A stretch of 64,000 bases of DNA from Escherichia coli (lineage in GTDB: Bacteria; Pseudomonadota; Gammaproteobacteria; Enterobacterales; Enterobacteriaceae). The stretch is taken from assembly GCF_003334335.1 (NCBI RefSeq), contig NZ_QOWQ01000005.1; one strand, 5' to 3'. The translations under genes were made by a program, and so were the position numbers. How positions within the stretch are numbered: position 1 is the first letter of the stretch; every line of letters starts with the position of its first letter. Below the pieces are notes generated by a model that saw only the letters and a program-made list of their open reading frames with translations, was not told where the DNA came from and did not search any database. Positions 1 through 64,000 of this stretch are shown here, one piece after another.

Positions 1-21545: not shown

Positions 21546-22910
21546 TTACTTACCAATACAGAAGCTGGAGAAAATCCGCCCCAGCAGGTCGTCTGAAGTA
21601 AATTCCCCGGTGATTTCGCTTAAGTTCTGCTGTGCCAGACGCAACTCTTCCGCCAGCAGTTCACCTGCCCAGGCTCCCAACAGTTGCGCTTTGCCCTGTT
21701 GTAGATGTTCCGCTGCCTGTTCCAGCGCCTGTAGGTGGCGACGACGCGCCAGGAAGCCGCCTTCCATGTTGGTGTCAAAGCCCATGCTCTGTTTGAGATG
21801 GTTACGCAGCACGTCCACGCCTTCACCAGTCCTTGCCGAGAGACGAATTAACGCGTGACCGTTCACTTCACTCATTCCCAGCGTTTCGCCGGTGATATCG
21901 GCTTTATTGCGCACCACGGTGATCGGCAGTTTCGCTGGCAGACGGGCAATAAATTCCGGCCAGATCTCTGCCGGATCCACGGCGTCTGTTGTGGTGCCAT
22001 CGACCATAAACAGCACGCGGTCGGCCTGTTCAATTTCCTGCCACGCGCGCTCGATACCAATACGTTCTACTTCGTCACTGGCTTCACGTAGCCCGGCGGT
22101 ATCGATGATATGCAGCGGCATTCCGTCAATGTGGATATGCTCACGCAGCACGTCACGCGTAGTTCCGGCGATATCGGTTACGATTGCCGCTTCACGCCCC
22201 GCCAGCGCGTTTAACAGGCTCGATTTACCGGCGTTAGGACGTCCGGCAATCACCACTTTCATCCCTTCGCGCAACAAACTACCCTGACGTGCTTCAGCAC
22301 GCACTGCATCAAGATCGGCAATAACGTCATTGAGCTGGGCTTCAATTTTTCCGTCGGAGAGGAAATCGATCTCTTCATCGGGGAAATCAATTGCCGCTTC
22401 GACGTAAATGCGCAAGTGGGTGAGGGCTTCTACCAGATGATTAACCCGTGCGGAGAATGCGCCTTGCAGCGAGTTAAGTGCCGAACGGGCCGCCTGTTCC
22501 GAACTGGCGTCGATAAGATCGGCAATCGCCTCGGCCTGGGCTAAGTCAAGTTTATCGTTAAGAAACGCGCGTTCGGAAAACTCACCAGGGCGAGCAATCC
22601 GCAGGCCGGGAATGGTCAGAATGCGTTTTAACAGCAGGTCGAGGATCACCGGACCGCCATGACCTTGCAGTTCCAGCACATCTTCGCCGGTGAACGAGTT
22701 CGGGCCAGGGAACCATAGCGCAATCCCCTGATCGAGCACGCTGCCGTCGGCGTCTTTAAACGGAAGATAATCGGCGTAGCGCGGCTTAGGCAGTTTACCC
22801 AGCACGGTTTCGGCAACTTCACGGGCTTTGAAGCCGGAGATGCGCAGGATGCCAACGCCGCCACGTCCCGGAGGCGTGGCCTGGGCTACGATAGTGTCAT
22901 TATCGCTCAT
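21546..22910 (-). CDS. mnmE: tRNA modification GTPase MnmE (TrmE), 454 aa
   Basis: G-domain motifs ([16 protein letters not shown]) and C-terminal CIGK motif. Confidence 0.95.
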
Positions 22911-23015
22911 GATGTTCCTGTTGCTTTGTGTGGCGGATGCGCGGTGCTTATCCGCCCTACGAAAAGAAAAAAGGCGGTCAACTGACCGCCCTTATTTTAG
23001 CGAAAACTCACCGAA

Positions 23016-24662
23016 TCAGGATTTTTTCTTCTCGCGGCTATGCAGGCCACGTTTTTCCAGACCACGGTAAATCAGCTGCTGCTGAATAATGGTTACCAGG
23101 TTGCTGACGATATAGTACAGCACCAGACCTGACGGGAACCACAGGAAGAACACGGTGAAGATGACCGGCATAAAGGTCATGATCTTCTGCTGCATCGGGT
23201 CGGTCACTGTGGTCGGCGACATCTTCTGAATGAAGAACATCGTTACGCCCATCAGGATCGGCAGGATGTAGTACGGGTCCTGTGCCGACAGGTCGTGGAT
23301 CCACAGTGCAAACGGTGCCTGACGCAGTTCAACGGAACCCATCAGCATGTAGTACAACGCCAGGAAGATTGGCATCTGGATCAGCAGCGGGAAGCAGCCG
23401 CCCAGCGGGTTAACCTTCTCAGCTTTGTACAGCGCCATCATTTCCTGGCTGATACGCTGTTTGTCATCGCCCAGACGCTCACGCATTGCCTGAATCTTCG
23501 GCTGCAACATACGCATCTTCGCCATGGAGGTGTACTGCGCTTTGGTCAGCGGGTACATGATGCCACGAACGATAAAGGTGATGATGATAATGGAGAAGCC
23601 CCAGTTACCCACAAAGCTATGGATCCATTTCAGCAGTTTGAACAGCGGCTGAGAGATGAACCACAACCAACCGTAATCAACGGTCAGATCCAGGTGCGGA
23701 GCAACAGCTGCCATTTTGTCCTGGATTTCCGGGCCAACCCACAGGGTGCTGTTCATCGCGCCAGTCTGACCAGGCTGAACCAGTACCGGCTGAGATTTAT
23801 AGCCGATAGCGGCGATGCCGTTACCCAGATTAGCGGTATAGAAGTTGTTGGTACCGTCGTTATGCGGGATCCACGCCGTCGCGAAATACTGTTGCAGCAT
23901 CGCCACCCAACCACCTTTCGAAGAGATGTTCAGGTTTTCGTTATCGGCAATGGTATCGAACTTGTATTTCTCATACTTCTCGTCAGGCGTGGAGTACGCC
24001 GCGCCACGGAAGGTGTGCAGTGCGAAGTTGCTGCTTCCGGTATCGAGATGCGGTGGCAGAGTGATGGATTGCTTCAACTGACCAAACGAGGAGATTTCCA
24101 GCGGTTTCTCGCCAGCGTTCTGCACGTTGTAGTTGACGTTGACAGCGTAATCACCACGTTTCAGGACAAACGTTTTGGTAAACGTGTTGCCTGCCGCGTC
24201 GGTATACGTCATCGGCACCTGCAGTTCGTTTTGACCTTCAGCCAGCACATAAGCGTCTTTTTCAACGTTATACAGCGGACGCGGGCCGTTAGCCGGGTTA
24301 TCCGGGCCATCACGACCGGTCAGACCGCTCTGTGCCTGATAAATAAACTGCGGTGAAGTTTCCAACAGCTGGAACGGCTGGGTAGAGTTCAGCTCTTTCG
24401 GGTAAGCAGGCAGCAGAGCTTGCTCAACATCACCACCACGGGTGTTGATGGTCAGATCAAGCACGTCGGTCTTAACCGAGATCAGTTTCCCCTGGCCACT
24501 GGCCGGTACGCCCTGGTCGGCGGCGCTACCCGCTGCGGTGGTCGTTGTCTGCGTGGTCTGTTGGGCCTGAGGTTGCGGGTTTTTATCCTGCTCCCAGGCT
24601 TGCCAGATCATGAAAGACACGAACAGCAAAGCGATGACTAAAAGATTGCGTTGCGAATCCAT
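23016..24662 (-). CDS. yidC: Membrane protein insertase YidC (548 aa)
   Basis: N-terminal TM, large periplasmic domain, C-terminal 5-TM core ending in basic tail (…REKKKS). Confidence 0.95.
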
Positions 24663-24664
24663 CG

Positions 24665-24922
24665 TTAGTGTTCTCTGGTATCAAATGGTCCGGGCGGGAC
24701 GGGATCGTCACCACCAGGGTGTAAAGGGTGGCATTTTAATACGCGTTTCACCGTCAACCAACTGCCTTTTATCACTCCAAACCTGCGCAATGCCTCAATT
24801 CCGTAGCTTGAACAGGTTGGAGTGAAACGACAATGCGGCCCGAGTAGCGGACTAATCAGGCGTTGATAGACCCGAATGAGGGCTATCAGGACCCGCGAGC
24901 CAGGCGACAGTGGCGGCGCCAT
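24665..24922 (-). CDS. yidD: Membrane protein insertion efficiency factor YidD (85 aa)
   Basis: Conserved YidD motif …[15 protein letters not shown]…; overlaps rnpA 3' end. Confidence 0.9.
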
Positions 24923-25245
24923 AATTTTTCCAACGCTTCCGAGAGAGCACGGTTATCGAGGTCGGCAACCCCTTTTTTCGCCACCACCACGAAATCCATA
25001 GCCGGGAGTTCATGTTGGCGCAGACGGAAGCTTTCACGCGTCAGACGTTTAATCCGATTGCGTTCATGGGCGCGTCGAACGTTTTTCTTGGCGACTGTAA
25101 GACCGATACGGGGATGCCCCAGCGAATTCAGGCGGCCGAGAATGGTAATTTGCGGCGTGCCAGCCCGTTGTGGCTGCTGGAAGACGAATGTGAATTGACT
25201 GGGAGTTAACAAGCGTAACTCCCTGGGAAATGCGAGCTTAACCAC
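24886..25245 (-). CDS. rnpA: RNase P protein component RnpA (119 aa)
   Basis: Basic 119-aa protein (RNR motif region …[16 protein letters not shown]…), directly downstream of rpmH. Confidence 0.93.
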
Positions 25246-25261
25246 TCAGGGGTTAGCTTTA

Positions 25262-25414
<153 letters not shown>

Positions 25415-25790
25415 CTAAACTTGAATAAATTCAATGGCTTTATTGGATATCCGCCGAAAAATGAAACGATGGACACCGAAGCCATGGGTGATTAAAGAGG
25501 CCGGATTGTAATAATTGTACACTCCGGAGTCAATTCTCTTTCCTTATTTACCGCGCTTTTCCGCACCTTTTCGCAGGGAAAATGTACGACCTCACACCAG
25601 TGGAAACCAGCATGGCGCGCCGGGTGGAGGATTATACGGGCTGATGGGTAAAGCGCAAGGATCGTCCTGGATCTTTATTAGATCGATTAAGCCAATTTTT
25701 GTCTATGGTCATTAAATTTTCCAATATGCGGCGTAAATCGTGCCCGCCTCGCGGCAGGATCGTTTACACTTAGCGAGTTCTGGAAAGTCC

Positions 25791-25885
25791 TGTGGATAAA
25801 TCGGGAAAATCTGTGAGAAACAGAAGATCTCTTGCGCAGTTTAGGCTATGATCCGCGGTCCCGATCGTTTTGCAGGATCTTGATC
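25791..25885. promoter_or_regulatory. dnaA promoter region: DnaA box (tgtggataa, 25791-25799) followed by a cluster of five GATC (Dam/SeqA) sites at 25826-25885
   Basis: Consensus 9-mer DnaA box on complementary strand; GATC at 25826, 25850, 25863, 25876, 25882. Confidence 0.8.
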
Positions 25886-26008
25886 GGGCATATAACCGCA
25901 GACAGCGGTTCGTGCGTCACCCTCAAGCAGGGTCTTTTCGACGTACGTCAACAATCATGAATGTTTCAGCCTTAGTCATTATCGACTTTTGTTCGAGTGG
26001 AGTCCGCC

Positions 26009-27412
26009 GTGTCACTTTCGCTTTGGCAGCAGTGTCTTGCCCGATTGCAGGATGAGTTACCAGCCACAGAATTCAGTATGTGGATACGCCCATTGCAGGC
26101 GGAACTGAGCGATAACACGCTGGCCCTGTACGCGCCAAACCGTTTTGTCCTCGATTGGGTACGGGACAAGTACCTTAATAATATCAATGGACTGCTAACC
26201 AGTTTCTGCGGAGCGGATGCCCCACAGCTGCGTTTTGAAGTCGGCACCAAACCGGTGACGCAAACGCCACAAGCGGCAGTGACGAGCAACGTCGCGGCCC
26301 CTGCACAGGTGGCGCAAACGCAGCCGCAACGTGCTGCGCCTTCTACGCGCTCAGGTTGGGATAACGTCCCGGCCCCGGCAGAACCGACCTATCGTTCTAA
26401 CGTAAACGTCAAACACACGTTTGATAACTTCGTTGAAGGTAAATCTAACCAACTGGCGCGCGCGGCGGCTCGCCAGGTGGCGGATAACCCTGGCGGTGCC
26501 TATAACCCGTTGTTCCTTTATGGCGGCACGGGTCTGGGTAAAACTCACCTGCTGCATGCGGTGGGTAACGGCATTATGGCGCGCAAGCCGAATGCCAAAG
26601 TGGTTTATATGCACTCCGAGCGCTTTGTTCAGGACATGGTTAAAGCCCTGCAAAACAACGCGATCGAAGAGTTTAAACGCTACTACCGTTCCGTAGATGC
26701 ACTGCTGATCGACGATATTCAGTTTTTTGCTAATAAAGAACGATCTCAGGAAGAGTTTTTCCACACCTTCAACGCCCTGCTGGAAGGTAATCAACAGATC
26801 ATTCTCACCTCGGATCGCTATCCGAAAGAGATCAACGGCGTTGAGGATCGTTTGAAATCCCGCTTCGGTTGGGGACTGACTGTGGCGATCGAACCGCCAG
26901 AGCTGGAAACCCGTGTGGCGATCCTGATGAAAAAGGCCGACGAAAACGACATTCGTTTGCCGGGCGAAGTGGCGTTCTTTATCGCCAAGCGTCTACGATC
27001 TAACGTACGTGAGCTGGAAGGGGCGCTGAACCGCGTCATTGCCAATGCCAACTTTACCGGACGGGCGATCACCATCGACTTCGTGCGTGAGGCGCTGCGC
27101 GACTTGCTGGCATTGCAGGAAAAACTGGTCACCATCGACAATATTCAGAAGACGGTGGCGGAGTACTACAAGATCAAAGTCGCGGATCTCCTTTCCAAGC
27201 GTCGATCCCGCTCGGTGGCGCGTCCGCGCCAGATGGCGATGGCGCTGGCGAAAGAGCTGACTAACCACAGTCTGCCGGAGATTGGCGATGCGTTTGGTGG
27301 CCGTGACCACACGACGGTGCTTCATGCCTGCCGTAAGATCGAGCAGTTGCGTGAAGAGAGCCACGATATCAAAGAAGATTTTTCAAATTTAATCAGAACA
27401 TTGTCATCGTAA
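26009..27412 (+). CDS. dnaA: Chromosomal replication initiator DnaA (467 aa, GTG start)
   Basis: Trimmed to GTG at 26009 giving [30 protein letters not shown]…; AAA+ Walker [11 protein letters not shown]; C-terminal DNA-binding domain. Confidence 0.96.
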
Positions 27413-27416
27413 ACCT

Positions 27417-28516
27417 ATGAAATTTACCGTAGAACGTGAGCATTTATTAAAACCGCTACAACAGGTGAGCGGTCCGTTAGGTGGTCGTCCTACGCTACCG
27501 ATTCTCGGTAATCTGCTGTTACAGGTTGCTGACGGTACGTTGTCGCTGACCGGTACTGATCTCGAGATGGAAATGGTGGCACGTGTTGCGCTGGTTCAGC
27601 CACACGAGCCAGGAGCGACGACCGTTCCGGCGCGCAAATTCTTTGATATCTGCCGTGGTCTGCCTGAAGGCGCGGAAATTGCCGTGCAGCTGGAAGGTGA
27701 ACGGATGCTGGTACGCTCCGGGCGTAGCCGTTTTTCGCTGTCTACCCTGCCAGCGGCGGATTTCCCGAACCTCGATGACTGGCAGAGTGAAGTCGAATTT
27801 ACCCTGCCGCAGGCAACGATGAAGCGTCTGATTGAAGCGACCCAGTTTTCTATGGCGCATCAGGACGTTCGCTATTACTTAAATGGTATGCTGTTTGAAA
27901 CCGAAGGTGAAGAACTGCGCACCGTGGCAACCGACGGCCACCGTCTGGCGGTCTGTTCAATGCCAATTGGTCAATCTTTGCCAAGCCATTCGGTGATCGT
28001 ACCGCGTAAAGGCGTGATTGAACTGATGCGTATGCTCGACGGCGGCGACAATCCGCTGCGCGTACAGATTGGCAGCAACAACATTCGCGCCCACGTTGGC
28101 GACTTTATCTTCACCTCCAAACTGGTGGATGGTCGCTTCCCGGATTATCGCCGCGTTCTGCCGAAGAACCCGGACAAACATCTGGAAGCTGGCTGCGATC
28201 TGCTCAAGCAGGCGTTTGCTCGCGCGGCGATTCTCTCTAACGAGAAATTCCGCGGCGTACGTCTTTATGTCAGCGAAAACCAGCTGAAAATCACCGCCAA
28301 CAACCCGGAACAGGAAGAAGCGGAAGAGATCCTCGACGTTACCTATAGCGGTGCGGAGATGGAAATCGGCTTCAACGTCAGTTATGTGCTGGATGTTCTG
28401 AACGCGCTGAAATGCGAAAACGTCCGCATGATGCTGACCGATTCGGTTTCCAGCGTGCAGATTGAAGATGCGGCCAGCCAGAGCGCGGCTTATGTTGTCA
28501 TGCCAATGAGACTGTA

Positions 28517-28517
<1 letters not shown>
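27417..28517 (+). CDS. dnaN: DNA polymerase III beta sliding clamp DnaN (366 aa)
   Basis: [21 protein letters not shown]… N-terminus, C-terminal …MPMRL. Confidence 0.96.
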
Positions 28518-32033
<3,516 letters not shown>

Positions 32034-32054
32034 TGGCGCTAACCATGCGAGCGT

Positions 32055-32156
32055 GCCTGATGCGCTACGCTTATCAGGCCTACGAAAATCTTGCAATGTA
32101 TTGAATTTTCATGATTTTGTAGGCCGGATAAGGCGTTCACGCCGCATCCGGCAAGA
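32055..32156. repeat. BIME: two REP units in inverted orientation downstream of gyrB
   Basis: tgcctgatgcgctacgcttatcaggcctac (32055-32084) and gtaggccggataaggcgttcacgccgcatccggcaag (32119-32156). Confidence 0.8.
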
Positions 32157-32165
32157 AGCTATAAG

Positions 32166-32196
32166 AAAAGGGCGGAGATCATCTCCGCCCTTTTTA
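32166..32196 (+). terminator. Rho-independent terminator after gyrB
   Basis: aaaagggcggagatcatctccgcccttttt: perfect GC-rich stem flanked by A and T runs. Confidence 0.8.
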
Positions 32197-32272
32197 TTTC
32201 TGCAATCCGCAATTATCATCCCGCAAATCTATACTTTTTGGGTCAACACGTAACGCTTTACAGGTGATTATC

Positions 32273-32671
32273 ATGGGGCTTTTTGATGAAGTTGTCGGTG
32301 CCTTTCTGAAAGGCGATGCGGGGAAATATCAGGCTATTTTAAGTTGGGTTGAGGAGCAGGGCGGCATTCAGGTGCTGCTGGAAAAACTGCAAAGTGGCGG
32401 CTTAGGGGCCATTCTCTCAACCTGGCTGAGTAATCAACAGGGCAATCAATCGGTTAGTGGCGAGCAACTGGAATCGGCGCTCGGCACAAATGCGGTGTCC
32501 GATCTCGGGCAAAAACTTGGCGTGGATACCAGTACAGCTTCCATTTTACTGGCAGAACAATTGCCGAAGATTATTGATGCGCTCTCACCGCAAGGTGAAG
32601 TGTCACCACAAGCCAATAACGATCTGCTTTCCGCAGGCATGGAACTGCTGAAAGGGAAACTCTTCCGCTAA
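32273..32671 (+). CDS. yidB: YidB, DUF937-family protein (132 aa)
   Basis: Trimmed to MGLFDEVVGAFLKGDAGKYQAIL…; small soluble protein. Confidence 0.8.
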   Translation: MGLFDEVVGAFLKGDAGKYQAILSWVEEQGGIQVLLEKLQSGGLGAILSTWLSNQQGNQSVSGEQLESALGTNAVSDLGQKLGVDTSTASILLAEQLPKIIDALSPQGEVSPQANNDLLSAGMELLKGKLFR

Positions 32672-32785
32672 GCAAAAAGGGAGCACGCAACGCGCGTTGC
32701 ATCCCCCTTTTCCCTCGGGTGTTGTACTGATTTTTGAGCGGAATCGCGTTAGCATGGGTCAGGAACCAATCTACCTGGGGAACTC

Positions 32786-33598
32786 ATGGCTATTAAACTC
32801 ATTGCTATCGATATGGATGGCACCCTTCTGCTGCCCGATCACACCATTTCACCCGCCGTTAAAAATGCGATTGCCGCAGCTCGCGCCCGTGGCGTGAATG
32901 TCGTGCTAACGACGGGTCGCCCGTATGCAGGTGTGCACAACTACCTGAAAGAGCTGCATATGGAACAGCCGGGCGACTACTGCATTACTTATAACGGCGC
33001 GCTGGTACAGAAGGCCGCTGATGGTAGCACCGTGGCGCAAACTGCTCTCAGCTATGACGACTATCGTTTCCTGGAAAAACTCTCTCGCGAAGTCGGTTCT
33101 CATTTCCACGCCCTGGACCGCACCACGCTGTACACCGCCAACCGTGATATCAGCTACTACACGGTGCATGAATCCTTCGTTGCCACCATTCCGCTGGTGT
33201 TCTGCGAAGCGGAGAAAATGGACCCCAATACCCAGTTCCTGAAAGTGATGATGATTGATGAACCCGCCATCCTCGACCAGGCTATCGCGCGTATTCCGCA
33301 GGAAGTGAAAGAGAAATATACCGTGCTGAAAAGTGCGCCGTACTTCCTCGAAATCCTCGATAAACGCGTTAACAAAGGTACGGGGGTGAAATCACTGGCC
33401 GACGTGTTAGGTATTAAACCGGAAGAAATCATGGCGATTGGCGATCAGGAAAACGATATCGCAATGATTGAATATGCAGGCGTCGGTGTGGCGATGGATA
33501 ACGCTATTCCTTCAGTGAAAGAAGTGGCGAACTTTGTCACCAAATCTAACCTTGAAGATGGCGTGGCGTTTGCTATTGAGAAGTATGTGCTGAATTAA
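32786..33598 (+). CDS. yidA: HAD-superfamily (Cof-type) sugar-phosphate phosphatase YidA (270 aa)
   Basis: HAD motif I IAIDMDGTLL, Cof-like C-terminal motif GDQENDIAM. Confidence 0.9.
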   Translation: MAIKLIAIDMDGTLLLPDHTISPAVKNAIAAARARGVNVVLTTGRPYAGVHNYLKELHMEQPGDYCITYNGALVQKAADGSTVAQTALSYDDYRFLEKLSREVGSHFHALDRTTLYTANRDISYYTVHESFVATIPLVFCEAEKMDPNTQFLKVMMIDEPAILDQAIARIPQEVKEKYTVLKSAPYFLEILDKRVNKGTGVKSLADVLGIKPEEIMAIGDQENDIAMIEYAGVGVAMDNAIPSVKEVANFVTKSNLEDGVAFAIEKYVLN

Positions 33599-33643
33599 TC
33601 TGTGGGCGGGCAAACAGCATAAACGCGTTTGCCCGCTTACTGA

Positions 33644-34300
33644 TTATTGGTTTACTGCATATACAACCAGAAATTGCAGCGGTGCAGTAATGATGTCCAG
33701 CGTAACAGTCACTGGCAGTAATGCTGCGGAAACACCATCCGGAATGCCTCTGGGTGAATAGTATTCATAAAATCGCACTTTAAATGGATGGTAGAACGCC
33801 ATCACCTTTGAGTAATCCATGTTTTTATTTTTCTCATGGATTGTGCCTTTTAGGTTTTCCAGTGACCTGGTACAGTGTTGAACACCACAGGCAAAACCAT
33901 AATGCGTTGCCAGTGCCTTTTCTTCTTCGTTATTCCAGTAGTAGTAAAGCGATATTGTGCCGGTAAATTTCTTTTTCCCCGCATTTAAAACAAATCTTGC
34001 GTCATCGGCAACCTGAATATTGTGCCGGTTAAGTGCTGGATCATTGAGCATCTTAACGATGTCATCGGCACCATCAGTGATAAGGTAATCCAGCGATTCC
34101 CCTACAAAAACATAGCCTTTTGTTCCATTACTATCTTTTGCCTGCGATAGCCCAGTGATGGTGTCTGACTGCGATTGATACTTTCCTGAACTACCCTTTG
34201 CGGTATGGGAAACCAGAGCATACGAGATACAGCCTGAAAGCATCAGCGCCAGTGGGAATAAACCGGCAGCCTTAAAAAATCCCTTAAAATTCAACTTCAT
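33644..34300 (-). CDS. yidX: Putative lipoprotein YidX (218 aa from internal ATG)
   Basis: Trimmed to [24 protein letters not shown]… (lipobox LSGC); the upstream extension in the ORF track lacks support. Confidence 0.8.
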
Positions 34301-34437
34301 GATTAATCCTTTAAACGAGTAGCTAAGCCGTTGAAAGCATACTCTTCTTTCCCTCCTGTTTAGCGCCTGATATCCCTTTTCAGATTTCTGCCCGACGCAT
34401 GTCATTTTTTTATGCATTGTTCTTTTTGTGATCTAAA

Positions 34438-34512
34438 TTGTAGTACAACAATATAAGTTTGTACTACATTACACGCACGGCAAACGCGAACGTCATCACG
34501 CTGGTACTACAA
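34438..34512. promoter_or_regulatory. Three GntR/FadR-type operator-like repeats (TTGTA-n-TACAA) in the yidX/dgoR divergent region; probable DgoR operators
   Basis: ttgtagtacaa (34438-34448, perfect palindrome), tttgtactaca (34458-34468), tggtactacaa (34502-34512). Confidence 0.7.
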
Positions 34513-34577
34513 AGTTGCCGCGTTATGCATCGATCGGGGTAAAGTAGAGAAGAACATACAGAGCACAAGGACTCTCC

Positions 34578-35267
34578 ATGACTCTCAATAAAACCGATCG
34601 CATTGTCATTACGCTGGGTAAACAGATCGTTCACGGCAAATACGTGCCAGGCTCGCCGCTTCCGGCTGAGGCGGAACTCTGTGAGGAGTTTGCAACCTCG
34701 CGCAACATCATCCGTGAGGTGTTCCGTTCGCTGATGGCGAAGCGGCTGATTGAAATGAAACGTTATCGCGGGGCGTTTGTGGCACCGCGTAACCAGTGGA
34801 ATTACCTCGACACTGACGTACTGCAATGGGTGCTGGAAAATGACTACGACCCACGGCTTATCAGTGCCATGAGCGAAGTGCGAAATCTGGTGGAACCGGC
34901 GATTGCCCGTTGGGCAGCAGAGCGCGCGACTTCCAGCGATCTGGCGCAGATTGAATCGGCGCTGAACGAGATGATTGCCAACAATCAGGACCGCGAAGCG
35001 TTTAACGAAGCGGATATTCGCTACCACGAGGCGGTGCTGCAGTCGGTGCATAACCCGGTGTTACAGCAACTTAGCATTGCGATCAGTTCGCTGCAGCGGG
35101 CGGTTTTTGAACGAACCTGGATGGGCGATGAGGCCAACATGCCGCAAACGCTCCAGGAACATAAGGCGCTGTTCGATGCGATACGACATCAGGACGGCGA
35201 TGCGGCAGAGCAGGCGGCGCTTACCATGATCGCCAGCTCGACACGAAGGTTAAAGGAAATCACATGA
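34578..35267 (+). CDS. dgoR: GntR/FadR-family repressor DgoR (229 aa)
   Basis: N-terminal winged-HTH GntR domain, FCD C-terminal domain; heads the dgo cluster. Confidence 0.92.
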   Translation: MTLNKTDRIVITLGKQIVHGKYVPGSPLPAEAELCEEFATSRNIIREVFRSLMAKRLIEMKRYRGAFVAPRNQWNYLDTDVLQWVLENDYDPRLISAMSEVRNLVEPAIARWAAERATSSDLAQIESALNEMIANNQDREAFNEADIRYHEAVLQSVHNPVLQQLSIAISSLQRAVFERTWMGDEANMPQTLQEHKALFDAIRHQDGDAAEQAALTMIASSTRRLKEIT

Positions 35268-36142
35268 CAGCTCGCTACATCGCAATTGACTGGGGATCGA
35301 CCAATCTGCGCGCCTGGCTTTATCAGGGCGACCACTGCCTGGAGAGCAGGCAATCAGAAGCAGGCGTCACGCGCCTGAACGGAAAATCTCCGGCTGCGGT
35401 GTTAGCAGAAGTCACGACCGACTGGCGTGAAGAGAAAACGCCAGTGGTAATGGCAGGAATGGTTGGCAGCAACGTCGGCTGGAAAGTTGCACCGTATTTA
35501 TCTGTTCCTGCCTGTTTTTCGTCTATTGGCGAACAATTAACGTCAGTTGGCGACAATATCTGGATTATTCCCGGATTATGTGTCTCTCATGACGATAACC
35601 ACAATGTGATGCGCGGCGAAGAAACACAATTGATCGGCGCGCGAGCTCTGGCTCCTTCCTCTCTTTATGTCATGCCCGGAACCCATTGCAAATGGGTGCA
35701 GGCCGATAGCCAGCAAATCAACGATTTTCGCACCGTGATGACCGGTGAATTACATCATTTACTGTTAAATCACTCATTGATTGGCGCAGGTTTGCCGCCG
35801 CAGGAAAACTCTGCCGATGCCTTCACAGCTGGCCTTGAGCGTGGTCTTAATACGCCCGCCATATTGCCGCAGCTTTTTGAAGTTCGCGCCTCGCATGTGC
35901 TGGGAACACTTCCCCGCGAACAGGTCAGCGAATTTCTCTCTGGTTTGTTGATTGGCGCAGAGGTCGCCAGTATGCGCGACTATGTGGCCCATCAACACGC
36001 CATCACCCTTGTCGCCGGAACATCGCTGACCGCGCGCTACCAGCAAGCCTTTCAGGCGATGGGTTGCGACGTGACGGCGGTGGCGGGCGACACGGCATTT
36101 CAGGCTGGTATAAGGAGCATCGCTCATGCAGTGGCAAACTAA
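35264..36142 (+). CDS. dgoK: 2-dehydro-3-deoxygalactonokinase DgoK (292 aa)
   Basis: Begins MTARYIAIDWGSTNLRAWL…; start overlaps dgoR stop. Confidence 0.92.
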   Translation: MTARYIAIDWGSTNLRAWLYQGDHCLESRQSEAGVTRLNGKSPAAVLAEVTTDWREEKTPVVMAGMVGSNVGWKVAPYLSVPACFSSIGEQLTSVGDNIWIIPGLCVSHDDNHNVMRGEETQLIGARALAPSSLYVMPGTHCKWVQADSQQINDFRTVMTGELHHLLLNHSLIGAGLPPQENSADAFTAGLERGLNTPAILPQLFEVRASHVLGTLPREQVSEFLSGLLIGAEVASMRDYVAHQHAITLVAGTSLTARYQQAFQAMGCDVTAVAGDTAFQAGIRSIAHAVAN

Positions 36143-36743
36143 ACTCCCGCTGATCGCCATTTTGCGCGGTATTACGCCCGACGAGGCGCTGGCGCATGTT
36201 GGCGCGGTGATTGACGCCGGGTTCGACGCGGTTGAAATCCCGCTGAATTCCCCACAATGGGAGCAAAGCATTCCCGCCATCGTTGATGCGTACGGCGACA
36301 AGGCGTTGATTGGCGCAGGTACGGTACTGAAACCTGAACAGGTCGATGCGCTCGCCAGGATGAGCTGTCAGCTCATCGTTACGCCCAATATCCATAGTGA
36401 AGTGATCCGCCGTGCGGTGGGCTACGGCATGACCGTCTGCCCCGGCTGCGCGACGGCGACCGAAGCCTTTACCGCGCTCGAAGCGGGCGCGCAGGCGCTG
36501 AAAATATTTCCGTCATCGGCTTTTGGTCCGCAATACATCAAAGCGTTAAAAGCGGTATTGCCATCGGACATCGCAGTCTTTGCCGTTGGCGGCGTGACGC
36601 CAGAAAACCTGGCGCAGTGGATAGACGCAGGTTGTGCAGGGGCGGGCTTAGGCAGCGATCTCTATCGCGCCGGGCAATCCGTAGAGCGCACCGCGCAGCA
36701 GGCAGCAGCATTTGTTAAGGCGTATCGAGAGGCAGTGCAATGA
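36126..36743 (+). CDS. dgoA: 2-dehydro-3-deoxy-6-phosphogalactonate aldolase DgoA (205 aa)
   Basis: KDPG/KHG aldolase-like TIM-barrel sequence; overlaps dgoK 3' end. Confidence 0.92.
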
Positions 36744-37888
36744 AAATCACCAAAATTACCACGTATCGTTTACCTCCCCGCTGGATGTTCCTGAAAATTG
36801 AAACCGATGAAGGCGTGGTCGGTTGGGGCGAGCCCGTGATCGAAGGCCGCGCCCGTACGGTGGAAGCGGCAGTTCACGAGCTGGGTGACTATTTGATTGG
36901 TCAGGATCCATCGCGCATCAATGACTTATGGCAAGTGATGTATCGCGCCGGATTCTATCGCGGCGGTCCGATCCTGATGAGCGCCATCGCCGGGATTGAC
37001 CAGGCGTTATGGGATATCAAAGGTAAAGTGCTGAATGCGTCGGTCTGGCAACTGATGGGCGGCCTGGTTCGCGACAAAATTAAAGCCTACAGTTGGGTTG
37101 GCGGCGATCGTCCGGCGGATGTTATCGACGGCATTAAAACGCTACGCGAAATCGGCTTCGATACCTTCAAACTGAACGGTTGTGAAGAACTGGGGCTAAT
37201 TGATAACTCCCGCGCGGTAGATGCGGCGGTTAACACCGTGGCACAAATTCGTGAAGCTTTTGGCAATCAGATTGAGTTTGGTCTTGATTTCCACGGTCGC
37301 GTCAGCGCGCCGATGGCGAAAGTGCTGATTAAAGAACTGGAGCCGTATCGCCCGCTGTTTATTGAGGAGCCGGTGCTGGCGGAACAAGCCGAATACTACC
37401 CGAAACTGGCGGCACAAACGCATATTCCACTGGCGGCGGGTGAACGCATGTTCTCACGCTTCGATTTTAAACGCGTGCTGGAGGCAGGTGGTATTTCGAT
37501 TCTGCAACCGGATCTCTCCCACGCGGGCGGTATTACCGAATGCTACAAAATCGCCGGAATGGCAGAAGCCTATGACGTGACCCTTGCGCCGCACTGTCCG
37601 CTCGGACCGATTGCACTGGCGGCTTGCCTGCATATCGACTTTGTTTCCTATAACGCCGTACTTCAGGAACAAAGTATGGGAATTCATTACAACAAAGGCG
37701 CGGAGTTACTCGACTTTGTGAAAAACAAAGAAGACTTCAGCATGGTCGGCGGCTTCTTTAAACCGTTAACGAAACCGGGCTTAGGCGTGGAAATCGACGA
37801 AGCTAAAGTGATTGAGTTCAGTAAAAATGCCCCGGACTGGCGTAATCCGCTCTGGCGTCATGAAGATAACAGCGTAGCAGAGTGGTAA
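36740..37888 (+). CDS. dgoD: D-galactonate dehydratase DgoD (enolase superfamily, 382 aa)
   Basis: [32 protein letters not shown]… mandelate racemase/enolase-type N-terminus. Confidence 0.93.
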
Positions 37889-38007
37889 TTCCTGCCACGT
37901 AAGCCCCTCATCGGGCACTAAAACAGCAATACAAAAATATAACCCTCTGTAAATTACAGGGCATGGTGAGCGGCTTCGCTATGCCCAAAATCTGGAGAAA
38001 GCTCGCT

Positions 38008-39300
38008 ATGGATATTCCCGTTAATGCAGCAAAGCCGGGGCGTCGGCGTTATCTGACGCTGGTGATGATCTTTATTACGGTAGTCATTTGTTATGTCGAC
38101 CGCGCCAACCTGGCCGTGGCTTCCGCCCATATTCAGGAAGAGTTCGGCATTACCAAAGCGGAAATGGGCTATGTATTTTCGGCCTTCGCCTGGCTTTATA
38201 CGCTATGTCAGATCCCCGGCGGTTGGTTTTTAGATCGCGTAGGTTCTCGCGTGACTTATTTTATTGCGATATTTGGCTGGTCAGTGGCGACTTTATTCCA
38301 GGGCTTTGCCACGGGCTTAATGTCATTAATTGGTCTGCGCGCGATAACCGGTATTTTCGAAGCGCCTGCTTTCCCGACCAATAACCGGATGGTGACCAGC
38401 TGGTTCCCGGAACATGAACGCGCTTCTGCCGTTGGTTTTTATACGTCTGGTCAGTTTGTCGGTCTGGCGTTTCTGACGCCGCTGCTGATCTGGATTCAGG
38501 AGATGTTGAGCTGGCACTGGGTGTTCATTGTCACTGGTGGTATCGGCATTATCTGGTCGCTGATTTGGTTTAAGGTTTATCAGCCGCCGCGCCTGACCAA
38601 AGGTATCAGCAAAGCTGAACTGGATTACATTCGTGATGGCGGCGGTCTGGTGGATGGTGATGCGCCGGTGAAGAAAGAGGCGCGTCAGCCGTTAACAGCC
38701 AAAGACTGGAAACTGGTGTTCCATCGTAAACTGATCGGCGTTTATCTTGGGCAATTTGCGGTGGCTTCTACACTGTGGTTTTTCTTAACCTGGTTCCCGA
38801 ACTATTTAACCCAGGAAAAAGGAATCACGGCGCTGAAAGCAGGCTTTATGACCACGGTGCCATTCCTCGCGGCGTTTGTCGGCGTCCTGCTCTCTGGCTG
38901 GGTAGCGGATCTGCTGGTACGTAAGGGCTTTTCACTGGGCTTTGCGCGTAAAACGCCGATTATCTGCGGCTTGCTGATCTCCACCTGCATTATGGGCGCT
39001 AACTACACTAACGATCCGATGATGATTATGTGCCTGATGGCGCTGGCATTCTTCGGTAACGGTTTTGCTTCGATTACCTGGTCGCTGGTTTCTTCTCTGG
39101 CACCGATGCGCCTGATTGGTTTAACCGGCGGCGTGTTTAACTTCGCCGGTGGTCTGGGCGGCATCACCGTTCCGCTGGTGGTGGGGTACCTGGCGCAGGG
39201 TTACGGTTTCGCACCTGCACTGGTTTATATCTCCGCCGTCGCGTTGATTGGCGCGCTCTCTTATATCCTGCTGGTGGGCGATGTGAAGCGCGTTGGCTAA
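38008..39300 (+). CDS. dgoT: D-galactonate:H+ symporter DgoT (MFS, 430 aa)
   Basis: Trimmed to [22 protein letters not shown]…; 12-TM MFS. Confidence 0.9.
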
Positions 39301-40361
39301 TCCTTCAACTGTGGAATATGTGCCACACCACTGCGCATAATCCACTTTCTTAAAGCCGGTGCGGTCAGGCATCGGCTTTTTACTATCTTGCCGAAGAGTT
39401 TTAAACGCAGTTTGCGGGTGGCGCGCCAGTAAGCGGTATTGAGCTTCTCTGGCTGCTTCAGTAACACCGAACGCAGAATGTCTGTGCTATCCAGCGCATA
39501 GCTAATCCCCTCCAGCGAGCTGGCGCTGATAAATCCCGCCGCTTCACCAATCAGAAAGGCGTTGTCCTTACCGCAGACAAAATCCTGCCAGCGCGAGGGA
39601 AACAGCACCGTGCATTTTTCGCTTTTCACCGTCTTACCAAACTGGAACTGAAAGGCGCTCATTTTCTCTTTCAGCGTCGTGAAACGCGTCTGACCGTCTT
39701 TCATTGGATAGGCACCGCCAAAGATAAAATAACCGTCTTTGCTGATACTCCATGAATAACAGTTAGTTATCGAATTATCAAAGATGCAGGAGTAGAACGG
39801 CACCGGATGTTTCTCCGCGAACCACTGCTGGATAGCGACATATTTACGGATTTGATGATCCGGGTAGAGATGTCGCCGCACCATCGAGTTTGCGCCATCG
39901 GCACCGACCAGATAGCGGGCGGTAATATGTTGCTCCCAGCCGTCTGCACGAAAAATGACATGCCATTTATCATCCTCACGCCAGATTTTTCGGCACAGGC
40001 TGTCGTGATAAACCTCAACGCTGGCGGGGATCAGCGATTTCATCCACAAGTCGAAAGCATGGCGATTAATATTGATATAGCTTCGCTGGTAGTTACGCGT
40101 GAGCGATGCGGCGACGTCGACGGTTTTGACGCTGAAAATCTGCGGATTAGCGATCACATCGACAGGAAGCGTCAGCCCATCGCGAATAAAAGATCGCTGC
40201 GCGTCCGGTGCCAGCAGACCGCCGCAGGGTTTGCTGAAACCTTCAGTACCACACTGGTGCTTTTTATCCAGCGCGATCACCTGCATTTTGCCTGCTAACT
40301 TTCGTGCCAACGCCGATCCTGCCGGGCCGAGGCCAATAATCGCCACGTCGAAATGTTCCAT
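39297..40361 (-). CDS. cbrA: FAD-dependent oxidoreductase CbrA (YidS), geranylgeranyl-reductase-like (354 aa)
   Basis: Trimmed to [22 protein letters not shown]… (GxGxxG dinucleotide-binding motif). Confidence 0.85.
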
Positions 40362-40425
40362 CTTTTCACTCACATTCATCACGATGGCAAAAGACTATTG
40401 TCTGAAAGTGAAGTCCTTGTGAAGT

Positions 40426-41676
40426 ATGATGGCGGGACCCGTTTTGTATCAGGACCGCGCCATGAAACAGATAACCTTTGCTCCCCGTAATCACCTGCTC
40501 ACCAATACCAATACCTGGACGCCCGACAGCCAGTGGCTGGTATTTGACGTGCGTCCTTCTGGCGCGTCGTTTACCGGCGAGACCATTGAGCGTGTGAATA
40601 TCCATACCGGCGAGGTCGAGGTTATCTATCGCGCGTCACAGGGCGCACACGTCGGCGTGGTGACCGTTCATCCGAAGTCAGAGAAATATGTTTTCATCCA
40701 CGGCCCGGAAAATCCTGATGAAACATGGCATTACGACTTCCATCATCGGCGCGGAGTGATTGTTGAAGGCGGCAAGATGAGTAACCTTGATGCGATGGAT
40801 ATTACCGCGCCGTATACGCCAGGAGTGCTGCGCGGCGGCAGCCATGTGCATGTCTTTAGCCCGAACGGTGAAAGGGTGAGCTTTACCTATAACGACCATG
40901 TAATGCATGAACTCGATCCGGCGCTGGATTTGCGAAACGTCGGTGTTGCTGCGCCGTTTGGCCCGGTCAACGTACAAAAGCAGCATCCGCGTGAATACAG
41001 CGGTAGCCACTGGTGCGTGCTGGTGAGCAAAACCACGCCCACGCCACAGCCTGGCAGTGATGAAATCAATCGTGCTTATGAAGAAGGATGGGTAGGAAAT
41101 CACGCGCTGGCATTTATTGGCGACACACTTTCGCCAAAGGGCGAGAAAGTGCCGGAGCTGTTTATCGTTGAGTTACCGCAAGATGAAGCTGGCTGGAAAG
41201 CGGCAGGTGATGCGCCGTTAAGCGGAACGGAAACAACCCTGCCCGCGCCACCGCGTGGCGTCGTGCAGCGACGTTTAACCTTTACCCACCATCGGGCTTA
41301 TCCGGGGTTAGTCAACGTCCCGCGCCACTGGGTGCGCTGTAATCCGCAGGGTACACAAATCGCGTTTTTAATGCGAGATGATAACGGCATTGTGCAACTG
41401 TGGCTTATCTCGCCACAGGGCGGCGAGCCGCGCCAGTTAACCCATAACAAAACGGATATTCAGTCTGCATTTAACTGGCATCCGTCAGGAGAATGGTTGG
41501 GCTTTGTGCTGGATAATCGAATTGCTTGTGCCCATGCGCAAAGCGGCGAGGTTGAGTATTTAACCGAACACCACGCCAATTCACCTTCTGCGGACGCCGT
41601 GGTCTTCTCGCCGGATGGTCAGTGGCTGGCGTGGATGGAAGGCGGCCAGCTGTGGATCACCGAAACTGATCGCTAA
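40426..41676 (+). CDS. yidR: YidR, uncharacterised beta-propeller-like protein (about 415 aa; start uncertain between ATG 40426 and 40429)
   Basis: Long soluble ORF with repeated WxxDG/SPDGxW-like segments (…VFSPDGQWLAWMEGGQLWITETDR). Confidence 0.8.
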   Translation: MMAGPVLYQDRAMKQITFAPRNHLLTNTNTWTPDSQWLVFDVRPSGASFTGETIERVNIHTGEVEVIYRASQGAHVGVVTVHPKSEKYVFIHGPENPDETWHYDFHHRRGVIVEGGKMSNLDAMDITAPYTPGVLRGGSHVHVFSPNGERVSFTYNDHVMHELDPALDLRNVGVAAPFGPVNVQKQHPREYSGSHWCVLVSKTTPTPQPGSDEINRAYEEGWVGNHALAFIGDTLSPKGEKVPELFIVELPQDEAGWKAAGDAPLSGTETTLPAPPRGVVQRRLTFTHHRAYPGLVNVPRHWVRCNPQGTQIAFLMRDDNGIVQLWLISPQGGEPRQLTHNKTDIQSAFNWHPSGEWLGFVLDNRIACAHAQSGEVEYLTEHHANSPSADAVVFSPDGQWLAWMEGGQLWITETDR

Positions 41677-41677
41677 A

Positions 41678-42010
41678 TCAGTTATCAGGCATTCTGGCCG
41701 GTGGAATAACCGCATTGGTGGCTTGCGCGTTGGCTTCGCTTTTTTCAACGCGCGAGCGCACCGAGCTGTCTTTGCGGAACACATCCCACGGCAGTAAAAG
41801 CGTGTCCATCACAGCGGTAAACGGCATATCGAGAATCGCCAGCGACTTAGTGCCCCAGTTGGTTTCATCGTCGCCAATCATGGTTGCGCTGGCGCGGGTG
41901 CCGGGATACGTTCCTTCTTTCCCTCCGGTATGGGACATCACGCTGGAGCATCCTCCGAGTAATGTCATTCCGCTGCATATCATGAACGCTAACAACACAT
42001 TTCTTATCAT
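41678..42010 (-). CDS. yidQ: Putative lipoprotein YidQ (DUF1375, 110 aa)
   Basis: Trimmed to MIRNVLLAFMICSGMTLLGGCSS… (lipobox LLGGC). Confidence 0.8.
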   Translation of the reverse strand: MIRNVLLAFMICSGMTLLGGCSSVMSHTGGKEGTYPGTRASATMIGDDETNWGTKSLAILDMPFTAVMDTLLLPWDVFRKDSSVRSRVEKSEANAQATNAVIPPARMPDN

Positions 42011-42184
42011 AATAAATTCATCTGTTGATCGTGGGTGTTGGCCTGATGAGTTATAGCGATCCCTTGCTGAAAATAACATCATCATTACGTCGCACTGTGG
42101 CGGCTATCGCACTTTAACGTTTCGTGCTGCCCCCTCAGTCTATGCAATAGACCATAAACTGCAAAAAAAAGTCCGCTGATAAGG

Positions 42185-42215
42185 CTTGAAAAGTTCATTT
42201 CCAGACCCATTTTTA
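42185..42215 (+). promoter_or_regulatory. Sigma-32 heat-shock promoter of ibpA
   Basis: -35 cttgaaa and -10 cccattttta with about 14-nt spacer, close to the sigma-32 consensus (CTTGAAA / CCCCATNTA). Confidence 0.8.
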
Positions 42216-42315
42216 CATCGTAGCCGATGAGGACGCGCCTGATGGGTGTTCTGGCTACCTGACCTGTCCATTGTGGAAGGTCTTACATTCTCGCTGATTT
42301 CAGGAGCTATTGATT

Positions 42316-42729
42316 ATGCGTAACTTTGATTTATCCCCGCTTTACCGTTCTGCTATTGGATTTGACCGTTTGTTTAACCACTTAGAAAACAACCAGAGCC
42401 AGAGTAATGGCGGCTACCCTCCGTATAACGTTGAACTGGTAGACGAAAACCATTACCGCATTGCTATCGCTGTGGCTGGTTTTGCTGAGAGCGAACTGGA
42501 AATTACCGCCCAGGATAATCTGCTGGTGGTGAAAGGTGCTCACGCCGACGAACAAAAAGAGCGCACCTATCTGTACCAGGGCATCGCTGAACGCAACTTT
42601 GAACGCAAATTCCAGTTAGCTGAGAACATTCATGTTCGTGGTGCTAACCTGGTAAATGGTTTGCTGTATATCGATCTCGAACGCGTGATTCCGGAAGCGA
42701 AAAAACCGCGCCGTATCGAAATCAACTAA
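42316..42729 (+). CDS. ibpA: Small heat-shock protein IbpA (alpha-crystallin family, 137 aa)
   Basis: Trimmed to [20 protein letters not shown]…; alpha-crystallin domain. Confidence 0.95.
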
Positions 42730-42840
42730 TTCCCTAAGGCCGCCTGGCGCGGCCTGACATCTCCATGCTCGCCGTCAGGGAGCATATGCGAATCTTCGGA
42801 TTTGCAGGTACTTACTCGCTTCTTAGAAGGAGAAATGACT

Positions 42841-43269
42841 ATGCGTAACTTCGATTTATCCCCACTGATGCGTCAATGGATCGGTTTTGACAAACTGGCC
42901 AACGCACTGCAAAACGCCGGTGAAAGCCAGAGCTTCCCGCCGTACAACATTGAGAAAAGCGACGATAACCACTACCGCATTACCCTTGCGCTGGCAGGTT
43001 TCCGTCAGGAAGATTTAGAGATTCAACTGGAAGGTACGCGCCTGAGCGTAAAAGGCACGCCGGAGCAGCCAAAAGAAGAGAAAAAATGGCTGCATCAAGG
43101 GCTTATGAATCAGCCATTTAGCCTGAGCTTTACGCTGGCTGAAAATATGGAAGTCTCTGGCGCAACCTTCGTAAACGGTTTACTGCATATTGATTTAATT
43201 CGTAATGAGCCTGAACCCATCGCAGCGCAGCGTATCGCTATCAGCGAACGTCCCGCGTTAAATAGCTAA
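42841..43269 (+). CDS. ibpB: Small heat-shock protein IbpB (142 aa)
   Basis: Trimmed to [24 protein letters not shown]…; paralogue of ibpA immediately downstream. Confidence 0.95.
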
Positions 43270-43284
43270 CTAGCTATTCTCTTT

Positions 43285-43313
43285 GCCCCGCCATTCTGGT
43301 GGGGCTTTTTTTG
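43285..43313 (+). terminator. Rho-independent terminator after ibpB
   Basis: gccccgccattctggtggggc stem followed by T8. Confidence 0.8.
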
Positions 43314-43464
43314 TCTTACTTACTCAACAATGCGTTAAATTTCGACTGTTTAAGATATTTCGGCACGTTCTTTCCCGTGATAATGTGCGCTATAAGGCAA
43401 ATCTGCTTCACCGATTCAGCCATAATCCGTAGCAATTAAAATGTTATCTCAAGAGAAATGGACG

Positions 43465-45126
43465 ATGAGTGATATAGCATTAACGGTCAGTATTCTGGCT
43501 TTGGTGGCAGTCGTCGGTTTGTTTATCGGCAACGTCAAATTTCGCGGCATAGGATTAGGTATTGGCGGCGTGCTGTTTGGTGGGATCATCGTCGGCCATT
43601 TTGTTTCTCAGGCGGGGATGACATTAAGTAGCGATATGCTGCATGTTATTCAGGAATTTGGCCTGATCCTGTTCGTTTATACTATCGGGATTCAGGTAGG
43701 GCCGGGCTTCTTTGCCTCATTGCGCGTCTCCGGATTACGCCTCAACCTGTTTGCTGTTCTGATCGTCATCATCGGTGGTCTGGTTACCGCCATCCTGCAT
43801 AAACTGTTTGATATTCCACTGCCGGTAGTGCTGGGGATTTTCTCCGGTGCGGTTACCAATACGCCAGCGCTGGGGGCAGGGCAGCAGATTTTGCGCGACC
43901 TGGGTACACCAATGGAAATGGTCGATCAGATGGGGATGAGTTACGCGATGGCGTATCCATTCGGCATTTGCGGGATTTTGTTCACCATGTGGATGTTGCG
44001 GGTTATTTTCCGCGTCAATGTCGAGACAGAAGCTCAGCAGCACGAGTCTTCACGCACCAATGGCGGCGCGCTGATCAAGACTATCAATATTCGCGTTGAG
44101 AACCCTAACCTGCATGATTTAGCCATTAAAGATGTACCGATTCTCAACGGCGACAAAATTATCTGCTCGCGTCTGAAACGCGAAGAAACCCTAAAAGTTC
44201 CTTCGCCAGATACCATTATCCAACTGGGCGATTTGCTGCATCTGGTGGGTCAGCCAGCGGATTTACATAATGCGCAACTGGTGATTGGTCAGGAGGTCGA
44301 TACTTCGCTGTCCACGAAAGGCACTGATTTGCGCGTCGAGCGTGTGGTGGTCACCAATGAAAACGTGCTCGGAAAACGTATTCGCGACCTGCACTTTAAA
44401 GAACGCTATGACGTTGTTATCTCGCGCCTGAACCGTGCCGGGGTCGAACTGGTCGCCAGTGGCGATATCAGCCTGCAGTTCGGCGATATCCTCAATCTGG
44501 TGGGGCGTCCGTCCGCAATTGATGCCGTTGCCAATGTGCTGGGGAATGCGCAGCAAAAACTGCAACAGGTTCAGATGCTGCCAGTGTTTATTGGCATCGG
44601 GCTAGGCGTATTGTTAGGTTCTATTCCCGTCTTTGTGCCAGGATTCCCGGCCGCGTTGAAACTGGGGCTGGCGGGCGGACCGCTGATTATGGCGTTGATC
44701 CTCGGGCGTATCGGCAGTATCGGCAAGCTGTACTGGTTTATGCCGCCAAGCGCCAACCTCGCGCTGCGGGAGCTGGGGATCGTGCTGTTCCTCTCGGTCG
44801 TTGGTCTGAAATCTGGTGGGGATTTTGTGAATACCCTGGTCAATGGCGAAGGGCTAAGCTGGATTGGTTATGGTGCCCTGATCACCGCCGTTCCGCTGAT
44901 TACTGTTGGCATTCTGGCGCGGATGTTAGCCAAAATGAATTACCTGACCATGTGCGGGATGCTGGCAGGTTCCATGACCGATCCTCCGGCGCTGGCGTTT
45001 GCTAATAATCTTCATCCAACCAGCGGTGCGGCGGCGCTCTCTTACGCCACTGTCTATCCGTTGGTAATGTTCCTGCGCATTATCACCCCCCAATTACTGG
45101 CGGTGCTCTTCTGGAGTATCGGTTAA
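43465..45126 (+). CDS. yidE: Putative AAE-family transporter YidE with central TrkA-C (RCK_C) domains (553 aa)
   Basis: Trimmed to [16 protein letters not shown]…; two membrane halves separated by soluble RCK_C-like region. Confidence 0.85.
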
Positions 45127-45839
45127 CTCTTTTCCGGGTGGAGTCGCCGTAAATGGTACTCCACCTGGTATTCGCTGGCATTTCTGAACATCACTGAATA
45201 ATTCAAAAACTCCCCGCTCTCGCTATATGACAACGAGGTGATCCGCAGCAGTGGCGTGTGTTCCGCTACCTTCATTTGCCGCGCCAGCAGTCTATCGGCG
45301 AGCACTGGCGTCAGGCTTTCATAATTACCGCCAATCAAAATCCCGCACTCTTGTTCAATATATTCAAACTTCGACCCTTCCAGATGTTGCAGCGAAAGAT
45401 TACGGAACAGTTTTACCGGCATATAGCTGTCTTCCAGCATCAGCGGTTTCCCTTCCACAAAACGAACGCGACGGGAGAAGTAGATCTGCTCGTTGATTTG
45501 AATCCGTAACTGGCTGGCAATGGCCGGAGGCGCAGGCATGATTTCAAAAATCAGCACCTGGCTGGTGACCGTTTTTCCCTGCCGTTTTAACACCTCCACC
45601 AGCCCGGTCAGACTGGCGGTTTGATGCAGTACATCTTTGCGCACCAGGTAAGTGCCACTACCGTGGCGGCGGACCACCAGCCCCCACGCTACCAGCAGGT
45701 CAATGGCTTTACGGATGGTCATCCGCGATACCGCAAACTCTTCCGCCAGCTTTTTTTCACCGGGAAGAAGGCTGTTTAGCGTGAAATCTGCGGAGTTAAG
45801 TCGAATTCTTAACCGCTCCGCAATGCTTTTGTAGATCAT
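45123..45839 (-). CDS. yidP: GntR/HutC-family transcriptional regulator YidP (238 aa)
   Basis: Trimmed to [19 protein letters not shown]…; GntR HTH plus UTRA-like C-terminus; the 53-codon upstream extension in the ORF track is unsupported. Confidence 0.85.
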
Positions 45840-46134
45840 CTCTAGATCTCTTTTTTGCCTGCAAGCCCGGGTAATGCGCACACAAGTTCTGCTTAATCGA
45901 TTGAAAAAACATCTTTTTTTTAAAGATGTGTTCGATGCTGTGTACCTGTGCTCACAGAGGTCTACTTTTTCGCGAAAACGTAGATCTCTACCGCCCAACG
46001 AAAAGCATGAAAGCGATCACGAATCCCATTGGGTCGTCATGTTCTGCCGATCGCATCTTCCTATCCTCGCTCCAGGCCTGCCGCATAACCAATCAGGCTT
46101 CCTACTTACAGAATTGAGAAAAGAGGATGTGGAA

Positions 46135-49455
<3,321 letters not shown>

Positions 49456-49621
49456 TTTAATATCCCTCCGGCGAATTATGCTCACAACCTGAACTTAACA
49501 GAAAACAATCCGTTCAGGGATACGACGTTTGTATTTTAAGAATCTGACTGCCTGACCCGACGCATTTTACCTCTCCCTATATTCATGCGTCCGGGACATA
49601 AACATAAATAAGGGCTATGAG

Positions 49622-51337
49622 ATGAATTCGTTACAAATCTTGAGTTTTGTCGGTTTTACGCTGCTGGTGGCGGTGATCACCTGGTGGAAGGTCCGCAAAA
49701 CAGATACCGGATCGCAACAAGGCTATTTTCTTGCCGGACGTTCACTAAAAGCGCCGGTTATTGCCGCTTCGTTAATGCTAACCAACCTTTCCACGGAACA
49801 ACTGGTCGGCCTTTCCGGGCAGGCCTACAAAAGCGGCATGTCGGTGATGGGCTGGGAAGTGACTTCAGCGGTGACGCTGATCTTCCTCGCGCTAATCTTT
49901 TTACCGCGCTATCTGAAGCGCGGCATTGCCACCATCCCCGATTTTCTGGAGGAACGTTATGATAAAACGACGCGTATTATCATCGACTTCTGCTTCCTAA
50001 TTGCCACCGGCGTCTGCTTTCTGCCGATTGTTCTCTACTCCGGCGCGTTGGCGCTCAACAGCCTGTTTCACGTCGGGGAATCGCTACAGATTTCTCACGG
50101 TGCGGCTATCTGGCTACTGGTAATTTTGCTTGGTCTGGCGGGAATTTTGTATGCGGTGATCGGCGGACTGCGCGCAATGGCAGTGGCGGACTCCATCAAC
50201 GGTATTGGGCTGGTTATCGGCGGGTTGATGGTGCCGGTATTTGGCCTGATCGCGATGGGCAAGGGCAGCTTTATGCAGGGCATTGAGCAACTCACCACCG
50301 TTCACGCCGAGAAATTAAACTCAATCGGTGGCCCGACCGATCCCTTGCCGATTGGCGCGGCATTTACCGGTTTGATTCTGGTGAACACCTTTTACTGGTG
50401 TACAAATCAGGGCATCGTGCAACGCACGCTGGCGTCAAAAAGCCTGGCGGAAGGGCAAAAGGGGGCGCTGTTAACGGCGGTGCTGAAAATGCTCGACCCG
50501 CTGGTACTGGTGCTGCCAGGGTTGATTGCGTTTCATCTGTATCAGGATTTACCGAAAGCCGACATGGCCTACCCGACGCTGGTCAATAACGTTCTGCCAG
50601 TGCCAATGGTGGGTTTCTTCGGCGCGGTGTTATTTGGTGCGGTGATCAGTACCTTCAACGGCTTTCTGAATAGCGCCAGTACGTTATTCAGTATGGGTAT
50701 TTACCGTCGCATCATTAACCAGAATGCCGAGCCGCAGCAGCTGGTCACCGTCGGGCGCAAATTTGGTTTCTTTATCGCTATCGTTTCGGTGCTGGTCGCG
50801 CCGTGGATCGCCAACGCGCCGCAGGGGCTGTATAGCTGGATGAAACAGCTCAACGGCATTTACAACGTGCCGCTGGTTACCATCATCATTATGGGCTTTT
50901 TCTTCCCGCGCATCCCGGCGCTGGCGGCAAAAGTAGCGATGGGGATTGGCATAATCAGCTACATCACCATCAACTATCTGGTGAAGTTCGACTTCCATTT
51001 CCTCTATGTGCTGGCCTGTACGTTCTGCATCAACGTGGTCGTGATGCTGGTGATCGGTTTTATCAAACCGCGCGCCACGCCGTTCACCTTCAAAGATGCG
51101 TTTGCGGTGGACATGAAACCGTGGAAAAACGTCAAGATCGCGTCAATTGGCATCCTGTTCGCGATGATTGGCGTCTATGCCGGGCTGGCTGAATTCGGCG
51201 GCTACGGTACGCGCTGGTTAGCGATGATCAGTTATTTCATTGCCGCCGTAGTGATTGTCTACCTGATTTTTGACAGCTGGCGGCATCGTCACGACCCAGC
51301 CGTAACCTTTACTCCCGACGGGAAGGATAGCCTATGA
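49622..51337 (+). CDS. yidK: Sodium:solute symporter (SSS family) YidK (571 aa)
   Basis: Polytopic SSS/SGLT-like transporter; stop overlaps yidJ start. Confidence 0.88.
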   Translation: MNSLQILSFVGFTLLVAVITWWKVRKTDTGSQQGYFLAGRSLKAPVIAASLMLTNLSTEQLVGLSGQAYKSGMSVMGWEVTSAVTLIFLALIFLPRYLKRGIATIPDFLEERYDKTTRIIIDFCFLIATGVCFLPIVLYSGALALNSLFHVGESLQISHGAAIWLLVILLGLAGILYAVIGGLRAMAVADSINGIGLVIGGLMVPVFGLIAMGKGSFMQGIEQLTTVHAEKLNSIGGPTDPLPIGAAFTGLILVNTFYWCTNQGIVQRTLASKSLAEGQKGALLTAVLKMLDPLVLVLPGLIAFHLYQDLPKADMAYPTLVNNVLPVPMVGFFGAVLFGAVISTFNGFLNSASTLFSMGIYRRIINQNAEPQQLVTVGRKFGFFIAIVSVLVAPWIANAPQGLYSWMKQLNGIYNVPLVTIIIMGFFFPRIPALAAKVAMGIGIISYITINYLVKFDFHFLYVLACTFCINVVVMLVIGFIKPRATPFTFKDAFAVDMKPWKNVKIASIGILFAMIGVYAGLAEFGGYGTRWLAMISYFIAAVVIVYLIFDSWRHRHDPAVTFTPDGKDSL

Positions 51338-52827
51338 AACGCCCCAATTTTCTGTTCGTCATGACCGATACCCAGGCCACCAATATGGTCGGTTGCTATA
51401 GCGGTAAACCGCTGAATACGCAAAATATTGATAGTCTGGCGGCGGAAGGTATTCGCTTTAATTCCGCCTACACCTGTTCACCGGTTTGTACGCCTGCACG
51501 GGCCGGACTATTTACCGGTATCTACGCTAACCAGTCCGGCCCGTGGACCAACAACGTCGCGCCAGGCAAAAACATCTCCACTATGGGGCGCTACTTTAAG
51601 GATGCCGGCTATCACACCTGTTACATCGGCAAATGGCATCTCGACGGTCATGACTATTTCGGCACTGGCGAGTGTCCGCCGGAGTGGGACGCTGATTACT
51701 GGTTCGATGGGGCGAACTATCTTAGCGAACTGACGGAAAAAGAGATTAGCCTGTGGCGCAATGGCCTAAACAGCGTCGAAGATTTACAGGCGAACCATAT
51801 CGACGAAACCTTCACCTGGGCGCATCGTATCAGCAATCGGGCGGTGGATTTTCTGCAACAGCCTGCGCGCGCAGACGAGCCTTTCCTGATGGTGGTTTCG
51901 TATGATGAGCCGCATCACCCGTTCACCTGTCCGGTGGAGTATTTAGAGAAATACGCTGATTTTTACTACGAGCTGGGCGAGAAAGCACAGGATGACCTGG
52001 CTAACAAACCGGAACATCACCGCTTATGGGCGCAGGCGATGCCATCGCCAGTCGGTGATGACGGGCTTTATCACCATCCGCTCTATTTTGCCTGTAATGA
52101 CTTTGTTGATGACCAAATCGGACGGGTCATCAATGCCTTAACGCCAGAGCAACGTGAAAATACGTGGGTTATTTATACCTCCGATCACGGCGAAATGATG
52201 GGCGCACATAAGCTGATCAGTAAAGGGGCGGCGATGTATGACGACATCACCCGCATTCCGCTGATCATCCGTTCGCCGCAAGGGGAGCGGCGACAGGTCG
52301 ATACGCCAGTCAGTCATATCGATTTACTGCCGACAATGATGGCGCTGGCAGATATTGAAAAACCAGAGATTCTGCCGGGGGAAAATATCCTTGCCGTGAA
52401 AGAGCCACGCGGCGTGATGGTGGAATTTAACCGCTACGAGATTGAGCATGACAGCTTTGGCGGTTTTATTCCGGTGCGTTGCTGGGTGACGGATGACTTT
52501 AAACTGGTACTCAACCTCTTCACCAGTGATGAACTTTACGATCGCCGTAATGACCCAAATGAAATGCATAACCTGATCGATGATATCCGTTTTGCAGACG
52601 TTCGCAGCAAAATGCATGACGCCTTATTGGATTACATGGACAAAATTCGCGATCCGTTCCGCAGTTACCAATGGAGTCTGCGTCCGTGGCGTAAAGATGC
52701 ACGGCCGCGCTGGATGGGGGCGTTTCGTCCACGTCCACAAGATGGCTATTCGCCAGTTGTACGCGACTATGACACCGGCCTACCGACACAAGGGGTGAAG
52801 GTGGAGGAGAAAAAACAGAAGTTCTGA
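51334..52827 (+). CDS. yidJ: Cys-type sulfatase YidJ (497 aa)
   Basis: Sulfatase signature CTPARAGLFTG (C-x-P-x-R) near N-terminus, metal-binding DTQ near start. Confidence 0.9.
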   Translation: MKRPNFLFVMTDTQATNMVGCYSGKPLNTQNIDSLAAEGIRFNSAYTCSPVCTPARAGLFTGIYANQSGPWTNNVAPGKNISTMGRYFKDAGYHTCYIGKWHLDGHDYFGTGECPPEWDADYWFDGANYLSELTEKEISLWRNGLNSVEDLQANHIDETFTWAHRISNRAVDFLQQPARADEPFLMVVSYDEPHHPFTCPVEYLEKYADFYYELGEKAQDDLANKPEHHRLWAQAMPSPVGDDGLYHHPLYFACNDFVDDQIGRVINALTPEQRENTWVIYTSDHGEMMGAHKLISKGAAMYDDITRIPLIIRSPQGERRQVDTPVSHIDLLPTMMALADIEKPEILPGENILAVKEPRGVMVEFNRYEIEHDSFGGFIPVRCWVTDDFKLVLNLFTSDELYDRRNDPNEMHNLIDDIRFADVRSKMHDALLDYMDKIRDPFRSYQWSLRPWRKDARPRWMGAFRPRPQDGYSPVVRDYDTGLPTQGVKVEEKKQKF

Positions 52828-52873
52828 CGATAATGCCCGCTGATGATCACCCGGCGGGCATTATTCAGGCTGC

Positions 52874-53323
52874 TTAAACCAGTGAACCGCCGGTCAGGAA
52901 GGAAAAGATAAGGAATATCAGCAAAATGCTGCACACGATGCCGATACCAAAAAGCAAGGTATGGAAAGCCAGCGTCCCGCCGCCAAAAACCAGCGCGCCG
53001 CGAATGCCCCAGCGATTTTCCTTACGCATACCGCCAATAAATGCGCAAAGTAGCGCAGCAATGGCCAGTGCGATACCGCTTTGATTGAGGATTTTATCGA
53101 CATCTACGTCCTCTTTTTTCTCCACGGTGGTAATTTTTTCGCCTTTTATTCCGGCGAGAAGACCTCTTTTAATTTCAGCCGTTTTGTCCGCCACGATGCT
53201 TTCAAACGTTGGCGGTGGTGCGGAGAAAGGGCCGAATGAAAAGTGGATAATCCCCATCATTAAAGCGATGGCACCGAACAGCATGCCCAATGAACTGATT
53301 TTATTTTGAGCTATGATACCCAT
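52874..53323 (-). CDS. yidI: Small inner-membrane protein YidI (149 aa)
   Basis: Trimmed to MGIIAQNKISSLGMLFGAIALMMG…; hydrophobic. Confidence 0.8.
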   Translation of the reverse strand: MGIIAQNKISSLGMLFGAIALMMGIIHFSFGPFSAPPPTFESIVADKTAEIKRGLLAGIKGEKITTVEKKEDVDVDKILNQSGIALAIAALLCAFIGGMRKENRWGIRGALVFGGGTLAFHTLLFGIGIVCSILLIFLIFSFLTGGSLV

Positions 53324-53430
53324 CTGACCTCCTTGTAGCGGATGGCAAAAGCATATCAGGAAACGGGCGGACGAAATTCTTAAAAAAACCGCTAAAGGTA
53401 GAGCGTTAGTGAAATTGCAAAGGAGCAACA

Positions 53431-53778
53431 ATGAAAATTTCCCGCCTCGGAGAAGCGCCTGATTACCGCTTCTCGCTGGCTAATGAGCGTACTTTTCTGG
53501 CGTGGATCCGTACTGCACTAGGATTTCTGGCGGCGGGGGTTGGGCTTGATCAACTTGCGCCAGATTTCGCCACGCCCGTCATTCGCGAACTGCTGGCGTT
53601 GTTGTTGTGTCTGTTTTCCGGCGGGTTAGCGATGTATGGCTACTTGCGCTGGTTACGCAATGAAAAAGCGATGCGTCTGAAAGAGGACCTGCCCTACACC
53701 AACAGCTTATTAATCATTAGCTTAATATTGATGGTCGTGGCGGTGATCGTTATGGGACTGGTGTTGTATGCCGGATAG
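53431..53778 (+). CDS. yidH: DUF202-family small membrane protein YidH (115 aa)
   Basis: ERTFLAWIRT motif typical of DUF202; overlaps yidG start by 11 nt. Confidence 0.85.
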   Translation: MKISRLGEAPDYRFSLANERTFLAWIRTALGFLAAGVGLDQLAPDFATPVIRELLALLLCLFSGGLAMYGYLRWLRNEKAMRLKEDLPYTNSLLIISLILMVVAVIVMGLVLYAG

Positions 53779-54130
53779 CCGCAAAGCCAGACGCATTGCC
53801 GACCCAGGACTGCAGCCGGAGCGCACATCACTGGCGTGGTTTCGTACCATGCTGGGCTACGGCGCGTTGATGGCGTTGGCTATCAAACACAACTGGCACC
53901 AGGCGGGCATGTTATTCTGGATTTCGATTGGCATTCTCGCCATCGTGGCGCTGATCCTCTGGCACTACACCCGTAATCGCAATTTAATGGATGTCACGAA
54001 TAGCGATTTTTCCCAATTTCACGTAGTCCGTGACAAATTTTTGATCTCCCTCGCGGTGTTATCTCTCGCAATACTGTTTGCTGTAACGCATATACATCAA
54101 CTTATCGTATTTATTGAGAGAGTCGCATGA
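53768..54130 (+). CDS. yidG: DUF202-family small membrane protein YidG (120 aa)
   Basis: ERTSLAWFRT motif, paralogous to yidH; overlaps yidF start. Confidence 0.85.
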   Translation: MPDSRKARRIADPGLQPERTSLAWFRTMLGYGALMALAIKHNWHQAGMLFWISIGILAIVALILWHYTRNRNLMDVTNSDFSQFHVVRDKFLISLAVLSLAILFAVTHIHQLIVFIERVA

Positions 54131-54624
54131 CAGGAAGTCAGGTCATTGATGCTGAAGAGGACAGGCATAAACTGGTTGTAGAGTACAAGGATGCTCTGCA
54201 ACCTGCCGATTTTTATCACAATTTCAAACAGCGGGGCATCCGCTCCGTACAGCTCATTCCCTATCTTGAATTTGATGACCGGGGCGATCTGACGGCCGCT
54301 TCGGTGACAGCAGAGCTGTGGGGGAAATTTTTAATTGCCCTGTTCGAGTGTTGGGTGCGGGCAGATATCAGTCGTATCTCGATTGAGCTTTTTGACGCCA
54401 CCTTACAAAAATGGTGTGGCAGCGAAAACCCGCAACCGCGCTGTGACTGCCAGGCGTGCGACTGGCATCGCCTGTGCCCGCACGCTCGGCAGGAGACGCC
54501 AGACAGCGTGCTTTGTGCGGGCTATCAGGCGTTTTATTCTTACTCCGCACCGCATATGCGGGTGATGCGTGATCTGATAAAGCAGCATCGTTCTCCCATG
54601 GAGCTGATGACGATGCTGCGGTGA
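54127..54624 (+). CDS. yidF: YidF, Cys-rich protein resembling the C-terminal (SPASM-like) part of an anaerobic sulfatase-maturating enzyme (165 aa)
   Basis: C-terminal cluster CDCQACDWHRLCP…CAGY; no N-terminal CxxxCxxC radical-SAM motif present. Confidence 0.8.
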   Translation: MTGSQVIDAEEDRHKLVVEYKDALQPADFYHNFKQRGIRSVQLIPYLEFDDRGDLTAASVTAELWGKFLIALFECWVRADISRISIELFDATLQKWCGSENPQPRCDCQACDWHRLCPHARQETPDSVLCAGYQAFYSYSAPHMRVMRDLIKQHRSPMELMTMLR

Positions 54625-54631
54625 CGTGCGC

Positions 54632-55816
54632 TTAAACGGGCTGCCCCTGATGCGACATCCGCGTCGCCAGCGGCAGCCAGCACAGCACGATCAACAATCC
54701 CATTAAGGTCATCAACAACCCCAGGCTGCCCTGACCGGTTTGCGGCAACATCGCAGAGAGCGACGCCAGCACGCCGGAACCAATGTTTTGCAGACCGCCG
54801 ACCAGCGCGCCAGCCGTGCCCGCCAGGAAGGGGAACGGCTCCATCGCGCCGCTGGTCGCCAGCGGAAACAGCATCCCGGCACCGAAAAAGAACAGCGCGG
54901 CGGGAACGAGCAGCGTCCAGACATTCATCACGCCAAACCAGTCGGGGATCCACATCAGCAAGCCAGCCAGCAGGCAGCAGATAACCGACTGCCACATTAA
55001 CGTGGAGAAGCGTTTATTGGGACGTCCGGCAAACCATGCGCCAAAAAACGCTGCCGGAATCGGCAGAATAAACAAAATACTGACCGTCATACTGCTCAGC
55101 CCTAACACCGCGCCCATCAGCACGCCGGAGCAGGCTTCAAAGGCGGCAATCCCGGCCAGACCGCCAATCAGCATCAGCAAATAACAGTTAAAACCGCTGT
55201 TACCGAAAAGCGTTTTATAACTGGTAAGCAGGCGCGTGCGCGGTGCATCGACCGGACGCGTTTCCGGCATCCAGCGGGCCATACTGAAGGTCACACCAGC
55301 ACAAAGAACCAACAAAAAGAGATAACAGGCGCGCCAGTTCCACATCGTATCCAGCAGACCGCCGATTAGCGGTGCGAGCAACGGACTGACGAGAATCCCC
55401 ATGTTTAACAGGCTGTTAGCATGGCGCAACTGTGTCCGTTCATATAAATCTCGCGGTAAAGTACGCGCCATTACGCCGCCAACGCCGGTGCCCATCCCCT
55501 GCATCGCGCTGGCGGCAATCAACACCGTCAAACTGGAGGTCGTGACCGCGACCAGCGTTGCCAGCATAAAAATGGACATTCCGACGAGGATCACCGGTCG
55601 GCGGCCCACGCGGTCGGAAATCGGGCCATAAAACAGCTGTGAGACACCGTAAGTCAGCAGATAAGCGCCCATTACGCTCTGCACCGCCCCTTCACGGACG
55701 TTGAGATCGCGCGCCATATCGGCAATAGCTGGAATATAAATGGTTTGCGCCATCTGACCGACGGCCACGAGTAATACCAACATCAATAACAAATTGACGT
55801 TTCTTTGCCTTTTCAT
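54632..55816 (-). CDS. emrD: MFS multidrug efflux pump EmrD (394 aa)
   Basis: Trimmed to MKRQRNVNLLLMLVLLVAVGQMAQTIYIPAI…; 12-TM MFS. Confidence 0.92.
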   Translation of the reverse strand: MKRQRNVNLLLMLVLLVAVGQMAQTIYIPAIADMARDLNVREGAVQSVMGAYLLTYGVSQLFYGPISDRVGRRPVILVGMSIFMLATLVAVTTSSLTVLIAASAMQGMGTGVGGVMARTLPRDLYERTQLRHANSLLNMGILVSPLLAPLIGGLLDTMWNWRACYLFLLVLCAGVTFSMARWMPETRPVDAPRTRLLTSYKTLFGNSGFNCYLLMLIGGLAGIAAFEACSGVLMGAVLGLSSMTVSILFILPIPAAFFGAWFAGRPNKRFSTLMWQSVICCLLAGLLMWIPDWFGVMNVWTLLVPAALFFFGAGMLFPLATSGAMEPFPFLAGTAGALVGGLQNIGSGVLASLSAMLPQTGQGSLGLLMTLMGLLIVLCWLPLATRMSHQGQPV

Positions 55817-56095
55817 TATCACGGATGCTTTTATAAAAATAATTAGAATAAGTCACTACGCATTCCCATAAATGCGGGAGAGGAATCTATCACATTGATG
55901 AATGTTAGCCAGATATACGCCAGGAATGGGGAATTGTTTAGCGGCAGAATATGTAAACAAAAGCGGCAATAAATGTTGCCGGGAGAGATGGTAGGGCGGA
56001 TAAGATGCGTCAGCATCGCATCCGACACCAACCCGCACGCTAAATATAAAAGGGGAGCGGTTTCCCGCTCCCCTTTGGTGCGACTTGAATCTGAA

Positions 56096-56185
56096 TTACT
56101 TCAGGTATTTCAGAACAGCATCAAGCAGTTGCAGTGCTGCAACAATGAGTTTGAGGATAAGAATGGCGATATCCACCAGGTTCAT
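56096..56185 (-). CDS. tisB: Type I toxin TisB (29-aa SOS-induced membrane peptide), not in ORF track
   Basis: Reverse-complement translation gives MNLVDIAILILKLIVAALQLLDAVLKYLK-stop; followed on the minus strand by a terminator hairpin (about 56050-56078). Confidence 0.93.
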   Translation of the reverse strand: MNLVDIAILILKLIVAALQLLDAVLKYLK

Positions 56186-56421
56186 ACGCGTCTCCTGTGG
56201 TTCAGGAGCACTGCCAGCTGACGTACCTTTCCGCTGCCTGTTGCCAGCTGTTGTGCACGCGGTATCTCAAGGAGAAACGTTGTGCTTGTTGACATAACAC
56301 AGTGTGCTCACGCGGGGTTAAGGCGCTGACGGCACCACCCGTTTCAGCCAGGACTTAGTGCGCCGGGTAACGATGCGGCCCCCGCATAACACATTGCGTA
56401 CAGTGATATTATAGAAGTTTA

Positions 56422-56437
56422 CTGTATAAATAAACAG
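56422..56437. promoter_or_regulatory. LexA box (SOS box) between divergent tisAB and istR
   Basis: CTGTATAAATAAACAG matches the CTGT-N8-ACAG consensus perfectly. Confidence 0.9.
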
Positions 56438-56479
56438 TAATATTTGGACAAAACGCAAACTGTGATCGATACTCAACTA

Positions 56480-56622
56480 TGCACTAAATACGTCAAAATT
56501 CGTGCCGAAATTGCGCGTTCTGCGCGGAACACGTATACTTTCAGTGTTGACATAATACAGTGTGCTTTGCGGTTACCAGCCGCAGGCGACTGACGAAACC
56601 TCGCTCCGGCGGGGTTTTTTGT
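56480..56622 (+). ncRNA. istR: IstR antitoxin sRNA (IstR-2 about 140 nt; IstR-1 about 75 nt from about 56546; shared terminator)
   Basis: Candidate promoters (TTGGAC-18-GATACT; tatact at 56534-56539), 21-nt stretch 56546-56566 nearly identical to 56288-56308 in the tisAB leader, terminator gaaacctcgctccggcggggtttttt; 5' ends approximate. Confidence 0.75.
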
Positions 56623-56749
56623 TATCTGCAATTCAGTACAAAACGTGATCAACCCCTCAATTTTCCCTTGCTGAAAAATTTTCCATTGTCTCCCCTGTAA
56701 AGCTGTGCTTGTATAAATATTGTTAAACACAAAACCAACAAGGTCCCCA

Positions 56750-56848
56750 ATGACTACTTCCATGCTCAACGCAAAACTACTACCAACTGCGCCATCCGCC
56801 GCAGTGGTCGTCGTGCGTGTGGTGGTGGTCGTCGGCAATGCGCCGTAG
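56750..56848 (+). CDS. ivbL: ilvB operon leader peptide IvbL (32 aa), not in ORF track
   Basis: Translation MTTSMLNAKLLPTAPSAAVVVVRVVVVVGNAP-stop, with the Val/Leu-rich control codons. Confidence 0.93.
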   Translation: MTTSMLNAKLLPTAPSAAVVVVRVVVVVGNAP

Positions 56849-56871
56849 GGACTGGAACAACACACGATTCC

Positions 56872-56910
56872 AAAACCCCGCCGGCGCAAACCGGGCGGGG
56901 TTTTTCGTTT
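56872..56910 (+). terminator. ilvBN attenuator terminator
   Basis: aaaaccccgccggcgcaaaccgggcggggtttttcgttt: GC stem plus T-run between ivbL and ilvB. Confidence 0.85.
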
Positions 56911-56953
56911 AAGCACCTCCCGGAAAGTCGGCCCAGAAGAAAAGGACTGGAGC

Positions 56954-58642
56954 ATGGCAAGTTCGGGCACAACATCGACGCGTAAGCGCTTTACCGGCGC
57001 AGAATTTATCGTTCATTTCCTGGAACAGCAGGGCATTAAGATTGTGACAGGCATTCCGGGCGGTTCTATCCTGCCTGTTTACGATGCCTTAAGCCAAAGC
57101 ACGCAAATCCGCCATATTCTGGCCCGTCATGAACAGGGCGCGGGCTTTATCGCTCAGGGAATGGCGCGCACCGACGGTAAACCGGCGGTCTGTATGGCCT
57201 GTAGCGGACCGGGTGCGACTAACCTGGTGACCGCCATTGCCGATGCGCGGCTGGACTCCATCCCGCTGATTTGCATCACTGGTCAGGTTCCCGCCTCGAT
57301 GATCGGCACCGACGCCTTCCAGGAAGTGGACACCTACGGCATCTCTATCCCCATCACCAAACACAACTATCTGGTCAGACATATCGAAGAACTCCCGCAG
57401 GTCATGAGCGATGCCTTCCGCATTGCGCAATCAGGCCGCCCAGGCCCGGTGTGGATAGACATTCCTAAGGATGTGCAAACGGCAGTTTTTGAGATTGAAA
57501 CACAGCCCGCTATGGCAGAAAAAGCCGCCGCCCCCGCCTTTAGCGAAGAAAGCATTCGTGACGCAGCGGCGATGATTAACGCTGCCAAACGCCCGGTGCT
57601 TTATCTGGGCGGCGGTGTGATCAATGCGCCCGCACGGGTGCGTGAACTGGCGGAGAAAGCGCAACTGCCTACCACCATGACTTTAATGGCGCTGGGCATG
57701 TTGCCAAAAGCGCATCCGTTGTCGCTGGGTATGCTGGGGATGCACGGCGTGCGCAGCACCAACTATATTTTGCAGGAGGCGGATTTGTTGATAGTGCTCG
57801 GTGCGCGTTTTGATGACCGGGCGGTTGGCAAAACCGAGCAGTTCTGTCCGAATGCCAAAATCATTCATGTCGATATCGACCGTGCAGAGCTGGGTAAAAT
57901 CAAGCAGCCGCACGTGGCGATTCAGGCGGATGTTGATGACGTGCTGGCGCAGTTGATCCCGCTGGTGGAAGCGCAACCGCGTGCAGAGTGGCACCAGTTG
58001 GTAGCGGATTTGCAGCGTGAGTTTCCGTGTCCAATCCCGAAAGCGTGCGATCCGTTAAGCCATTACGGCCTGATCAACGCCGTTGCCGCCTGTGTCGATG
58101 ACAATGCAATTATCACCACCGACGTTGGTCAGCATCAGATGTGGACCGCGCAAGCTTATCCGCTCAATCGCCCACGCCAGTGGCTGACCTCCGGTGGGCT
58201 GGGCACGATGGGTTTTGGCCTGCCTGCGGCGATTGGCGCTGCGCTGGCGAACCCGGATCGCAAAGTGTTGTGTTTCTCCGGCGACGGCAGCCTGATGATG
58301 AATATTCAGGAGATGGCGACCGCCAGTGAAAATCAGCTGGATGTCAAAATCATTCTGATGAACAACGAAGCGCTGGGGCTGGTGCATCAGCAACAGAGTC
58401 TGTTCTACGAGCAAGGCGTTTTTGCCGCCACCTATCCGGGCAAAATCAACTTTATGCAGATTGCCGCCGGATTCGGCCTCGAAACCTGTGATTTGAATAA
58501 CGAAGCCGATCCGCAGGCTTCATTGCAGGAAATCATCAATCGCCCTGGCCCGGCGCTGATCCATGTGCGCATTGATGCCGAAGAAAAAGTTTACCCGATG
58601 GTGCCGCCAGGTGCGGCGAATACTGAAATGGTGGGGGAATAA
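56954..58642 (+). CDS. ilvB: Acetolactate synthase I large subunit IlvB (562 aa)
   Basis: ThDP-dependent enzyme; ThDP motif GDGS…NN in C-terminal part. Confidence 0.95.
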   Translation: MASSGTTSTRKRFTGAEFIVHFLEQQGIKIVTGIPGGSILPVYDALSQSTQIRHILARHEQGAGFIAQGMARTDGKPAVCMACSGPGATNLVTAIADARLDSIPLICITGQVPASMIGTDAFQEVDTYGISIPITKHNYLVRHIEELPQVMSDAFRIAQSGRPGPVWIDIPKDVQTAVFEIETQPAMAEKAAAPAFSEESIRDAAAMINAAKRPVLYLGGGVINAPARVRELAEKAQLPTTMTLMALGMLPKAHPLSLGMLGMHGVRSTNYILQEADLLIVLGARFDDRAVGKTEQFCPNAKIIHVDIDRAELGKIKQPHVAIQADVDDVLAQLIPLVEAQPRAEWHQLVADLQREFPCPIPKACDPLSHYGLINAVAACVDDNAIITTDVGQHQMWTAQAYPLNRPRQWLTSGGLGTMGFGLPAAIGAALANPDRKVLCFSGDGSLMMNIQEMATASENQLDVKIILMNNEALGLVHQQQSLFYEQGVFAATYPGKINFMQIAAGFGLETCDLNNEADPQASLQEIINRPGPALIHVRIDAEEKVYPMVPPGAANTEMVGE

Positions 58643-58645
58643 GCC

Positions 58646-58936
58646 ATGCAAAACACAACTCATGACAACGTAATTCTGGAGCTCACCGTTCGCAACCATC
58701 CGGGCGTAATGACCCACGTTTGTGGCCTTTTTGCCCGCCGCGCTTTTAACGTTGAAGGCATTCTTTGTCTGCCGATTCAGGACAGCGACAAAAGCCATAT
58801 CTGGCTACTGGTCAATGACGACCAGCGTCTGGAGCAGATGATAAGCCAAATCGATAAGCTGGAAGATGTCGTGAAAGTGCAGCGTAATCAGTCCGATCCG
58901 ACGATGTTTAACAAGATCGCGGTGTTTTTTCAGTAA
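58646..58936 (+). CDS. ilvN: Acetolactate synthase I small regulatory subunit IlvN (96 aa)
   Basis: ACT-domain small subunit ([39 protein letters not shown]…). Confidence 0.93.
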
Positions 58937-58958
58937 CCGCTCAAGGCTTGAACAACAT

Positions 58959-58994
58959 CGCGCTTATCGTTAAGGTAAGCGCGTATTTTTTTTA
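58959..58994 (+). terminator. Rho-independent terminator after ilvN
   Basis: cgcgcttatcgttaaggtaagcgcg stem followed by T-run (tattttttttt). Confidence 0.8.
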
Positions 58995-59011
58995 CCCGCC
59001 AGGACAAGACC

Positions 59012-59602
59012 ATGATCACCGTTGCCCTTATAGACGATCACCTCATCGTCCGCTCCGGCTTTGCGCAGCTGCTGGGGCTGGAACCTGATTTGCAGGTAGT
59101 TGCCGAGTTTGGTTCGGGGCGCGAGGCGCTGGCGGGGCTGCCGGGGCGCGGTGTGCAGGTGTGTATTTGCGATATCTCCATGCCCGATATCTCCGGTCTG
59201 GAGCTGCTAAGCCAGCTGCCGAAAGGTATGGCGACGATTATGCTCTCTGTTCACGACAGTCCTGCGCTGGTTGAGCAGGCGCTTAACGCGGGGGCACGCG
59301 GCTTTCTTTCCAAACGCTGTAGCCCGGATGAACTCATTGCTGCGGTGCATACGGTTGCCACGGGCGGCTGTTATCTGACGCCGGATATTGCCATTAAACT
59401 GGCATCCGGTCGTCAGGACCCGCTAACCAAACGTGAACGCCAGGTGGCGGAAAAACTGGCGCAAGGAATGGCGGTGAAAGAGATTGCCGCCGAACTGGGC
59501 TTGTCACCGAAAACGGTACACGTCCATCGCGCCAATCTGATGGAAAAACTGGGCGTCAGTAACGACGTAGAGCTGGCGCGCCGCATGTTTGATGGCTGGT
59601 GA
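59012..59602 (+). CDS. uhpA: Response regulator UhpA (NarL/FixJ family, 196 aa)
   Basis: Receiver domain (…[13 protein letters not shown]…) plus LuxR-type HTH. Confidence 0.95.
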
Positions 59603-61104
59603 TGAAGACGTTGTTCTCCCGCTTAATTACCGTTATTGCCTGCTTTTTTATCTTCTCTGCCGCATGGTTTTGCCTGTGGAGTATCAGCCTGCATCTGGTT
59701 GAGCGCCCTGATATGGCGGTGCTGTTATTTCCGTTTGGTCTGCGTCTGGGGCTAATGCTGCAATGCCCGCGCGGATACTGGCCCGTATTGCTGGGCGCGG
59801 AGTGGCTGCTGATTTACTGGCTAACGCAGGCGGTCGGTTTAACCCATTTTCCGTTATTGATGATCGGTAGTTTACTGACGTTACTGCCCGTAGCGCTGAT
59901 CTCGCGCTATCGCCATCAGCGTGACTGGCGCACCTTGCTGTTACAGGGGGCGGCGTTAACGGCGGCGGCGTTGTTGCAGTCGCTGCCCTGGCTTTGGCAC
60001 GGCAAAGAGTCGTGGAATGCGCTGTTGCTGACTTTAACTGGCGGCCTGACGCTGGCCCCGATATGTCTGGTGTTCTGGCACTATCTCGCCAATAACACCT
60101 GGCTGCCGCTCGGTCCGTCACTGGTTTCTCAGCCAATCAACTGGCGCGGGCGACATCTGGTCTGGTACTTGCTGCTGTTTGTTATCAGTCTCTGGCTCCA
60201 GTTGGGATTGCCGGACGAACTGTCGCGCTTTACGCCATTCTGTCTGGCGCTGCCGATTATCGCGCTGGCCTGGCACTATGGTTGGCAAGGGGCGCTGATT
60301 GCGACGTTGATGAACGCCATCGCGCTGATCGCCAGTCAAACCTGGCGCGATCATCCGGTGGATTTATTGCTCTCGCTGCTGGTGCAAAGTCTGACAGGGT
60401 TGTTGCTTGGCGCTGGCATCCAGCGGTTGCGTGAACTTAACCAGTCGCTGCAAAAGGAACTGGCGCGCAATCAGCATCTGGCTGAACGGTTGCTGGAAAC
60501 CGAAGAGAGCGTGCGCCGTGATGTGGCGCGTGAGCTGCATGATGATATCGGTCAGACCATCACTGCTATTCGTACTCAGGCGGGCATTGTTCAGCGGCTG
60601 GCGGCAGATAACGCCAGCGTGAAGCAGAGCGGGCAGCTCATCGAACAACTATCGCTGGGCGTTTACGACGCGGTGCGCCGTTTGTTGGGTCGGTTACGTC
60701 CGCGCCAGTTGGATGATCTCACCCTGGAGCAGGCCATCCGCTCACTGATGCGGGAAATGGAGCTGGAAGGGCGCGGTATTGTCAGCCATCTCGAATGGCG
60801 AATCGATGAATCAGCGTTAAGCGAAAACCAGCGCGTGACGCTGTTTCGTGTCTGCCAGGAAGGGCTGAACAACATTGTGAAACATGCTGATGCCAGCGCG
60901 GTCACCCTGCAAGGCTGGCAGCAGGATGAACGGTTGATGCTGGTTATTGAAGACGATGGCAGCGGTTTGCCGCCGGGTTCCGGGCAACAAGGTTTTGGCC
61001 TCACCGGAATGCGCGAGCGCGTAACGGCGCTGGGTGGCACATTACACATTTCCTGTCTGCACGGCACGCGTGTCAGCGTTTCTCTACCTCAACGCTATGT
61101 CTAA
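59602..61104 (+). CDS. uhpB: Sensor histidine kinase UhpB (500 aa)
   Basis: ATG at 59602 overlapping uhpA stop; N-terminal membrane domain, H-box ELHDDIGQ, C-terminal ATPase. Confidence 0.93.
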
Positions 61105-61113
61105 GGTTTGATG

Positions 61114-64000: not shown

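Follow-up and report, generated by a model that had tools for sequence, protein, structure and literature searches.

The intergenic region between yidX and dgoR most probably controls the E. coli D-galactonate operon, dgoRKADT, and the three related palindromes found in it (S1, S2 and S3) are operators of the first product of this operon, DgoR (probability about 0.9). Two of them, S1 and S2, correspond to IR1 and IR2, the operators already published for DgoR. The finding is already known, two of the sites having been established by experiment and all three predicted by computation; the DgoR circuit, with its two operators, effector and autoregulation, counts among the better studied ones of sugar-acid metabolism in E. 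coli, and its recovery here has little weight as a discovery. In conservation S3 equals the proven operators, and it could refine the quantitative model of the dgo promoter, a promoter used as a 'gold standard' by Sort-Seq and Reg-Seq studies.

The yidX/dgoR locus and its three palindromes

The window (the whole stretch of 64,000 nucleotides that was analysed) corresponds to a K-12-type E. coli chromosome and carries yidX and dgoRKAD(T); at this locus, its sequence shows 100% identity with many E. coli chromosomes, K-12 MG1655 included. The earlier note on this DNA had described a divergent yidX/dgoR arrangement, and this is what was found: yidX lies on the minus strand and is separated from the dgoR ATG (34578, plus strand) by the space 34301-34577. 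A 257-aa yidX reading frame reaching 34417 was rejected as an over-extension, as the annotated gene is 657 nt long and begins at 34300; the intergenic region therefore measures 277 bp and not 160. The features of the locus are the following.

33644..34300, minus strand: yidX, the divergent neighbour (ATG 34300-34298; annotated as 657 nt in E. coli records)
34427..34442, no strand assigned: class II CRP site, TGTGATCTAAATTGTA; its right half coincides with the left arm of S1 (shared TTGTA)
34438-34448: S1, TTGTAGTACAA, perfect 5-bp arms flanking a central G
34459-34469: S2, TTGTACTACAT, one mismatch, at the last base
34465..34470, plus strand: TACATT, -10 of the CRP-dependent, D-galactonate-inducible promoter; overlaps S2
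34502-34512: S3, TGGTACTACAA, one mismatch, at base 2 (G)
34515..34545, plus strand: weak downstream promoter, with putative hexamers TTGCCG (-35-like, 34515-34520) and TAAAGT (-10-like, 34540-34545)
34578..35267, plus strand: dgoR, first gene of the operon, a GntR/FadR-family repressor (reading frame, annotation and domains)
35264..37888, plus strand: dgoK, dgoA and dgoD (reading frames 35264-36142, 36126-36743 and 36740-37888; dgoK by annotation)

Inspection of the sequence confirmed the existence of the three motif copies and the perfect 11-bp palindrome of S1. The earlier note had placed S1 and S3 correctly and S2 one base too low (34458-34468); likewise, its first spacing of about 10 bp stands, whereas the second edge-to-edge gap is 32 bp rather than 33. 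The centres of the palindromes are 21, 43 and 64 bp apart, which corresponds to 2.0, 4.1 and 6.1 helical turns and thus places S1, S2 and S3 on the same face of the helix. For the motif TKGTASTACAW, 0.10 strand-matches are expected in the 64-kb window and 5 were found, a number that none of 100 shuffles reached. With at most one mismatch to TTGTANTACAA, there are 4 sites in 64 kb against 1.39 expected, 3 of which fall within 75 bp of each other in the dgoR upstream region. The probability that a single site with no more than one mismatch, such as S3, occurs in the 108 bp from S2 to the ATG is about 0.002 (scaled from the 1.39 expected). The fourth match (23347-23357, ATGTAGTACAA) was not retained as a part of the system, being inside a 548-aa reading frame and in a number close to the chance level; this frame, on the minus strand, has the size expected for yidC.

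The FadR/GntR-type architecture suggested for the repeats was also recovered, both in the motif, which fits the TKGT-N3-ACMA type of the FadR subfamily, and in the GntR and FCD domains of the regulator. In the subfamily consensus, TKGT and ACMA boxes have their GT and AC 3 nt apart (Suvorova, Korostelev and Gelfand 2015 PLoS One). S1 (TTGT-AGT-ACAA) and S3 (TGGT-ACT-ACAA) fit it fully, and S2 (TTGT-ACT-ACAT) fails at its last base. DgoR has the structure of a cognate GntR/FadR regulator, with an N-terminal GntR winged helix (PF00392, residues 7-68, E 7e-14) and a C-terminal all-helical FCD domain (PF07729, residues 98-218, E 3e-27). The protein is identical to PDB 7c7e, a crystal structure of the DgoR C-terminal domain, and is related to PdhR and NanR. 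According to the published operon structure, dgoK, dgoA and dgoD are structural genes under the same promoter region as dgoR.

S1 and S2 are the DgoR operators IR1 and IR2

The IR1 oligonucleotide given in two studies (CTAAATTGTAGTACAACAATAT; PMC11705089, PMC12288454) is identical, base for base, to positions 34433-34454 of the window. In these studies IR1 is perfect and IR2 carries one mismatch, a 55-nt probe with both repeats is bound in EMSA with a KD of ~0.5 uM, and D-galactonate frees the DNA. Similarly, the repressor region delimited by Sort-Seq at -140..-110 from the dgoR ATG (Belliveau 2018 PNAS) maps to 34438-34468 of the window, that is, to S1 and S2. In DNA-affinity chromatography/mass spectrometry, no transcription factor was more enriched on this DNA than DgoR, and the repressor signal was lost both in a dgoR deletion and in the presence of D-galactonate (Belliveau 2018). 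Altogether, reporter assays, Sort-Seq, DNA-affinity mass spectrometry and EMSA describe an autorepression that is relieved by D-galactonate. The pull-down, the deletion, the EMSA and the identity of the oligonucleotide thus establish autorepression through multiple FadR-type operators. The proposal that DgoR autoregulates the dgo operon through several sites is consequently backed by experiments for S1 and S2, while the third repeat is a computational prediction; EMSA with and without D-galactonate and reporter fusions, which the earlier note had proposed as checks, were already in the literature for these two sites.

The position of the two operators relative to the promoter elements accounts for the repression. 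A CRP site with TGTGA has been reported at -160..-140 from the dgoR ATG, and the wild-type -10 of the inducible promoter, TACATT, between -120 and -100 (Belliveau 2018). In the window, TGTGA occupies 34427-34431 and is 91-100% conserved among the species compared below, and T34470 of TACATT is invariant (79/79 sequences). Within the inducible promoter, S1 overlaps the -35 region, together with the right half of the CRP site, and S2 overlaps the -10, so that bound DgoR shuts out both CRP and RNA polymerase. Binding of DgoR dimers to S1 (IR1) and S2 (IR2) has been shown in the literature, as has the binding of D-galactonate to the C-terminal FCD domain, upon which the DNA is released. As the operon begins with dgoR, DgoR represses its own expression. 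TACATT and the geometry of a class II CRP site (-41.5) would place the inducible transcription start near 34476-34477; the centres of S1, S2 and S3 would therefore be at about -33, -12 and +31. Both S1 and S2 match the DgoR-regulon type TTGTA(G/C)TACA(A/T) and overlap the inducible promoter, whereas S3 departs from this type at base 2 (G) and would lie off this promoter, some 30 bp past the predicted start.

A second RNA polymerase site was detected in glucose at -70..-30 from the ATG (Belliveau 2018), which corresponds to 34508-34548 of the window. Its hexamers may be TTGCCG and TAAAGT, the latter being 96-100% conserved. The centre of S3 would lie near -45 of this downstream promoter and the site adjoins the -35-like TTGCCG. 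A scan for consensus promoters and terminators between 34250 and 34650 found nothing, and the promoter positions given here are therefore based on Belliveau 2018 together with conservation.

Conservation and possible role of the third palindrome, S3

The triple-operator arrangement is already present in the literature as a prediction, since all three sites are listed for E. coli (b4479) as CTAAATTGTAGTACAACAATA, TAAGTTTGTACTACATTACAC and CACGCTGGTACTACAAAGTTG by Suvorova, Korostelev and Gelfand (2015, S1 File). These sequences are exactly S1, S2 and S3, the last one corresponding to the DgoR_ECO entry CACGCTGGTACTACAAAGTTG. The same triple was predicted in E. fergusonii, Enterobacter 638, Cronobacter, Klebsiella, Shigella, Salmonella and Serratia (Suvorova 2015). 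A full-text literature search with the S3 sequence string returned unrelated papers only, the 2015 prediction being in a supplementary table. In the literature covered, no experiment placing DgoR on S3 was found, and Singh et al. 2019 (J Bacteriol) may have tested it. In the 2025 model of the Chaba laboratory, two DgoR dimers occupy two inverted repeats that lie close together (PMC11705089, PMC12288454), derepressing mutations have been described at -140..-110 only (Belliveau 2018), and Reg-Seq names a DgoR 'upstream site' and a DgoR 'right site'.

The evolution of the three sites was studied in one genome per species with DgoR. This provided 80 loci, 78 of them with usable upstream DNA; together with the window, these 78 other enterobacterial species make up a set of 79 sequences. 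All three sites are conserved in position upstream of the orthologous dgoR genes, with the following characteristics.

S1, mismatches to TTGTANTACAA: perfect in 73/79
S2, mismatches to TTGTANTACAA: exactly one in 72/79
S3, mismatches to TTGTANTACAA: one in 67, two in 10, at least three in 2, perfect in 0 (n=79)
TGTGA to S1: 11 bp in 71/79
S1 to S2: 21 bp in 78/79
S2 to S3: 43 bp in 70/79; 42-44 bp in all remaining sequences but one
S3 to the GGTAAAGTA block (downstream -10; start to start): 36 bp in 76/79
GGTAAAGTA block to the ribosome-binding site: variable, 27-32 bp in most
Mean column conservation, sites: S1 0.99, S2 0.94, S3 0.92
Mean column conservation, spacers: S1-S2 0.59, S2-S3 0.51

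S3 therefore appears as a conserved island (0.92 against ~0.5 in the spacers) with at most two mismatches in 77/79 sequences. Its columns G-T-A and C-A-A are 97-100% invariant and the variable columns are positions 2 and 8. In 16 sequences, including E. coli, the left arm is defective at base 2 (T[A/G]GTA…TACAA), and in 61 the right arm is defective at base 8 (TTGTA…T[G/T]CAA); the combination with both arms in their consensus form is absent among the 79 sequences. On a rough dgoR tree, the defect switches sides several times (a parsimony count of 9, best taken as 'several' because the tree was a neighbour-joining one made from 650 nt of dgoR and a few outlier motif calls are shaky). At a shorter evolutionary scale, five E. 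coli variants (four chromosomal strains and one plasmid copy) have substitutions in the spacers and none in S1-S3. The centre of the palindrome is G in S1 (34443; 79/79), C in S2 (34464; 78/79) and C in S3 (34507; 71/79); by this central pair, S1 is thus oriented opposite to the other two sites, an orientation that is conserved across species.

Directly 5' of S3, a T-C-A-C-G-(T) block (34496-34501) is 57-89% conserved, which is above the spacer level, and CACG is also present in all S3 entries consulted in the Suvorova 2015 table. This block may extend the contact of DgoR or belong to another site. Its TCACG (34496-34500) was considered as a CRP half-site and rejected, as its would-be partner, CGCGA, is a poor match and lacks conservation.

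The strength of the E. coli S3 is modest. A weight matrix trained on the S1 and S2 sites of the other species gives it 6.4 bits, the 9th score in the 64-kb window, and some intragenic chance sites outscore it; because of this rank, the case for S3 rests on its positional conservation and not on the strength of its match. One site that scores slightly above S3 with the same matrix, ACGTACTGCAA (34816-34826), is within the dgoR coding sequence. It resembles the S3 type with a defective right arm seen in other species and is probably a coding coincidence.

Several scenarios may explain these observations. A chance origin, in which the repeats would be fortuitous matches of a short AT-rich palindrome in AT-rich intergenic DNA, retains hardly any probability. 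The motif is indeed short, one equally good match occurs inside a gene 11 kb away and several weaker matches score as high as S3. Nevertheless, 5 strand-matches where 0.10 were expected (a number reached in 0/100 shuffles), three sites within 75 bp, the positional conservation of all of them in ~78 species while the spacers diverge, and the direct binding and genetic data published for S1 and S2 exclude this explanation. It also seems improbable that another sugar-acid regulator of the FadR subfamily, recognising a similar TKGT-N3-ACMA box, also binds these sites or is even their main user. The subfamily consensus is generic, its 3-nt spacing being common to ExuR, FadR, GlcC, LldR and PdhR (Suvorova 2015), and the TGGT of the E. 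coli S3 fits this consensus better than the DgoR-specific TTGT. Such cross-talk is nonetheless at odds with DgoR being the most enriched factor on the S1/S2 DNA and with the removal of the repression signal by the dgoR deletion alone (Belliveau 2018), and no data point to another factor.

A less remote alternative, which we still consider doubtful, accepts S1 and S2 as DgoR operators and makes of S3 an element of the downstream promoter (upstream or -35-proximal) or the site of another factor, its likeness to a DgoR site being incidental. This would be congruent with the distance of 36 bp that locks S3 to the downstream -10 block in 76/79 species, with its position against the -35-like hexamer and 3' of the conserved CACG, with the weak matrix score of the E. 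coli site and with the experimental papers describing two sites only. Yet, the invariant columns of S3 are exactly the cores of the DgoR half-sites in an 11-bp palindrome whose central base, C, is also that of S2. Moreover, its defect swaps arms while the other arm stays consensus, which is the behaviour of a palindrome bound by a dimer and not of a promoter element, and the S2-S3 distance is fixed at 43 bp in spite of a spacer sequence that is only ~50% conserved. Judging from its sequence pattern, S3 resembles a dimer-bound palindrome whose strength is held at an intermediate level. We would give about even odds to S3 being a genuine third DgoR operator, kept sub-optimal by selection at a rigid distance from IR2 and from the downstream -10; part of its conservation could be due to the adjacent promoter or to the conserved CACG just upstream.

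If S3 is a true third operator, the accepted model, in which two dimers occupy two repeats, lacks a component. In that case, S3 would be a deliberately weak operator located at about +31 of the inducible start and about -45 of the weak downstream promoter. In the first position, it could assist S1 and S2 in stabilising repression, either through in-phase cooperative or looping contacts or as a roadblock; in the second, it could tune the downstream promoter that would supply the basal level of DgoR. These two roles are not mutually exclusive. Since the downstream promoter is active in glucose, with DgoR bound, S3 is not a strong repressor of this promoter, and its action there might perhaps even be positive, as that of FadR at fabA.

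The closest known system is the E. coli dgo cis-acting element itself, with its IR1 and IR2 (Singh et al. 2019; Belliveau et al. 2018; Arya et al. 2021); S1 and S2 are identical to it and S3 is outside the experimental model. The DgoR sites of Suvorova 2015 are the same triple, as a computational prediction, and come without comment on the spacing or on S3 being always imperfect, both of which are quantified here in 78 species. E. coli FadR, the founding member of the GntR/FadR subfamily, resembles DgoR in being a dimer with an N-terminal winged helix that recognises a TKGT-N3-ACMA inverted repeat, and in releasing DNA when a ligand occupies its C-terminal domain; the effector is acyl-CoA in FadR and D-galactonate with a metal in DgoR. 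FadR usually has a single site per promoter and, as at fabA, is able to activate transcription from a position near -40. The lac O1/O2/O3 and gal OE/OI operators also combine a strong operator over the promoter with weaker in-phase sites nearby, one of them past the start. Nevertheless, lac and gal looping needs tetramers or HU, whereas DgoR is reported as a dimer (PMC11705089, PMC12288454), and the 43-64 bp distances at dgo are short for looping, so this likeness is an analogy only.

The control region among E. coli genomes

The 201-bp control region (34400-34600) was found in 5022 of 5426 complete E. coli genomes and a wider 1.3-kb query matched 5425 of them, which implies that the yidX-dgoR junction is rearranged or deleted in ~7% of the genomes. 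These changes fit reports of dgoR variants selected in the gut, where colonisation has been published to be affected by D-galactonate use and by dgoR variation. In strain ECCTRSRTH03, an IS66-family element (ISEc23, with tnpA, tnpB and the transposase) is inserted at about 34565 of the window, 13 bp before the dgoR ATG (locus L083, 3167-5717). As this element separates an intact promoter/operator region from the start of dgoR, the gene and the rest of the operon are cut off from all three operators in this strain. The dgo control region also occurs in eleven plasmid places in the E. coli collection. On the 71-kb plasmid p24AR0180A (NZ_CP195357.1, locus L082, 6001-6419), the dgo promoter region is present as a copy that retains S1-S3 intact, together with a truncated dgoR pseudogene; this copy is flanked by an IS911 transposase and an IS66 remnant.

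Follow-up and report, generated by a model that had tools for sequence, protein, structure and literature searches.

The control region of the Escherichia coli ibpAB operon: a sigma-32-type promoter and a ROSE-like RNA thermometer in the ibpA leader

The ibpA locus and its upstream region

The whole stretch of E. coli DNA analyzed here, 64,000 nt in length and referred to as the window, carries the small heat-shock genes ibpA and ibpB in the following setting:

yidR, upstream of the minus-strand gene yidQ in the order read on the plus strand
41678-42010, minus strand, yidQ, as placed in RefSeq
yidQ-ibpA intergenic region, 305 nt
42316-42729, plus strand, ibpA, encoding the 137-residue small heat-shock chaperone IbpA (an open reading frame whose DNA is 100% identical to RefSeq-annotated ibpA, WP_001243437.1)
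42841-43269, ibpB, downstream of ibpA and upstream of yidE
43285-43305, intrinsic terminator between ibpB and yidE

A 1.6-kb stretch of this locus is 100% identical to many E. coli chromosomes in which RefSeq annotates yidQ, ROSE, ibpA, ibpB, and yidE. Of 5426 complete E. coli genomes, 5418 contain the 134 bp that comprise the promoter and the leader, 5385 of them with at least 99% identity, and the leader does not differ from the common E. coli allele (100% identity). The region controls the small heat-shock operon ibpAB of E. coli; its leader is the ROSE-like thermometer of that operon itself, base for base, already known and annotated in Rfam and RefSeq, and the promoter, too, is known.

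An earlier note on this DNA, made from the letters alone, had assigned the promoter and leader to 42086-42315. That interval takes in most of the yidQ-ibpA intergenic region, but the RNA element extends beyond 42315 into the start codon and first codons, with the Rfam match described below ending at 42322. Its left edge, 42086, marks the end of a longer, mechanically called open reading frame and is no biological boundary, as RefSeq places the yidQ start at 42010 and not at 42085. Between 42086 and 42184 nothing was found except an A-tract just upstream of the -35 element. This run of eight A residues (CAAAAAAAAG; 42162-42169, plus strand) lies about 16-23 nt upstream of the -35, a position like that of an UP-element A-tract, and is not conserved in the other genera compared.

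Nine nucleotides after the ibpA stop codon, the transcript contains a GC-rich hairpin, GGCCGC-CUGGC-GCGGCC (42738-42754, plus strand), which does not count as an intrinsic terminator in our scan because no U-tract lies behind it; it may serve in the stability or processing of the mRNA between the two genes. Elsewhere in the window, three further Rfam matches exceed their gathering scores, all unrelated to the leader: istR (56491-56620, plus strand, 150.1 bits), AsdA, the antisense RNA of dnaA mRNA (26519-26599, minus strand, 101.9 bits), and ES036/CssrF (32076-32118, minus strand, 44.8 bits).

A sigma-32-type promoter and the putative transcription start

Promoters recognized by sigma-32 have the consensus CTTGAAA at -35 and CCCCATNT at -10, which is reportedly to be credited to Cowing 1985 and Nonaka 2006. 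The corresponding features upstream of ibpA are as follows:

42185-42191, plus strand, sigma-32-type -35 element CTTGAAA, by direct reading
42205-42215, plus strand, sigma-32-type -10 element ACCCATTTTTA, a 7/8 match to CCCCATNT
42220-42223, plus strand, putative transcription start, placed 5-8 nt past the -10 element or by the G71 numbering discussed below

The near-consensus sigma-32 promoter proposed in the earlier note is present as CTTGAAA and CCCATTTTTA (42206-42215), separated by 14 nt, and is the only such motif in the 64 kb; in an alternative reading, TTGAAA is followed after 13 nt by ACCCATTT, which matches CCCCATNT at 7 of 8 positions. The pattern CTTGAAA-N12-16-CCCAT occurs once on both strands of the window versus 0.07 occurrences expected from dinucleotide shuffles, and a looser promoter pattern likewise occurs once versus 0.11 expected. 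Of the orthologous ibpA loci listed from other species, 115 had sufficient sequence upstream, and in 98 of these CTTGAA is found 51-200 nt before the ATG, versus 2.6% of control windows; its median distance from the ATG in the orthologue loci listed, 133 nt, is close to the 131 nt observed in E. coli. The single occurrence against chance expectation and the positions in the orthologues together establish that the promoter-like motif is real, nonrandom, and positionally conserved. A housekeeping (sigma-70) promoter for ibpA was also considered and was dropped, as a scan of 41900-43500 returned no sigma-70-like site.

Use of this promoter by sigma-32 is probable from the known consensus and from the literature, in which ibpAB is described as being under sigma-32 control (bioRxiv 10.1101/2020.04.20.050740; PMC10474464). 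The end of the -10 element lies 101 nt from the ATG, in line with the distance of about 100 nt given earlier, and the leader that would follow from the putative start is approximately 93-96 nt long, in keeping with the long 5' leader proposed in the earlier note. If the published residue G71 (PMC2896394) corresponds to the bulged G42293 described in the next section, then transcription would start at 42223, giving a 5' UTR of 93 nt.

Predicted fold of the leader

Folded as RNA at 37 °C, nucleotides 42220-42318 give an MFE structure that is identical to the centroid structure and consists of three hairpins (-34.1 kcal/mol, z = -2.76):

42220-42258, plus strand, SL1, a stable 5' hairpin (MFE and centroid fold)
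42261-42282, plus strand, SL2, a stable hairpin, GACCUGUCC...GGAAGGUC, with a bulged G at 42266 (MFE and centroid fold)
42290-42306, plus strand, SL3 core, the thermosensing hairpin CUC(G)CUG-AUUU-CAGGAG (MFE and centroid fold, Rfam structure)
42286-42312, plus strand, SL3 in its Rfam consensus form, which adds two weak lower pairs, 42286-42287 with 42311-42312

The two lower pairs of SL3 are absent from the MFE fold and are 56% paired in relatives (MAFFT alignment). The ribosome-binding site ggagct, named in the earlier note as the sequence that might be occluded, was located at 42303-42308, with the SD core AGGAG at 42302-42306 and the ATG at 42316. In the SL3 core, an anti-SD sequence, UCGCU (42291-42295), faces this SD core, leaving G42293 bulged.

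The predicted stabilities of the three hairpins differ markedly. SL1 has a predicted ΔG of -21.0 kcal/mol at 30 °C and -16.6 kcal/mol at 42 °C, and SL2 one of -10.45 and -7.9 kcal/mol at the same temperatures, whereas the SL3 core reaches only -5.0 kcal/mol at 30 °C, -3.4 kcal/mol at 42 °C, and -2.3 kcal/mol at 50 °C. Taken in isolation, SL3 is therefore the labile element of the leader, far weaker than SL1 and SL2. Deletion of G42293 in silico converts SL3 into a perfect 6-bp helix that is more stable by approximately 3.8 kcal/mol (37 °C), and this stabilization fits the published loss of thermosensing upon deletion of guanine G71 (PMC2896394).

Membership in the ROSE family

The Rfam family ROSE_2 (RF01832) matches 42250-42322 on the plus strand over its full length (model positions 1-73 of 73), scoring 100.4 bits where 65 is the gathering score (E = 4.5e-23), and the match, which was recovered in the whole-window scan as well, covers the same bases as the RefSeq ROSE feature (L001 1851-1923). 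It lies directly upstream of ibpA, a small heat-shock gene of the alpha-crystallin type, in the 5' UTR, and overlaps the start codon. ROSE-like elements are described as comprising between two and four hairpins, of which the 3'-proximal one contains the SD, and as pairing the SD imperfectly, with a bulged G, to U(U/C)GCU, the sequence that has been named their hallmark (PMC3669281). The ibpA leader forms three hairpins and has its SD in the last of them, SL3, and its UCGCU and AGGAG segments pair around a bulged G in just this way.

Rfam is of little help in classifying the distant leaders. When its gathering thresholds were applied to 19 orthologous loci, ROSE_2 was called in Escherichia albertii (L005), the nearest relative in this set, alone; among these loci, the leaders of Serratia, Pantoea, Budvicia, Aeromonas, Cellvibrio, and the alpha-proteobacteria carry the same U(U/C)GCU/bulged-G/SD hairpin and received no ROSE family call. 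Because E. albertii was the sole ROSE_2 call, Rfam could not be used to classify these leaders.

Conservation and covariation of the hairpins

A DNA-pattern scan of species-representative genomes with the back-translated IbpA N-terminus retrieved at least 120 ibpA loci. Among the matches listed, the gamma-proteobacteria are represented by Enterobacterales, Aeromonas, Salinivibrio, Cellvibrio, and others, the beta-proteobacteria by Undibacterium, and the alpha-proteobacteria by Rhodobacterales and Rhizobiales; nearly all of the loci listed have a CTTGAA-type -35, one or two hairpins, and a U(U/C)GCU...AGGA hairpin adjoining the ATG.

Within the Enterobacterales, the three-hairpin structure imposed on a plain MAFFT alignment of 54 leaders is 85% paired, compared with 36-52% for slid controls, and RNAalifold applied to the same alignment independently yields SL3, bulged G included, as well as the inner stem of SL1. 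The SL1 inner stem is 91.7% paired, with compensatory changes in 6 of 9 pairs among the matches listed (5 pairs in the RNAalifold prediction). Compensatory changes within the order are clear in SL1 and in the base of SL2; the SL3 core is invariant there and, for lack of variation, uninformative. The SL1 outer stem is 47% paired in the MAFFT alignment, and both it and the SL3 lower pairs, being poorly aligned or not conserved, were left out of the covariance model described next.

A sequence-only MAFFT alignment of SL3 across 114 distinct leaders placed the SD one to two columns off the structural register and was set aside, and owing to this register error a covariance model comprising SL2, SL3, and the start codon was used for the distant leaders. 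Its matches in 100 sources were aligned to give an alignment, A3, with 132 distinct ibpA and ibpB leader rows. SL3 is 99.5% paired in the 132 distinct leaders of A3 (among the matches listed), an alignment that was fitted to the model structure and is biased toward it. Among the matches listed, the outer pair of SL3 is C-G in 96 rows, A-U in 22, G-C in 5, G-U in 2, and U-A in 1, and the inner pair is U-A in 47, G-C in 45, C-G in 18, G-U in 7, and U-G in 4; the four central pairs are fixed and contain the SD, and are thus uninformative as to pairing. SL2 shows compensatory changes in 8 of 8 pairs in A3 (matches listed), and the overall covariation score of 0.432 compares with values of at most 0.067 in controls and exceeds those of all 500 shuffles and all slid controls. 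The 91 distinct ibpA leaders among the matches listed, which span alpha-, beta-, and gamma-proteobacteria, show covariation in SL3 at the outer as well as the inner pair, whereas its bulged residue is G in 83 of 83 ibpA leaders.

The sequence of SL2 is conserved as well. Its CCUGUCC...GGAAGG form extends from Enterobacterales to Rhodobacterales (matches listed), and its bulged residue (42266 in E. coli) is G in 86 of 87 ibpA leaders, drawn from the 91 distinct leaders among the matches listed. In Cellvibrio-type leaders the SL2 pairs covary (CUUGAUC...GAUAAG) and the bulged G is kept. The 3' arm of SL2 is purine-rich and SD-like. Across the three proteobacterial classes among the matches listed, the SL2 sequence and its bulged G are as strongly conserved as the thermosensor.

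Two side observations were made on individual loci. The ibpA leader of Cedecea neteri NBRC 105707 (L041:3627-3703), the strain whose ibpA UTR was used experimentally (PMC10474464), has CATGAG in place of CAGGAG at the SD, which breaks one SL3 pair (C-U); the sibling Cedecea/Enterobacter leaders L007 and L098 carry CAGGAG. At two alpha-proteobacterial loci, FMN riboswitch matches are found a few kilobases from ibpA (L094:787-927 and L002:7237-7367; 113 and 111 bits), a proximity that is probably coincidental.

Temperature dependence in silico

The earlier note had proposed folding the leader at 30 versus 42 °C as a check on the thermometer. For the UTR up to the AUG, SL3 forms with a probability of 0.98 at 30 °C, and the probability that all five SD bases are free rises approximately 8-fold by 42 °C. 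With 3' ends at 42324 or 42330, the SL3 probability is 0.2-0.3 at 30 °C, and SD accessibility shows no rise on warming; the drop in SL3 is attributable to a rival pairing between CGC of the anti-SD arm and GCG of codon 2. With 3' ends at 42345, 42360, and 42390, SD opening again increases with temperature. In the whole-leader ensemble, SD opening thus increases with temperature for four of six choices of 3' end and not for the other two, in a nearest-neighbor model that leaves out the noncanonical pairs described for ROSE elements. A first series with 3' ends between 42322 and 42345 had given inconsistent SD accessibility, the cause of which the wider series traced to the choice of 3' end.

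The proposed check therefore leaves the idea standing, in that the ribosome-binding site is predicted to be structured at low temperature, but it is not decisive, as its outcome depends on the 3' end; for this reason the thermometer claim is not based on the folding series. An independent published calculation points in a similar direction and puts the predicted melting rate of the ibpA ribosome-binding site above the mean of random E. coli mRNAs, though not significantly so (PMC2896394).

Relation to known thermometers

The closest counterpart of the leader is the E. coli ibpA ROSE-like thermometer itself (RF01832; Waldminghaus et al. 2009, RNA Biol 6:455, as cited in PMC3669281), with which it is identical, no difference having been found. 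The Pseudomonas ibpA elements, termed short ROSE-like thermometers (Krajewski et al. 2013, PMC3669281), precede the orthologous gene and have the same anti-SD motif and the same mechanism. They consist of two hairpins in UTRs of 61-62 nt, compared with three hairpins in approximately 95 nt in E. coli, and their thermal induction is 4.3- and 6.4-fold versus 4-fold for the E. coli element (PMC3669281).

A second leader of the same type lies within the operon. The same CUC(G)CU/AGGAG hairpin is found directly before the ibpB ATG at 42841, and the ibpA-leader covariance model matches this leader at 42777-42849 on the plus strand (26.1 bits, E = 5.6e-4), as it does the corresponding spot downstream of ibpA in approximately 40 other species among the matches listed. 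The ibpB leader differs in that its upstream hairpin is of another kind, lacking the CCUGUCC/GGAAGG form of SL2, and in that the inner pair of its SD hairpin, CUC(G)CUU/AAGGAG, is U-A and not G-C; it has no Rfam ROSE match at E ≤ 1. According to the papers that cite it, a thermometer has been reported for ibpB (Gaubig et al. 2011, as cited in PMC3669281 and bioRxiv 10.1101/2020.04.20.050740), and ibpB is also repressed by IbpA (bioRxiv 10.1101/2020.04.20.050740). A sigma-54 promoter has been reported upstream of ibpB; inspection by eye revealed no convincing GG-N10-GC motif there.

ROSE1 (RF00435) of the Bradyrhizobium japonicum hspA operon, the founding ROSE element, is longer than the ibpA leader, with four hairpins in place of three, and the RF00435 (ROSE) model has no match to the leader or elsewhere in the window at E ≤ 1. 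ROSE1 is transcribed from a sigma-70-type promoter and is not known to depend on sigma-32. It likewise occupies the 5' UTR of a small heat-shock gene, and, like the ibpA leader, it masks the SD in the 3'-proximal hairpin through U(U/C)GCU and a bulged G, with more stable hairpins upstream (PMC3669281).

The thermometers of rpoH and the fourU type (agsA) are also cis-acting mRNA structures whose melting frees the translation initiation region, and rpoH, like ibpA, is repressed by IbpA (PMC10410725). Their architectures are unrelated to that of the ibpA leader: in rpoH, coding sequence takes part in the structure and it is the start codon that is masked, and in fourU elements four U residues pair with the SD. 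Both lack the U(U/C)GCU motif and the bulged G of the ibpA leader.

Mechanism and alternative explanations

The motifs, the fold, the family membership, and the covariation reported above were observed directly in the present analysis, and they fit the following account. Transcription would initiate from the sigma-32 promoter (-35 CTTGAAA, -10 ACCCATTT) at approximately 42220-42223, the inferred start, and the resulting leader of about 93-96 nt would fold into three hairpins, of which SL1 and SL2 would be thermostable and SL3 marginally stable. In SL3, the anti-SD U-C-G-C-U would pair with the SD AGGAG, with the bulged G42293 keeping the hairpin labile. At low temperature SL3 would cover the SD and little translation would occur; upon warming, gradual melting of SL3 would allow 30S binding and IbpA synthesis, so that control would be exerted at translation initiation. 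Superimposed on this switch is a feedback loop that has been shown in published work: IbpA oligomers bind the leader and repress translation, and titration of IbpA by protein aggregates lifts the repression.

Heat-dependent translation, the effect of the bulged G, and IbpA binding are taken from the literature. In a bgaB fusion driven by a temperature-neutral promoter, the E. coli ibpA thermometer allowed only low expression at 25 °C (14 Miller units), which rose 4-fold at 42 °C (PMC3669281), and deletion of guanine G71 abolished thermosensing (PMC2896394). The ibpA UTR has been described as three stem loops, SL1-3, and strengthening of SL3 blocks expression under all conditions (bioRxiv 10.1101/2020.04.20.050740). 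In the PURE system, IbpA represses translation from the ibpA 5' UTR, to which it binds (PMC10410725; PMC10474464); it represses ibpA-UTR reporters in vivo in a manner relieved by aggregates, and its conserved residue Arg93 is needed for RNA binding (both PMC10410725; PMC10474464; bioRxiv 10.1101/2020.04.20.050740). For structure probing and in vitro ribosome binding, the experiments covered here are those on the related Pseudomonas ibpA elements (PMC3669281). Together with the ROSE_2 match, the RefSeq ROSE feature, the location of the SD in a weak hairpin, and the covariation, the published heat-dependent translation bears out the suggestion of the earlier note that the leader harbors a thermometer hiding the ribosome-binding site. 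We consider the account as a whole (sigma-32 promoter, three-hairpin leader, SL3 thermometer, and IbpA feedback) to be almost certainly correct.

The alternative that deserves most attention is that the leader serves mainly as an IbpA operator, from which IbpA is released when aggregates titrate it, with direct temperature sensing by the RNA playing a minor part. The repression of UTR reporters by IbpA in vivo and in the PURE system speaks for such an operator, as does the finding that weakening and strengthening of SL1 or SL2 each abolish IbpA-mediated repression (bioRxiv 10.1101/2020.04.20.050740); the conservation of the SL2 sequence beyond the needs of pairing (matches listed), with its nearly universal bulged G, and the modest, context-dependent thermal response of the SD in silico (also PMC2896394) point the same way. 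However, the ibpA UTR confers temperature-dependent reporter expression, and Pseudomonas ROSE elements show temperature-dependent ribosome binding in vitro without IbpA (both PMC3669281), and the authors who described the self-repression call it a "safety catch" added to the thermometer and not a substitute for it (bioRxiv 10.1101/2020.04.20.050740). The operator is more a complement than a competitor of the thermometer, and we consider it unlikely that it is the main function of the leader.

Considerably less probable is the notion that the hairpins are chiefly mRNA stabilizers, i.e., that a 5'-terminal stem-loop protects against RNase E or 5'-end-dependent decay and has no specific role in translation. 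SL1 does coincide with the inferred 5' end or adjoin it, with a predicted ΔG of -16.6 kcal/mol even at 42 °C, and such a role has been discussed for hairpin I of ROSE elements (PMC3669281), but protection of the 5' end could account for SL1 at most; it leaves unexplained why, in three proteobacterial classes (matches listed), the SD pairs with a U(U/C)GCU motif around a bulged G, neither of which varies, and why expression is lost when SL3 is strengthened (bioRxiv 10.1101/2020.04.20.050740). That the promoter-like motif and the fold arose by chance in an intergenic region and are devoid of function has a probability close to nil. Consensus scans and MFE folds are weak evidence when taken alone, and a z-score of -2.76 is moderate; chance is nevertheless excluded by the Rfam E-value of 4.5e-23, the covariation, and the conservation. 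The promoter motif is unique in the window versus 0.07 expected, promoter and hairpins are positionally conserved in more than 100 species (matches listed) with compensatory changes, the leader is nearly invariant across 5418 E. coli genomes, and there is an extensive experimental literature on the ibpA leader (PMC3669281; PMC10410725; bioRxiv 10.1101/2020.04.20.050740; PMC10474464; PMC2896394).

Significance

As the leader is that of the textbook, experimentally characterized E. coli ibpA thermometer, it is not a new lead, and the result carries little weight as a discovery, the ibpA thermometer and one other being the best-studied elements of the ROSE type. It can serve as a positive control, in which a sigma-32 promoter was recognized and an RNA thermometer predicted from sequence alone. 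The comparative set, with at least 120 ibpA loci and 91 distinct leaders, is of minor value in its own right, in that the SD hairpin covaries cleanly across three proteobacterial classes.

The conservation of SL2, taken together with the loss of IbpA repression in both weakened and strengthened SL2 mutants, suggests a sequence-specific role for this hairpin. SL2 might be a recognition element on which, for example, IbpA oligomers dock, or it might act together with SL3 as its tertiary or standby-site partner, an idea that we put forward tentatively and regard as rather doubtful. If true, a specific role of SL2 would explain why weakening and strengthening of the hairpin both abolish IbpA-mediated repression.

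Follow-up and report, generated by a model that had tools for sequence, protein, structure and literature searches.

The 64-kb stretch of DNA analysed here (the window) includes the Escherichia coli yidE-yidP / glvC-glvB-glvG-yidL locus, which is present in 4279 of 5426 complete E. coli genomes. On the minus strand lies yidP (45123–45839), whose product we recognised as a GntR/HutC-type regulator of 238 aa from its translation, the RefSeq annotation, Pfam matches of its orthologues and an alignment with NagR/YvoA. The yidP start is at 45839 and the divergent glvC gene starts at 46135, leaving a spacer of 295 bp (45840–46134) with the extent given in the first-pass annotation; this spacer is identical to that of K-12 MG1655. 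Across 45123–48600 (3.5 kb), the sole difference between the window and MG1655 is at position 47239, which is C here (CAG, Gln) and T in MG1655 (TAG, amber). Given that the codon is not an amber codon, glvC and glvB form one intact gene in the window (46135–47751, plus strand), encoding a fused PTS EIICB of 538 aa. The next gene, glvG (47751–48565), is frameshifted, as it is in K-12. The E. coli K-12 glv homologues of Klebsiella aglA and aglB have been reported to be cryptic or truncated (PMC5309279), and YidP is still listed among the uncharacterised E. coli transcription factors (PMC4797297, PMC9308461). A literature search returned no YidP binding, footprint, ChIP or expression data.

Orthologues of YidP combine an N-terminal GntR wHTH domain (PF00392) with a C-terminal UTRA domain (PF07702). 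Residues 2–233 of YidP align with Bacillus subtilis NagR/YvoA (2WV0, 4WWC; E = 3e-24), and the recognition helices are nearly identical (SRMTIRKA in YidP, SRMTVRQA in NagR); NagR is the closest structurally solved relative of YidP. NagR has the idealised operator GTGGTCTAGACCAC, with 6 nt between its two recognition segments; G-5 and G-4 are contacted by Arg38 and Arg48 (PMC4333415).

Using a profile of YidP orthologues, we retrieved 80 loci from distinct species. The yidP gene and the EIICB gene are divergent neighbours in 77 sequences, window included, with YidP identities of 72–97% across these 77 genomes, and the spacers between the two genes fall into length classes of ~220, 297 and 341 bp. 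Column-level conservation counts given below refer to 75 distinct aligned spacers. An Rfam search of positions 45700–46300 (E ≤ 10) returned only a chance sRNA match inside glvC.

The 34-bp palindrome and its half-sites

Positions 45956–45989 form a 34-bp near-palindrome, which we consider a candidate YidP operator on the basis of a repeat finder, shuffled sequences, the 75-genome alignment and a half-site matrix. Its arms (45956–45972, AGAGGTCTACTTTTTCG; 45973–45989, CGAAAACGTAGATCTCT) are paired at 15 of 17 positions, with no spacer between them. Pairing to this extent was reached in none of 2000 shuffles, and just three such palindromes occur in the 64-kb window. The only other near-palindromes with 17-nt arms in the window are at 32163–32197 (AAAAGGGCGGAGAT-C-ATCTCCGCCCTTTTT), which is a typical intrinsic terminator, and at 2893–2927 (ACAAATCCCAATAA-CTTAA-TTATTGGGATTTGT), which is A/T-rich.

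Over the 75 genomes, all enterobacterial, the palindrome has the consensus TGTCYA-nnTTT-n6-AAAAG-TAGACA, with its symmetry centre at 45972.5. The core arms are TGTCYA at 45959–45964 (GGTCTA in the window) and TAGACA at 45981–45986 (TAGATC in the window), and the positions between them include TTT at 45967–45969, six variable nucleotides and AAAAG at 45976–45980 (A-tract, 45976–45979). The arm columns carry 1.0–2.0 bits, mostly 1.7–2.0, with 1.0 at the Y and M positions; the centre and the outer flanks of the palindrome vary freely. Conservation is higher in the right arm and its AAAAG flank than in the left arm. Between the start of the left arm and the end of the CRP-like site described below, the alignment contains no indels, such that the elements in this interval keep a fixed register in all 75 aligned spacers. 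The inverted half-sites, TGTCYA / TAGACA, carry the G(-4)-TCTA core, to which the conserved arginines and the wing of GntR/HutC regulators bind in dre-type operators; this relates them to NagR sites as a resemblance of sequence only.

We built the half-site matrix from species other than E. coli. By this matrix, the E. coli left arm ranks first of ~128,000 window positions (16.3 bits; the next best position scores 12.6 bits). The right arm of E. coli matches only weakly, scoring 6.4 bits versus a median of 16.6 bits in other species, and the E. coli sequence departs from near-invariant columns at 45959, 45979 and 45985. These departures, taken together with the weak right arm, suggest that in E. 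coli the operator may be undergoing decay together with the glv genes, which would fit relaxed selection. Other E. coli strains have T at 45959, and in one strain (L084) two substitutions raise the symmetry, giving an almost perfect palindrome. We found no further copy of the operator pattern elsewhere in the 64 kb. There were no recurrent matches to the half-site matrix at fixed positions beyond the two arms, including in the conserved CATGT block at 46038 near the putative glvC promoter.

The yidP/glvC locus of Citrobacter sp. 18056, the sole copy retrieved from that genome, is a diverged, paralogous locus with a 1003-bp spacer. At about nt 830–865 of this spacer lies an operator-like palindrome in which both arms are changed, to GTATAC / TATACA. 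We were unable to assign a specificity determinant for the GTATAC arms, since the recognition helix of the regulator is unchanged.

The first-pass annotation had drawn attention to repeated agatctct motifs in the spacer. These motifs are part of an exact 9-nt direct repeat, TAGATCTCT, at 45843–45851 and 45981–45989. By our own calculation, ~0.16 exact 9-nt direct repeats are expected by chance in 295 bp, and the repeat is not significant on its own. Each copy of the motif nonetheless falls within a conserved element: the copy at 45982–45989 forms the outer portion of the palindrome's right arm, and the copy at 45844–45851 is a conserved half-site-like element adjoining the yidP start codon. 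Read on the minus strand, this third half-site copy (45843–45851, AGAGATCTA) overlaps the yidP Shine-Dalgarno sequence. Its consensus in other species is AGAGGTCTAC(A/T)G, located immediately before the yidP ATG. We found AGAGGTCTAC in at least 39 of the 75 spacers, and 63 of the 75 score >5 bits with the half-site matrix, making this site, which was scored separately from the arms, a third recurrent match. The ribosome-binding site explains part of this conservation. The distance from the third half-site to the operator is 65 bp in short spacers and ~140 bp in long spacers.

Putative promoters and the proposed control of yidP and glvC

On the glvC side of the palindrome, conservation and likeness to the consensus point to a CRP-like site, AAGCATGAAAGCGATCACGAAT, at 46003–46024 (centre, 46013.5). 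The CRP consensus is a 22-bp site with the core TGTGA-N6-TCACA. We found TGA-N6-TCAC in 76 of the 77 spacers, and its distance to the operator is invariant in the 75 that were aligned. In E. coli, this site reads CATGA-AAGCGA-TCACG, which matches 7 of the 10 CRP core positions. By chance alone, roughly one match of this quality would be expected in each spacer; the case for a putative CRP site at 46003–46024 therefore rests on conservation and geometry. A search of the literature returned neither CRP binding data for glvC nor evidence that CRP controls this gene. Separately, we considered a leader peptide, 36 aa long in E. coli, that would start at the conserved ATG at 46007. We rejected this candidate: the ORF is anywhere from 2 to 50 aa long depending on the species, and its ATG is replaced by TTG in Mangrovibacter.

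A cross-species scan with promoter matrices points to TATCCT at 46062–46067 (plus strand) as a candidate −10 element for glvC. In 72 of the 75 genomes, a −10-like TAnnnT lies at a constant distance from the CRP-like site, and the four commonest hexamers (TATTCT, TATGCT, TACTCT and TATCCT; 72/75 genomes) all keep T1, A2 and T6. Relative to a start 7–8 nt past TATCCT, which is itself only predicted, the centre of the CRP-like site would be at −60.5 to −61.5. The same type of scan points to a candidate yidP −10 element at 45977–45982 (minus strand), which reads TACGTT in the window and TACTTT in 61 of the 75 genomes. This hexamer overlaps the right arm of the operator, and columns 45977, 45981 and 45982 are nearly invariant. 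A further pair recurs across species on the plus strand, with TAGACA of the right arm as a −35 element and AACCAT (46003–46008) as a −10 element. A strict consensus promoter scan found no promoter in the E. coli spacer, and a terminator scan of 45700–46300 found no terminator-like site. Our search of the literature, including the supplements of PMC3415461, yielded no transcription start data for yidP or glvC.

In ~220-bp spacers, the left arm is only ~43 nt away from the yidP ATG. With a distance this short, the operator must overlap either the core promoter of yidP or its transcript start, and this forced overlap makes autoregulation the most secure part of our interpretation. For glvC, the expected arrangement depends on the promoter. 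Should glvC depend solely on the CRP-dependent promoter (−10 at 46062), the operator would be centred near −101, which is unusual for repression; should it be transcribed from the TAGACA/AACCAT promoter, the −35 element of that promoter would lie within the operator.

The glvC leader contains a short inverted repeat at 46074–46100 (plus strand; AGGCCTG ... CAGGCTT), with core GGCC at 46075–46078 and GGCT at 46096–46099. The four core pairs are kept in 57–63 of 69 distinct sequences, and other genera have compensatory changes (GACC/GGTC in six, plus GGCT/AGCC). The loop varies in length from 17 to ~60 nt across genera. RNAalifold gave no consensus structure for the leader, and its fold was no better than those of shuffled sequences. 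The repeat may be a 5′-terminal mRNA hairpin or a DNA site.

These features, all of them read from sequence, are consistent with a model in which YidP, bound to the 34-bp palindrome, represses the promoter of its own gene and also controls the glv (alpha-glucoside PTS) operon, which would be CRP-dependent and is largely decayed. We put the probability of this model at roughly 0.6. The divergent yidP and glv genes would then share the 295-bp spacer as their control region. With no inducer, YidP would occupy the palindrome either as one extended dimer or as two dimers, one per arm, and in the two-dimer version the T or A tract next to each arm would give its dimer a weak second half. Overlap of the palindrome with the probable −10 element and start site of yidP would let YidP repress its own gene. 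The right arm would double as the −35-like TAGACA, 41 bp upstream of the CRP-like site, and the CRP-like site would activate the glvC promoter from about −61. YidP would gate glv transcription from the palindrome, and an alpha-glucoside-derived effector would release it.

The palindrome could instead have a function unrelated to YidP, either as back-to-back promoter elements (outward −35-like TAGACA together with the yidP −10 element) or as the site of some other dimeric protein. Both arms do read TAGACA outward, a match to TTGACA at five of six positions. The plus-strand TAGACA/AACCAT pair and the minus-strand TACTTT recovered by the matrix scan also fit this account, and the better conservation of the right arm and its AAAAG flank relative to the left arm is expected if promoter constraints are added there. 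However, the matrix scan found no conserved −10 element suitably spaced on the left side of the left arm, and the symmetric T-tract/A-tract and dre-like half-sites fit the adjacent HutC regulator. Moreover, promoter and operator roles are compatible, and often overlap in divergent control regions. We consider it unlikely that the palindrome is anything other than a YidP site.

The A/T-rich segment and its inverted repeat

The segment between the yidP ribosome-binding site and the operator (45852–45955) is A/T-rich. It is 104 nt long in Escherichia, 106 nt in 35 other long spacers and 31 nt in the short class. Across this segment and its equivalents in loci L007–L079, length is constant and sequence conservation is almost nil. 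This combination suggests a constraint on the spacing or phasing of the third half-site and the operator.

Within this segment, a repeat search recovered the perfect 8-bp inverted repeat with a T5 spacer that the first-pass annotation had flagged: ACATCTTT at 45909–45916, TTTTT at 45917–45921 and AAAGATGT at 45922–45929. The flagged repeat (45909–45929) extends to 11 nt with one mismatch, and the 34-bp palindrome lies 40 bp beyond it. Perfect 8-bp inverted repeats with spacers of ≤10 nt were held by 4.6% of 5000 dinucleotide-preserving shuffles of the yidP/glvC spacer, and 34 of them occur in the 64-kb window (~1 per 1.9 kb). For the 104-nt variable segment, an 8-bp arm was reached in 1.5% of composition shuffles. 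The flagged repeat is mildly unusual relative to chance, not remarkable.

The segment carrying the flagged repeat (~45857–45955) could not be aligned with its counterpart even in E. albertii, despite 97% identity of the YidP proteins, and it is missing from all species with a ~220-bp spacer. Among the six E. coli sequences examined, the repeat is unchanged in four; one has a mismatch in an arm and another has a change in the loop. When we scanned the flagged segment with the half-site matrix, no 12-mer scored >3 bits. We conclude that the flagged repeat is, as far as these comparisons indicate, a lineage-specific feature of E. coli, located in the A/T-rich variable segment between the yidP ribosome-binding site and the putative operator, and we assign no conserved function to it.

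Other sequences differ in this segment. In E. albertii, nt 59–86 of the spacer hold a different 10-bp perfect inverted repeat, ACATTGAAAA-N8-TTTTCAATGT, a few bp from the position of the E. coli repeat; the two have in common only the left flank ATTGAAAA. A conserved inverted repeat in the variable segment was considered more generally and rejected: repeats at p ≤ 0.05 occur in 10 of 41 long spacers, but at inconsistent positions. In E. coli MB53, an IS4-like ISVsa5 element (1185–2393 of the retrieved sequence) lies between the flagged repeat and the operator, at a point equivalent to about position 45947 of the window, and is flanked by the duplicated target GCTGTGTAC. This insertion would cut yidP off from its presumed promoter and operator. 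The MB53 sequence has an intact 6-phospho-alpha-glucosidase gene.

The flagged repeat might act as RNA, forming a hairpin in a long yidP 5′ leader that, with U6 on the minus strand, would resemble a weak attenuator or stabiliser. As RNA, it is predicted to fold into a hairpin of −7.6 to −10.5 kcal/mol. The minus-strand fold, at −7.6 kcal/mol (z = −3.6), has GAUGUUUUUU after the stem, and the repeat would be transcribed if yidP transcription starts near 45970, in the operator. However, only two of the eight pairs in the stem are G-C and no terminator was called; instead of the G+C-rich stem and U-run of an intrinsic terminator, the repeat has an A/T-rich stem with a U6 on the minus strand only. 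The lack of conservation of the repeat also argues against a role in the yidP leader, as does the E. albertii repeat, which has no U-run on the yidP strand. We regard an RNA function of this kind as very unlikely.

Finally, it is hardly credible that the flagged repeat serves as the YidP operator for glv: the repeat is perfectly palindromic, lies in the appropriate intergenic region, is modestly rarer than chance, is mostly unchanged among the E. coli sequences and is close to the position of the E. albertii repeat, but it is not conserved outside E. coli despite YidP being 72–97% identical in 77 genomes, the whole segment is lacking in ~220-bp spacers, it bears no likeness to the conserved half-site or to HutC-type sites, its arm or loop is altered in two E. 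coli strains, and the inverted repeats in the variable segments of other genomes are inconsistent in position. The general proposal of the first-pass annotation, a YidP operator in the divergent spacer, is very probably correct and is supported by the conserved palindrome, where we predict the site to be, whereas the sequence chosen for that role is not, being neither conserved nor similar to the half-site. Note that the EMSA probe proposed with the flagged repeat (45890–45950) would miss the conserved palindrome (45956–45989) entirely.

With YidP binding to the palindrome as the preferred reading, the comparative analysis gives a precise candidate operator, 45956–45989, for an uncharacterised regulator, with G45960 and its partner at 45985 as the predicted critical bases. 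It also provides a draft of the control region that consists of the putative operator, the CRP-like site, the −10 element and the leader repeat.

Comparison with known regulatory systems

The arrangement upstream of glvC resembles that of class I CRP-dependent promoters such as lac, in that a TGA-N6-TCAC core is located about −60.5 to −61.5 from the start predicted by a conserved TAnnnT, together with a weak −35 element. At lac, CRP is centred at −61.5, and such geometry is typical of CRP-dependent sugar operons; class I sites may also be centred near −71.5 or at further such positions. The glvC site of E. coli differs from those of class I promoters in matching just 7 of the 10 core positions.

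The K. pneumoniae agl genes (aglA, encoding an EIICB, and aglB, encoding a phospho-alpha-glucosidase) are the working counterpart of the E. coli glv genes, to which they are orthologous, and are accompanied by the same divergent GntR-type regulator. Klebsiella/Raoultella spacers contain the palindrome as well as the CRP-like site and the −10-like hexamer. In contrast to agl, glvG is frameshifted in K-12 and in the window, glvC has an amber codon in MG1655, and the E. coli operator is off consensus at three near-invariant columns. A literature search found no published operator mapping for Klebsiella agl or E. coli glv. The physiological payoff of the control region is likely to be small in E. 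coli itself because the glv operon has decayed in K-12; the alpha-glucoside system works in Klebsiella/Raoultella.

The closest parallel for the palindrome itself is the dre site, which is bound by NagR in B. subtilis and by DasR in Streptomyces. The regulators share the wHTH and UTRA domains, and YidP aligns with NagR over its full length. The YidP half-sites, (A)TGTCTA / TAGACA(T), correspond to GGTCTA / TAGACC, the two halves of GTGGTCTAGACCAC, and retain the guanine that Arg48 contacts. As with dre, the site is in the control region of a sugar PTS/catabolic operon that adjoins the regulator gene. The palindrome is probably an ordinary repressor operator in a divergent sugar-utilisation control region, with one unusual feature, the wide spacing of its half-sites.

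This spacing is where the palindrome and dre part. The recognition segments of the NagR site are 6 nt apart and its DNA-binding domains sit side by side, whereas the candidate YidP arms are 16 nt apart rather than juxtaposed as in the dre-type operators of GntR/HutC regulators. The equivalent guanines, at 45960 and in the complement of 45985, lie at a distance of 25 bp, compared with 7 bp in the NagR site. In addition, a conserved T-tract and A-tract separate the candidate YidP arms, and a third half-site copy lies at YidP's own ribosome-binding site. The half-site spacing matches no solved GntR-DNA complex, and may bear on how dimers of the HutC family engage DNA.

We speculate that YidP-type HutC regulators recognise a “split dre”, in which the distance between two canonical half-sites exceeds that in every solved GntR-DNA complex by ~18 bp, with phased T/A tracts between them and a third half-site on the regulator's own ribosome-binding site. 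We hold this proposal only tentatively, and think it possible but somewhat doubtful. If true, it would call for an extended, splayed conformation of the dimer or for a DNA-looping tetramer. In either case, the binding geometry would be one so far undescribed for this very large family.

Follow-up and report, generated by a model that had tools for sequence, protein, structure and literature searches.

The yid region of Escherichia coli: a probable degenerate sulfatase module with a shortened maturase gene

The window is a stretch of 64,000 nucleotides from Escherichia coli (contig NZ_QOWQ01000005.1 of assembly GCF_003334335.1), and the features of its yid region are listed in Table 1. The segment from yidF to yidI is 100% identical to that of E. 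coli K-12 MG1655, with 2 mismatches in 9.5 kb beyond it. The stop codon of yidK and the start codon of yidJ share 4 bases (ATGA), in agreement with the translational coupling proposed in the original prediction. The same prediction placed yidF near this pair; the gene does lie in the region, but yidI stands between on the opposite strand, and yidF is in fact the last member of an overlapping yidH-yidG-yidF string (overlaps of 11 and then 4 bases). B2 strains (Nissle 1917, for example) have no yidI, the gap between yidJ and yidH being 59 bp there, and the gene is sporadic in Citrobacter and Salmonella arizonae; no family match was obtained for it in the NCBIfam profile search. This gene forms a variable insertion in the yidJ-yidH interval, outside the conserved module.

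Table 1. Features of the yid region (positions in the window)
Feature	Position	Strand	Description and basis
yidL	48562..49455	-	AraC-family regulator, divergent from yidK; NCBIfam AraC-family matches and K-12 annotation
yidK	49622..51337	+	571 aa, solute:sodium symporter
yidJ	51334..52827	+	497 aa, leaderless (cytoplasmic) Cys-type S1 sulfatase
YidJ formylglycine signature, C52-T-P-A-R-A-G-L-F-T-G	51487..51519	+	Regular-expression match [CS]xPxRx4TG at residue 52
yidI	52874..53323	-	Small inner-membrane protein gene
yidH	53431..53778	+	DUF202 three-helix membrane protein; PF02656 on orthologues
yidG	53768..54130	+	Second DUF202 membrane protein; PF02656 on orthologues
yidF	54127..54624	+	165 aa, in-frame deletion derivative of anaerobic sulfatase-maturating enzyme
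YidF N-terminus MTGSQVIDA, kept from the ancestor	54127..54153	+	Alignment with full-length orthologues
YidF residues 14-96, remaining end of radical-SAM half-barrel	54166..54414	+	phmmer alignment to 4k36/4k37
YidF deletion 2 site	54415..54447	+	About 59 ancestral residues gone
YidF distal SPASM cysteines C108, C111, C117, C130	54448..54516	+	Residue-by-residue alignment with anSMEcpe
YidF C-terminal tail AGYQAFYSYSAPHMRVMRDLIKQHRSPMELMTMLR	54517..54621	+	Near-invariant columns in long and short forms

YidK passes the NCBIfam solute:sodium symporter (SSS) models NF007790 (857 bits, cut-off 401) and TIGR00813 (417 bits, cut-off 184), which bears out its earlier assignment to that family. Among solved structures it is closest to the Na+/galactose and Na+/glucose transporters vSGLT and SGLT1/2 (2xq2/3dh4, E 1e-53; SGLT1, E 6e-46). 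YidJ matches Pfam Sulfatase PF00884 at residues 4-341 (E 1.3e-72) and also SGSH_C. Its signature CTPARAGLFTG, intact as first described, begins at Cys52 and conforms to C-x-P-x-R-x4-T-G. The N-terminus opens straight into the sulfatase block (MKRPNFLFVMTDTQ), so no signal peptide is present. YidJ stays below the curated cut-off of every NCBIfam sulfatase equivalog (217 vs 481; 201 vs 433) and its substrate is therefore not assignable. Family membership suggests that YidK and YidJ serve the uptake and desulfation of a sulfated substrate.

YidF aligns solely to the anaerobic sulfatase-maturating enzyme family, by NCBIfam profiles, by PDB sequences and by fold. It scores 75 bits on TIGR03942 (cut-off 349), with only profile positions ~160-245 and the C-terminus matched; the Pfam search gave no match and did not detect SPASM. 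Compared with its 370-aa orthologue, the protein lacks residues ~10-151 and ~244-302, both in frame. The first deletion takes out most of the barrel together with the C-x3-C-x2-C cluster and the SAM-binding motif GGEP, and a motif scan of the 165 aa found no C-x3-C-x2-C, as expected from the earlier description of YidF as lacking the radical-SAM core. The second, which that description overlooked, takes out the SPASM beta-hairpin and the equivalents of the Aux I ligands Cys255, Cys261 and Cys276; the equivalent of the ligand C330 is also missing, leaving none of the four.

The cysteines of YidF are at positions 75, 97, 106, 108, 111, 117 and 130. Among these, C108, C111, C117 and C130 align with C317, C320, C326 and C348, the Aux II ligands of anSMEcpe (ligand identities from PMC5715301). 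All 39 homologues compared, long and short, have C108, C111 and C130, and C117 is lost in C. freundii-type alleles. The Cys-rich end had been likened to SPASM, which holds for these four residues, only the distal half of that domain surviving. In the alignment with anSMEcpe, residues 27-95 of YidF pair with 175-246 and residues 105-152 with 314-370. The AlphaFold2 model (mean pLDDT 81.5, pTM 0.80) is confident at residues 14-96 (pLDDT 86-96) and in the C-terminal tail, modelled as helices, and falls below 50 at residues 102-106, the site of the second deletion. Foldseek searches with this model gave the anSMEcpe structures 4k36-4k39 as the only significant PDB fold matches (E 2e-6). As a consequence of the two in-frame losses, the 165-aa YidF cannot bind SAM, perform radical chemistry or mature YidJ. 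The remaining protein comprises a folded half-barrel, the highly conserved C-terminal helix and the four Aux II cysteines, and has probably retained a non-catalytic role.

Full-length forms are found in Atlantibacter, Kluyvera and several Citrobacter, where yidL-yidK-yidJ-yidH-yidG is followed by a gene for a maturase of 370–374 aa at the equivalent chromosomal position, next to emrD/ilvB. Downstream of yidK-yidJ in these Enterobacteriaceae there is thus the complete enzyme of which yidF had been proposed to be a remnant. These orthologues score 469–484 bits on TIGR03942, begin MTGCQVMAKPASSRCNLxCRYC and carry C-x3-C-x2-C, GGEP and C-x2-C-x5-C-x3-C. Pfam Radical_SAM was identified at residues 12-173 of the C. 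werkmanii orthologue and SPASM at residues 254-312 of the full-length orthologue; the Kosakonia orthologue is also a full member of the anaerobic sulfatase maturase family. The long form is ancestral, because the blocks deleted from YidF are present in AslB, YdeM and anSMEcpe.

The E. coli region is probably a degenerate five-gene module for a sulfated substrate, in which YidF is the leftover of the maturase and YidJ is matured by another system. In the intact version, which the divergent AraC-type gene yidL would regulate, YidK would act as an SGLT-like Na+ symporter bringing in a sulfated molecule, a sugar most likely, and the cytoplasmic Cys-type YidJ would strip its sulfate. A radical-SAM/SPASM maturase encoded at the end of the operon would oxidise Cys52 of YidJ to formylglycine, the DUF202 proteins YidH and YidG being encoded between sulfatase and maturase. 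In the Escherichia version the maturase gene has lost its two blocks in frame.

The start of yidF always overlaps yidG, with or without yidLKJ, and yidH-yidG-yidF, long or short, is kept by many genera from which yidLKJ has disappeared, so that the tie between the maturase and the YidJ sulfatase is not a strict one. In Enterobacter sp. L010 a 3' remnant of yidJ is preserved upstream of yidH. In Kosakonia, Yokenella, Leclercia sp. 29361 and others a full-length yidF persists in the absence of yidJ, and among 5426 complete E. coli genomes yidHGF, with the short yidF allele, is present in 5421 and yidKJ in 5108. This distribution would suit a YidF that, long or short, serves the membrane complex of the DUF202 proteins YidH and YidG rather than the sulfatase, with yidLKJ as a neighbouring and often lost cassette. 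Such a role is unlikely, however, as the curated equivalog model identifies the full-length protein as a genuine sulfatase maturase, and this protein is less constrained where yidJ has been lost (median dN/dS 0.16, against 0.08 where it is present), some of these genes showing decay of GGEP or C-x3-C-x2-C. In distant taxa, too, genes for a sulfatase and an SSS importer are found with those for DUF202 and radical-SAM proteins: a 41%-GC organism contains SSF, leaderless Cys-type sulfatase, radical-SAM/SPASM and DUF202 genes together (27-40% identity), and the distant locus L069 contains AraC, SSF, sulfatase and two DUF202 genes. The divergent AraC gene also accompanies the module in Atlantibacter, Citrobacter and Kluyvera. 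Moreover, yidH-yidG occur without yidF, DUF202 pairs are seen in unrelated contexts, and the linker-fused model of YidH-YidG-YidF gave no confident assembly (pTM 0.40). The pair yidH-yidG, overlooked in the original prediction, is part of the same module as yidKJ and the maturase.

Within Escherichia, dN/dS is 0.01-0.07 for yidK, 0.03-0.05 for yidJ (strong purifying selection), 0-0.07 for yidH and 0-0.15 for yidG. The short yidF is also under purifying selection, with values of 0.09-0.30 within Escherichia (0.12 for K-12 vs E. whittamii, P(neutral) = 5e-14) and of 0.09-0.34 across all clades tested, which include those of Citrobacter, Salmonella, Superficieibacter and Klebsiella/Raoultella (neutrality rejected, P 1e-4 to 4e-15); these are pairwise Nei-Gojobori estimates from non-independent pairs, some near saturation. 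The tail is the most conserved part in long and short forms, in a set of loci retrieved through the conserved C-terminal peptide and biased towards alleles with an intact tail. Its dN/dS is 0.03-0.1 (about 0.08) with a normal dS, so the constraint acts on the protein. Residues 14-96 follow with about 0.22, and the Cys region is the least constrained part of the short form (0.27-0.66).

A second alternative is that E. coli yidF is a functionless pseudogene remnant, its frame open by chance or through linkage to yidH-yidG. YidF is without any catalytic element and evolves much faster than its neighbours (between E. coli and Citrobacter YidF is 50% identical, YidH 97% and YidG 83%), and constraint on the short form is roughly twice as relaxed as on the full-length one. 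The gene is wholly lost, with yidH-yidG kept, in Enterobacter kobei and one Salmonella enterica, and frameshifted in E. albertii NBRC 107761, from which it follows that any residual function is dispensable in some lineages. Nevertheless, neutrality is rejected in each tested clade, the tail is strongly constrained, the fold is confidently predicted, and nearly all complete E. coli genomes carry the short allele. In addition, the frame is open in all 32 alleles of 165-178 codons, from at least 8 genera, and all later erosions are in frame, which makes a pseudogene quite improbable. The remnant should not be taken for a decaying pseudogene: the short form is old and selectively maintained. A longer ancestor exists.

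It is very improbable that the short YidF still aids formylglycine formation, in a third Cys-type system such as that suspected in E. coli (PMC8379841) or in trans with AslB or YdeM: although in Escherichia, S. arizonae and Superficieibacter selection keeps it beside a Cys-type sulfatase, and although it retains the four cysteines that in anSMEcpe bind a [4Fe-4S] cluster, it has no SAM-binding site, radical-SAM cluster or Aux I ligand cysteine, conservation of the short form is just as high in many genomes that lack yidJ, and a gene for the missing N-terminal half was not found at the locus.

Under the degenerate-module reading, the maturation of YidJ must come from elsewhere, because YidJ is selectively maintained and YidF cannot mature it; the original prediction had raised this dependence, and it is consistent with the constraint on yidJ and with AslB and YdeM being encoded elsewhere in K-12. 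The formylglycine of YidJ may be supplied by AslB or YdeM (anaerobically), whose genes are putative E. coli maturase genes, or by the further Cys-type system suspected in this species (PMC8379841).

The DUF202 proteins have a relative in the VTC complex. YidG and YidH have in common the motif ERTxLAWxRT, and residues 14-109 of YidH, the whole three-helix domain, show weak similarity (E 0.0025-0.005) to Vtc1 (PDB 7ytj, 8i6v, 9umg), also a DUF202 protein. In VTC fifteen such helices build a channel for an anionic polymer (PMC9911596); its SPX and polymerase domains are missing from the bacterial proteins. This homology to channel-forming helices invites the speculation that YidH and YidG release an anion (sulfate). 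In the single assay found, over-expressed YidH did not lower intracellular D-alanine (PMC10299036).

Like the S1 (formylglycine-dependent) sulfatases, YidJ combines the Cys-type signature with the Pfam domains Sulfatase and SGSH_C. In the PDB it is closest to carbohydrate and choline sulfatases: the S1_30 sulfatase 9ihk, the exo-2S-iota-carrageenan sulfatase 6pt4, 7oz8 (deposited as choline-sulfatase) and the GlcNAc-6-sulfatase 5g2v. Bacteroides sulfatases are exported, whereas YidJ is cytoplasmic and coupled to an importer.

Among known maturases, YidF is homologous by sequence and predicted fold to anSMEcpe of Clostridium perfringens (4k36-4k39; TIGR03942), from which it differs by the absence of C-x3-C-x2-C, the GGEP SAM site, most of the barrel, the four Aux I ligands and the SPASM hairpin. 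AslB (411 aa) and YdeM (385 aa) are paralogues of YidF that, unlike it, are intact in E. coli; the full-length C. werkmanii orthologue is 45.5% identical to the former and 43.5% to the latter over the whole length. As in the yid locus, the maturase gene stands beside a sulfatase gene, aslB adjoining aslA and ydeM adjoining ydeN, but no DUF202 or SSS importer gene is listed alongside them. Unlike the leaderless YidJ, AslA and YdeN have export signals. The yid module is a modest refinement of an already known kind of system.

On sequence grounds, E. coli YidF is a homologue of the anaerobic sulfatase maturases by descent, yet fails every defining feature of that enzyme family. Descent is supported by profile, sequence and fold matches and by the orthologous position downstream of yidG. 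The NCBIfam model for these maturases (TIGR03942) gives YidF 75.1 bits against a cut-off of 349.45, with the match confined to the profile's second half, which bears out the maturase affinity first proposed for this gene. The Pfam search of YidF gave no significant match to Radical_SAM or to SPASM, so Pfam gives no basis for assigning a SPASM domain. In the alignment with the Clostridium perfringens enzyme (anSMEcpe), YidF 27–95 corresponds to 175–246 and YidF 105–152 to 314–370, a pattern that indicates an N-terminal loss plus an internal loss. Compared with the reference Citrobacter werkmanii protein, Escherichia YidF is without residues 10–151 and 244–302. The first block comprises the radical-SAM cluster ligands, the GGEP SAM-binding motif and most of the partial (beta/alpha)6 barrel (Pfam Radical_SAM spans residues 12-173 in this orthologue), and the second comprises the equivalents of the Aux I ligands C255, C261 and C276 (anSMEcpe numbering). 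As these blocks are found in every other family member, the long form is taken as ancestral.

The auxiliary [4Fe-4S] clusters of anSMEcpe are held by C255, C261, C276 and C330 (Aux I) and by C317, C320, C326 and C348 (Aux II) (PMC5715301). The equivalent of C330 is likewise missing from YidF, which has none of the four Aux I ligands and all four of Aux II (C108, C111, C117 and C130). The protein contains seven cysteines, and the C-x3-C-x2-C radical-SAM [4Fe-4S] motif, identified as CNLxCRYC in 19 full-length orthologues, is absent throughout. The original prediction of a Cys-rich, SPASM-like C-terminus was right as to the homology and the missing CxxxCxxC core, but what is present is only half a SPASM domain. 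The AlphaFold2 model of YidF is a compact fold (mean pLDDT 81.5, pTM 0.80) with uncertainty confined to the Cys loops, and its significant PDB fold matches were to anSMEcpe only. From the missing parts, oxidation of Cys or Ser to formylglycine by YidF is predicted to be absent. In previous annotation the gene is named 'radical SAM protein' by PGAP and 'uncharacterized protein YidF' in the K-12 RefSeq record.

The search for YidF relatives identified a 204-aa SPASM protein on a contig of an Atlantibacter genome bin (L007), where the gene order is yidL, yidK, yidJ, yidH, yidG and then the maturase gene. A split maturase in this bin was rejected, the apparent split being an 'NN' assembly gap; after gap repair the protein has 373 aa, starting with MTGCHVMAKPASSRCNLRCRYC and ending in …SAPHMRVMRDLIAQHRSPMELMTML, and both ends are nearly those of E. 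coli YidF. A split enzyme, its N-terminal half encoded by a gene of its own, was also rejected, there being no such gene at the locus. The orthologue scan, with one genome per species, comprised 54 loci. Every one lies beside emrD/ilvB in the same chromosomal position, and all were retrieved through the conserved YidF tail peptide, which introduces an ascertainment bias. Full-length genes (369–374 aa) were identified in Atlantibacter, Kluyvera cryocrescens, Yokenella and Kosakonia; in Citrobacter werkmanii, C. braakii, C. sedlakii, C. amalonaticus, C. youngae ATCC 29220 and C. koseri; and in Leclercia sp. 29361 and an Enterobacter sp. The full-length orthologues pass TIGR03942 (483.9 and 469.4 bits), contain both Pfam Radical_SAM and SPASM, and share 45% identity with AslB and 43% with YdeM, the full-length putative maturases of K-12. 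Orthologous loci of other Enterobacteriaceae contain intact maturases, and the proposal that yidF is a maturase remnant holds.

Genes of the yid cluster, with window positions, and pairwise Nei–Gojobori dN/dS (pairs are not independent and some comparisons approach saturation)
Feature	Position	Strand	Length or residues	dN/dS
yidL	48562–49455	−	297 aa	
yidK	49622–51337	+	571 aa	0.01–0.07 (Escherichia)
yidJ	51334–52827	+	497 aa	0.03–0.05 (Escherichia)
yidI	52874–53323	−	149 aa	
yidH	53431–53778	+	115 aa	0–0.07 (Escherichia)
yidG	53768–54130	+	120 aa	0–0.15 (Escherichia)
yidF (short)	54127–54624	+	165 aa	0.09–0.30 (Escherichia)
short yidF, half-barrel			residues 14–96	≈ 0.22
short yidF, Cys region			residues 97–130	≈ 0.27; 0.17–0.66 in single pairs
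short yidF, tail			residues 131–165	≈ 0.08

The region is E. coli K-12 in the reverse strand relative to MG1655, with yidF–yidI 100% identical and two mismatches in the 9.5 kb beyond. One of these (position 50248) is a one-base substitution in yidK, in the third position of codon 209. The other (position 47239; record position 3862499) affects the annotated stop codon of glvC at its first base, and the PTS EIIC and EIIB parts (glvC, glvB) are here fused into one continuous frame (45874-47751) instead of two genes. The next ORF (47751-48389, 212 aa) is a truncated form of the 6-phospho-alpha-glucosidase gene glvG, which K-12 annotation treats as a pseudogene, at a position that carries a 440-aa gene in other E. 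coli strains and in Klebsiella (L002, L006); this is a second shortened gene immediately beside the yid cluster. yidI is a presence/absence polymorphism: some 1700 complete E. coli genomes lack it, Nissle 1917 and ST131 among them. In Nissle 1917 (L001 8952-9012) the gap between yidJ and yidH, on the same strand, is only 59 bp, an arrangement with the appearance of an original, uninterrupted yidKJHGF operon. Genes overlap by ATGA at yidK/yidJ and yidG/yidF and by 11 bases at yidH/yidG. The next gene after yidF is the convergent emrD, and only 7 bases separate the two stop codons (54624-54632). Termination of either transcript must therefore fall within the opposing gene, and no convincing intrinsic terminator was identified at this junction. 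The promoter, terminator and Rfam scan over 48-57 kb gave nothing useful within the cluster, its sole match being the istR small RNA (56491-56620; RF01400, 150 bits) between emrD and ilvB, an interval in which the K-12 record also annotates the toxin gene tisB.

Full-length yidF with yidJ upstream has a median dN/dS of 0.08, and without yidJ of 0.16. Motif decay was identified among the latter: GGEP is gone in K. arachidis and K. pseudosacchari, C-x3-C-x2-C is gone in RIT691, and some of these genes carry small in-frame SPASM deletions. The deletion at about 246–297 is common to all shortened alleles, and the N-terminal loss differs: Δ25–150 (192 aa, C-x3-C-x2-C kept), Δ23–113 (220 aa), Δ10–61 with Δ122–135 (249 aa), Δ10–151 and Δ8–154, every deletion being in frame. 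A recombination hot spot behind the shared deletion was rejected, as no conserved direct repeats were found at its boundaries in 12 full-length genes, which makes a single ancestral event more likely; the distance tree is ambiguous on the number of origins, and in the neighbour-joining tree of the shared region some short alleles stand beside long alleles of the same genus.

An overlapping yidH-yidG pair with no yidF was identified in Enterobacter kobei (L062 5001-5700) and in one Salmonella enterica (L063 5001-5688), the convergent neighbour beginning 8-28 bp past yidG. The yidLKJ genes have been lost repeatedly, and one Enterobacter retains a yidJ 3' stub upstream of yidH. In E. coli P276M (L002 7202-8957) yidL-yidK-yidJ-yidI is replaced by a degraded IS200/IS605 transposase and a TnpB (InsQ) pseudogene, with a 24-codon yidL stub remaining. 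The E. albertii type strain (L058 2784-4745) has no yidK-yidJ, a yidL remnant and yidF matches in two frames, from either a frameshift or an error in sequencing; a second E. albertii YidF entry in the database, of 165 aa, is intact. A distant sulfatase-like gene (23% identical), lying some 4 kb upstream of yidH in the reverse orientation, was identified in Leclercia sp. 29361 (L017 2488-3537) and Silvania confinis (L046 2524-3510), and might be an alternative maturase client. A single chromosomal position shows a graded series: intact enzyme, relaxed constraint after partner loss, in-frame core deletions, conserved mini-protein and complete loss.

Intact short alleles (165–178 codons) were identified in Escherichia (coli, whittamii and the cryptic clades), the Citrobacter freundii group, Salmonella enterica subsp. 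arizonae and diarizonae, Klebsiella indica, K. pneumoniae ATCC 13883, Raoultella terrigena, Leclercia adecarboxylata, Silvania and Superficieibacter, and 5421 of the 5426 complete E. coli genomes carry the short allele. Between K-12 and E. whittamii yidF has a dN/dS of 0.12, with neutrality rejected at P = 5e-14; neutrality was also rejected in the Citrobacter, Salmonella, Silvania, Leclercia, Klebsiella/Raoultella and Superficieibacter comparisons. A cause at the DNA level for the conserved 3' end, either an antisense element or the terminator of the neighbour, was rejected on two counts, the normal dS of the tail and the variation of the convergent neighbour among genera; with normal dS, the constraint on the tail acts on protein. 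Judged by these substitution patterns, short yidF is not a decaying pseudogene.

YidK scores above the cut-offs of two curated solute:sodium symporter models (NF007790, 856.6 against 401; TIGR00813, 417.1 against 184), and its closest solved structures are vSGLT and SGLT1/2, Na+/galactose and Na+/glucose transporters. YidJ comprises a PF00884 Sulfatase domain of the alkaline-phosphatase superfamily (residues 4-341, E 1.3e-72) and SGSH_C (residues 300-434), and contains the signature C/S-x-P-x-R-x4-T-G with Cys first, as CTPARAGLFTG at residue 52. The domain, the Cys52 motif and the lack of a leader peptide together predict a cytoplasmic Cys-type S1 sulfatase. The coupled SSS symporter and the intact sulfatase signature, as proposed from the DNA, were both recovered. 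YidJ is below the cut-off of every curated NCBIfam sulfatase subfamily model, and the structures nearest to it are carbohydrate and choline sulfatases. Formylglycine formation and sulfate-ester hydrolysis by YidJ are predicted, with indirect support in that the protein is maintained (dN/dS 0.03–0.05, pairwise in Escherichia).

In the ancestral operon YidK would import a sulfated, probably sugar-like substrate, YidJ would desulfate it in the cytoplasm, and the operon's own anaerobic maturase would activate YidJ. In Escherichia the YidF maturase would be catalytically dead, and YidJ is still maintained, so the maturation of YidJ must come from AslB, YdeM or a further formylglycine-generating system suspected in E. 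coli (PMC8379841). AslB and YdeM aside, K-12 has one maturase-like gene, yidF, and its product is ruled out as a conventional maturase. E. coli is the standard sulfatase expression host, and the intact orthologues (such as those of Citrobacter werkmanii and Atlantibacter) are natural, closely matched tools for work on YidJ maturation and activity.

No functional account of yidF/yidJ or yidH/yidG was found in the literature. In one genomics paper yidJ is among the genes enriched in gut isolates, and a D-alanine export screen picked up YidH without confirming it (PMC10299036). The genes and their family resemblance are already known from annotation; the exact anatomy of the two deletions, the occurrence of intact orthologues at this locus, the purifying selection on the stump and the link of DUF202 to a sulfatase module are, as far as the literature found goes, not described. 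The annotation of four K-12 y-genes is refined, current understanding is not overturned and there is no surprise of principle.

Precomputed PF02656 (DUF202) matches comprise YidH homologues 98-100% identical to YidH and yidH/yidG orthologues at related loci; the motif ERTxLAWxRT is common to YidH and YidG, and DUF202 has three transmembrane helices. The module extends beyond the Enterobacteriaceae. A distant locus (L069) contains a YidH homologue (54% identity) within an AraC–SSF–sulfatase–DUF202–DUF202 string, its sulfatase being 73% identical to YidJ with the identical Cys motif. In a 41%-GC organism (GCA_917066285.1, L071/L072) a YidH homologue (41% identity) accompanies an SSF, a leaderless Cys-type sulfatase, a full radical-SAM/SPASM maturase and DUF202. 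There (L071 603-5384) a single DUF202 gene in a different gene order adjoins an IS66 transposase, which suggests that the module is mobile. A third DUF202 pair is found in an unrelated gene context. DUF202 gains a concrete context, YidH and YidG belonging to a conserved module that also contains an importer, a cytoplasmic sulfatase and a maturase, where they may release the sulfate made in the cytoplasm.

The truncated YidF has probably retained a non-catalytic function and may carry one Fe–S cluster. A specific version, which appears unlikely, is that the 165-aa protein is a selected 'dead-enzyme' binding one [4Fe-4S] at Aux II, with a new non-catalytic job such as redox-sensitive control of a YidH-YidG complex for anion (sulfate) release. 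The crude prediction of a linker-fused YidH-YidG-YidF chain gave no confident complex (pTM 0.40, mean pLDDT 60). If this dead-enzyme reading were true, the repeated and always in-frame core erosion across enterobacterial lineages would reflect selection for the C-terminal module alone, and YidH-YidG would be the anion (sulfate) release part of a widespread importer, cytoplasmic sulfatase and maturase module. Among known systems YidH can be compared with Vtc1, whose helices form the polyphosphate channel of the VTC complex (PMC9911596); the alignment is weak but full-length.

Follow-up and report, generated by a model that had tools for sequence, protein, structure and literature searches.

YidH and YidG are two small, paralogous and anciently paired membrane proteins of Escherichia coli, whose genes overlap in a conserved manner and are repeatedly linked to genes for cytoplasmic sulfatases and sulfatase maturases. 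Because the pair has the predicted fold and the pore residues of Vtc1 and recurs in operons of cytoplasmic sulfatases, the reading that we consider most likely, at a rough probability of 0.4, is that the two proteins make up a small hetero-oligomeric pore with the Vtc1 fold, each providing one type of subunit, and that this pore would release an anion, probably sulfate. A more specific version is tentative: a stand-alone heteromer resembling VTC, probably a pentamer, that conducts oxyanions and serves as the exit for sulfate where imported sulfated sugars are desulfated in the cytoplasm. The genes were already known; the functional reading appears to be new. The initial annotation had described the function as unknown; the Vtc1 fold and the key pore residues narrow it, and the role itself is one that we infer. 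No assigned function for bacterial members of DUF202 was found in the literature searched, and the sole experimental mention found for the yid genes or DUF202 was a screen for D-alanine exporters, in which YidH was carried to the last round without an effect on transport and YidG was seen in the first round only; overproduction of YidH left the accumulation of D-alanine unchanged, despite its having passed the cross-feeding screen (PMC10299036).

The window (the whole stretch of 64,000 nucleotides of E. coli DNA that was analysed) contains the annotated locus yidK-yidJ-yidI-yidH-yidG-yidF (Table 1), and annotated E. coli chromosomes match its sequence identically. The RefSeq product names for yidH, yidG, yidI and yidF (“YidH family protein”, “DUF202 domain-containing protein”, “protein YidI”, “radical SAM protein”) carry no function. 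The importer of the operon is yidK, orthologues of which are found 5′ of the sulfatase gene in Citrobacter, Kluyvera, Pseudocitrobacter, Phytobacter and one Vibrio. The translation of yidJ contains CTPAR (the C-x-P-x-R signature), and the orthologue from C. werkmanii has CTPARAGLFTG at residue 52 and its mature fold from residue 3; from its sequence, YidJ is counted among the Cys-type sulfatases and is predicted to be cytoplasmic, without a signal peptide. The hairpin between the convergent yidJ and yidI (−25.4 kcal/mol, z = −4.9 on the + strand; −23.1 kcal/mol, z = −3.2 on the − strand) was missed by a simple scan because it has no T-run. The mechanical list of open reading frames runs yidI out to a TTG at 53431; RefSeq keeps the 450-nt gene. 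The overlap of yidG and yidF is 4 nt (ATGA, 54127-54130). A scan of 51000-56500 with Rfam gave no match at E ≤ 1, and no sigma-70 consensus promoter was found in 52700-54800. PADLOC gave 0 matches for the four genes and PHROGs gave 0 for YidI, YidH and YidG, and an origin of these genes from a defence system or a phage was rejected.

Table 1. Features of the yid locus, with positions in the window
Feature	Position	Strand	Description
yidK	49622-51337	+	solute:sodium symporter; NCBIfam NF007790, 856 bits; RefSeq yidK
yidJ	51334-52827	+	Cys-type sulfatase; arylsulfatase and choline-sulfatase model matches
hairpin between convergent yidJ and yidI	52823-52868		terminator-like, both strands
presence/absence segment	52830-53419		about 590 bp; hairpin, yidI and yidI-yidH spacer
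yidI	52874-53323	-	149 aa, 450 nt (RefSeq), ATG at 53323
yidH	53431-53778	+	115 aa; H-type DUF202 subunit, 3 predicted TM helices, N-terminus predicted inside
yidH/yidG overlap	53768-53778	+	11 nt, yidH stop over yidG start (ATGCCGGATAG)
yidG	53768-54130	+	120 aa; G-type DUF202 subunit, 3 predicted TM helices, N-terminus predicted inside
yidF	54127-54624	+	doubly deleted relic of anaerobic sulfatase-maturing radical SAM enzyme

The initial annotation placed yidI, yidH and yidG, between a sulfatase gene and yidF, in a cluster of three genes for membrane proteins. The position and the adjacency are as described, and yidI does encode a hydrophobic protein and does diverge from yidH, across a spacer of 107 nt; that the three form a common unit does not hold. 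YidI has no homology to the H- or G-type proteins and gave no match in scans of Pfam-A and NCBIfam; against PDB sequences its best hit (E = 0.13) was to a toxin and is not credible. Its 110 relatives, tagged PF27700 (a Pfam family of YidI only), are all enterobacterial where named; the divergent arrangement with yidH is also found in Klebsiella huaxiensis, one Citrobacter and Phytobacter, and in Leclercia yidI is at another site. In an alignment with E. coli O6:K2:H1, identity holds up to the yidJ stop and again from the ribosome-binding site of yidH, AAGGAGCAACAATG; in place of the yidI segment, within which the yidJ/yidI hairpin falls, O6:K2:H1 has about 47 unrelated bases. The full segment is absent from 1,704 of 5,421 E. 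coli genomes (about 31% of complete genomes), in which yidJ-yidH-yidG-yidF is contiguous; B2-type E. coli are among the strains without yidI. The dN/dS of yidI is 0.15-0.22. With its lack of homology, narrow distribution, indel polymorphism and separate site in Leclercia, yidI was rejected as a third member of the unit; it is a lineage-specific accessory gene and dispensable neighbour, of a family confined to Enterobacteriaceae.

That YidH and YidG are DUF202 paralogues sharing a motif was claimed at the outset and is confirmed. Both contain ERTxLAWxRT (NERTFLAWIRT in YidH, PERTSLAWFRT in YidG), and both match Pfam DUF202 (PF02656): YidH with 68.6 bits (6.3e-19, model positions 1-68 of 68) and YidG with 44.0 bits (3e-11, positions 1-57 of 68). 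Pairwise BLASTP aligned 17 residues only, with E = 8e-5, and the profiles of the H and G families aligned over 84 columns with a probability of 97.6% and E = 2.6e-12. Similarity beyond chance is therefore detectable, and a lack of it on alignment, which had been named as the result that would count against the claim, is not what was found. The claimed overlap of 11 nt is also present, and is found in 22 of the 24 enterobacterial orthologues of the yid locus, the remaining two having 8 nt; in 32 other loci the H and G genes overlap by 4 nt (e.g. ATGA, GTGA). Across the 80 loci from proteobacteria and actinobacteria, a G-type gene lies directly 3′ of the H-type gene in all 80, and the stop of H overlaps the start of G in 62. 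This conserved overlap fits the translational coupling that had been suggested; the coupling itself stays a prediction. Hidden Markov models of the two subfamilies, trained on non-enteric sequences only, separate the E. coli proteins: YidH scores 154 bits with the H-type model vs 41 bits with the G-type model, and YidG 73.5 bits with the G-type vs 13.9 bits with the H-type model. The H and G types are, then, separate orthologous subfamilies that are older than the split between proteobacteria and actinobacteria. Of the tandem duplication proposed earlier, the paralogy stands; a local or recent event is ruled out by the subfamily scores and by the order, H then G, that is kept across phyla.

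The DUF202 family is large (YidH by itself matches 1,773 clusters at 50% identity), and solitary H-type genes occur; the heteromer is therefore not obligatory. Two single-chain H-G proteins are present in AFDB. In the representative search, two long “two-stretch” hits resemble frameshifted read-throughs in GC-rich DNA; the AFDB proteins may have the same origin, and natural H-G fusions are weak support for the pairing. Both E. coli genes are under strong purifying selection (dN/dS 0.008-0.06 for YidH and 0.045-0.11 for YidG, as low as for emrD).

The co-occurrence of the pair with sulfatase genes, which had been put forward as a check, is real but partial. A sulfatase gene lies within 8 kb of the pair in 16-19 loci, and the pair is found with sulfatase and maturase genes in at least seven gene orders, involving at least four sulfatase subfamilies. 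Examples of species with an intact operon are C. werkmanii, Kluyvera, Rahnella bruchi and Vibrio hannami. Three pairs are present in Phytobacter massiliensis and two in V. hannami, and each of these pairs has a different sulfatase beside it. All 12 of the sulfatases inspected near pairs are Cys-type, and in 11 the fold begins at residue 3-5, without a signal peptide; the twelfth, from Mycobacterium, looks like a mis-called start. Further neighbours of the pair include amino-sugar enzymes and sugar importers. When distant homologues were picked at random, two of six were in loci with a sulfatase and a maturase.

The pair is also often found without a sulfatase, e.g., in Raoultella, Citrobacter farmeri, several Enterobacter, one locus beside rpsB and every sampled actinobacterial locus except one. 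Therefore, either sulfate is not its sole role, or a generic channel has been recruited to sulfatase loci. The same genomes favour another explanation, that the pair is a self-contained membrane module unrelated to sulfate (an ion or solute leak, or a function in stress or membrane organisation), for which a position in sulfatase operons would be hitch-hiking in a variable region, as the yid region of E. coli is. No family of neighbours recurs across actinobacterial genera, which is in keeping with such a module; that clustering used crude and noisy calling of open reading frames, including antisense frames, and serves for a negative conclusion only. Hitch-hiking fits poorly with an association that is repeated in so many gene orders with differing sulfatase subfamilies, and again for paralogous pairs inside one genome, with 16 of the 18 nearby sulfatases being within 4 kb (the remainder at 4-8 kb) and the neighbouring sulfatases being consistently of the cytoplasmic type. 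We regard a module unrelated to sulfate as a somewhat doubtful possibility.

The tightest linkage of the pair is to the maturase rather than to the sulfatase. In 18-21 loci a maturase gene lies directly 3′ of the G-type gene on the same strand, usually with an overlap of 4 nt, and in three loci (L020, L028 and L030) H-G-maturase occurs without a sulfatase nearby. In Vibrio hannami (L044) a gene for a regulator of the CRP/FNR type lies just 5′ of H-G-maturase; Vibrio variabilis has the same gene order, in which no gene of the CRP/FNR type was identified. These arrangements would suit a pair that acts as a membrane anchor or partner needed in vivo by the radical SAM sulfatase-maturing enzyme. 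Neither family, however, has a conserved Cys or His for electron transfer, the invariant residues being Arg, Glu, Asn, Thr and Trp on the first transmembrane helix (TM1), and anaerobic sulfatase maturases are soluble and are active as such, both in vitro and in heterologous hosts. Furthermore, strong purifying selection on the pair persists where the maturase has been deleted or has decayed (E. coli, Citrobacter, Leclercia, Raoultella). A role as anchor or partner is thus unlikely.

In E. coli this decay is seen in yidF. YidF covers positions 160-245 of 363 in TIGR03942 (the middle and C-terminal parts of the maturase models) and scores 75 bits in NCBIfam vs a cutoff of 349. Alignment with full-length neighbours indicates that the CxxxCxxC core and part of the SPASM domain have been deleted; neither an intact CX2CX5CX3C nor an intact CxxxCxxC motif is present in YidF, and both are intact in the proteins encoded at this position in C. 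werkmanii, Kluyvera, Vibrio, Azospirillum, Rahnella and Phytobacter. The earlier description of yidF as a maturase-like remnant is borne out by this loss of the radical SAM core: in E. coli it is a doubly deleted, decayed anaerobic sulfatase maturase. YidF, at 165 aa, lacks that core, so that its RefSeq name, “radical SAM protein”, misleads.

The closest known relatives of the pair are the TM domains of the VTC complex (Vtc1 and those of Vtc2/3/4; PDB 7YTJ, 8I6V, 9UMG), which share a three-helix fold with YidH; Vtc1 and the DUF202 pair belong to one Pfam family, PF02656 (PMC12526157). A search with YidH by itself gives a full-length match to yeast Vtc1 (E = 0.0025), the profile of the H family matches Vtc1 (4.6e-7), Vtc3 (5.6e-4) and Vtc4 (0.07), and the best match of YidG among PDB sequences is Vtc1. 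The AF2 model of YidH (pLDDT 92) has helices at residues 12-42, 49-82 and 92-114, and three equivalent helices are modelled in YidG. With Foldseek, the top five matches of the YidH model in the PDB are all VTC TM domains (TM-score 0.67-0.76), and a comparison of folds gives a TM-score of 0.75 with an rmsd of 2.4 Å over 108 columns. Homology with the VTC TM domains was thus found by sequence and by fold, against Vtc1, Vtc3 and Vtc4, and YidH is confidently modelled with the Vtc1 fold.

In VTC, the polyphosphate channel is formed by five TM1 helices, with K24 and R31 of Vtc1 as basic rings and the constriction at R31 (PMC9911596), and E30 and R83 form inter-subunit “ionic locks” (bioRxiv 10.1101/2023.01.27.525886). 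K24, E30 and R31 align with R13, E19 and R20 of YidH, which are among the residues invariant in 82 homologues (R13, A17, N18, E19, R20, T21, L23, R27, T28 and W74); both basic rings therefore have their equivalents in YidH. The sequence at the start of TM1 in VTC, ANERTFL(A/S)W, is also present in YidH, and (N/P)ERTxL(A/S)WxRT, entering TM1, is invariant in both the H and the G alignment of these three-helix proteins. The G family has the signature DPGLQPERTxLAWxRT, with R19, T20 and R26 invariant and E18 and R71 nearly so; YidG has the equivalent of R31 only (R19), plus R26, the position of K24 being D12 or P13, and its R71 aligns with R83 of Vtc1. In YidH, the invariant W74 is at the position of W82 of Vtc1; the next residue varies, and R73, R76 and R82 are close by. 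By these alignments, the pore residues of VTC and the glutamate of its lock appear to be conserved in the pair.

The shared fold and basic rings, together with the cytoplasm being the site of polyphosphate synthesis in bacteria, might suggest that the pair is a bacterial channel for the translocation of polyphosphate, the task of the VTC transmembrane ring. VTC couples translocation to a polymerase that docks onto its pore (PMC9911596). The VTC pore functions only in this docked state, and YidH and YidG have no such partner. VTC has SPX and catalytic tunnel (TTM) domains, whereas YidH and YidG are bare TM domains; no gene for an SPX or TTM domain, or for a polyphosphate kinase, was found beside the pair in any sampled locus, and the recurrent neighbours are sulfatase genes. 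A polyphosphate channel is, therefore, very unlikely. Unlike VTC, the pair consists of two stand-alone types of subunit, encoded by overlapping genes, with cytoplasmic sulfatases and maturases as recurrent genomic partners.

The distribution of K+R is alike in the two families: the means are 4.4 (H) and 3.1 (G) at the N-terminus, 0.3 and 1.5 in loop 1, 4.7 and 4.3 in loop 2, and 0.3 and 0.1 at the C-terminus. This positive-inside bias being the same, both proteins should have the N-terminus inside, as in VTC, i.e., a parallel topology with the N-terminus and loop 2 in the cytoplasm. As in VTC, paralogous subunits in like orientation would be assembled together, and in a linker-fused monomer model, H-(GGGGS)6-G, YidH and YidG are predicted with confidence to pack together (pTM 0.77, with the linker disordered), which is indirect evidence for a complex. 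Small, homologous membrane proteins encoded side by side are the typical layout of antiparallel, dual-topology pairs such as Fluc/CrcB or paired SMR proteins, but the matching K+R counts, with both families N-in, rule this arrangement out as most improbable here. Fluc/CrcB, unrelated in sequence and fold, nevertheless offers a functional analogy, as small proteins, often from two adjacent paralogous genes, that assemble into a channel through which a cytoplasmic anion exits down the membrane potential, as is proposed for YidH and YidG; Fluc pairs are antiparallel dimers, whereas a larger ring of like orientation would be expected of YidH and YidG.

The proposed anion pore would work as follows. 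YidH and YidG would be made together from their overlapping reading frames, inserted with their N-termini in the cytoplasm and placed side by side in an oligomeric ring, with their first helices lining a central path. This path would carry ladders of invariant arginines spaced by seven residues (R13, R20 and R27 in YidH, R19 and R26 in YidG), alongside an invariant glutamate whose counterpart in VTC holds adjacent subunits together. On the model of the VTC pentamer, the pore would be strongly anion-selective, would conduct ions and would open to the cytoplasm. In the ancestral operon, which would have comprised an importer, a cytoplasmic Cys-type sulfatase, YidH, YidG and a sulfatase maturase, the pore would let out the sulfate released inside the cell, with the membrane potential, negative inside, as the driving force for the outward flow. 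At loci that have the pair by itself, it may be a general channel for the release of oxyanions. A comparable niche, the removal of the sulfur oxyanion that desulfonation or desulfation yields in the cytoplasm, is filled by exporters of the TauE/SafE type (PF01925), larger proteins of an unrelated family whose genes occur in organosulfonate loci and in some sulfatase loci; Pfam scans of YidH and YidG gave no match to PF01925. At one locus (L101), a sulfatase, a DUF202 protein and a TauE/SafE-type exporter are encoded together, and there the exporter could be the real exit for sulfate or sulfite.

If the channel reading were wrong, three results would still be firm, and they correct the current picture of the locus: the pair is ancient and looks obligate, yidI is a dispensable insertion, and yidF is a relic left by deletions. 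Testing the channel hypothesis would be inexpensive, given the small size of the proteins and the obvious targets for mutation. The VTC structures of 2023 provide a mechanistic template, a TM1-lined pore ringed by arginines, and each of its residues can be carried over to the pair. If YidH and YidG form an anion efflux channel, two y-genes of E. coli would be explained and the missing sulfate exit of cytoplasmic sulfatase pathways would be supplied. Prokaryotic DUF202 proteins would thereby gain a first function, and bacteria a new kind of path for sulfate efflux; the pair would also stand for the ancestral, free-living form of a pore to which a polyphosphate polymerase was later fused in eukaryotes.

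The yidH and yidG genes, their membership of DUF202 (Pfam PF02656) and the Pfam link of DUF202 to VTC, the yeast polyphosphate polymerase/translocase, were already known, and the locus, which is annotated in sequenced E. coli chromosomes, matches them at 100% identity. The literature searched contained no function assigned to bacterial DUF202 proteins, no residue-level transfer to them from VTC structures, no pairing of H-type (YidH-like) and G-type (YidG-like) subfamilies, and no recurrent position of such a pair between genes for a cytoplasmic sulfatase and a maturase. The one experimental mention of YidH or YidG found there is a screen for D-alanine exporters, in which YidH overproduction supported cross-feeding and left accumulation unaltered (PMC10299036). 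The coordinates in the initial annotation are correct, and the window sequence bears out both its 11-nt overlap of yidH with yidG and the motif ERT-[FS]-LAW-[IF]-RT common to their products; yidG and yidF overlap by 4 nt.

Features of the yid locus (window positions)
Feature	Position	Strand	Remark
yidK	49622-51337		solute:sodium symporter
yidJ	51334-52827		Cys-type sulfatase
13-bp GC-rich hairpin	52823-52868		between convergent yidJ and yidI; -25.4 kcal/mol, z = -4.9
presence/absence segment	52830-53419		~590 bp; strong hairpin, yidI and spacer
yidI	52874-53323	minus	
yidH	53431-53778		H-type DUF202
yidG	53768-54130		G-type DUF202
yidF	54127-54624		
emrD			last gene of the listed locus, after yidF

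Pairwise BLASTP of YidH against YidG aligned the 17-residue motif alone (E = 8e-5); both proteins matched Pfam DUF202 (6.3e-19 for YidH, 3e-11 for YidG), and alignment of the two family profiles covered all three helices in 84 columns (probability 97.6%, E = 2.6e-12). By these matches the two are paralogues, as had been proposed. When the YidH family profile was run over one genome per species, 80 loci were retained, from Enterobacteriaceae, Vibrio, Psychromonas, Marinobacter, Pseudomonas, Azospirillum, Ancylobacter, Xanthobacter and many actinobacteria, and in 80/80 a second gene with the motif ERTxL(A/S)WxRT directly followed the H-type gene. The H-type signature is PDYRFSLANERTFLAWIRT and the G-type signature DPGLQPERTxLAWxRT. 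Under subfamily HMMs trained on non-enteric sequences only, E. coli YidH scored 154 bits as H against 41 as G, and YidG 73.5 bits as G against 13.9 as H, so that the duplication predates the sampled lineages. When the G-type start was taken as the start codon closest to the H-type stop, a choice biased toward short distances, 62 of the 80 gene pairs overlapped and in 77 the genes were no more than 20 nt apart. Among the 24 enteric loci, 22 share an 11-nt overlap; a 4-nt overlap is found in 32 other loci. Despite that bias, the in-frame G start at the H stop codon in most loci fits coupled translation. Both yidH and yidG are under strong purifying selection (dN/dS 0.008-0.11, comparable to emrD). 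An H-type gene without a partner was found in two loci, L094 (4001-4351, a 71% GC actinobacterium) and L101 (5001-5360). In AFDB, A0A653BLN5 and B0RCT9 each cover H-type and G-type domains in one chain; they could be genuine fusions or artefacts of frameshifting, and the one filed under a beetle genome is probably bacterial contamination.

The single sequence of YidH gave a full-length match in the PDB to yeast Vtc1, a subunit of the polyphosphate channel; its family profile matched Vtc1 (4.6e-7), Vtc3 (5.6e-4) and Vtc4 (0.07), and the YidG profile also matched Vtc1 best. An AlphaFold2 model of YidH (pLDDT 92) has three helices, and its best five PDB fold matches are all VTC transmembrane domains (TM-score 0.67-0.76), for which PF02656 is the recognised domain (PMC12526157). 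In VTC structures, a pentamer of such domains forms a polyphosphate channel from its TM1 helices, Vtc1 K24 and R31 with their equivalents forming basic rings and R31 the constriction (PMC9911596; bioRxiv 10.1101/2023.01.27.525886), while E30 and R83 of the next subunit make an "ionic lock" (bioRxiv 10.1101/2023.01.27.525886). Vtc1 K24, E30 and R31 align with YidH R13, E19 and R20, which, together with R27, T28 and W74, are invariant across 82 homologues; R13, R20 and R27 are spaced by seven residues and therefore lie on one helix face. In YidG, E18, R19 and R26 are retained, and the counterpart of Vtc1 R83 in the alignment is R71, which is nearly invariant. By positive-inside counts, the N-terminus and the second loop are cytoplasmic in both families, so that YidH and YidG are parallel, as VTC subunits are; an antiparallel pair is ruled out by the same counts. 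When YidH and YidG were modelled as one chain with a flexible linker of 30 residues between them, using 49 paired orthologue rows, the model had a pTM of 0.77, a disordered linker and two confident domains, which suggests a defined H-G interface.

The fullest enterobacterial locus (Citrobacter werkmanii, Kluyvera, Pseudocitrobacter) comprises yidL, yidK, yidJ, yidH, yidG and the gene for a radical SAM/SPASM sulfatase maturase of full length (370-374 aa). Beyond the yid locus, the pair again accompanies sulfatase and maturase genes, in varied orders and with varied sulfatase subfamilies: importer, sulfatase, maturase, H, G (Vibrio sp. S17_S38); sulfatase, H, G, maturase (Azospirillum); PTS, sulfatase, GntR, H, G, maturase (Rahnella, Phytobacter); PTS, sulfatase, RpiR, H, G (Phytobacter, Cedecea); H, G, maturase and an opposite-strand sulfatase (Vibrio hannami, V. 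variabilis); sulfatase, GlcNAc kinase, H, G (V. gelatinilyticus); and SSF, sulfatase, maturase, H, G (a locus at 41% GC). The GH16/sulfatase/maturase locus L101, with its solitary H-type gene, includes a gene for a TauE/SafE exporter. In Phytobacter massiliensis there are three pairs (L034, L047, L051) and in V. hannami two (L041, L044), each adjoining a different sulfatase; each of these cytoplasmic Cys-type sulfatases comes with a sugar importer and a regulator of its own. Of 18 nearby sulfatases, 16 are within 4 kb of the pair. All 12 inspected are Cys-type, and in 11 the fold begins at residue 3-5 without a signal peptide, which makes these cytoplasmic; in the twelfth, from Mycobacterium, the start seems to have been mis-called. 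The co-occurrence with sulfatases raised in the initial annotation recurs but is not strict: the pair occurs without a sulfatase in Raoultella, C. farmeri, several Enterobacter and every sampled actinobacterial locus but one. The TauE-type exporter of L101 also weighs against a strict link. One main rival explanation is that the pair's role is generic and unrelated to sulfate. The other is that the pair is a partner of the sulfatase maturase, in favour of which the maturase gene is its tightest neighbour. Full-length sulfatase maturases encoded next to the pairs in Vibrio, Rahnella and Phytobacter (L032, L039, L044, L051) carry a C-terminal SEC-C-like metal-binding tail, CPCGSGxKxKxCC, which is missing from those of enterobacterial yid loci.

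YidF had been called a maturase remnant, and comparison with full-length maturases agrees: the E. coli protein keeps the first four codons and has lost ~170 residues including CxxxCxxC, plus ~60 residues of the SPASM domain, with no intact CX2CX5CX3C motif. The RefSeq name "radical SAM protein" is misleading. Since dN/dS against Escherichia relatives is low (0.135-0.14) and comparable remnants of 165-176 aa are retained in Citrobacter, Leclercia and Klebsiella huaxiensis, yidF may have retained some function and not be a neutral pseudogene.

The yidI gene is an accessory neighbour of yidH and yidG. YidI resembles neither H nor G, and a Pfam-A scan and NCBIfam yielded no match for it; its 110 relatives carry a YidI-only Pfam family and come from Enterobacteriaceae wherever the source names the organism. 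The full segment, which ends at the yidJ stop codon on one side and exactly at the yidH ribosome-binding site on the other, is absent from 1,704 of 5,421 complete E. coli genomes; in a sampled O6:K2:H1 strain, yidH lies 59 nt after yidJ (L002 7953-8011). In strains without it, yidK-yidJ-yidH-yidG-yidF resemble one operon. The hairpin was missed by a simple terminator scan because it has no T-run. Divergence of yidI from yidH is also seen in Klebsiella huaxiensis, a Citrobacter and Phytobacter; in a Leclercia, yidI is located elsewhere. In E. coli ST540 (L003 6177-7957), an IS200/IS605 element, with a tnpA pseudogene and an intact gene for the RNA-guided endonuclease TnpB/InsQ, stands directly upstream of yidH in place of yidL-yidK-yidJ-yidI.

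The reading of the pair as an anion pore draws on several observations: the pair is ancient and, by its overlapping genes, probably co-translated; it shares the Vtc1 fold and conserves residues that form the pore and lock in VTC; its subunits have the same orientation; and it is repeatedly embedded in operons for sulfate removal. A heteromeric Vtc-like assembly of YidH and YidG is likely, and the chances that it conducts anions are about even. In the operons holding the pair, a sulfated sugar would be imported and its sulfate removed in the cytoplasm, a pathway with no obvious exit for the sulfate produced. If DUF202 subunits assembled as a ring, their arginine ladders facing a central path, the result would be an anion pore and perhaps that exit, efflux being powered by the inside-negative potential; that sulfate is the physiological substrate is a tentative proposal, with a probability of about 0.3.

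Follow-up and report, generated by a model that had tools for sequence, protein, structure and literature searches.

Positions 56040-56630 of the window, by which we mean the whole 64,000-nucleotide stretch of Escherichia coli DNA that was analysed, almost certainly represent tisB/istR-1, a type I toxin-antitoxin module of the E. coli K-12 chromosome. This locus is already known and no new system is present here. Among chromosomal type I toxins, TisB is the one whose link between the SOS response and fluoroquinolone-tolerant persisters is best documented, and the tisB mRNA is the reference case for long-distance ribosome standby. The module of E. coli K-12 MG1655 was reportedly described by Vogel et al. 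in 2004, Darfeuille et al. in 2007 and Romilly et al. in 2019 and 2020. Alignment showed that 591 of the 591 bases in this segment are shared with E. coli K-12 MG1655 (100% identity, as with many other strains), the RefSeq annotation of the identical K-12 match is tisB, and curated models matched both the toxin and the sRNA. An alignment of 56040-56630 against published istR/tisAB sequences was the check proposed in an earlier, sequence-only reading of this DNA, and its outcome agreed with that reading: all elements it had named were present where it had placed them or a few bases away, and it was right to treat the system as previously described rather than novel (PMC6690012, PMC7708055, PMC11264685, PMC4147584). 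The segment thereby serves as a positive control, as a complete sub-60-aa regulatory module that is missed by ORF tracks was recoverable from raw sequence.

The identities and coordinates of the parts, the conservation and covariation of the sRNA-mRNA duplex, the Shine-Dalgarno (SD) hairpin and the protein-type evolution of tisB come from the present analysis, and LexA dependence, processing, S1/standby, RNase III cleavage, membrane action and persistence come from the literature. Transcription starts, processing and cleavage sites were taken from work on the identical K-12 sequence. TisB toxicity, repression by IstR-1, the +1, +42 and +106 mRNA isoforms and RNase III cleavage would likewise carry over from that sequence (PMC6690012, PMC7708055, PMC4147584).

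The module lies between emrD and ivbL-ilvBN, as expected of tisB/istR-1 and as supported by NCBIfam and RefSeq (Table 1), with the annotated K-12 neighbourhood showing the gene order yidF, emrD, ysdE, tisB, ivbL, ilvB, ilvN. The sequence-only reading had named the emrD-ivbL gap as the site, and both flanks were confirmed by NCBIfam equivalogs and by RefSeq; the annotated small ORF ysdE within the gap had been overlooked. No istR RNA feature was found in the RefSeq PGAP record inspected, though tisB is annotated there, so that the sRNA is absent from that standard annotation as well as from the ORF track. Weak Rfam P6 and naRNA4 matches nearby fell below the gathering score and coincide with the attenuator hairpin of ivbL and with a REP-like palindrome. 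A 34-nt second match to the IstR terminator proved to be the rpmBG terminator upstream of mutM and not a second or degraded locus, the same conclusion on the short terminator-only match having been reached in PMC11264685.

Table 1. Features of the tisB/istR-1 segment and its flanks (positions are those of the window).
Feature	Position	Strand	Basis
emrD	54632-55822	-	NCBIfam equivalog; RefSeq annotation of identical K-12 region
ysdE small ORF	55898-55972		annotated in RefSeq K-12 region
tisB transcription terminator	56049-56076	-	perfect 12-bp G+C-rich hairpin followed by T-run; inverted-repeat and terminator scans
tisB, 29-codon hydrophobic toxin ORF	56096-56185 (stop included)	-	ORF list, NCBIfam, RefSeq
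'tisA' ORF, 37 codons	56182-56295	-	ORF list
tisB Shine-Dalgarno AGGAGA	56191-56196	-	mRNA +206..+211
IstR-1 target and ribosome standby site, tisB leader	56288-56309	-	mRNA +93..+114; repeat, pairing table
5' stem-loop/pseudoknot element of active +42 mRNA	56325-56353	-	about +50..+77, from PMC7708055
5' leader of primary tisAB transcript	56360-56401	-	removed by processing at +42
tisAB promoter -10 TATAAT	56408-56413	-	read from sequence; hexamer in PMC11264685 Table 1
LexA box TACTGTATAAATAAACAGTA	56420-56439	unstranded	consensus scan
istR-2 promoter: -35 TGGACA, 17-bp spacer, -10 GATACT	56445-56473	+	promoter scan; hexamers in PMC11264685 Table 1
IstR-2, longer SOS-induced isoform	56481-56620	+	Rfam match, promoter position; start placed from the -10
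istR (Rfam RF01400)	56491-56620	+	150.1 bits against gathering score of 45; model 1-130, full length
istR-1 constitutive promoter: -35 TTGCGC, 17-bp spacer, -10 TATACT	56511-56516 (-35); 56534-56539 (-10)	+	sequence; PMC11264685 Table 1
IstR-1 antitoxin sRNA, about 75 nt	56546-56620	+	5' antisense segment 56546-56567, internal hairpin, terminator hairpin
IstR-1 terminator hairpin	56595-56618, then U-run	+	terminator scan
ivbL	56750-56848	+	NCBIfam equivalog; RefSeq annotation of identical K-12 region

Species-representative genomes were scanned with a degenerate back-translation of TisB residues 12-27, in which K12, Q19, D22 and K26 were fixed and the hydrophobic positions left open. This search identified 47 loci, all in Enterobacteriaceae and spread over 11 genera (Escherichia, Salmonella diarizonae, Citrobacter, Enterobacter, Leclercia, Lelliottia, Siccibacter, Phytobacter, Trabulsiella, Pseudenterobacter and Huaxiibacter), 42 of which had upstream sequence long enough to align. 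Wherever the flanks were long enough the module was found between emrD and ilvB, and all 19 loci tested from divergent genera carry an Rfam istR match beside tisB on the other strand. Cross-genus conservation falls to about 0.5 directly outside 56046 and 56625, which indicates that the module is delimited by its two terminators; its left edge is the tisB terminator, with conservation rising from 0.49 to 0.86 at 56046. This sharply bounded conservation and the fixed synteny of the module across 11 genera are additions of the present analysis.

The minus-strand ORF at 56096-56185, which the sequence-only reading had called as a 29-codon hydrophobic tisB, translates to MNLVDIAILILKLIVAALQLLDAVLKYLK and passed the NCBIfam TisB equivalog cut-off, with full-length matches (1-29) to NF011340 (69.6 bits, cut-off 53) and TIGR04459 (59.9 bits, cut-off 38). 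TisB here carries the N2 variant, the same as the K-12 lineage, which is a minority variant that marks this lineage (PMC11264685). The 29-codon ORF is kept with the same ATG start in all 47 related loci, and the 39 distinct tisB coding sequences among them vary at 10, 7 and 16 sites in codon positions 1, 2 and 3, respectively. Residues D5 and L9-L11 are invariant although the search pattern had left them open, codon 30 is a stop in all loci with all three stop codons in use, and both alternative frames are closed in all sequences compared. Taken together, the substitution pattern, the invariant residues, the constant stop and the closed alternative frames indicate that tisB evolves as a protein.

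Analysis of the intergenic control region identified a perfect CTGT-N8-ACAG core at 56422-56437 within a LexA box whose 20-mer is 2 spacer positions off the idealised palindrome. No other site in the 64 kb came within 3 mismatches of the palindromic consensus, none of 100 shuffles yielded a match, and the core is kept in 40 of the 42 loci, with a spacer that varies. A perfect LexA box between divergent promoters had been proposed beforehand; the core was confirmed, and its placement required correction, as the box does not lie in neutral spacer: situated between the tisAB -10 and the istR-2 -35, it extends over the -35 and spacer of the tisAB promoter and ends 5 bp upstream of the istR-2 -35. 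At the level of a sequence motif, then, the LexA box expected for SOS control of tisB/istR-1 is present at the tisAB promoter, and LexA control of tisAB has been reported (PMC4147584, PMC11264685). The tisAB -10 is TATAAT or TATACT in 42 of 42 loci, the istR-2 promoter is conserved across genera, and the istR-1 promoter shows a -35 of TTGCG[CT] in 41 of 42 loci and a -10 of TATACT in 38 of 42. The promoter hexamers of the module agree with those tabulated for MG1655 in PMC11264685.

On the plus strand, the prior suggestion of an sRNA gene with its own terminator was upheld by the RF01400 match at 56491-56620, which covers most of IstR-2 and all of IstR-1, and by the hairpin at 56595-56618; the two isoforms have a common 3' end. 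From the position of the istR-2 -10 we infer a transcript start near 56480. The position of the istR-1 promoter hexamers sets the start of IstR-1 at about 56546, which bears out the sRNA 5' end assigned in the sequence-only reading. These isoforms invite the alternative that the antitoxin function lies with the LexA-controlled IstR-2, IstR-1 being a bystander or a processing product. The 22-nt antisense segment is present in IstR-2 as well, its predicted opening cost is similar in the two isoforms (8.9 vs 9.0 kcal/mol), and the proximity of the IstR-2 promoter to the LexA box (5 bp) would have IstR-2 co-induced with tisAB. However, IstR-1 possesses an independent promoter (TTGCGC, 17-bp spacer, TATACT) that is conserved across genera, and IstR-2 has been reported not to repress tisB (PMC11264685), so we consider this alternative extremely unlikely and retain IstR-1 as the antitoxin.

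A repeat finder detected a direct repeat at 56287-56308 and 56545-56566 with 21 of 22 positions identical, and the 64-kb window held no further site within 4 substitutions of the 21-mer repeat. Because the two transcripts run from opposite strands, the sequence-only reading had proposed sRNA-mRNA complementarity over 21 nt; the complementarity was confirmed and is maintained by compensatory changes across 11 genera, and its length was revised to 22 bp. The duplex of 56546-56567 with 56288-56309 contains two G.U pairs in this sequence, has a predicted energy of -34.8 kcal/mol and ends 92 nt upstream of the tisB SD. Watson-Crick or G.U pairing was found at every duplex position in at least 39 of the 42 loci, and positions just outside 56546-56567 are mostly mismatched, making the helix sharply bounded. 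In a 30-sequence alignment from the 42 loci, 99.2% of cells were paired, in comparison to 20-50% when the 3' partner was slid by 1-3 columns, and 0 of 500 shuffles reached the observed duplex values. In the 42-locus comparison 6 of 924 duplex cells were mismatched, for example as A.C in three Citrobacter species. In the 30-sequence alignment, changes on both sides occurred at three pairs (A-U to G-C in 12 sequences; C-G to U-A and U-A to C-G once each), and four pairs vary only between G-C and G-U. This cross-genus covariation in support of the IstR-1/tisB duplex is a further addition made here. Prediction with the whole IstR-1 against the whole mRNA gave -78 kcal/mol vs a shuffle mean of -53, with an over-extended duplex that was not informative; the -34.8 kcal/mol refers to the 22-nt segment.

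Conservation of this kind could also be read at the level of DNA, with the 22-nt repeat being a duplicated promoter-like TTGACA element, a binding site for a protein or a tract of gene conversion, and having no RNA-RNA role. Both copies do contain TTGACA, a perfect -35 hexamer, and their high conservation could stem from DNA constraint as well. Neither TTGACA, however, is followed by a -10 hexamer at the right spacing, and the changes on both sides at three positions together with the rarity of mismatched cells run counter to such a reading. The one-sided differences are overwhelmingly transitions that keep a G.U wobble, which DNA identity would not favour, a bias that speaks for constraint on RNA pairing and against identity at the DNA level. 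As direct binding and competition experiments have in addition been published (PMC6690012), and mutagenesis of the compensatory type is reported for this locus in the literature, we give the DNA-level explanation practically no credence and the RNA duplex remains our interpretation of the repeat.

The same duplex bears on the status of tisA, since the tisA AUG at 56295-56293 (mRNA +107..+109) lies inside it. Were tisA a real leader peptide in the manner of mok for hok, IstR-1 would cover the tisA start and thereby block coupling into tisB, an arrangement that fits the position of the AUG within 56288-56309, the 4-nt overlap of tisA with the tisB start (56182-56185) and the retention of the 37-codon ORF in more than 99% of E. 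coli loci, the implication of which was called unknown in the paper reporting it (PMC11264685). Across genera, however, tisA is not conserved as a coding frame, which is an additional result of our comparison: ACG replaces the AUG in 25 of the 42 species-level loci, the frame changes and the length ranges from 19 to 66 codons, and a 34-nt hairpin insertion inside tisA is confined to Escherichia, Salmonella and some Citrobacter. Position 56294, which makes the tisA AUG, is the same position that covaries with IstR, so that its A/G variation behaves as that of an RNA-pairing position; in 24 of the 42 loci the ACG comes with the matching IstR change at 56552. The 37-aa product had no NCBIfam family match, no experimental evidence for tisA translation is reported in PMC11264685, and the standby mechanism has been demonstrated in vitro (PMC6690012). 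We therefore regard translational coupling through tisA as highly improbable, and each of the rival explanations weighed here is contradicted by comparative data or by the literature. Judged from the sequence comparison, tisA is very probably not a gene and most likely a non-coding part of a structured 5'UTR, and the cross-genus data indicate that its conservation above 99% within E. coli stems from RNA constraints rather than coding. The tisAB leader of the sequence-only reading needs adjusting in this detail.

Numbering of the tisAB mRNA was anchored on the mutants C50/C51, G54, C55, U56, G57, C74, A75, G76 and C77 named in PMC7708055. Position 56401, located 7 nt downstream of the tisAB -10, is the only +1 that fits these names to the minus-strand sequence, and it follows that +42 is 56360, +106 is 56296, the IstR-1 target spans +93..+114 and the tisB AUG is at +217. 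The 5' end of the RNase III product (+106) falls inside the duplex which, together with the location of the target 92 nt before the SD, agrees with the published description (PMC6690012). An RNAalifold consensus on a 24-sequence alignment of the 5'UTR showed the tisB SD (AGGAGA in 40 of 42 loci, AGGAGG in the other 2) sequestered by an anti-SD CUCCU in a local hairpin, columns 206-211 pairing with 220-225; this hairpin is conserved and its closing pair shows a compensatory UA to GC change. Opening of the RBS is predicted to cost some 10 kcal/mol in each of the +1, +42 and +106 isoforms, leaving it closed in all of them, and opening of the target in the E. coli sequence 11.1 kcal/mol in +1 and 7.0 in +42; in the full-length RNA the IstR target pairs with approximately +38..+56, part of which is lost on +42 processing. 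These opening costs are model values that agree in direction only with the published switch.

Further upstream, the 5' stem-loop and pseudoknot are needed for S1 and 30S standby binding (PMC7708055). Conservation over this region (56326-56355, +47..+76) reached 0.99-1.00, which fits its reported importance, and its sole variation was C77 to U, which keeps a G54.U77 pair. The region is thus invariant across genera and provides no covariation for or against its pairings. A third partial IstR-complementary copy was observed at +1..+21 (56381-56401, core 56385-56396) in the Escherichia-Salmonella-Citrobacter clade. It is very unlikely that this copy acts as a second weak docking site for IstR-1, be it on the mRNA prior to processing or on the 41-nt leader once released; if it did, the leader might titrate IstR-1 or help it to meet its target ahead of processing. 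The predicted energy of -17.3 kcal/mol, surpassed by several chance sites in the window (-21 to -23), spoke against its use as a second IstR site.

Assembled on these coordinates, the mechanism published for this system (PMC6690012, PMC7708055, PMC4147584, PMC2826370) would operate in the window as follows, and none of the present observations speaks against it. In undamaged cells LexA bound at 56420-56439 would block the minus-strand tisAB promoter, with IstR-1 being made constitutively from its own plus-strand promoter. DNA damage would lead to LexA cleavage and to a tisAB mRNA of about 350 nt from +1 (56401), a primary transcript that would be inert, since a hairpin closes off the tisB SD and the standby region upstream of it is base-paired. 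On processing at +42 (56360), the single-stranded standby site at +93..+114 (56309-56288) would become exposed beside the 5' hairpin/pseudoknot, and S1 and the 30S subunit may load at this site and travel some 100 nt to the RBS as the RBS hairpin breathes. The 5' 22 nt of IstR-1 (56546-56567) would pair with exactly that standby site and exclude the ribosome, and the resulting duplex would be a substrate for RNase III, yielding a dead +106 mRNA (56296). Once tisB mRNA exceeds IstR-1, the 29-residue TisB would enter the inner membrane and collapse the proton-motive force and ATP, resulting in drug-tolerant dormancy.

Within E. coli, a 2.1-kb query spanning the flanks found the module in 4,349 of 5,425 matching genomes, the rest aligning at the flanks only. 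The module is missing from about 20% of complete E. coli genomes, as already published; presence/absence, the minority N2 TisB and the short terminator-only matches are all in PMC11264685. In strain SF-468, homology stops just after ysdE (approximately 55976) and resumes at approximately 56630, past the IstR terminator. In this module-less allele the gap is occupied by a 157-bp single-copy filler that occurs in 1,060 genomes, the type strain ATCC 11775 among them. Neither an Rfam match at threshold nor a convincing small hydrophobic ORF was detected in the filler, and a replacement toxin or sRNA in the tisB-less allele was rejected on these grounds.

In comparison to known systems, the module does not differ from tisB/istR-1 of K-12 MG1655, with which it has the sequence, the flanks emrD, ysdE, ivbL and ilvB, and the N2 variant in common. 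The dinQ/agrB pair of E. coli is likewise a LexA-controlled type I system that encodes an SOS-induced small inner-membrane peptide, in which translation is limited to the 5'-processed mRNA and the sRNA, encoded divergently, uses a repeat for pairing (PMC3567139). Its peptide and sRNA are, however, unrelated in sequence to those found here, it occupies another chromosomal site, and NCBIfam and Rfam assigned no window element to it. The E. coli type I pairs zor/orz and shoB/ohsC differ in that they are not LexA-regulated and not sequence-homologous, and show different copy-number behaviour across E. coli (PMC11264685). The hok/sok pair is also a type I system with a small membrane toxin, an antisense RNA antitoxin and a duplex cut by RNase III, but there Sok blocks translation of mok, the overlapping leader ORF on whose translation hok depends. 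No conserved translated leader ORF of this kind was found among the 42 tisB loci, as the start, length and frame of the equivalent ORF tisA are not conserved, and unlike hok, tisB is controlled through its standby site.

The tisB/istR module was not found in every E. coli genome, as a 157-bp single-copy filler (positions 974-1130 of the tisB-less allele, L003) replaced window positions ~55977-56630 in 1,060 of 5,426 complete genomes (~20%), among them clone D i14 and ATCC 11775, the type strain. Genomes with the filler lack tisB and istR as well as the LexA box and a REP-like element. The module keeps its synteny across 11 genera, so the tisB-less state seems to have arisen by lineage-specific replacement or loss. 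The locus was altered in other ways among E. coli genome matches to the 591-nt query (window 56040-56630). IS elements (IS1A, ISKox3) were inserted within or beside the tisB/istR region in some strains (hits H27, H43, H44 and H55), and in one strain (H41) the match was limited to the first 394 nt of the query, so that this strain has lost its istR side or carries other sequence there. In strains of both kinds, one partner may have been knocked out naturally.

Features of the emrD-ivbL region in window coordinates
Feature	Position	Strand	Description
ysdE	55898-55972	+	24-codon ORF between emrD and tisB; MNVSQIYARNGELFSGRICKQKRQ
REP-like palindrome GGCGGATAAGATGCGTCAGCATCGCATCCGACA	55995-56027		within block absent from tisB-less genomes
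tisA ORF	56182-56295	-	upstream of tisB in the same mRNA
Hairpin insertion	~56240-56275		34 nt, inside tisA, UTR region
Third motif copy CATAACACATTG	56385-56396		partial; mRNA +6 to +17
IstR terminator segment	56596-56629	+	hairpin, T-run and 9 nt downstream
P6-like match	56874-56900		ivbL-ilvB attenuator

The sequence-only reading described only the tisB/istR module in the emrD-ivbL gap and overlooked ysdE, an ORF annotated by PGAP in K-12. Matches to ysdE in Escherichia and Trabulsiella loci were only weak (63–75% identity by tblastn). In K-12, where the region is identical (NZ_CP032667.1, L001 positions 2501-3091), the RefSeq PGAP annotation lists tisB but no istR ncRNA feature, even though istR reaches 150 bits with the Rfam RF01400 model. 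At the REP-like palindrome the Rfam naRNA4 match was sub-threshold (22 bits; gathering score 59.5). A weak, likewise sub-threshold match to Rfam P6 (22 bits; gathering score 50) was rejected, as it is the G+C-rich terminator hairpin of the attenuator and no sRNA.

The tisA ORF was unconserved outside Escherichia and some Citrobacter. Among 42 alignable Enterobacteriaceae loci its start codon was ACG in 25 and its length ranged from 19 to 66 codons, and the hairpin insertion within it was clade-specific. At its 5' end, the primary tisAB transcript carries a partial third copy of the IstR-complementary motif, a copy restricted to the Escherichia-Salmonella-Citrobacter clade. At -17.3 kcal/mol, the duplex predicted for IstR-1 at this copy is weaker than those at several sites that match by chance in other parts of the window.

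Across the 11 genera the IstR terminator was more conserved (0.95–0.99) than terminators usually are. Almost all E. coli genomes, tisB-less ones included, gave a second BLAST location because the IstR terminator region is identical to the rpmBG terminator. Short matches were already noted previously (PMC11264685) without naming the rpmBG site. The rpmBG terminator, which lies upstream of mutM (L002 positions 1501-1534), matched the segment at 34/34 positions, with similarity ending at either edge.

Follow-up and report, generated by a model that had tools for sequence, protein, structure and literature searches.

Anatomy and conservation of the ivbL leader-peptide attenuator upstream of ilvBN in Escherichia coli

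Our analysis shows that the region upstream of ilvB, in a stretch of 64,000 nt of Escherichia coli DNA (hereafter the window), is almost certainly the ivbL-ilvBN ribosome-mediated transcription attenuator of this species. The element is the known E. coli ivbL leader-peptide attenuator of ilvBN, and as such it is real, ordinary and already known. We show the identity of its sequence, its anatomy, the mutually exclusive pairings of its RNA, the dependence of these pairings on ribosome position in silico, and its conservation. Previous studies that cite Friden, Newman and Freundlich 1982 described attenuation of ilvBN via a leader of 32 residues (PMC6123439, PMC3783181), and attenuation control is likewise reported in PMC11347164. 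A GFP reporter placed behind ivbL was repressed by valine and leucine, and not by six other amino acids coded in the leader (PMC11187965), a response that fits the lack of Ile codons described below.

The leader is an open reading frame of 32 sense codons preceded by an SD-like AAGG 6 nt 5' of its ATG (Table 1). Nine codons specify Val (19-22 and 24-28, separated by Arg23) and three specify Leu (6, 10 and 11), and there is no Ile among the 32. The list of open reading frames for the window gave this frame solely as a 42-aa version starting at TTG, which a default cut-off of 60 aa would hide. The identity of the frame is nevertheless clear. All 701 bases from 56400 to 57100 are those of E. coli K-12 MG1655 (100%), as they are of many other strains, and RefSeq annotates on exactly these bases of MG1655 a coding sequence named "ivbL: ilvB operon leader peptide IvbL", with tisB and emrD before it and ilvB, ilvN and uhpA after it. 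The peptide also passes the IvbL equivalog of NCBIfam (NF007579, 78.7 bits against a cutoff of 60), with residues 1-32 aligned on positions 1-32 of the 32 in the profile. The earlier note, made from the letters of the window, was thus right to describe a Val- and Leu-rich leader of 32 codons and to name it ivbL upstream of ilvB. It also proposed attenuation by branched-chain aminoacyl-tRNA levels. This part stands for Val and Leu but must be narrowed for Ile: since the leader lacks Ile codons, the sensor reads Val and Leu rather than all branched-chain amino acids. The Leu-sensing role of the CUA CUA codons comes from the literature (PMC3783181, PMC11187965).

The leader ends 105 nt before the ATG of ilvB, on the same strand, and we found the same arrangement in 36 other loci. 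When the 188-nt leader was searched alone against 5426 complete E. coli genomes, 5419 of them had it as a single copy at >=95% identity, and a local search found no second copy of the region inside the window. The Rfam scan at gathering thresholds returned no family for the leader, T-box included. At E <= 10 it gave only terminator-like fragments on the leader, the best leader family being Leu_leader with 12.1 bits against a threshold of 50. This missing model is a curation gap, with no sign of novelty and no bearing on the mechanism. A match to STnc180, an enterobacterial sRNA, spans the whole leader (56710-56912, plus strand); it scores 12.2 bits (E = 4.2), far short of the threshold of 50, and is probably due to chance.

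Table 1. Coordinates of the leader, its control signals and the genes that follow (positions in the window)
Feature	Position	Strand	Evidence or remark
CRP-like site CGTGATCAACCCCTCA, candidate, upstream of the ilvB promoter	56644..56659	+	3 mismatches to TGTGA-N6-TCACA
Promoter region: -35-like TTGTCT (56686-91), -10-like TATAAA (56712-17)	56686..56717	+	conserved blocks in the upstream alignment
Leader 5' UTR, CA-rich, with SD-like AAGG at 56740-43	56725..56749	+	read from sequence
ivbL leader ORF: ATG at 56750, TAG at 56846-56848	56750..56848	+	32 sense codons, peptide MTTSMLNAKLLPTAPSAAVVVVRVVVVVGNAP
Tandem Leu control codons CUA CUA (codons 10-11)	56777..56782	+	nucleotide-invariant in 35/35 aligned leaders
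Hairpin H1 (ACUGCG...CGCAGU)	56786..56805	+	RNAalifold; -7.1 kcal/mol
Val control codons: Val19-22, Arg23, Val24-28	56804..56833	+	third positions almost invariant across genera
A:B hairpin, candidate protector/anti-antiterminator	56812..56845	+	RNAalifold consensus; -10.3 kcal/mol
Antiterminator B:C, three-part	56839..56888	+	-21.9 kcal/mol fold; predicted in 35/35 species
Intrinsic terminator (attenuator): stem 56872-56904, U-tract 56901-05, then CGUUU	56872..56910	+	-21.6 kcal/mol
ilvB, ATG at 56954	56954..58642	+	NCBIfam NF006016, 1086.8 bits (cutoff 870); RefSeq
ilvN, acetolactate synthase I small subunit	58646..58936	+	NCBIfam NF006036, 185.8 bits (cutoff 128); RefSeq

The terminator consists of a 5' arm AAAACCCCGCCGG (56872-84), a loop CGCAAA (56885-90) and a 3' arm CCGGGCGGGGUUUUU (56891-905), which form 13 pairs with one bulged G. 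A strong terminator hairpin 23 nt past the stop had been noticed earlier, and this is what we find: the hairpin (56872-56905, -21.6 kcal/mol) begins 23 nt after the ivbL stop if one counts to the A-tract at the base of the stem, and 27 nt after it if one counts to the G+C stem. It ends 49 nt upstream of ilvB. The consensus terminator scan did not call the ivbL attenuator, because the scan disallows the 1-nt bulge present in this stem. Since the bulge accounts for the miss, we rejected the silence of the scan as evidence of absence. The leader RNA is also more stable than expected from its composition (z = -3.5, that is, 3.5 standard deviations more stable than dinucleotide shuffles). In the alignment of 35 sequences described below, 94.9% of the cells of the terminator are paired and 10 of its 13 pairs are invariant, with energies that range from -19.7 to -25.1 kcal/mol across all 35 species. 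Being almost invariant, these pairs offer no covariation information.

The earlier note made its reading depend on the existence of an alternative pairing between the leader and the terminator stem. We sought this antiterminator by folding a nascent transcript that extends as far as the loop of the terminator and still lacks the 3' arm. The alternative pairing exists, and has three parts: an outer stem of UGCGCCG (56839-45, the last base of Asn30 followed by Ala31 and Pro32) with CGGCGCA (56882-88), a middle helix of GGG (56848-50) with CCC (56877-79), and an inner hairpin of 56853-58 with 56866-72. Its 5' side (56839-56858) is made of the last codons of the leader and the spacer, and its partner (56866-56888) includes the 5' arm and the loop of the terminator. 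The 5' arm of the antiterminator thus overlaps the last three codons of ivbL and its stop codon. With -21.9 kcal/mol, the antiterminator is about as strong as the terminator (-21.6 kcal/mol), and the two are mutually exclusive because both use positions 56872-88. We kept the terminator arm fixed and shuffled the 36 nt upstream of it 2000 times while preserving dinucleotides. The shuffled sequences had a mean of -10.6 +/- 2.5 kcal/mol and just 1 of the 2000 was as stable as the observed antiterminator. The number of paired arm bases was not discriminating in this test, since half of the shuffles equalled the observed count; energy alone discriminates.

Two further hairpins lie within the coding part of the leader. 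Hairpin H1 may act as a pause hairpin or as an upstream alternative hairpin. The A:B hairpin pairs CGUGCGUGU, in the codons of Val22-Arg23-Val24 (56812-20), with AAUGCGCCG (56838-45), and therefore vies with the antiterminator for the segment that we call B. This conserved hairpin is the best candidate for a protector that would enforce termination when the leader is not translated. A larger structure of the E. coli MFE fold, in which the N-terminal codons pair with the Val codons (-36.7 kcal/mol), was also considered for this role and rejected: 77% of its cells are paired in the alignment, with some helices at 51-67%. When the untranslated nascent leader is folded, B:C is predicted (P = 1.0) and A:B is not, and in the untranslated full leader the terminator state is favored at equilibrium by only 4 kcal/mol.

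We scanned one genome per species with the back-translated Val core VVVVRVVVVV, which lies outside the stems of the antiterminator and terminator. There were 120 matches. Of these, 36 lie 125-210 nt upstream of a homologue of IlvB that is 64-98% identical to the query, and the remaining ones are chance matches in G+C-rich genomes. The 36 loci belong to Enterobacterales and come from Escherichia, Citrobacter, Enterobacter, Klebsiella, Kluyvera, Leclercia and Pluralibacter, and further from Cedecea, Serratia, Yersinia, Pectobacterium, Brenneria, Dickeya and Morganella. Our alignment includes 35 distinct leaders, the one of the window and 34 from the 36 other loci. Because this set was picked by the pattern of the Val run, the conservation of the run is partly there by construction. 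All 35 leaders retain the open reading frame, the terminator, the antiterminator and an upstream hairpin that competes for segment B. The leaders have in common a core of 32 codons, in which the N-terminal half varies, an LL.TA motif recurs and the tail AAVVVVRVVVVVGNAP is almost invariant. The frame starts with ATG or GTG at one alignment column, and the AGG of the SD is nearly invariant.

In the antiterminator 87% of the cells are paired, and sliding the partners by 1-3 columns lowers this to 32-56%. The two outer helices, paired in about 95% of the cells, are nearly invariant and for this reason give no covariation evidence. The inner hairpin, on the other hand, carries compensatory replacements, with U-A for A-U in 7 sequences, A-U for G-C in 3 and G-C for U-A in 1. 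Refolding without the alignment recovered the same three-part antiterminator in all 35 species, with -17.8 to -22.9 kcal/mol. H1 and A:B taken together have 98.8% of their cells paired, against 13-65% in slid controls. One pair of H1 (columns 72:90), formed by the synonymous positions of Thr13 and Ala18, alternates between C-G (24 sequences) and U-A (10), and three pairs of A:B vary on one side yet stay paired. Third codon positions of the leader hardly vary: 11 of 17 are fully invariant, compared with 4 of 82 over the first part of ilvB from these genomes. Just two of the leader positions vary freely, and they are those of the covarying pair of H1.

Some leaders show variations of this plan. 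GTG apparently starts the leader at the ATG column in nine of them (L012, L028, L037, L038, L041, L048, L059, L061 and L109), from Yersinia, Pectobacterium, Serratia, Brenneria, Morganella, Dickeya and one further locus. In all of these but L037, L041 and L061, the stop is UAA followed by CGGG, in place of UAG followed by GGG, and the middle helix of the antiterminator gains one C-G pair. In their terminators the loop is a GCCA or GCAA tetraloop, and the bulged base is A rather than G.

We walked a ribosome along the leader in silico, folding only the RNA ahead of it. Its leading edge was placed 13 or 16 nt downstream of where the A-site codon begins. The probability of B:C is close to 1 when codons 1-15 or Val20-26 occupy the A-site, and close to 0 from codon 28 to the stop. 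The dip at codons 16-19 corresponds to a second antiterminator pairing, in which segment A, together with the G-rich codons for Val, binds the terminator arm even more fully than the canonical B:C. Overall, the 5' arm of the terminator core is sequestered with P of 0.7-0.9 with the A-site at codons 12-27; for codons 28 and 29 the values are 0.5 and 0.33, and for the stop 0.01. An antiterminator is thus predicted to form with the ribosome on codons 1-27 and to be blocked by a ribosome at the stop. Given this dependence on ribosome position, the readout in the model is whether the ribosome has reached the last few codons when the polymerase transcribes 56872-56905.

The switch does not appear when the whole transcript is folded. 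The full-length MFE structure under any 30-nt ribosome mask was always the terminator, and when the energies of forced terminator and forced antiterminator were compared on the full-length leader, the former was favored by 1-6 kcal/mol in every ribosome state tested, so that these energies did not tell the states apart. Masked folds of whole transcripts from the other species gave erratic counts, as the MFE pairs RNA across the masked ribosome, and were replaced by folds of the RNA ahead of the ribosome. The full-length masked folds are uninformative because attenuation is decided during RNA synthesis. Since equilibrium folding fails to reproduce the switch, the decision must be kinetic, not thermodynamic, in line with the textbook model of attenuation; the timing given below is putative.

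These elements suggest the following mechanism, with the classical layout of four segments whose pairings would alternate: A in the Val and Arg codons, B in the last codons of the leader, and C and D in the 5' and 3' arms of the terminator. RNA polymerase would start about 25 nt upstream of the ATG and a ribosome would begin to translate the 32 codons. When charged Val-tRNA and Leu-tRNA are plentiful, the ribosome would reach the stop and cover segment B (56838-45) and the GGG that follows; segment C would then be left without an upstream partner, the C:D hairpin would form with its U-tract, and transcription would stop before ilvB. When either charged tRNA is scarce, the ribosome would stall at the two CUA codons, 10 and 11, or within codons 19-26 of the Val runs, leaving segment B exposed and able to pair with C once this is made, which would allow read-through into ilvBN. 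The antiterminator is predicted to be as stable as the terminator and would form first. If the leader is not translated, the conserved A:B hairpin would compete for segment B and is the candidate protector that would lead to termination.

The end of the leader raises a further point. All 35 leaders have CCG as their last codon and UAG or UAA as the stop, and most of the peptides end in GNAP. This invariant C-terminal Pro-stop might be selected at the level of the protein for slow release, although we regard this as unlikely. If it were so, slow release after the C-terminal Pro would hold the ribosome on segment B and guarantee that the terminator forms, and the nascent peptide itself, not just its codons, would be part of the timing device. 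Such selection is inseparable from the constraint on the RNA, because the same bases pair with segments A and C.

Upstream of the leader, the alignment shows two conserved blocks, TTGT and TGT-ATAAAT (the latter at 56710-56718), which include the -35-like and -10-like elements of the putative promoter. The 20 nt between these elements are atypical for sigma-70, and the consensus promoter scan did not call the blocks at 56686-56717. Transcription probably starts at around 56722-56726. The candidate CRP-like site further upstream was not above chance in a consensus search of the whole window. Yet, the half-site GTGAT (56645-49) does not vary among 30 aligned upstream regions, and in some species the CRP site comes near the consensus. 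Because of this phylogenetic footprint we keep the site as a candidate. The site may be functional here, and the footprint agrees with the cAMP control of ilvB that Friden et al. 1982 name in their title (cited in PMC6123439).

The leader is also the target of post-transcriptional control. Its 5' UTR was reported as a target of the sRNA GcvB (PMC9299463, PMC11347164), which represses fusions of ivbL and ilvB via its R1 region and is predicted to bind CA-rich sites in the ivbL 5' UTR and in the ivbL-ilvB spacer (PMC9299463). The same study reported translational fusions of ivbL (PMC9299463). RNase E cleaves between ivbL and ilvB and lowers ivbL RNA, an effect that GcvB counteracts (PMC11347164). 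Two CA-rich tracts in the window, 56725-43 and 56857-65 (the latter in the loop of the inner hairpin of the antiterminator), fit the reported R1 targets (PMC9299463). In the full-length MFE, GGUCCC near the SD (56742-47) pairs with GGGACU (56848-53), which matches the occluding structure speculated in PMC11347164.

These layers might be thought sufficient to explain the conservation of the leader, which would then be mainly a platform for control by GcvB and RNase E, with conserved sRNA target and cleavage sites. The repression through R1 (PMC9299463), the effect of RNase E (PMC11347164) and the position of the CA-rich tracts speak for it. We nonetheless find it very improbable: such a platform leaves unexplained the runs of Val and Leu codons, the terminator and the conserved exclusive pairings, the papers on GcvB themselves call ivbL an attenuator, and GcvB and RNase E are better seen as an additional layer. 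It is even harder to believe that a chance short reading frame happens to precede an ordinary terminator, or signal of transcript end, uncoupled from translation, and we give this reading an extremely low probability. Many chance short frames do occur in this region, and G+C-rich arms pair easily, to the point that half of the shuffles gave the arm of the terminator core as many upstream partners as the real sequence. But the frame, its length, CUA CUA and the Val runs (these partly by construction of the set) persist across genera in which IlvB has diverged by up to 36%. The frozen synonymous sites, the energy attained by 1 in 2000 shuffles, the match to the IvbL model and the experimental reports (PMC11187965) also contradict it.

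A ribosome is not the only conceivable sensor. In other phyla, operons for branched-chain amino acids are under T-box or protein-mediated attenuation, with T-boxes at the ilvB operons of Gram-positive bacteria. An attenuator from Staphylococcus aureus is described in PMC5794164. By analogy, a trans-acting factor, be it uncharged tRNA as in the T-box or an RNA-binding protein, could act on the leader RNA without a translating ribosome. The probability of this is practically nil, because no T-box or other cis-regulatory Rfam family matched even at E <= 10, the structured segments lie in or beside a conserved translated frame, and the stop codon falls exactly on the 5' arm of the antiterminator.

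The neighborhood of the attenuator has some features of its own. Just upstream lies the tisB/istR type I toxin-antitoxin locus, with the TisB frame (29 aa) at 56096-56185 on the minus strand, a LexA-box-like CTGTATAAATAAACAG at 56422-56437, and the IstR sRNA at 56491-56620 on the plus strand (Rfam RF01400, 150 bits), whose terminator (56595-56618) ends about 100 nt before the ilvB promoter. Per E. coli genome, the 701-bp query matched at a median of 2 places, and only 4356 of 5424 genomes had it in one piece. As this query is often split and the 188-nt leader is single-copy in 5419 genomes, the tisB-istR side (56400-56724) appears, from these matches, to be variable, split or partly repeated among strains. 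Between emrD and tisB, the short frame MMNVSQIYARNGELFSGRICKQKRQ (about 55898-55972, plus strand) corresponds to YsdE, a small protein of 24 residues in RefSeq. Elsewhere in the window, Rfam matches above the gathering score were AsdA, the antisense RNA of the dnaA mRNA (26519-26599, minus strand), the ES036/CssrF sRNA (32076-32118, minus strand) and a ROSE_2 RNA thermometer (42250-42322, plus strand).

The discovery value of this work is small: the sequence and its explanation date from 1982, RefSeq annotates the element, and it already serves as a Val/Leu biosensor. The case is of use as a positive control, in which a true leader-peptide attenuator was recognized, with exact coordinates, from the raw letters. 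Our comparison of species adds a compact map of the conserved parts of the element in Enterobacterales (terminator, three-part antiterminator, A:B, CUA CUA and frozen synonymous sites), and the analysis also shows that Rfam lacks a model for the ivbL leader.

The element is that of E. coli K-12 ivbL-ilvBN (Friden, Newman and Freundlich 1982, PNAS 79:6156, cited in PMC6123439 and PMC3783181), and shows no difference from it: the two share the 701 bp, in which the leader, the terminator and the first part of ilvB lie, the 32-residue peptide, the annotation and the context emrD-tisB/istR-ivbL-ilvBN-uhpA. The closest parallel is ilvL of the E. coli ilvGMEDA operon, also a branched-chain-rich leader of 32 residues with an intrinsic terminator and alternative pairings (PMC6123439). 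Unlike ivbL, ilvL is multivalent, with Ile, Leu and Val codons (15 of 32), whereas ivbL has 9 Val and 3 Leu codons and an unrelated sequence. The leaders trpL, hisL, leuL, thrL and pheL follow the same logic, with an open reading frame of control codons, exclusive hairpins and the position of the ribosome as sensor (PMC1183508), but they differ in codons and RNA, and several have Rfam models, none of which matches ivbL. Leader-peptide control of acetolactate synthase genes is also found in the three-hairpin attenuator of ilvBNC in Corynebacterium glutamicum (PMC11857589), and the Leu-rich attenuator peptide of S. aureus similarly provides branched-chain-responsive attenuation of such genes (PMC5794164). 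Both belong to different phyla, and differ from ivbL in operon composition, peptides and hairpin layout; kinship at the sequence level is not expected.
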